Virus record (IMG/VR): IMGVR_UViG_3300045988_005712
Location: 1 to 5,528 of that record
Source: a virus
DNA length: 5,528 nucleotides
Direction: 5' to 3' (one strand)
Program-made: the position numbers and the translations under genes
Shown here: in pieces, positions 1 to 5,528 of the stretch
Layout of the letters: the number at the start of each line of letters is the position of its first letter
Position numbering within the stretch: position 1 is the first letter of the stretch
The notes under the pieces: model-generated
What the model was told of the DNA's origin: nothing
Database searches by the model: none
Seen by the model: the letters and a program-made list of their open reading frames with translations, nothing else

Positions 1-119
1 CTGGGATGAGGTGCCGAAAGACATCAAACTCAAGTTTGACAACGACGTGGACAAATTCATCGCAAGTTTTGGAAGCGTCGAATGGGCCAAAAATCTGGGC
101 ATTTACCAAGAAAAAAAAG
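1..119. repeat. Terminal direct repeat, copy 1 (identical to 5410..5528); assembly overlap of a circular genome
   Basis: Base-by-base comparison shows 1..119 equals 5410..5528 with no mismatch. The reading frame of the ORF that runs off the 3' end continues seamlessly at position 120. Confidence 0.97.
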
Positions 120-160
120 CCGAACCCGAAGCAACAGAAGTAACGGAGGCTAAAGAGTGA
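2..160 (+). CDS. VP3: 3' end of the VP3 internal scaffolding gene; redundant copy plus the true C-terminus of the ORF that starts near 5084 and wraps the circle
   Basis: Frame 2 is open from the window edge: WDEVPKDIKLKFDNDVDKFIASFGSVEWAKNLGIYQEKKAEPEATEVTEAKE, then TGA at 158..160. The stop overlaps the VP1 GTG start as GTGA (157..160). Confidence 0.8.
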   Translation, partial: WDEVPKDIKLKFDNDVDKFIASFGSVEWAKNLGIYQEKKAEPEATEVTEAKE

Positions 161-1797
161 ACAGAAACAAAGACGCAGGATTCAATCAAGTCCCACGGCT
201 GGACATTACACGAAGTCGCTTCAAGAGGCGGCAGGATGTAAAGCTCACGCTCAATGCTGGACAGCTTATTCCGTTCTACGTGGATGAAGTGCTCCCGGGT
301 GATACCTTCAGTATCGATCAGGCAGCAATTATCCGTATGACGACACCTATCTTCCCGGTTATGGACAACTGTCACATGGATATTTACTACTTCAATGTAC
401 CCTGCCGTATCATCTGGGACCACTTCAAACGATTTATGGGCGAAAATGATGCCGGTCCGTGGGCACAGACTCAGGAATACTTCATCCCGCAGGTCAGAGT
501 AACTGGCACAGCCGACAAGCCGGCACCTTATGAAGGAAGCATCATGGACTACATGGGCATTCCTACCAAGGTGAGCAGAGGAACTGATAGTGCATTCACC
601 ATTAATGCACTGCCATTCAGAGCCTACGCCATGATCTGGCAGGAGTGGTTCCGAGACCAGAACGTAGACAATCCGGCCATCAACAGCACCACAGACGCGA
701 CCATAGACTATAAGGACGATGAAACAAAGGGCATGGACGCGGAAAAGCCGGATTTGGAGTACATCCTTCAGAACGCATACACGGGCGGCAGACCGCTGCC
801 AGTGAATAAGTACCACGACTACTTCACATCGGCTCTGCCATCCCCACAAAAAGGGCCGAATGTGCAGCTCCCATTAGAGGGAAACGCTGCAATATTCGGA
901 TACAGTGACTACAAAAGGACAAAGATGAGCAACCCGTCGGCAGTCGGGGGGTTACAAAACCAGAACATCCCGCTTGGAGTTGTAGGGACCAGTCCCAAAA
1001 ACGAGCCAGTATACTTAGGCGCAAGGATGGATAATGTAACGTCCGCAACCGTCAATCAATTACGACAGGCATTTCAAGTTCAGAAATACTATGAGCAGCT
1101 GGCACGAGGCGGCAGCCGCTACCGCGAGATGATTTATTCGCTGTTCCACACCAAAATCAGCGACAAGACGGTACAAATTCCTGAGTACCTAGGCGGAACA
1201 CGCATCACTATCAACATGAGTCAGGTCATCCAGACCAGCGGCACAACCACAGAGAGTCCGCAGGGCAACGCAGCAGCAATAAGTGTTACGCCGTACAACG
1301 GGAGCATGTTTACGAAGAGCTTCGAAGAGCACGGCTATGTTATCGGCGTGTGCTGCATCCGGCATGACCATACCTACCAGCAGGGCTTGGAACGCATGTG
1401 GAGCCGCAAAACCAATCTGGATTTCTATTATCCAGTCTTTGCAAACCTGGGAGAGCAAGCTATTCTGAAGAAGGAGCTATATCTCACTGGTACGAGCACT
1501 GATGAACAGGTCTTTGGTTATCAGGAAGCTTGGGCAGAATACCGAATGAAACCGAACCGCATCAGCGGCAAGTTCCGTTCGAATGCAACGGGGACGTTGG
1601 ACAGCTGGCACTACGGCGACAACTACAAAGAGACTCCGAGCCTGAGTCAAGCATGGATGAAGGAAGGAGACTCTGAAATTCAGAGAACTTTGGCCGTGGA
1701 AAACGAACCTCAGTTTATCATAGACACCGTCATCGACAATACATCTGTGAGGCCGATGCCAATGTACAGCATTCCGGGTCTCGTGGACCATCACTAA
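157..1797 (+). CDS. VP1: Major capsid protein VP1 (Microviridae F-like capsid, gokushovirus type), 546 aa
   Basis: The translation carries blocks I recognise from gokushovirus/Chlamydia-phage VP1: FNQVP, LIPFYVDEVLPGDTF, TPIFPVMDN, LPFRAYAMIWQEWFRDQN, KYHDYFTSALPSPQKG and VNQLRQAFQVQKYYEQLARGGSRYRE. The GTG start is preceded by GGAGG at 145..149 (7-nt spacer). The first in-frame ATG would delete conserved N-terminal blocks. Confidence 0.95.
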   Translation: MNRNKDAGFNQVPRLDITRSRFKRRQDVKLTLNAGQLIPFYVDEVLPGDTFSIDQAAIIRMTTPIFPVMDNCHMDIYYFNVPCRIIWDHFKRFMGENDAGPWAQTQEYFIPQVRVTGTADKPAPYEGSIMDYMGIPTKVSRGTDSAFTINALPFRAYAMIWQEWFRDQNVDNPAINSTTDATIDYKDDETKGMDAEKPDLEYILQNAYTGGRPLPVNKYHDYFTSALPSPQKGPNVQLPLEGNAAIFGYSDYKRTKMSNPSAVGGLQNQNIPLGVVGTSPKNEPVYLGARMDNVTSATVNQLRQAFQVQKYYEQLARGGSRYREMIYSLFHTKISDKTVQIPEYLGGTRITINMSQVIQTSGTTTESPQGNAAAISVTPYNGSMFTKSFEEHGYVIGVCCIRHDHTYQQGLERMWSRKTNLDFYYPVFANLGEQAILKKELYLTGTSTDEQVFGYQEAWAEYRMKPNRISGKFRSNATGTLDSWHYGDNYKETPSLSQAWMKEGDSEIQRTLAVENEPQFIIDTVIDNTSVRPMPMYSIPGLVDHH

Positions 1798-1861
1798 AGT
1801 TTTTCGTTATTGTTATCCTAGAATAGCAATAATATAACGTAACAACGACAAAAATAAGAAT

Positions 1862-1896
1862 CCTCAGCTGAGAGTGTCAGCTGAGGCCTCAGCTGA
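1862..1896 (+). repeat. Three copies of a 10-mer in alternating orientation: CCTCAGCTGA (1862..1871), TCAGCTGAGG (1877..1886), CCTCAGCTGA (1887..1896). They give two mutually exclusive hairpins.
   Basis: Direct reading. Copy 1 pairs with copy 2 (10-bp stem, 5-nt loop GAGTG). Alternatively copy 2 pairs with copy 3, forming a perfect 20-nt palindrome. Confidence 0.85.
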
Positions 1897-1907
1897 CGAA
1901 AGGGGGA

Positions 1908-1938
1908 AGCCCGGGGCAATACCCCGGGCTATTTTATT
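1908..1938 (+). terminator. Rho-independent terminator between VP1 and VP2
   Basis: AGCCCGGGG (1908..1916), loop CAATA, CCCCGGGCT (1922..1930), then ATTTTATT running directly into the VP2 ATG at 1939. Confidence 0.65.
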
Positions 1939-2745
1939 ATGGGATTAGCAGCAATCGGCAGCGCACTACTCGGAATCGGCAAACAACTACTCCCAACGAT
2001 CGCCGGAGGACTCATAAACAAATTCCTAGGCGGAAACCTGATGGAAAGCAATGGAGGGAGCACACAGCACAACGAAAGCACAAGCCAAGGAGGCGGCTAC
2101 AGCAGCGCCGCCAGCGGCGTAAACCGAGAACAAAACCTGCAAGACTGGAACAGCATGCTAGGGGCAATTCAAAGCAATATGCAAAGCCAGCAGAAGTTTA
2201 ACCGTAAAAGCATGTTCGAGCAAATGGGCTATAACACCATGGCAGCAATCACTCAGGGTGTATATAACCAGATAAGCAACAACGCAGCAATGTCCTACAA
2301 CAGCGCAGAAGCAGCCAAAAACAGAGCTTGGCAAGAGCAAATGAGCAATACAGCTTATCAGCGAGCTGTGGAAGACATGCGAAAAGCAGGAATCAACCCT
2401 ATCTTAGCATACCAACAGGGCGGAGCGAGCACGCCGGGAGGCGCACAAGGCACTATCAGCGGGGCAAGTATGGGTCTCGCAAGCAGTAGTGCGGCGACCG
2501 CAAGTGCTCTGGGAGTAAGTCAGAACCACAACAACACATGGAGCAAAAGTGAAAGCAACTGGTACAACGCAGCGCAAGCAGTTGGAGACGCAACAAGCTG
2601 GTCCCACACAAGCGCAGACAAAGCGTTAAAGGCGTTCGAAAACGTTCTGGGCCAGCTAGGAAACCTTACAAGCGACAATTCCAAAGACGGTTCAACGAAA
2701 GACAAAGACGGCTTTGGGGGAAGCAAAGGGGGCAAATTTAAATAA
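1939..2745 (+). CDS. VP2: Minor capsid / DNA pilot protein VP2, 268 aa
   Basis: Hydrophobic Gly/Ala/Leu-rich N-terminus (MGLAAIGSALLGIGKQLLPTIAGGLI), S/G/A/Q/N low-complexity body, and the block NTAYQRAVEDMRKAGINPILAYQQGG typical of gokushovirus VP2. Its position between VP1 and VP4 is the canonical one. There is no obvious SD; the start sits in the T-tract of the upstream terminator. Confidence 0.88.
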   Translation: MGLAAIGSALLGIGKQLLPTIAGGLINKFLGGNLMESNGGSTQHNESTSQGGGYSSAASGVNREQNLQDWNSMLGAIQSNMQSQQKFNRKSMFEQMGYNTMAAITQGVYNQISNNAAMSYNSAEAAKNRAWQEQMSNTAYQRAVEDMRKAGINPILAYQQGGASTPGGAQGTISGASMGLASSSAATASALGVSQNHNNTWSKSESNWYNAAQAVGDATSWSHTSADKALKAFENVLGQLGNLTSDNSKDGSTKDKDGFGGSKGGKFK

Positions 2746-3764
2746 TGGGGTGCAACAAGCCATTAATTCGGTTTTATGTGCCTCATGACAGAGAAGCGAG
2801 TGGGCGAGTGTACTCACTCGCTTCTTTCAACGAAATTCATAAAACCAAAATCCAGTATGAAGACCTGATGTACCGCAAAGATGTAATGATGATACCATGC
2901 GGACAATGCACAGGATGCAAACTACGCAAGCGCAAAGACTGGGCAACACGAATGGAGCTGGAAGCATACAACCACGACAAGGAAAGCATCTGGTTTATCA
3001 CGTTAACCTATGATGACGACCACGTACCAACACAGGACACAGAAACAGGGGAAATCTTCAAGGGAGGCGTAAACGTATGGAGAGACGCCTCAGAGCGTCC
3101 CAGAACGGTGCAAACTTTAAACGTGGAGGATGTCCAGTTATTCATGAAAAGGCTTAGAAAGGCCGTCAGCGGGCCTCTCAGATACTTCTTAACCGGAGAG
3201 TATGGAGACAACACCTCAAGACCACACTATCACATGATACTATACGGATGGTATCCGGACGACTTAAAGCCAATTCACAGGCTGTCAAGGTTTGGACACT
3301 ACACGAGTGATAAACTGGTCAAAGTCTGGGGACAAGGGACGGTTGACATAGCTCAGGCAACGCCGGAAACGTATAATTACGTAGCTGGATATGTGACCAA
3401 GAAGCTGTACGGAAACGACAAGGACAAGTACAAGAAAATGGGACTCATACCGCCATTCTGCGTAATGAGCCGAAAGCCAGGACTCGGAGATGAATGGTTC
3501 CAAAAGAACCAAGAAAGGCTATGGCAACTTGGATACATCCAGCTGACAAACGGCAAAAGAGCAGCAATTCCAGAATATTATTGGCGAAAGCTGGAAGCTG
3601 AAAATCCTGAAAAGGCGTGGAGAATCAAGCAGTACCGGCAAGAAAAAGCCATTGCATCCCTAATCGAAAGAAACATGGAAACTGACAAACGGTATGCCGA
3701 ACAACTGGCCGATAAAGAAGCAGTCATGAAGAAGAAGATGTCCAAAGCAAAGGGCGTTTTTTAG
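2745..3764 (+). CDS. VP4: Replication initiation protein VP4 (HUH rolling-circle endonuclease, phiX174 A-like), 339 aa
   Basis: RCR motif I FITLTY (nt 2994..3011); HUH motif PHYHMILYG (HYHMILYG = nt 3225..3248); two-tyrosine motif YVAGYVTKK (nt 3378..3404, compare phiX174 A YVAKYVNK); Cys cluster CGQCTGC near the N-terminus. The ATG overlaps the VP2 stop as TAATG (2743..2747). Confidence 0.93.
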   Translation: MGCNKPLIRFYVPHDREASGRVYSLASFNEIHKTKIQYEDLMYRKDVMMIPCGQCTGCKLRKRKDWATRMELEAYNHDKESIWFITLTYDDDHVPTQDTETGEIFKGGVNVWRDASERPRTVQTLNVEDVQLFMKRLRKAVSGPLRYFLTGEYGDNTSRPHYHMILYGWYPDDLKPIHRLSRFGHYTSDKLVKVWGQGTVDIAQATPETYNYVAGYVTKKLYGNDKDKYKKMGLIPPFCVMSRKPGLGDEWFQKNQERLWQLGYIQLTNGKRAAIPEYYWRKLEAENPEKAWRIKQYRQEKAIASLIERNMETDKRYAEQLADKEAVMKKKMSKAKGVF

Positions 3765-3773
3765 CCCTGGTGT

Positions 3774-3822
3774 CACTCAGCCAAGTAACTATCAAGTATA
3801 TATACTTGGCTGAGTGTTTTTT
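3774..3822 (+). terminator. Strong rho-independent terminator after VP4
   Basis: 13-bp perfect stem CACTCAGCCAAGT (3774..3786) / ACTTGGCTGAGTG (3804..3816) followed by TTTTTT (3817..3822). The loop region also offers an alternative inner palindrome, CAAGTATATATACTTG (3793..3808). Confidence 0.8.
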
Positions 3823-3832
3823 AGGTTTATCA

Positions 3833-3878
3833 GCACGCGCACGCACGCGCACGTAATCGCGCACATGCGCGCGCGATT
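3833..3878. repeat. GC-rich alternating purine/pyrimidine tract: tandem GCACGCGCAC x2 (3833..3852) plus inverted repeat AATCGCGC (3855..3862) / GCGCGATT (3871..3878)
   Basis: Direct reading of gcacgcgcacgcacgcgcacgtaatcgcgcacatgcgcgcgcgatt. It consists almost entirely of CG/CA/TG steps and abuts a pure A/T tract. Confidence 0.8.
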
Positions 3879-3910
3879 TTTATTATTTTATTATTTATTT
3901 ATTATTTACT
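3877..3910. promoter_or_regulatory. A/T tract with only one C (TTTTATTATTTTATTATTTATTTATTATTTACT); candidate DNA unwinding element
   Basis: 34 nt with a single C (3909) and no G, built of reiterated TTATTT units. It lies between the GC tract and the phased TAG repeats. Confidence 0.5.
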
Positions 3911-3930
3911 TGTTGTAGTCGTAGTAGTAG
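3910..3930 (+). repeat. Seven phased T-N-G trinucleotides (TTG TTG TAG TCG TAG TAG TAG), read 3'-to-5' as GAT GAT GAT GCT GAT GTT GTT; DnaA-trio-like element
   Basis: Direct reading. It is followed by GGG (3930..3932) and preceded by the A/T tract. This is the order GC cluster / 3'-GAT-5' trios / AT-rich region known from bacterial oriC unwinding modules. Confidence 0.45.
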
Positions 3931-3962
3931 GGAGTGTTGAAATGTTGAAAACTATAAATATC

Positions 3963-3978
3963 TATCGTTAGAACGATA
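3963..3978. promoter_or_regulatory. 16-bp palindrome TATCGTT-AG-AACGATA (operator-like dyad)
   Basis: 7-bp arms separated by 2 nt. That loop is too short for a hairpin, so a dimeric protein-binding site on dsDNA is the more likely reading. Confidence 0.35.
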
Positions 3979-3981
3979 TTT

Positions 3982-3990
3982 TGTGGTTAA
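3982..3990 (-). promoter_or_regulatory. DnaA box variant TTAACCACA (one mismatch to TTATNCACA)
   Basis: The + strand reads TGTGGTTAA, preceded by ATTTT like the other two boxes. Confidence 0.5.
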
Positions 3991-4008
3991 TTTTGATGTT
4001 GAAAATTT

Positions 4009-4017
4009 TGTGGATAA
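4009..4017 (-). promoter_or_regulatory. Perfect consensus DnaA box TTATCCACA
   Basis: The + strand reads TGTGGATAA, whose reverse complement is TTATCCACA, the high-affinity E. coli R1/R4-type box. Confidence 0.6.
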
Positions 4018-4046
4018 CTTGTTGAATTGTTGAAAGTGTAGCAATA

Positions 4047-4066
4047 TGCACAAAACCATTTGTGCA
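4047..4066 (+). other. Perfect hairpin TGCACAAA-ACCA-TTTGTGCA inside the iteron/DnaA-box array
   Basis: 8-bp stem and 4-nt loop, read directly. It lies 6 nt upstream of the third DnaA box. Confidence 0.6.
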
Positions 4067-4072
4067 ACTTTT

Positions 4073-4081
4073 TGTGGAAAA
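4073..4081 (-). promoter_or_regulatory. DnaA box variant TTTTCCACA (one mismatch)
   Basis: The + strand reads TGTGGAAAA. It is part of a 22-nt composite repeat, TTTTGTGGAAAACCTGTTGAAA (4070..4091), which matches TTTTGTGGATAACTTGTTGAAT (4006..4027) at 19 of 22 positions. Confidence 0.5.
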
Positions 4082-4126
4082 CCTGTTGAAAGTGTTAAAA
4101 GTGTTGAAAACTCGAATTAAAGGCAA

Positions 4127-4192
4127 TCCGGCGAGCGAAACCGGAAAGTTACGTCATGCTCTTCGTACGGCGCACCGCGCCTAGCGCATGAC
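4127..4192 (+). other. GC-rich hairpin cluster; candidate ssDNA priming signal (complementary-strand origin)
   Basis: Hairpin 1: TCCGG (4127..4131) / CCGGA (4141..4145) with a 9-nt loop. Hairpin 2: outer stem GTCATGC (4153..4159) / GCATGAC (4186..4192) enclosing inner stem GGCGC (4169..4173) / GCGCC (4177..4181) with loop ACC. No ORF overlaps it, and it is a GC island in an AT-rich spacer. Confidence 0.4.
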
Positions 4193-4210
4193 CTTTTAGA
4201 TTAAATGCAC

Positions 4211-4239
4211 AAAAGAGGCTTGACGAGCCTCTTTTTTTT
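4211..4239 (+). terminator. Rho-independent terminator (potentially bidirectional: A-tract upstream, T8 downstream)
   Basis: AAAAGAGGCT (4211..4220), loop TGACG, AGCCTCTTTT (4226..4235), with the T-run extending to 4239. Confidence 0.55.
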
Positions 4240-4248
4240 ATATATACT
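4220..4248 (+). promoter_or_regulatory. Sigma70-type promoter TTGACG-17 nt-TATACT, likely driving the small-ORF/VP3/VP1 operon
   Basis: -35 TTGACG (4220..4225) and -10 TATACT (4243..4248), each matching consensus at 5 of 6 positions, with the optimal 17-nt spacer. The -35 lies in the loop and 3' arm of the terminator hairpin. Confidence 0.55.
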
Positions 4249-4348
4249 AAAGGCAGTCAAACAGCACAGAAGTGCATTTAACAAATTCCATTTTTACAAA
4301 AATAACTTTACAAAGAGGTGAACTGTTCTGACTCTCCAAGAAATCAAG

Positions 4349-4432
4349 ATGCTGTTTGAAAACATCCAAAAAATCCTTGCCATGCTAGACAAAATCTACC
4401 ACACAGTAACAGGGAACAAACCGGAGGCTTGA
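4349..4432 (+). CDS. Possible 27-aa leader ORF (MLFENIQKILAMLDKIYHTVTGNKPEA)
   Basis: ATG..TGA, with the stop 1 nt before the next ATG (4434). There is no SD in front of the ATG. An AGAGGTG (4314..4320) is positioned instead for an in-frame CTG at 4328. Too short to judge. Confidence 0.25.
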   Translation: MLFENIQKILAMLDKIYHTVTGNKPEA

Positions 4433-4433
4433 A

Positions 4434-4661
4434 ATGGAAAACAAACCATGGAATGTAAGAGACCAGACCGACGAGAACCTTATGCGAGAGTTGACGAAAA
4501 CCTACAAAGCAATAGACGCCGCATACAAAATGGCAAGACAGGCCGCAAATATCGAGGACGCAAAGTATTATATTGACCTTGCGTTCAGGAAAAAGGCGCT
4601 TGCCAGCAATATCGAGGTGGAAATCCTCAGAAGGGACATCAACCATGGCAAAGAGGAGTAA
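4434..4661 (+). CDS. Hypothetical 75-aa protein, predicted helical and charged
   Basis: GGAGG at 4423..4427 lies 6 nt before the ATG. The ORF fits the same-strand packed gene order. I recognise no family. Confidence 0.5.
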   Translation: MENKPWNVRDQTDENLMRELTKTYKAIDAAYKMARQAANIEDAKYYIDLAFRKKALASNIEVEILRRDINHGKEE

Positions 4662-4764
4662 AGTACACAAGTCGAAAGACGCAAAAATCTACAACAAGAC
4701 CGCACGAAAGACCAAGGCAATTAACCTGGGAAGCGGGGCAATGCGAGGAGGTATCCGACTGTGA
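4645..4764 (+). CDS. Small, highly basic DNA-binding/packaging protein (gokushovirus ORF8/VP8-like, functional analogue of phiX174 J), 39 aa
   Basis: MAKRSKVHKSKDAKIYNKTARKTKAINLGSGAMRGGIRL has 12 K/R in 39 aa and ends in MRGGIRL. That ending matches my recollection of the Chlamydia-phage ORF8 C-terminus (MRGGIRF). AAGGGA lies 8 nt upstream. I prefer the internal ATG at 4645 over the tracked start at 4573. Confidence 0.65.
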   Translation: MAKRSKVHKSKDAKIYNKTARKTKAINLGSGAMRGGIRL

Positions 4765-4859
4765 GCGCTGTATTCGCAAGCATGACTATGGCATTTCTAG
4801 CAGCGGGGTTTTACCTCGTCATTAACGCAATCAACATCATTAAAGAATGGTTCAAATAA
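4761..4859 (+). CDS. Untracked 32-aa hydrophobic peptide with a single predicted transmembrane helix (MSAVFASMTMAFLAAGFYLVINAINIIKEWFK)
   Basis: The GTG start overlaps the upstream stop as GTGA (4761..4764), with GGAGG at 4747..4751 (9-nt spacer). Alternative ATG starts are at 4782 and 4788. TAA is at 4857..4859. The ORF exactly fills the gap before the next gene's SD. Confidence 0.4.
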   Translation: MSAVFASMTMAFLAAGFYLVINAINIIKEWFK

Positions 4860-4869
4860 GGAGAACAAC

Positions 4870-5106
4870 ATGAACGTATACGGAATTTTCGATAAATGCG
4901 TGATGGGTTACATCACCATCTTTACCGAACGCGACGACAAAGTGGCCGAACGCAATTTTAAAATCGCACTGACTGATGAACGAAACATCATGAGCAAGAC
5001 CCCGAGCGATTACCGGCTGGTAAAGCTGGCAAAATTCGACGAGAAAACGGGCCTGTTTGAGAATGAAAAGGAGAACATCTTCGATGGCGTATCGCTCAGT
5101 AAGTAA
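4870..5106 (+). CDS. Small nonstructural protein, gokushovirus VP5-like, 78 aa
   Basis: AAGGAG (4858..4863) lies 6 nt before the ATG. The pattern VYGIFD...ERDDKVAERNF...TPSDYRLVKLAKFDEKTGLF resembles the small conserved VP5/ORF5 family as I recall it (Y-I-D ... A-R-F ... P-DY-L ... FD--TG). The family assignment is from memory only. Confidence 0.55.
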   Translation: MNVYGIFDKCVMGYITIFTERDDKVAERNFKIALTDERNIMSKTPSDYRLVKLAKFDEKTGLFENEKENIFDGVSLSK

Positions 5107-5528
5107 TTTCAGAGAGACCGCAAGGACAAAACCTACCGAGGCCGGAGAGACCATGAGGCGCACATACCTTTGGGAGATCAACGAAAAAGGCGAAAAGGTA
5201 CTGAAGCCTGACCAAGTCATCGACCAGCAAGCGGAAATCGACAGCTATCTGGAAGAAACCAAGCTGGAAAACATCATCCGGCGGGCCTCCATCGACCCTG
5301 ACCTTGCGGCCAGACTAGTGCCGGACGTAGGCAATGGGATTCAGGACGCAACCGAGATGCCAGAAAACCTGATGGAGCTTCAGAACATCATACTGCGGGC
5401 GGAGCAAATCTGGGATGAGGTGCCGAAAGACATCAAACTCAAGTTTGACAACGACGTGGACAAATTCATCGCAAGTTTTGGAAGCGTCGAATGGGCCAAA
5501 AATCTGGGCATTTACCAAGAAAAAAAAG
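5084..5528 (+). CDS. VP3: Internal scaffolding protein VP3; runs off the window and finishes at 160 after circular wrap (161 aa from ATG 5084)
   Basis: Frame 2 is open from 5024 to the window end. AAGGAG (5068..5073) lies 10 nt before ATG 5084; alternative starts are 5063 and 5153. The block MPENLMELQNIILRAEQIWDEVPKDIKLKFDNDVDKFI is typical of the gokushovirus scaffold C-terminal half. The ORF track missed it because it crosses the window edge. Confidence 0.8.
   Translation, partial: MAYRSVSNFRETARTKPTEAGETMRRTYLWEINEKGEKVLKPDQVIDQQAEIDSYLEETKLENIIRRASIDPDLAARLVPDVGNGIQDATEMPENLMELQNIILRAEQIWDEVPKDIKLKFDNDVDKFIASFGSVEWAKNLGIYQEKK
5410..5528. repeat. Terminal direct repeat, copy 2 (identical to 1..119)
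   Basis: Same comparison as copy 1. The offset of 5409 nt gives the unit genome length. Confidence 0.97.

Follow-up and report, generated by a model that had tools for sequence, protein, structure and literature searches.

RESULTS

An oriC-like array in a gokushovirus genome

Microviridae are the textbook Rep-driven rolling-circle phages, and we know of no requirement for DnaA among them. Why, then, should one of their genomes carry DnaA boxes, DnaA-trios, and an A/T tract arranged as in a bacterial chromosomal origin? The question is raised by the stretch of DNA analyzed here (IMG/VR record IMGVR_UViG_3300045988_005712, positions 1 to 5,528; referred to as the window), a circular gut gokushovirus genome of 5,409 nt with the standard gene complement of VP1, VP2, VP4, VP5, and VP3 plus small ORFs. 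The array lies in the single long noncoding region of the genome, between VP4 and the small-ORF block, and dnaA and dnaN are absent. VP4 itself, whose PHROG family is annotated as replication initiation protein, is context only and lies outside the DnaA module (Table 1). The strong Shine-Dalgarno sites and the sigma-70 consensus promoter of the window are compatible with a Firmicute host.

Positions 3876 to 4110 contain the A/T tract, seven phased trinucleotides, a GGAG, and eleven co-oriented 9-mers of the form TGT[G/T]GA[A/T]AA. The tract, the trios, the G cluster, and three DnaA boxes were all found where the first-pass annotation had placed them, including the TTTT directly before each of the three boxes. 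These boxes are present on the + strand as reverse complements (TGTGGTTAA at 3982 to 3990, TGTGGATAA at 4009 to 4017, and TGTGGAAAA at 4073 to 4081); they share one orientation and are the only sites in the genome with at most one mismatch to TTATCCACA. The heptamer TGTTGAA occurs seven times, always on the + strand and between 3935 and 4108, and nowhere else on either strand. Consensus DnaA-trios (3'-GAT-5') are the three triplets nearest the boxes, TAG TAG TAG at 3922 to 3930, and five of the seven phased triplets are NAG.

The module motifs are far above shuffle expectation and are absent from the rest of the genome. Against 5000 dinucleotide shuffles of 3877 to 4110, we counted 3 boxes with at most one mismatch versus a mean of 0.13 (P = 4e-4), 7 copies of TGTTGAA versus 0.25 (shuffle maximum, 3), and a phased TAG-like run of 8 versus 3.3 (P = 1e-3).

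The description of this DNA as ORF-free was inexact. Short ORFs of 52 aa (- strand) and 40 aa (+ strand) are present, an expected by-product because TTTTCAACA repeats are stop-free in all frames. A protein-coding reading was rejected on this ground and because identical arrays are noncoding in bacteria. An Rfam scan of the whole window gave a single, subthreshold match to anti-hemB at 1861 to 1937 and nothing within the module. A blastn search of a plasmid database with 3765 to 4340 gave no match, and the module is thus not a known plasmid origin.

TABLE 1 Positions of the module elements and their neighbors in the window
Feature	Positions	Strand	Remarks
VP4, rolling-circle replication initiator	2745..3764	+	Pfam REP_ORF2-G2P, E = 4.7e-18; PHROG 942, E = 2e-112
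Strand-specific hairpin, preceded by GGTGTCAC, conserved loop CTATCAAGTA	3774..3816	+	19-nt arms, 89% complementary; folded
GC-rich alternating purine/pyrimidine block (CGCGCACGCACGCGCACG...)	3833..3875		Repeat family D1; inverted repeats I4, I7, I22
A/T tract, putative DNA unwinding element (DUE)	3876..3909		33 consecutive A/T bases, 3876-3908
Seven phased trinucleotides, TTG TTG TAG TCG TAG TAG TAG	3910..3930	+	Phased run, P = 1e-3
GGAG spacer, trios to boxes	3931..3934		Commonest viral spacer
Proximal tandem boxes, TGTTGAAAT (3935-3943) and TGTTGAAAA (3943-3951)	3935..3951	+	Formal BUS match
Variable spacer with small hairpin (3965-3978) and one-mismatch box TGTGGTTAA (3982-3990)	3952..3996		Low conservation, 83 modules
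Middle box cluster, TGTTGAAAA (3997), TGTGGATAA (4009, perfect), TGTTGAATT (4020), TGTTGAAAG (4028)	3997..4036	+	
Perfect 8-bp hairpin, TGCACAAA-N4-TTTGTGCA, between box clusters	4047..4066		Inverted repeat I24, fold
Distal box cluster, TGTGGAAAA (4073), TGTTGAAAG (4084), TGTTAAAAG (4093), TGTTGAAAA (4102)	4073..4110	+	Conserved
Conserved GC-rich structured block, hairpins 4130-4148 and 4153-4192	4114..4193	+	37 loci, very high identity
Terminator-like hairpin overlapping sigma-70-type promoter TTGACG-17-TATACT	4211..4248	+	Drives downstream genes

The array has the organization of a basal unwinding system

Published criteria for a basal unwinding system (BUS) call for at least three trios, a box no more than 16 bp away from them that has 2 mismatches or fewer, and a second box with at most 4 mismatches (PMC8287927). 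A formal search modelled on the published BUS program returned one site with at least three consensus trios, anchored by the box at 3943 to 3951 with a spacer of 12 bp, and no such site arose in 300 composition-preserving shuffles.

The anchoring box, TGTTGAAAA, has 2 mismatches to TTATCCACA, and its distance from the trios falls inside the published box-to-trio peak of 10 to 13 bp. On its trio-proximal side it is overlapped by 1 nt by a weaker box, TGTTGAAAT, with 3 mismatches; both are co-oriented towards the trios. In the B. subtilis BUS, too, the trio-adjacent box is nonconsensus and overlaps its neighbor. The trios occupy the correct strand and the same side of the boxes as in the 111 dnaA-dnaN origins listed and in C. 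difficile oriC2. They are separated from the boxes by a G/C-rich spacer of the length that published BUS spacers average (4 bp); in a cryo-EM model, DnaA contacts the G residues of the BUS spacer. Past the trios lies the A/T-rich element, at the location that in bacterial origins is taken by the A/T-rich stretch preceding dnaN. Besides the proximal pair, there are distal box subregions (3997 to 4036 and 4073 to 4110), and B. subtilis incC likewise has proximal and distal box subregions. The module is located outside a dnaA-dnaN locus and has no oriC1 partner, so we class it as a virus-borne module of the oriC type and not as oriC itself.

DnaA boxes and iterons belong to one motif class

The first-pass annotation had cautioned that an iteron, not a canonical box, lies beside the trios. 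This difficulty disappears on comparison with bacteria, in which TGTTGAAA(A) is the dominant box of Ruminococcus and Oscillospiraceae origins. The three near-consensus boxes are present and nonrandom, but the one at 3982 to 3990 is lineage-specific and not conserved among relatives; conservation is seen at the "iterons" and where the 4009 and 4073 boxes lie. Relatives have TGTGGAAAA, TGTTGAAAA, TGTTGATAA, and TGTGGATAA interchangeably at homologous positions, and boxes and iterons are therefore one motif class. By these comparisons, the "TGTTGAAA iterons" are the main predicted DnaA boxes of the module.

Conservation across modules indicates selection on the boxes, not on the spacers. The proximal core is conserved, and columns of the middle cluster are 85 to 95% or more conserved among relatives. 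The hairpin between the middle and distal clusters is replaced in four relatives (L010, L012, L013, and L014) by TTCGTCA-AAA-TGACGAA.

The variant TGTTGAAAA (reverse complement, TTTTCAACA) departs from TTATCCACA at a usually conserved position; that it serves Oscillospirales as a DnaA box is inferred from where it sits in dnaA-dnaN origins. We know of no earlier description of it, but string searches for TTTTCAACA and TGTTGAAAA, which returned irrelevant primer-type papers only, are not an effective search of the literature for a box variant.

The viral module matches dnaA-dnaN origins of gut and rumen bacteria

The core of the module (TAGTAGTAG, 4 nt, TGTKGAAA, TGTTGAAAA), searched for as GTAGTAGTAG-N4-5-GTKGAAA-N1-2-GTTGA, matches at least 120 bacterial contigs. 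Of the 120 matches listed, 111 have DnaN and/or DnaA next to them, and the elements follow one another as dnaA, boxes, trios, A/T, dnaN. Thus, at least 111 bacterial genomes have trios, a 4-nt spacer, and two overlapping co-oriented boxes between dnaA and dnaN, and the core is almost diagnostic of chromosomal origins.

The correspondence extends beyond the core. Viral boxes are found at +0 to 20, +60 to 100, and +130 to 180 nt from the trios, with a box-free gap from +20 to +60, and the same positions and gap are seen in 31 TGTTGAA-rich bacterial origins. About 27 of these 31 are labelled Ruminococcus, Oscillospiraceae, Eubacteriales, or Clostridia. Usage of box variants is also similar: TGTTGAAAA accounts for 33% in viruses versus 43% in the TGTTGAA-rich origins and TGTTGAAAG for 25% versus 24%. 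The viral box variant is, judged by this usage, of the type typical of Ruminococcus and Oscillospiraceae. Motif identity, arrangement, and conservation are shown, as is the equivalence of the module to bacterial origins, and these comparisons support its initial description as an oriC-like, DnaA-recruiting module with elements in canonical order.

Differences are equally consistent. The signature A(C/T)TTGTTG (TTGTTGTAG) is present in 147 of 148 viral modules versus 1 of 114 bacterial origins, and 68% of the 148 viral modules but 1% of 116 bacterial origins have the GC-rich alternating block. GGAG is the commonest spacer in viruses, and GGGC or GGGG is usual in bacterial origins. A reverse-oriented box, common at +50 to 70 in bacteria, is missing from the viral modules. 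The proximal core is 88 to 94% identical to many dnaA-dnaN origins over about 40 nt, but no long colinear identity was found with the sampled bacterial origins, the best being 198 nt at 69%.

The suggestion that the module is a captured host oriC fragment is consequently tenable only as an old acquisition or a mimic. Recent capture was rejected, because high similarity is limited to the 40-nt core and the viral copies share signatures absent in bacteria. Integration of the virus at the host origin was also considered; two copies of the core were seen in none of the 120 bacterial loci listed (at most 8 kb each).

Distribution and orientation among microviruses

At least 148 distinct microvirus genomes carry the module, and two of the lineages that bear it are only 34% identical in VP4 and 40% in VP1. 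It occurs at the same place in more than 100 independent assemblies from several countries and databases. IMG/VR matches to the core form with five TAG repeats are microvirus-sized contigs only. It is present in 55 of 61 VP1 relatives, and no genuine loss was seen, since the contigs of the other 6 end in or beside the repeat-rich module or are partial genomes. Across the 148 viral modules, variation among the trios is confined almost wholly to the fourth one counted from the boxes. The pure A/T run is short in many relatives (median, 13 nt). KT264799 is a natural minimal version comprising the A/T tract, trios, GGAG, and two boxes only.

Relative to the coding, and hence packaged, strand, the module has the same orientation as in the window in 67 of 83 genomes, so that the packaged strand carries the 5'-TAG-3' trio strand, the one to which DnaA binds, and is inverted in the other 16. 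The fixed orientation of a Microviridae rolling-circle (+) origin is therefore not seen for the boxes and trios. Because of these inversions, the module most likely acts at the duplex stage, on the double-stranded replicative form (RF).

A model for host-type initiation on the replicative form

The best explanation of these observations is that 3876 to 4110 is a compact viral copy, about 235 bp long, of the Firmicutes dnaA-dnaN origin-unwinding region, consisting of a BUS and distal box clusters. It very probably recruits host DnaA. We estimate a probability of roughly 60% that it is a BUS-type mimic of the host origin that opens the A/T tract for helicase loading and Rep-independent replication of the RF.

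DnaA binding, unwinding, helicase loading, and the consequence for the viral life cycle are inferred from sequence comparison. Host DnaA would occupy the eleven co-oriented boxes, with the middle and distal clusters raising its local concentration. DnaA-ATP at the overlapping proximal boxes (3935 to 3951) would oligomerize over GGAG onto the TAG trios of one strand and melt the adjoining A/T tract (3876 to 3909), and the resulting bubble would load the host replicative helicase. The RF could then be replicated without the viral Rep, and possibly maintained as an episome, with progeny single-stranded DNA (ssDNA) still made by VP4-driven rolling circle. Multicopy RF with 9 to 12 boxes each would also draw DnaA off the host origin.

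Both origin halves are required for autonomous replication in B. subtilis, and in vitro unwinding in C. difficile needs oriC1 besides oriC2; the virus has an oriC2-like half only. Neither the TTGTTG extension nor the adjoining hairpin nor the GC-rich alternating block is accounted for by the BUS model. The GC-rich block is possibly a clamp limiting the bubble, or a former of Z-DNA or a cruciform.

We know of no need for a second mode of replication in microviruses. A bolder reading, less likely than not, is that in a large clade of gut gokushoviruses the RF replicates from its host-type DnaA origin as a minichromosome-like episome, timed by the host cycle, in Ruminococcaceae/Oscillospiraceae. 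This would be a nonlytic, nonintegrated carrier state, from which a switch to VP4 rolling circle would yield virions. If true, it would explain why Microviridae rank with the most persistent viruses of the human gut.

Alternative explanations

An unlikely alternative, yet the one that survives best, retains DnaA but dispenses with theta replication. DnaA would act as an origin opener for Rep, melting the A/T tract so that the hairpin at 3774 to 3816 is extruded or exposed in single-stranded form; the HUH endonuclease VP4 would then nick the + strand and begin rolling-circle synthesis. HUH Rep proteins are established to require a single-stranded substrate, and the hairpin may be the site of Rep recognition or the (+) origin, or else a terminator. 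Its stems differ among relatives and its loop is kept. CTATCAAG holds the coding-strand orientation in 65 of 67 same-orientation genomes and is on the other strand in none of 83. The hairpin flanks the A/T-tract end of the module whichever of the two gene arrangements is present, about 27 to 31 nt from the trios in minimal versions, and a viral factor acting where tract and trios meet is suggested by the virus-specific A(C/T)TTGTTG found there. Most matches to the pattern GGTGTCA...CTATCAAG in a scan were fortuitous, and every real hairpin came from a genome with the module; within the clade the two elements are found together and are inseparable by distribution. However, with just two independent arrangements, the adjacency could be coincidental (1 in 2). 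In the window, some 95 nt separate the hairpin from the trios, and the GC-rich block in between would resist spread of the bubble. Full distal clusters copying the host architecture also exceed what a local opener needs, and we know of no rolling-circle system that depends on DnaA. No VP4 nick site was found in the gokushovirus literature searched. AACTTG, which we take to resemble the phiX174 origin core CAACTTG, is not supported as the Rep nick site, as it flips strand together with the module.

Less probable again is a role as a DnaA sink, in which the array would titrate host DnaA onto multicopy RF and so delay or block host initiation, or tune the viral promoter nearby to the level of DnaA-ATP, without any replication starting at the site. 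Eleven boxes per genome copy would suit such a role, plasmid-borne B. subtilis incC inhibits chromosomal initiation, and the boxes lie directly upstream of the promoter at 4220 to 4248 (TTGACA-17-TATAA(C/T) in relatives). Titration needs boxes alone, though, whereas the trios, 4-nt spacer, overlapping pair, and A/T tract are kept in unwinding geometry. KT264799 lacks the distal boxes and retains the unwinding core, the reverse of what would be expected of a sink, and in the inverted lineage the boxes follow the VP2 terminator instead of preceding a promoter.

Priming of complementary-strand synthesis on the packaged strand, one of the roles raised in the first-pass annotation, is disfavored and very improbable. 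DnaA bound to the viral strand would assemble a primosome for conversion of ssDNA to RF, as at the R6K "A site." The prevalence of the 5'-TAG-3' trio strand among packaged strands (window and 67 of 83 genomes) would agree with this, and imperfect pairing of 4006 to 4016 with 4045 to 4055 (91% complementary) could put the perfect box in a stem. An ABC-primosome site has its box in a strand-specific hairpin stem; here, that sole pairing is imperfect and nonconserved, competes with the perfect hairpin at 4047 to 4066, and is absent in relatives lacking the box. Otherwise, the boxes are all co-oriented and cannot form a duplex in ssDNA, and the opposite module strand is packaged in 16 of 83 genomes. 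The structured block at 4114 to 4193 is a stronger candidate for a single-strand origin; it may be a complementary-strand origin or a small RNA, its outer stem has 2 compensatory pairs in one relative (L054), and it has no Rfam match. This block adjoins the module and is not part of the BUS.

Finally, iterons for a virus-encoded initiator or regulator, for which direct repeats beside an A/T tract as in iteron plasmid origins would speak, or an artifact such as chimeric assembly with host DNA, can be given almost no weight: the gene set offers no candidate binding protein and no initiator gene of the iteron type, the repeat is the bacterial-origin box, kept by viruses with 34% identical VP4 and by bacterial chromosomes without such a virus, and its recurrence at one place in over 100 independent assemblies excludes chimerism.

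DISCUSSION

In the literature searched, no paper links DnaA to these viruses, comentions of DnaA with Microviridae or gokushoviruses being incidental only, and nothing was found on DnaA boxes in microviruses or on oriC-like elements with DnaA boxes in phages. If at least 148 genomes conserve a complete origin module of host type, microvirus replication would include a second step that depends on the host initiator. The module also provides a concrete way in which integrase-less gut microviruses could persist over the long term. No isolated host is known to us for these uncultured viruses; the module predicts an Oscillospirales host and could be used in choosing strains for isolation. TGTTGAAAA (TTTTCAACA) emerges as the probable dominant origin box of an important gut clade. 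At about 200 bp, this natural unit may function as a minimal origin, with a potential use in vectors for genetically intractable gut Clostridia.

Comparison with known systems

As a probable mimic of the host origin, the module is closest to the BUS of B. subtilis incC (Richardson 2016/2019; Pelliciari 2021, 2023) and C. difficile oriC2. Shared features are two co-oriented overlapping boxes with the better match farther from the trios, a G-rich spacer some 4 nt long, three or more consensus 3'-GAT-5' trios followed by an A/T-rich element, and extra distal subregions. Unlike these systems, it is borne by an ssDNA rolling-circle phage of 5.4 kb instead of lying between dnaA and dnaN, and has no oriC1 partner; its boxes are mostly TGTTGAAA(A), not TGTGGATAA; and the TTGTTG trio extension, GC-rich block, and strand-specific hairpin by the A/T tract are viral extras. 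Among bacterial origins, those of Ruminococcus, Oscillospiraceae, and Eubacteriales from gut and rumen (e.g., L162, L159, L240, and L151) share the core, the dominant variants, and the cluster spacing. They differ in often having a reverse box at +50 to 70 and further boxes at +200 to 260 and in being without the viral TTGTTG signature and GC-rich block.

The phiX174 PriA assembly site and the DnaA-box hairpin of R6K and pBR322 (ABC primosome) are strand-specific hairpins on single-stranded DNA. Like the viral module, they are noncoding sites on small ssDNA replicons at which host proteins load the replicative helicase, whereas the module offers no duplex boxes on ssDNA and is found in both orientations. 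At the iteron theta origins of P1 oriR, pSC101, RK2, and F, DnaA helps in opening and in helicase loading. These origins resemble the module in combining repeats, DnaA boxes, and an A/T-rich region on a small mobile replicon; in them, however, a plasmid Rep binds the iterons, whereas the viral repeats are themselves predicted DnaA boxes, DnaA-trios are present, and there is no such Rep. oriC minichromosomes and incC plasmids are likewise small circles, with a chromosomal-type origin as their sole theta origin and incompatibility through DnaA titration. They are artificial, and the virus would be a natural case, coexisting with a rolling-circle Rep.

A cluster of DnaA boxes and trios in the noncoding region

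The window corresponds to a circular microvirus genome: 5,409 nt remain once a 119-nt terminal redundancy is discounted, and every gene is encoded on the + strand. It is related to Gokushovirinae from feces of human, pig, monkey, and other origin. The sole long noncoding stretch, ~3765-4330, contains the module (3876-4110), for which the first-pass annotation had proposed a DnaA-recruiting, origin-like function; each of the elements listed there was found at its place. The three co-oriented "DnaA boxes" are present as the + strand reverse complements TGTGGTTAA at 3982, TGTGGATAA at 4009, and TGTGGAAAA at 4073, and no other site in the genome comes within one mismatch of the consensus; all three share a single orientation. 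The box at 3982 is lineage-specific rather than general to the relatives. The repeat TGTTGAA, which had been called an iteron, occurs seven times; all copies lie between 3935 and 4108, and neither strand has another elsewhere. When the region was dinucleotide-shuffled, the expectations were 0.13 for the three boxes (P = 4e-4) and 0.25 for the seven TGTTGAA copies (P < 2e-4), and the phased TAG-like run reached 8 versus 3.3 expected in dinucleotide shuffles (P = 1e-3). A search modeled on the published program for basal unwinding system (BUS) sites, with 300 shuffles as a control, returned one site with three consensus trios, a box at 3943-3951, and a 12-bp spacer; 0 of 300 shuffles matched.

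Features of the window and of the inverted lineage
Feature	Position	Strand	Detail
VP1, major capsid protein	157-1797	+	Pfam Phage_F
VP2, pilot protein	1939-2745	+
VP4, replication initiator	2745-3764	+
Hairpin directly past VP4 stop	3768-3816		GGTGTCAC, stem, loop CTATCAAGTA (CTATCAAG at 3789-3796)
GC-rich block with two hairpins	4114-4193		Very high identity in 37 relatives
Terminator-like hairpin	4211-4248		AGAGGCT-TGACG-AGCCTCT, then T8; overlaps sigma-70-type promoter
Sigma-70-type promoter	Within 4211-4248		TTGACG-17-TATACT; -35 hexamer partly in hairpin loop
Small ORFs	After VP4, before VP5	+
VP5	4870-5106	+
VP3	Spans circular junction	+
Inverted-lineage hairpin	Just ahead of VP4 start		GGTGTCAAC, then GGCACAAG-ATAGACAAGGAAG-CTTGTGCC

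Other observations concern the flanking DNA. Strong Shine-Dalgarno sites (AAAGAGGTG) downstream of the sigma-70-type promoter indicate a Firmicute-like host. A small conserved reading frame at 4328-4432 (...MLFENIQKILAMLDKIYHTVTGNKPEA), unannotated in the records seen, lacks its ATG in the relative L001 and may start at a noncanonical codon. The VP1-VP2 intergenic region (1861-1937) contains repeated CAGCTGAGG hairpins and a GC-rich terminator-like hairpin; a weak, subthreshold Rfam match to anti-hemB there (23.8 bits versus a gathering score of 49.5) is probably due to chance.

Conservation of the module among microviruses

The module region was matched by blastn in 39 GenBank gokushovirus records, some of which have little other DNA similarity to the window. 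Together, blastn, pattern scans (the first of which gives a lower bound), and a VP1 search of IMG/VR yielded 148 distinct viral modules. Their common order is an A/T tract, A(C/T)TTGTTG-TAG-NNG-TAG-TAG-TAG, a 3- to 5-nt spacer that is often G-rich, two 9-mers with a 1-base overlap, a variable spacer of ~40 nt, four boxes, a hairpin, and three or four further boxes. Box columns in the alignment are 85-95% or more conserved, and the spacers drift. At equivalent positions in relatives, TGTGGAAAA, TGTTGAAAA, TGTTGATAA, and TGTGGATAA interchange, which indicates that the "iterons" and the "DnaA boxes" are one motif, TGT[G/T]GA[A/T]AA; many relatives have TGTGGAAAA, a one-mismatch box, next to the trios.

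The same module is found in two lineages sharing only 34% VP4 and 40% VP1 identity. No real loss was seen: 55 of 61 VP1 relatives carry it, and the remaining six are partial genomes or contigs that end in or beside it. Four linear IMG/VR contigs (L272, L286, L287, and L271) end inside or beside the repeat-rich module, so that naive circularization would mimic a deletion, an assembly pitfall for this clade. The core form with five TAG repeats had 81 matches in 2.9 million IMG/VR contigs, all of 4.3-6.3 kb. The complete 5,179-nt genome KT264799.1 has a natural minimal core (385-495), consisting of the hairpin, 27 nt of A/T-rich DNA, five TAG trios, GGAG, and two proximal boxes; the distal box clusters are absent. 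A 5,739-nt contig binned as Bacteroides sp. CAG:545 (L213, CAVKUS010000079.1) matches window 3894-4100 (76% over 211 nt) and has, at the place of a bacterial dnaN, a 329-aa ORF that is not DnaN-like; it is probably a microvirus contig in a bacterial bin.

The core resembles bacterial dnaA-dnaN origins

A scan of one bacterial genome per species with GTAGTAGTAG-N4-5-GTKGAAA-N1-2-GTTGA, for which we roughly estimate fewer than one chance match, hit at least 120 contigs. Among the 120 matches listed (L135-L254), 111 have DnaN at the left and/or the DnaA C terminus at the right, and 72 have both, which makes TAGTAGTAG-N4-TGTKGAAA-TGTTGAAAA almost diagnostic of a dnaA-dnaN origin in several phyla. 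The layout at these loci (dnaA, boxes, spacer, trios, A/T-rich DNA, dnaN) is that of the unwinding half (incC/oriC2) of the Firmicute origin. The matches listed are mostly from Oscillospiraceae, Ruminococcus, Acutalibacteraceae, other gut or rumen Clostridia, and Selenomonas, with a few from distant phyla, a spread that marks the core as a widely conserved origin element.

In 31 of these origins, the other boxes are also TGTTGAAA(A), at a density of 7-14 per 300 nt; these 31 include ~27 labeled Ruminococcus, Oscillospiraceae, Eubacteriales, or Clostridia. Both the box offsets (0-20, a gap, 60-100, and ~120-180) and the variant frequencies are as in the viruses. Ruminococcus and Oscillospiraceae origins are built mainly of TGTTGAAA(A) (TTTTCAACA) boxes, a variant of which, on limited literature coverage, we know no earlier description. 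From its position in dnaA-dnaN origins, we infer that TGTTGAAAA serves as a DnaA box in Oscillospirales. The earlier caveat that an iteron, not a canonical box, adjoins the trios falls away, as that element is the usual box of the likely host clade. In Bacillus subtilis, the trio-proximal box is also nonconsensus and overlaps its neighbor. The origin similarity, promoter, and Shine-Dalgarno sites together point to a Ruminococcus/Oscillospiraceae-type host.

Identity to the sampled origins (88-94%) is restricted to the ~40-nt core; among longer bacterial alignments, the best reached 69% over 198 nt. Of 148 viral modules, 147 have A(C/T)TTGTTG ahead of the TAG trios (window 3908-3915), compared with 1 of 114 bacterial origins, and 68% have a GC-rich alternating purine/pyrimidine block (CGCGCACGCACGCGCACG..., 3833-3875) directly before the A/T tract, compared with 1% of 116 bacterial origins. 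Viral modules lack the reverse box that bacterial origins commonly have at +50-70. Of the suggestion that the module is a captured host oriC fragment, recent capture is ruled out by the core-only identity to the sampled origins and these virus-specific features, and old acquisition or convergence stands. Most simply, the module was acquired once, long ago, or converged on the host origin, and was then passed on and exchanged among these viruses, with an unchanging host protein as the likely constraint. The A(C/T)TTGTTG extension flips with the module and lies outside what the BUS model explains; the 3833-3875 block is prone to form Z-DNA or cruciforms.

Orientation of the module and its proposed function

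According to the BUS model, DnaA on two co-oriented boxes nucleates an ATP-dependent oligomer that crosses a short G-rich spacer onto 3'-GAT-5' trios on one strand; the strands separate, the neighboring A/T-rich element melts, and distal boxes increase the local DnaA concentration through looping. Because the viral module contains every sequence element that this model requires, we infer that host DnaA acts likewise on the double-stranded replicative form (RF), where it would bind the boxes, oligomerize onto the trios, and melt the A/T tract. We place the probability that the module is a DnaA-binding, BUS-type unwinding element at about 80%, judging from sequence. As a complete origin copy, it would most directly lead to helicase loading and Rep-independent RF replication, a fuller claim that we consider probable, with less assurance. 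DnaA would be drawn off the chromosomal origin as a by-product, and B. subtilis incC plasmids offer a precedent for such titration.

In 16 of 83 genomes, the module runs opposite to the coding strand, which is hence also the packaged one; this inversion argues against any role tied to the packaged strand and against the module as the Rep nick site. These genomes form a second gokushovirus lineage (L018, L025, L046, L051, L070, L084, L131, and others) with the order VP1, VP2, boxes, trios, A/T tract, hairpin, VP4, and a VP4 beginning MPCT(K/N)P. The hairpin past VP4, whose loop is conserved and whose stems differ among lineages, may be a rolling-circle (+) origin or Rep site. Its loop complement, ACTTGATA, equals the phiX174 origin core but would be on the wrong strand.

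DnaA could instead open the DNA for Rep, exposing this strand-specific hairpin for nicking by VP4. The hairpin keeps its orientation: in 65 of 67 genomes its loop motif is carried by the coding strand, and the opposite strand never has it. In both gene orders it flanks the module at the A/T-tract end, and minimal versions place it just 27-31 nt from the trios. These are just two independent arrangements, and the GC-rich block intervenes in the window; we consider this role unlikely, if the strongest of the alternatives. A pure DnaA sink or promoter control is somewhat less plausible still, since it leaves unexplained the conserved trios, spacer, and A/T tract, as well as the minimal variant that has the unwinding core without distal boxes. 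Priming of single-stranded DNA-to-RF conversion at the module, the complementary-strand role offered in the first-pass annotation, is very improbable: the co-oriented boxes form no duplex in single-stranded DNA, and the inversions contradict it. A better candidate is the separate block at 4114-4193, whose outer stem (GTCATGC/GCATGAC) has two compensatory changes in the relative L054; it had no match in Rfam and may act as a single-strand (complementary-strand) origin or encode a small RNA. Gene content, the same motif in bacterial origins, and well over 100 independent assemblies in practice exclude a virus-encoded iteron binder or an assembly artifact.

Relation to known systems

No paper in the literature searched connected gokushoviruses or other microviruses with DnaA boxes or trios. 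Gut Microviridae are reported to rank with the most stable components of an individual's virome, and CRISPR spacers tie some of them to Clostridiales; a DnaA-type origin would supply a mechanism for their persistence. The viral module fits the sequence definition of the bacterial BUS and would work in a similar way. It differs from oriC in being nonchromosomal, without dnaA/dnaN flanks or an oriC1 partner; from iteron plasmid origins, which depend on a Rep of their own; and from the hairpin-type host-factor sites of phiX174 and R6K. Its nearest functional analogues are laboratory minichromosomes.

Follow-up and report, generated by a model that had tools for sequence, protein, structure and literature searches.

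The direct-repeat array at positions 3935 to 4109 of a 5,528-nt stretch of viral DNA (the whole stretch analysed, here called the window) is probably, with a likelihood that we put at roughly two in three, the DnaA-box portion of a module in which a phage mimics a bacterial chromosome origin and at which host DnaA would open the replicative form for replication. Judged by its sequence, the array forms the right half of a full "basal unwinding system" of the oriC type, with two more box clusters. A sequence-only reading had delimited the array correctly as far as this right half goes, and had missed the defining upstream half (AT-rich stretch, TAG trios, and spacer) and left the abutting box pair unrecognised. 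The module extends from ~3879 to 4110 (~230 bases), beginning earlier than the array coordinates first reported, and lies between VP4 and the VP5/VP3 block of a circular microvirus genome of 5,409 nt. The module and the elements bordering it on the left are laid out as follows.

3774 to 3816, no strand assigned: perfect 14-bp hairpin just past the VP4 stop codon, terminator-like on the + strand, with a T-run after it; its loop, read on the − strand, is TATATACTTGATAGT, a phiX174-like nick motif (ACTTG^AT)
3836 to 3878, no strand assigned: GC-rich, self-folding block of alternating purines and pyrimidines (CGCGCACGCACGCGCACG...), the left border of the AT-rich stretch
3879 to 3905, no strand assigned: AT-rich stretch of 27 nt (100% A+T), candidate duplex-unwinding element
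3906 to 3918, + strand: phage-specific 13-mer TTACTTGTTGTAG (TAACTTGTTGTAG in most relatives), candidate VP4 recognition/nick site
3919 to 3930, + strand: DnaA-trio array, TCG followed by TAG TAG TAG (5'-TAG-3' = 3'-GAT-5')
3931 to 3934, + strand: spacer of 4 nt, GGAG, which corresponds to the "GC-rich gap" of basal unwinding systems
3935 to 3951, + strand: abutting tandem DnaA-box pair, S1 TGTTGAAA and S2 TGTTGAAAA, equivalent to B. subtilis DnaA-boxes 7 and 6
3982 to 3990, + strand: TGTGGTTAA, a lineage-specific DnaA box with one mismatch, slot not conserved
3997 to 4036, + strand: central DnaA-box cluster, with S3 TGTTGAAAA at 3997, S4 TGTGGATAA (perfect consensus) at 4009, S5 TGTTGAAT at 4020, and S6 TGTTGAAAG at 4028
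4047 to 4066, no strand assigned: 8-bp hairpin TGCACAAA-ACCA-TTTGTGCA, within the spacer that separates the central cluster from the distal one
4073 to 4110, + strand: distal DnaA-box cluster, with S7 TGTGGAAAA at 4073, S8 TGTTGAAAG at 4084, S9 TGTTAAAAG at 4093, and S10 TGTTGAAAA at 4102

Six exact copies of TGTTGAAA were found, all on the + strand (3935, 3943, 3997, 4028, 4084, and 4102), with none elsewhere in the window; 0.28 were expected, and 0 of 200 dinucleotide shuffles contained six or more. One-mismatch copies lie at 4020 (TGTTGAAT) and 4093 (TGTTAAAA), and start-to-start distances between copies are 8, 8, and 9+9 nt. The six perfect and two imperfect same-strand copies described earlier therefore stand in position and spacing, as do the two composite units (4006 to 4027 and 4070 to 4091, identical at 19 of 22 positions), and the octamer count that had been proposed as a check came out in favour of the array. 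A further one-mismatch copy, TGTGGAAA at 4073, falls within what had been named a DnaA box. The DnaA-like boxes also stand: TTATCCACA, identical to the E. coli consensus, reads on the − strand at 4009 to 4017, TTTTCCACA occupies 4073 to 4081, and TTAACCACA lies at 3982 to 3990 with one mismatch, although this last box, formerly counted in the repeating unit, belongs to one lineage and its slot is not conserved over 131 genomes. The word TGTTGAAAA (reverse complement, TTTTCAACA) is a DnaA-box variant that differs by one change from the boxes at 4009 and 4073. The combined box pattern TGTKGAWAA matches five times (0.29 expected), always within the array, and the shorter GTKGAWA 12 times (2.9 expected), 8 of them within it.

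The module is a widespread trait of one large gut clade and is not peculiar to this genome. More than 150 gut gokushoviruses have it just past VP4, and among 129 pattern-positive microvirus genomes (VP4 35 to 97% identical to that of the window) it lies 88 to 670 nt past VP4 in 127; samples came from human, pig, monkey, dog, raccoon, and mink and from several laboratories. Such arrays had been called unknown in gokushovirus genomes, which agrees with the literature searched, where we found no earlier account of such a module or strategy on single-stranded DNA phages. Over 131 non-identical genomes, ten box slots (S1 to S10) are conserved and the spacers are not. GTTGAWA and GTGGAWA exchange at S1 (GTGGAWA in 103, GTTGAWA in 26), S7 (GTTGAWA in 90, GTGGAWA in 36), S8 (GTTGAWA in 96, GTGGAWA in 27), and S4, which reads TGTTGAAAA in 100 genomes, TGTGGAAAA in 9, and TGTGGATAA in 7; S2 is GTTGAWA in 130/131. 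Because the spellings interchange at the same slots across these genomes, "iteron" and "DnaA box" read as one site, of which TGTTGAAAA, TGTGGAAAA, and TGTGGATAA are spellings, and host DnaA most likely binds at the repeated TGTTGAAA words. The earlier idea of an origin-type protein-binding array is thus essentially supported in its DnaA-site option and is not supported in its pairing of iterons with separate DnaA boxes.

That the words are plasmid-type iterons for a phage initiator (VP4, the 75-amino-acid protein, or VP5), with DnaA boxes as mere helpers, is highly improbable, even though the repeats are direct, same-strand, and clustered beside a replication gene. The same words occupy the box positions of bacterial dnaA-dnaN origins that lack phage genes, and they stay constant while VP4 falls to 35 to 42% identity. 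Their unit of 8 to 9 nt is that of a DnaA box, against 17 to 22 nt for an iteron; an iteron-type Rep is absent, VP4 being an HUH nickase (PHYH, YVAGY), and the 75-amino-acid open reading frame has no family match. The array accordingly falls outside the definition of an iteron-type origin (17- to 22-bp repeats, a linked Rep, and covariation with that Rep). The slot exchange, the phage-free bacterial origins, and the constancy of the word relative to VP4 likewise speak against the suggested binding by VP4 or a small phage protein, and the covarying iterons expected in related microviruses did not appear, the box word being unchanged over the full 35 to 97% range of VP4 identity.

The defining geometry of the module matches that described for bacterial origins. 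In B. subtilis the order is 5'-...TAGTAG-GGCC-TGTGGATT-TGTGGATAA (Pelliciari et al. 2021, PMC8287927); in the window it is 5'-TAGTAGTAG-GGAG-TGTTGAAA-TGTTGAAAA, with the same polarity and geometry. We applied the criteria for a basal unwinding system of Pelliciari et al. 2021 (PMC8287927; see also Richardson 2016). The first box should have at most two mismatches to TTATCCACA or to a species-specific motif (PMC8287927), and S2 TGTTGAAAA has two to the E. coli consensus and none to the origin spelling of Ruminococcus/Oscillospiraceae. The second should be in tandem with at most four mismatches, 0 to 3 bp away, in the same orientation, and towards the trios (PMC8287927); S1 TGTTGAAA(T) abuts S2 in identical orientation. 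The polarity 5'-trios-spacer-TGTxGAxAA-3' agrees with the E. coli and B. subtilis rows of Table S1 of the scheme. At most 16 bp may separate the better box from the first trio (mode 13, Bacilli 12, the gap of ~4 nt included; PMC8287927), and we count 8 + 4 = 12 bp, the 4-nt gap having a GC content of 56% in phages versus 75% in hosts. At least three consecutive NAN trios are called for, with 3'-GAT-5' preferred beside the box (PMC8287927), and TAG TAG TAG stands at 3922 to 3930, invariant in relatives. Beyond the trios lies the expected AT-rich region (3879 to 3905).

The trio core GTAGTAGTAG is the same in 20/20 aligned genomes and ~100% of the 131, the 13-mer is nearly invariant in both alignments, and GTKGAWA follows the last TAG at a distance of exactly 5 nt in 131/133 phage genomes and 99/107 bacterial loci. 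The trio phase extends upstream as TAG, TTG, TTG. The A+T stretch is 10 to 25 nt long in relatives (10 to 14 nt in many), with host origins AT-rich at that place too, and GC-rich blocks like that of the window (GCACGCGCGCACGCGCG, CGCACGCGTGCGCACG) stand at the equivalent position in most relatives. The hairpin at 4047 to 4066 is kept only in the closer subclade, other subclades having a different small hairpin (CGTCA...TGACG) there. The module shares with B. subtilis incC the order, polarity, and spacing, the tandem 9+8-nt pair, the 4-nt spacer, a total spacer of 12, at least three TAG trios, the AT-rich flank, and extra box clusters. Bacterial origins differ in lying between dnaA and dnaN, whereas the module is carried on a 5.4-kb single-stranded DNA phage genome; its distal trios are replaced by a phage 13-mer resembling a rolling-circle nick site, it has a short AT-rich stretch with a GC block at its border, and its boxes are mostly TGTTGAAAA. 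It is therefore not a chromosomal oriC by definition, being on a microvirus genome and not on a chromosome beside dnaA/dnaN, but is proposed from its sequence to act like an oriC core. If so, it is independent natural evidence for the trio-spacer-box geometry as the functional core of bacterial origins, and, as far as we could find, the first DnaA-trio/box unwinding system on a phage, moreover on a single-stranded DNA rolling-circle phage, which would link two initiation mechanisms usually kept separate. The shortness of the AT-rich stretch and its GC-rich boundary were counted against the unwinding reading.

Matches to the core pattern were obtained at 107 bacterial loci (~5 expected by a uniform-base estimate), with DnaN and DnaA both adjoining the match in 70 and one of them in 25; in ~95 bacterial genomes, most of them Clostridia or Negativicutes, the core sequence is located between dnaA and dnaN, and Pfam confirmed DnaA and DnaN at 3 loci. 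A prophage or contaminant source of the bacterial matches was ruled out (VP1 or VP4 in 0/107 loci). A profile of the phage modules aligns over ~190 columns with origins of Ruminococcus, Oscillospiraceae, and other Clostridia (E values, 1e-15 to 4e-18). With Ruminococcus/Oscillospiraceae origins the alignment runs through the whole module end to end in the same order of box clusters, central cluster to central cluster and distal to distal (ending ...TGTTGAAAAC), with spacers that cannot be aligned. The 13-mer is missing from host origins, where further TAG trios take its place. The module may have been captured from a bacterial origin, although convergence on shared motifs could instead account for the likeness. 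Such strong likeness would also suit a functionless passenger or artefact (recent host-origin DNA or a chimeric assembly), an explanation that is hardly credible: phage-specific features (13-mer and GC block) accompany the module in more than 150 independent genomes and conservation tracks the slots, comparative data that effectively refute it.

Few phages of the mammalian gut are as common as gokushoviruses, of whose hosts and replication control little is known. The spelling TGTTGAAAA is used in the dnaA-dnaN origins of Ruminococcus/Oscillospiraceae, which for that reason are the likely hosts, as the sequences suggest for the clade as a whole. TGTTGAAAA deviates from TTWTNCACA at the sixth position, and weak binding is therefore expected for an E. 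coli-type DnaA. Bacteria with GTTGAWA-dominated origins have a DnaA with A423, S435, V438, and Y439, and positions 423, 435, 438, and 439 make base-specific contacts (PMC5043019). From the origin content and these residue changes we infer that TGTTGAAAA is the cognate site of host DnaA; Oscillospiraceae would then pair a variant box TGTTGAAAA with changed base-contact residues, and a clade of more than 150 genomes would gain a sequence-based host assignment (Ruminococcus/Oscillospiraceae-type Clostridia). A link to Bacteroidales was rejected: P. gingivalis has TGTTGAAAA in a predicted system of low score, and nearly all matches of the genome scan were from Firmicutes.

In the proposed mechanism, host DnaA-ATP would fill the ten boxes on the double-stranded replicative form, and a DnaA filament would grow from the proximal box pair onto the + strand TAG trios and melt the adjoining 13-mer and AT-rich stretch, with the left-hand GC-rich block restricting the bubble. 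The phage would exploit this host-driven opening to begin replication; the opening would most likely bare the VP4 nick-like 13-mer as single-stranded DNA, load the host replicative helicase beside the rolling-circle origin, or both, and phage replication would thereby be coupled to the DnaA-ATP state of the host.

Fused in phase with the trios, the 13-mer is similar to the nick site of phiX174 and to motifs that other gokushoviruses have in hairpin loops. At the phiX174 viral-strand origin, gpA nicks CAACTTG^ATATTAATAAC, i.e., after CAACTTG, and the ACTTG core is common to the 13-mer and the 3774 to 3816 loop; by analogy, the candidate nick in the 13-mer is ACTTG^TTG, between 3912 and 3913. 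VP4 is an HUH nickase (PHYH and YVAGYVTKK) and shares the HUH and YVAxYxxKK motifs with the replication-protein family of phiX174. The phiX174 origin differs in lying inside gene A and having no DnaA boxes, supercoiling and gpA being sufficient. Chp2, phiMH2K, SpV4, and two metagenomic Gokushovirinae have the same motif, (T)ACTTG(A/T)T..., in the loop of a 10- to 17-bp coding-strand hairpin, without DnaA elements (ACTTGTTGTA or ACTTGAT in phiMH2K, SpV4, Chp2, L303, and L307), and such display in 10- to 17-bp hairpin loops is seen in gokushoviruses without the module. Module genomes, in contrast, have the coding-strand motif outside any hairpin, fused to the trios, and a hairpin copy on the other strand. 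No hairpin was found around the 13-mer (best stem, at most 5 bp over the stretch of AT-rich sequence, 13-mer, trios, and boxes in 151 genomes). Of the two ACTTG motifs in the window, one is in the + strand 13-mer (3906 to 3918) and the other in the − strand hairpin loop (3774 to 3816), a hairpin with an equivalent in 146/151 related genomes; its stems covary, and the loop, read on the non-coding strand, is conserved as TACTTGAT or CTTCTTGAT.

A further proposal is that rolling-circle initiation in this clade depends on the host initiator: the nick motif would have moved from a hairpin loop onto a DnaA unwinding module, and DnaA-ATP, not cruciform extrusion, would uncover the nick site or load the helicase, gating initiation on the replication state of the host. 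We regard this as tentative, with the odds against it. DnaA melting may be dispensable for displaying the nick site, since 146/151 genomes carry the opposite-strand hairpin motif. In ~7 genomes (L016, L017, L019, L234, L271, L280, and L308) the module runs opposite to the genes, in two of them within the VP2-VP4 gap, which is awkward if the viral strand is nicked at the 13-mer. The coding strand is A-rich and T-poor in the clade, most other gokushoviruses being T-rich; because phiMH2K is an exception, base composition is only a hint to the packaged strand. Together with the opposite-strand hairpin motif, it leaves possible that the non-coding strand is nicked, or even packaged, in this clade. 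Under the origin-mimic reading, the strand that these phages nick and package becomes a testable question.

Every single-stranded DNA phage requires a priming signal, and DnaA reportedly builds an "ABC primosome" in vitro on a hairpin with a DnaA box (Masai and Arai). The module could accordingly be a complementary-strand origin on which DnaA assembles a primosome on the incoming viral single strand, and in ~95% of genomes the coding strand is the TAG-trio strand, the one that DnaA binds as single-stranded DNA. We consider this quite unlikely. DnaA boxes need duplex. All boxes of the window point in the same direction, none is in a hairpin stem, and the stretch is unfolded as single-stranded DNA (no structure is predicted for 3879 to 3905); the ultraconserved hairpins at 4114 to 4195 would be better suited. 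These hairpins adjoin the array, and no covariation could be demonstrated in the conserved element 4114 to 4195, which is too invariant. An RNA element was rejected (Rfam, no match at E ≤ 1 over 3765 to 4433; no tRNA or tmRNA genes), as was coding, the open reading frames over the array having just 40 and 52 amino acids and no family match and conservation following 9-nt slots, not codons.

Downstream of the array are a terminator-like hairpin (4211 to 4235) and a promoter-like site (4220 to 4248). DnaA is a known transcription factor and the array is upstream of this site, so that DnaA might repress or activate the downstream block (75-amino-acid open reading frame, VP5, VP3, and VP1). Such transcriptional control is very unlikely to be the explanation: the 4211 to 4235 hairpin and ~110 nt of other conserved sequence separate array and promoter, the trios and unwinding geometry are left unexplained, and some genomes carry the module inverted or in the VP2-VP4 gap.

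Mobile replicons such as P1 oriR, pSC101, F, RK2, and R6K similarly draw host DnaA via boxes beside an AT-rich region. In these, the replicon's own Rep binds 17- to 22-nt iterons and melts the origin, and DnaA boxes are few; the module has neither separate iterons nor an iteron-type Rep, and we know of no DnaA-trio system described for those origins. E. coli datA and the oriC plasmids of Mollicutes resemble the module in that their clusters of DnaA boxes bind host DnaA away from the chromosomal origin. In oriC plasmids, a box region from beside dnaA can support autonomous replication; these plasmids differ in being laboratory constructs and not natural phage genomes, and datA has no unwinding module. 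As with datA, a multicopy replicative form might titrate host DnaA, so that chromosome initiation in the host or autoregulation of dnaA is blocked or reprogrammed, without taking part in phage replication, and ten same-strand boxes in the host's own spelling, on a molecule expected to be multicopy, would suit such a sink. Boxes alone would suffice for it, yet the best-conserved parts are those of unwinding (trios, fixed 4-nt spacer, oriented box pair, and AT-rich flank); we judge it unlikely as the function of the module, of which titration could be a side effect.

A scan for modules with canonical boxes gave none in other microviruses and 38 viral contigs, all in records of at least 8 kb and none with VP1 or VP4. 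Host contamination was rejected as their source, DnaA or DnaN being near the module in 0. The occurrence of such similar modules in these larger contigs suggests that phages may commonly mimic origins.

The last 119 nt of the window (5410-5528) are an exact copy of positions 1-119, so it represents a circular genome of 5,409 nt, written with an overlap. It is a gokushovirus with all genes on the + strand and an unusually long non-coding stretch (3765-4433). Two motifs of VP4, PHYH (HUH) and YVAGYVTKK (two-tyrosine), show no variation in an alignment to which the Chp2 and phiMH2K proteins were added. Between VP1 and VP2, a weak Rfam match to anti-hemB (1861-1937; 23.8 bits, gathering score 49.5) falls on two terminator-like hairpins and probably reflects nothing more than an intergenic terminator. 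Upstream of the 75-aa open reading frame (ORF), a strong terminator-like hairpin (4211-4235; 11 pairs plus a T-run) is overlapped by the best promoter-like site of the window, TTGACG-17-TATACT (4220-4248).

Features of the window (coordinates, strand, description)
157-1797, +, VP1 major capsid protein
1939-2745, +, VP2 pilot protein
2745-3764, +, VP4 replication initiator
3774-3816, terminator-like hairpin (14 bp) right after VP4; non-coding-strand loop TATATACTTGATAGT, a phiX174-like nick motif
3879-3905, +, AT-rich stretch
3906-3918, +, 13-mer TTACTTGTTGTAG
3919-3930, +, TCG TAG TAG TAG
3931-3934, +, GGAG spacer
3935-3951, +, first box pair, TGTTGAAA TGTTGAAAA
3982-3990, read on -, one-mismatch DnaA box TTAACCACA
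4009-4017, read on -, perfect DnaA box TTATCCACA
4073-4081, read on -, DnaA box TTTTCCACA
4434-4661, +, 75-aa ORF without family match
4573-4764, +, basic 63-aa ORF
4870-5106, +, VP5, annotated "DNA binding protein"
from 5057, +, VP3, crossing the circular junction

The word TGTTGAAA occurs in six exact copies, all on the + strand within 3935-4109 and none elsewhere in the window, where 0.28 copies are expected and 0 of 200 shuffles reached six. This confirms the clustering described in an earlier, sequence-only reading, whose two one-mismatch copies, 8-nt and 9-nt phasing, and composite units of 19/22 identity were likewise recovered. The "DnaA-like boxes" of that reading are real (4009-4017, 4073-4081, and 3982-3990). 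TTTTCAACA, the reverse complement of TGTTGAAAA, is one position off the TTWTNCACA consensus, and we read the so-called iteron as a DnaA box in its own right.

Conservation of the non-coding region extends to 39 gokushovirus records in GenBank, from faeces of human, pig, monkey, dog, raccoon, and mink; in some of them, VP4 is only ~55% identical to that of the window. In a 20-genome alignment, the array was kept slot by slot, with TGTTGAAA and TGTGGAAA alternating at the same slots. The analysis was widened to 131 non-identical genomes, in which ten DnaA-box slots (S1-S10) were conserved and the intervening spacers were not; the box at 3982 is an exception, confined to the window's own lineage. 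The interchange of GTGGAWA and GTTGAWA at fixed positions is most simply explained if both are variants of a single binding site. In the window, the spacer from the central to the distal box cluster holds an 8-bp hairpin (4047-4066; TGCACAAA/TTTGTGCA), replaced in other subclades by a different small hairpin (CGTCA...TGACG), which suggests that structure rather than sequence is kept there.

Box forms at four slots (131 genomes)
S1: GTGGAWA 103, GTTGAWA 26
S4 (the window's perfect consensus box): GTGGAWA 16, GTTGAWA 102; TGTTGAAAA in 100
S7: GTGGAWA 36, GTTGAWA 90
S8: GTGGAWA 27, GTTGAWA 96

Judged by its sequence, the array forms one half of a module of the oriC unwinding type (~3879-4110). 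Four features define the basal unwinding system (BUS): a DnaA box with two mismatches at most, a (usual) second tandem box, a spacer of up to 16 bp (mode 13, including a ~4-nt gap), and at least three NAN trios, 3'-GAT-5' being preferred (PMC8287927, Pelliciari et al.). Table S1 of that paper runs 3' to 5'; its E. coli row, reversed, is the familiar TATTAGGATCGCACTGCCCTGTGGATAA, and its B. subtilis row, reversed, reads 5'-...TAGTAG-GGCC-TGTGGATT-TGTGGATAA-3', so that the window shares order, polarity, abutting 8+9-nt box pair, and 12-bp spacer with the Bacilli. Every sequence-level feature of the BUS is found in the module. The TAG trios are invariant in the 20- and 131-genome alignments, and 131/133 phage genomes have exactly the same distance between the last TAG and the first box. 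A pure DnaA sink is less likely than an unwinding module, since it would not account for the conservation of the trios, the spacer, and the box pair with its orientation. Directly left of the AT-rich stretch lies a GC-rich block of alternating purines and pyrimidines (3836-3878; CGCGCACGCACGCGCACG...), with blocks of the same kind but other sequence in most relatives; it may be a clamp limiting unwinding, or form Z-DNA or a cruciform.

A scan of IMG/VR with the pattern TAGTAGN{3,7}GTKGAAANGTTGAWAA, used for bacteria as well (below), returned at least 120 contigs, and among the matches listed all but three were microviruses of 4-6.2 kb. In a sample picked by VP4 similarity rather than by pattern, 44/58 genomes passed a strict module test, and several of the remaining 14 carry the module with small changes. 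In pattern-positive genomes, 88-670 nt separate the VP4 stop from the start of the module, whose orientation is that of the genes in 127/129. It is inverted in about seven genomes (L016, L017, L019, L234, L271, L280, L308), two of which, from independent studies, hold the whole inverted module between VP2 and VP4 (L016 = KT264784, 2582-2809; L017 = MT121961, 2568-2773), indicating that it can move as a cassette. The TGTTGAAAA-type module is also present in the retrieved sequences L166 and L226. A canonical-box scan found convincing modules in 38 larger viral contigs (L309-L346, IMG/VR records of 8-275 kb), which combine trios, spacer, and tandem boxes of the canonical TGTGGATAA form with additional boxes downstream; several of them, from contigs of ~33-36 kb, are nearly identical to one another. 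None of the 38 has dnaA, dnaN, VP1, or VP4 nearby, so origin mimicry may be broader among phages.

Bacteria (one genome per species) were scanned with TAGTAGN{3,7}GTKGAAANGTTGAWAA, yielding 107 loci against roughly 5 expected by our uniform-base estimate; VP1 and VP4 are encoded in none of them. The match has both DnaN (within 600 nt) and DnaA (within 1500 nt) beside it in 70 loci, one of the two in 25 (often because the locus was cut), and neither in 12, about chance level; both proteins were confirmed by Pfam in three loci. Almost all organisms were Firmicutes (Oscillospiraceae, Ruminococcus, Lachnospiraceae, Christensenella, Clostridium, Selenomonas, Phascolarctobacterium, Veillonellaceae). 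A profile built from the phage alignment matched origins over ~190 columns (E 1e-15 to 4e-18), best in uncultured Clostridia, Oscillospiraceae, and Ruminococcus, including R. flavefaciens. The joint alignment has a common order: AT-rich stretch, trios, GGGC spacer, box pair, ~45-nt spacer, three-box cluster, second spacer, and a three-to-four-box cluster ending TGTTGAAAAC. The spacers cannot be aligned between phage and host, so direct capture and convergence are inseparable. The sequence-only reading had allowed for iterons bound by a phage protein; bacterial origins contain the identical words, and the words do not co-vary with VP4, both of which contradict this idea and make it less likely than host DnaA boxes.

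Where dnaA-dnaN spacers are dominated by GTTGAWA (8-20 copies versus 0-5 of GTGGAWA), DnaA domain IV reads A-R-Q/K ... G-R-D-H-S-T-I-V-Y, compared with the canonical P-R-Q ... G-R-D-H-T-T-V-L-H; in Selenomonas and Clostridium, canonical DnaA goes with boxes that are mixed or of the GTGGA type. The altered positions (E. coli residues 423, 435, 438, and 439) all fall among the residues reported to contact bases specifically (399, 423, 432-435, 438-439), and altered box recognition has been proposed for variants at 435 and 438-439 (PMC5043019). Ruminococcus/Oscillospiraceae origins (bacterial loci L028, L056, L057, L064, L072, L121, and others) have almost entirely TGTTGAAA(A) boxes, with A423, S435, V438, and Y439 in their DnaA; the sequence GRNHSTMTISY occurs in a subgroup of Oscillospiraceae. 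Box recognition by DnaA seems to have changed specifically in this clade. The GTTGAWA-rich origins and DnaA changes support, but do not prove, that TGTTGAAAA is probably a high-affinity DnaA site in the right host and that the phages probably infect Ruminococcus/Oscillospiraceae-type Clostridia.

Upstream of the trios, bacterial origins have further TAG trios whereas phages carry TAACTTGTTGTAG, almost without variation, then two variable bases and GTAGTAGTAG; the window's version is the 13-mer TTACTTGTTGTAG. Where extra bases intervene before GTAGTAGTAG, they amount to a whole trio (L177), so trio phase is kept. The ACTTG core matches the site cleaved in phiX174, whose RefSeq record has the viral-strand origin at the A directly after CAACTTG. 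In module-less gokushoviruses the same motif lies on the coding strand, in the loop of a long perfect hairpin.

Hairpins of module-less gokushoviruses (stem, loop)
phiMH2K: 11 bp, GGACCCTACTTGTTGTAA
SpV4: 10 bp, ATTACTTGTTATA
Chp2: 14 bp, TCTACTTGAT
L307 (retrieved genome): 11 bp, CATATACTTGATGTA
L303 (retrieved genome): 17 bp, CCTCTTGAT

By contrast, no stem longer than 5 bp flanks the 13-mer in 151 module-bearing genomes, and single-stranded DNA folding of this stretch gave no structure; the nick-type motif, usually in a hairpin loop, sits here where DnaA would melt the duplex. A strong hairpin (in the window, the one at 3774-3816) is also present in 146/151 of these genomes, with stems that covary between subclades (cactcagccaagta, agcccagtacct, gtgggcctaatcct) and a loop (TACTTGAT or CTTCTTGAT) on the strand opposite to the genes, unlike the coding-strand loop of other gokushoviruses. 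The window thus has two nick-like motifs ~118 nt apart, pointing away from each other and flanking the GC block and AT-rich stretch; in inverted-module genomes the hairpin stays put, so both motifs are on the non-coding strand. At four-fold degenerate sites of VP1, A is abundant and T scarce on the clade's coding strand (AT skew +0.27 to +0.69; window, +0.30), a bias that the window shows over its whole genome too; T predominates at these sites in Chp2, SpV4, and four metagenomic gokushoviruses without the module (-0.32 to -0.79), phiMH2K (+0.26) being the exception. At most, the skew hints at nicking or packaging of the non-coding strand in this clade.

In sequence, geometry, and pattern of conservation, the module matches a DnaA-dependent unwinding element that uses the host's own box spelling. 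The most likely mechanism would have host DnaA-ATP fill the boxes of the double-stranded replicative form and extend from the proximal pair (S2/S1) onto the + strand TAG trios; the filament would open the 13-mer and AT-rich stretch, with the GC block limiting the bubble. The phage could use this opening to initiate replication by one or more of three routes: giving VP4 a single-stranded nick site, loading the replicative helicase of the host beside the origin of rolling-circle replication, or driving theta-type amplification of the replicative form. We found no prior paper on gokushoviruses and DnaA, on Microviridae and "DnaA box" or oriC, or on DnaA-trios and phage origins, within incomplete literature coverage. 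Origins of plasmids and phages are well known to contain DnaA boxes, and the unwinding system itself is known too. The apparent novelty is that a phage, in particular a rolling-circle phage with single-stranded DNA, carries the complete trio/box system and has it fused to a nick-type motif.

A complementary-strand origin is a less likely role for the module than duplex unwinding, since none of the boxes can be duplex on the viral strand. Directly 3' of the boxes, an ~80-nt element (4114-4195) is 83-95% identical in 35-plus genomes, some with a VP4 only ~42% identical, and is too invariant in these to show covariation. It has no Rfam match, folds as DNA with z = -2.8 into two hairpins (4127-4145 and 4153-4192; inner stem GGCGC-ACC-GCGCC), and is a candidate complementary-strand origin or packaging signal.
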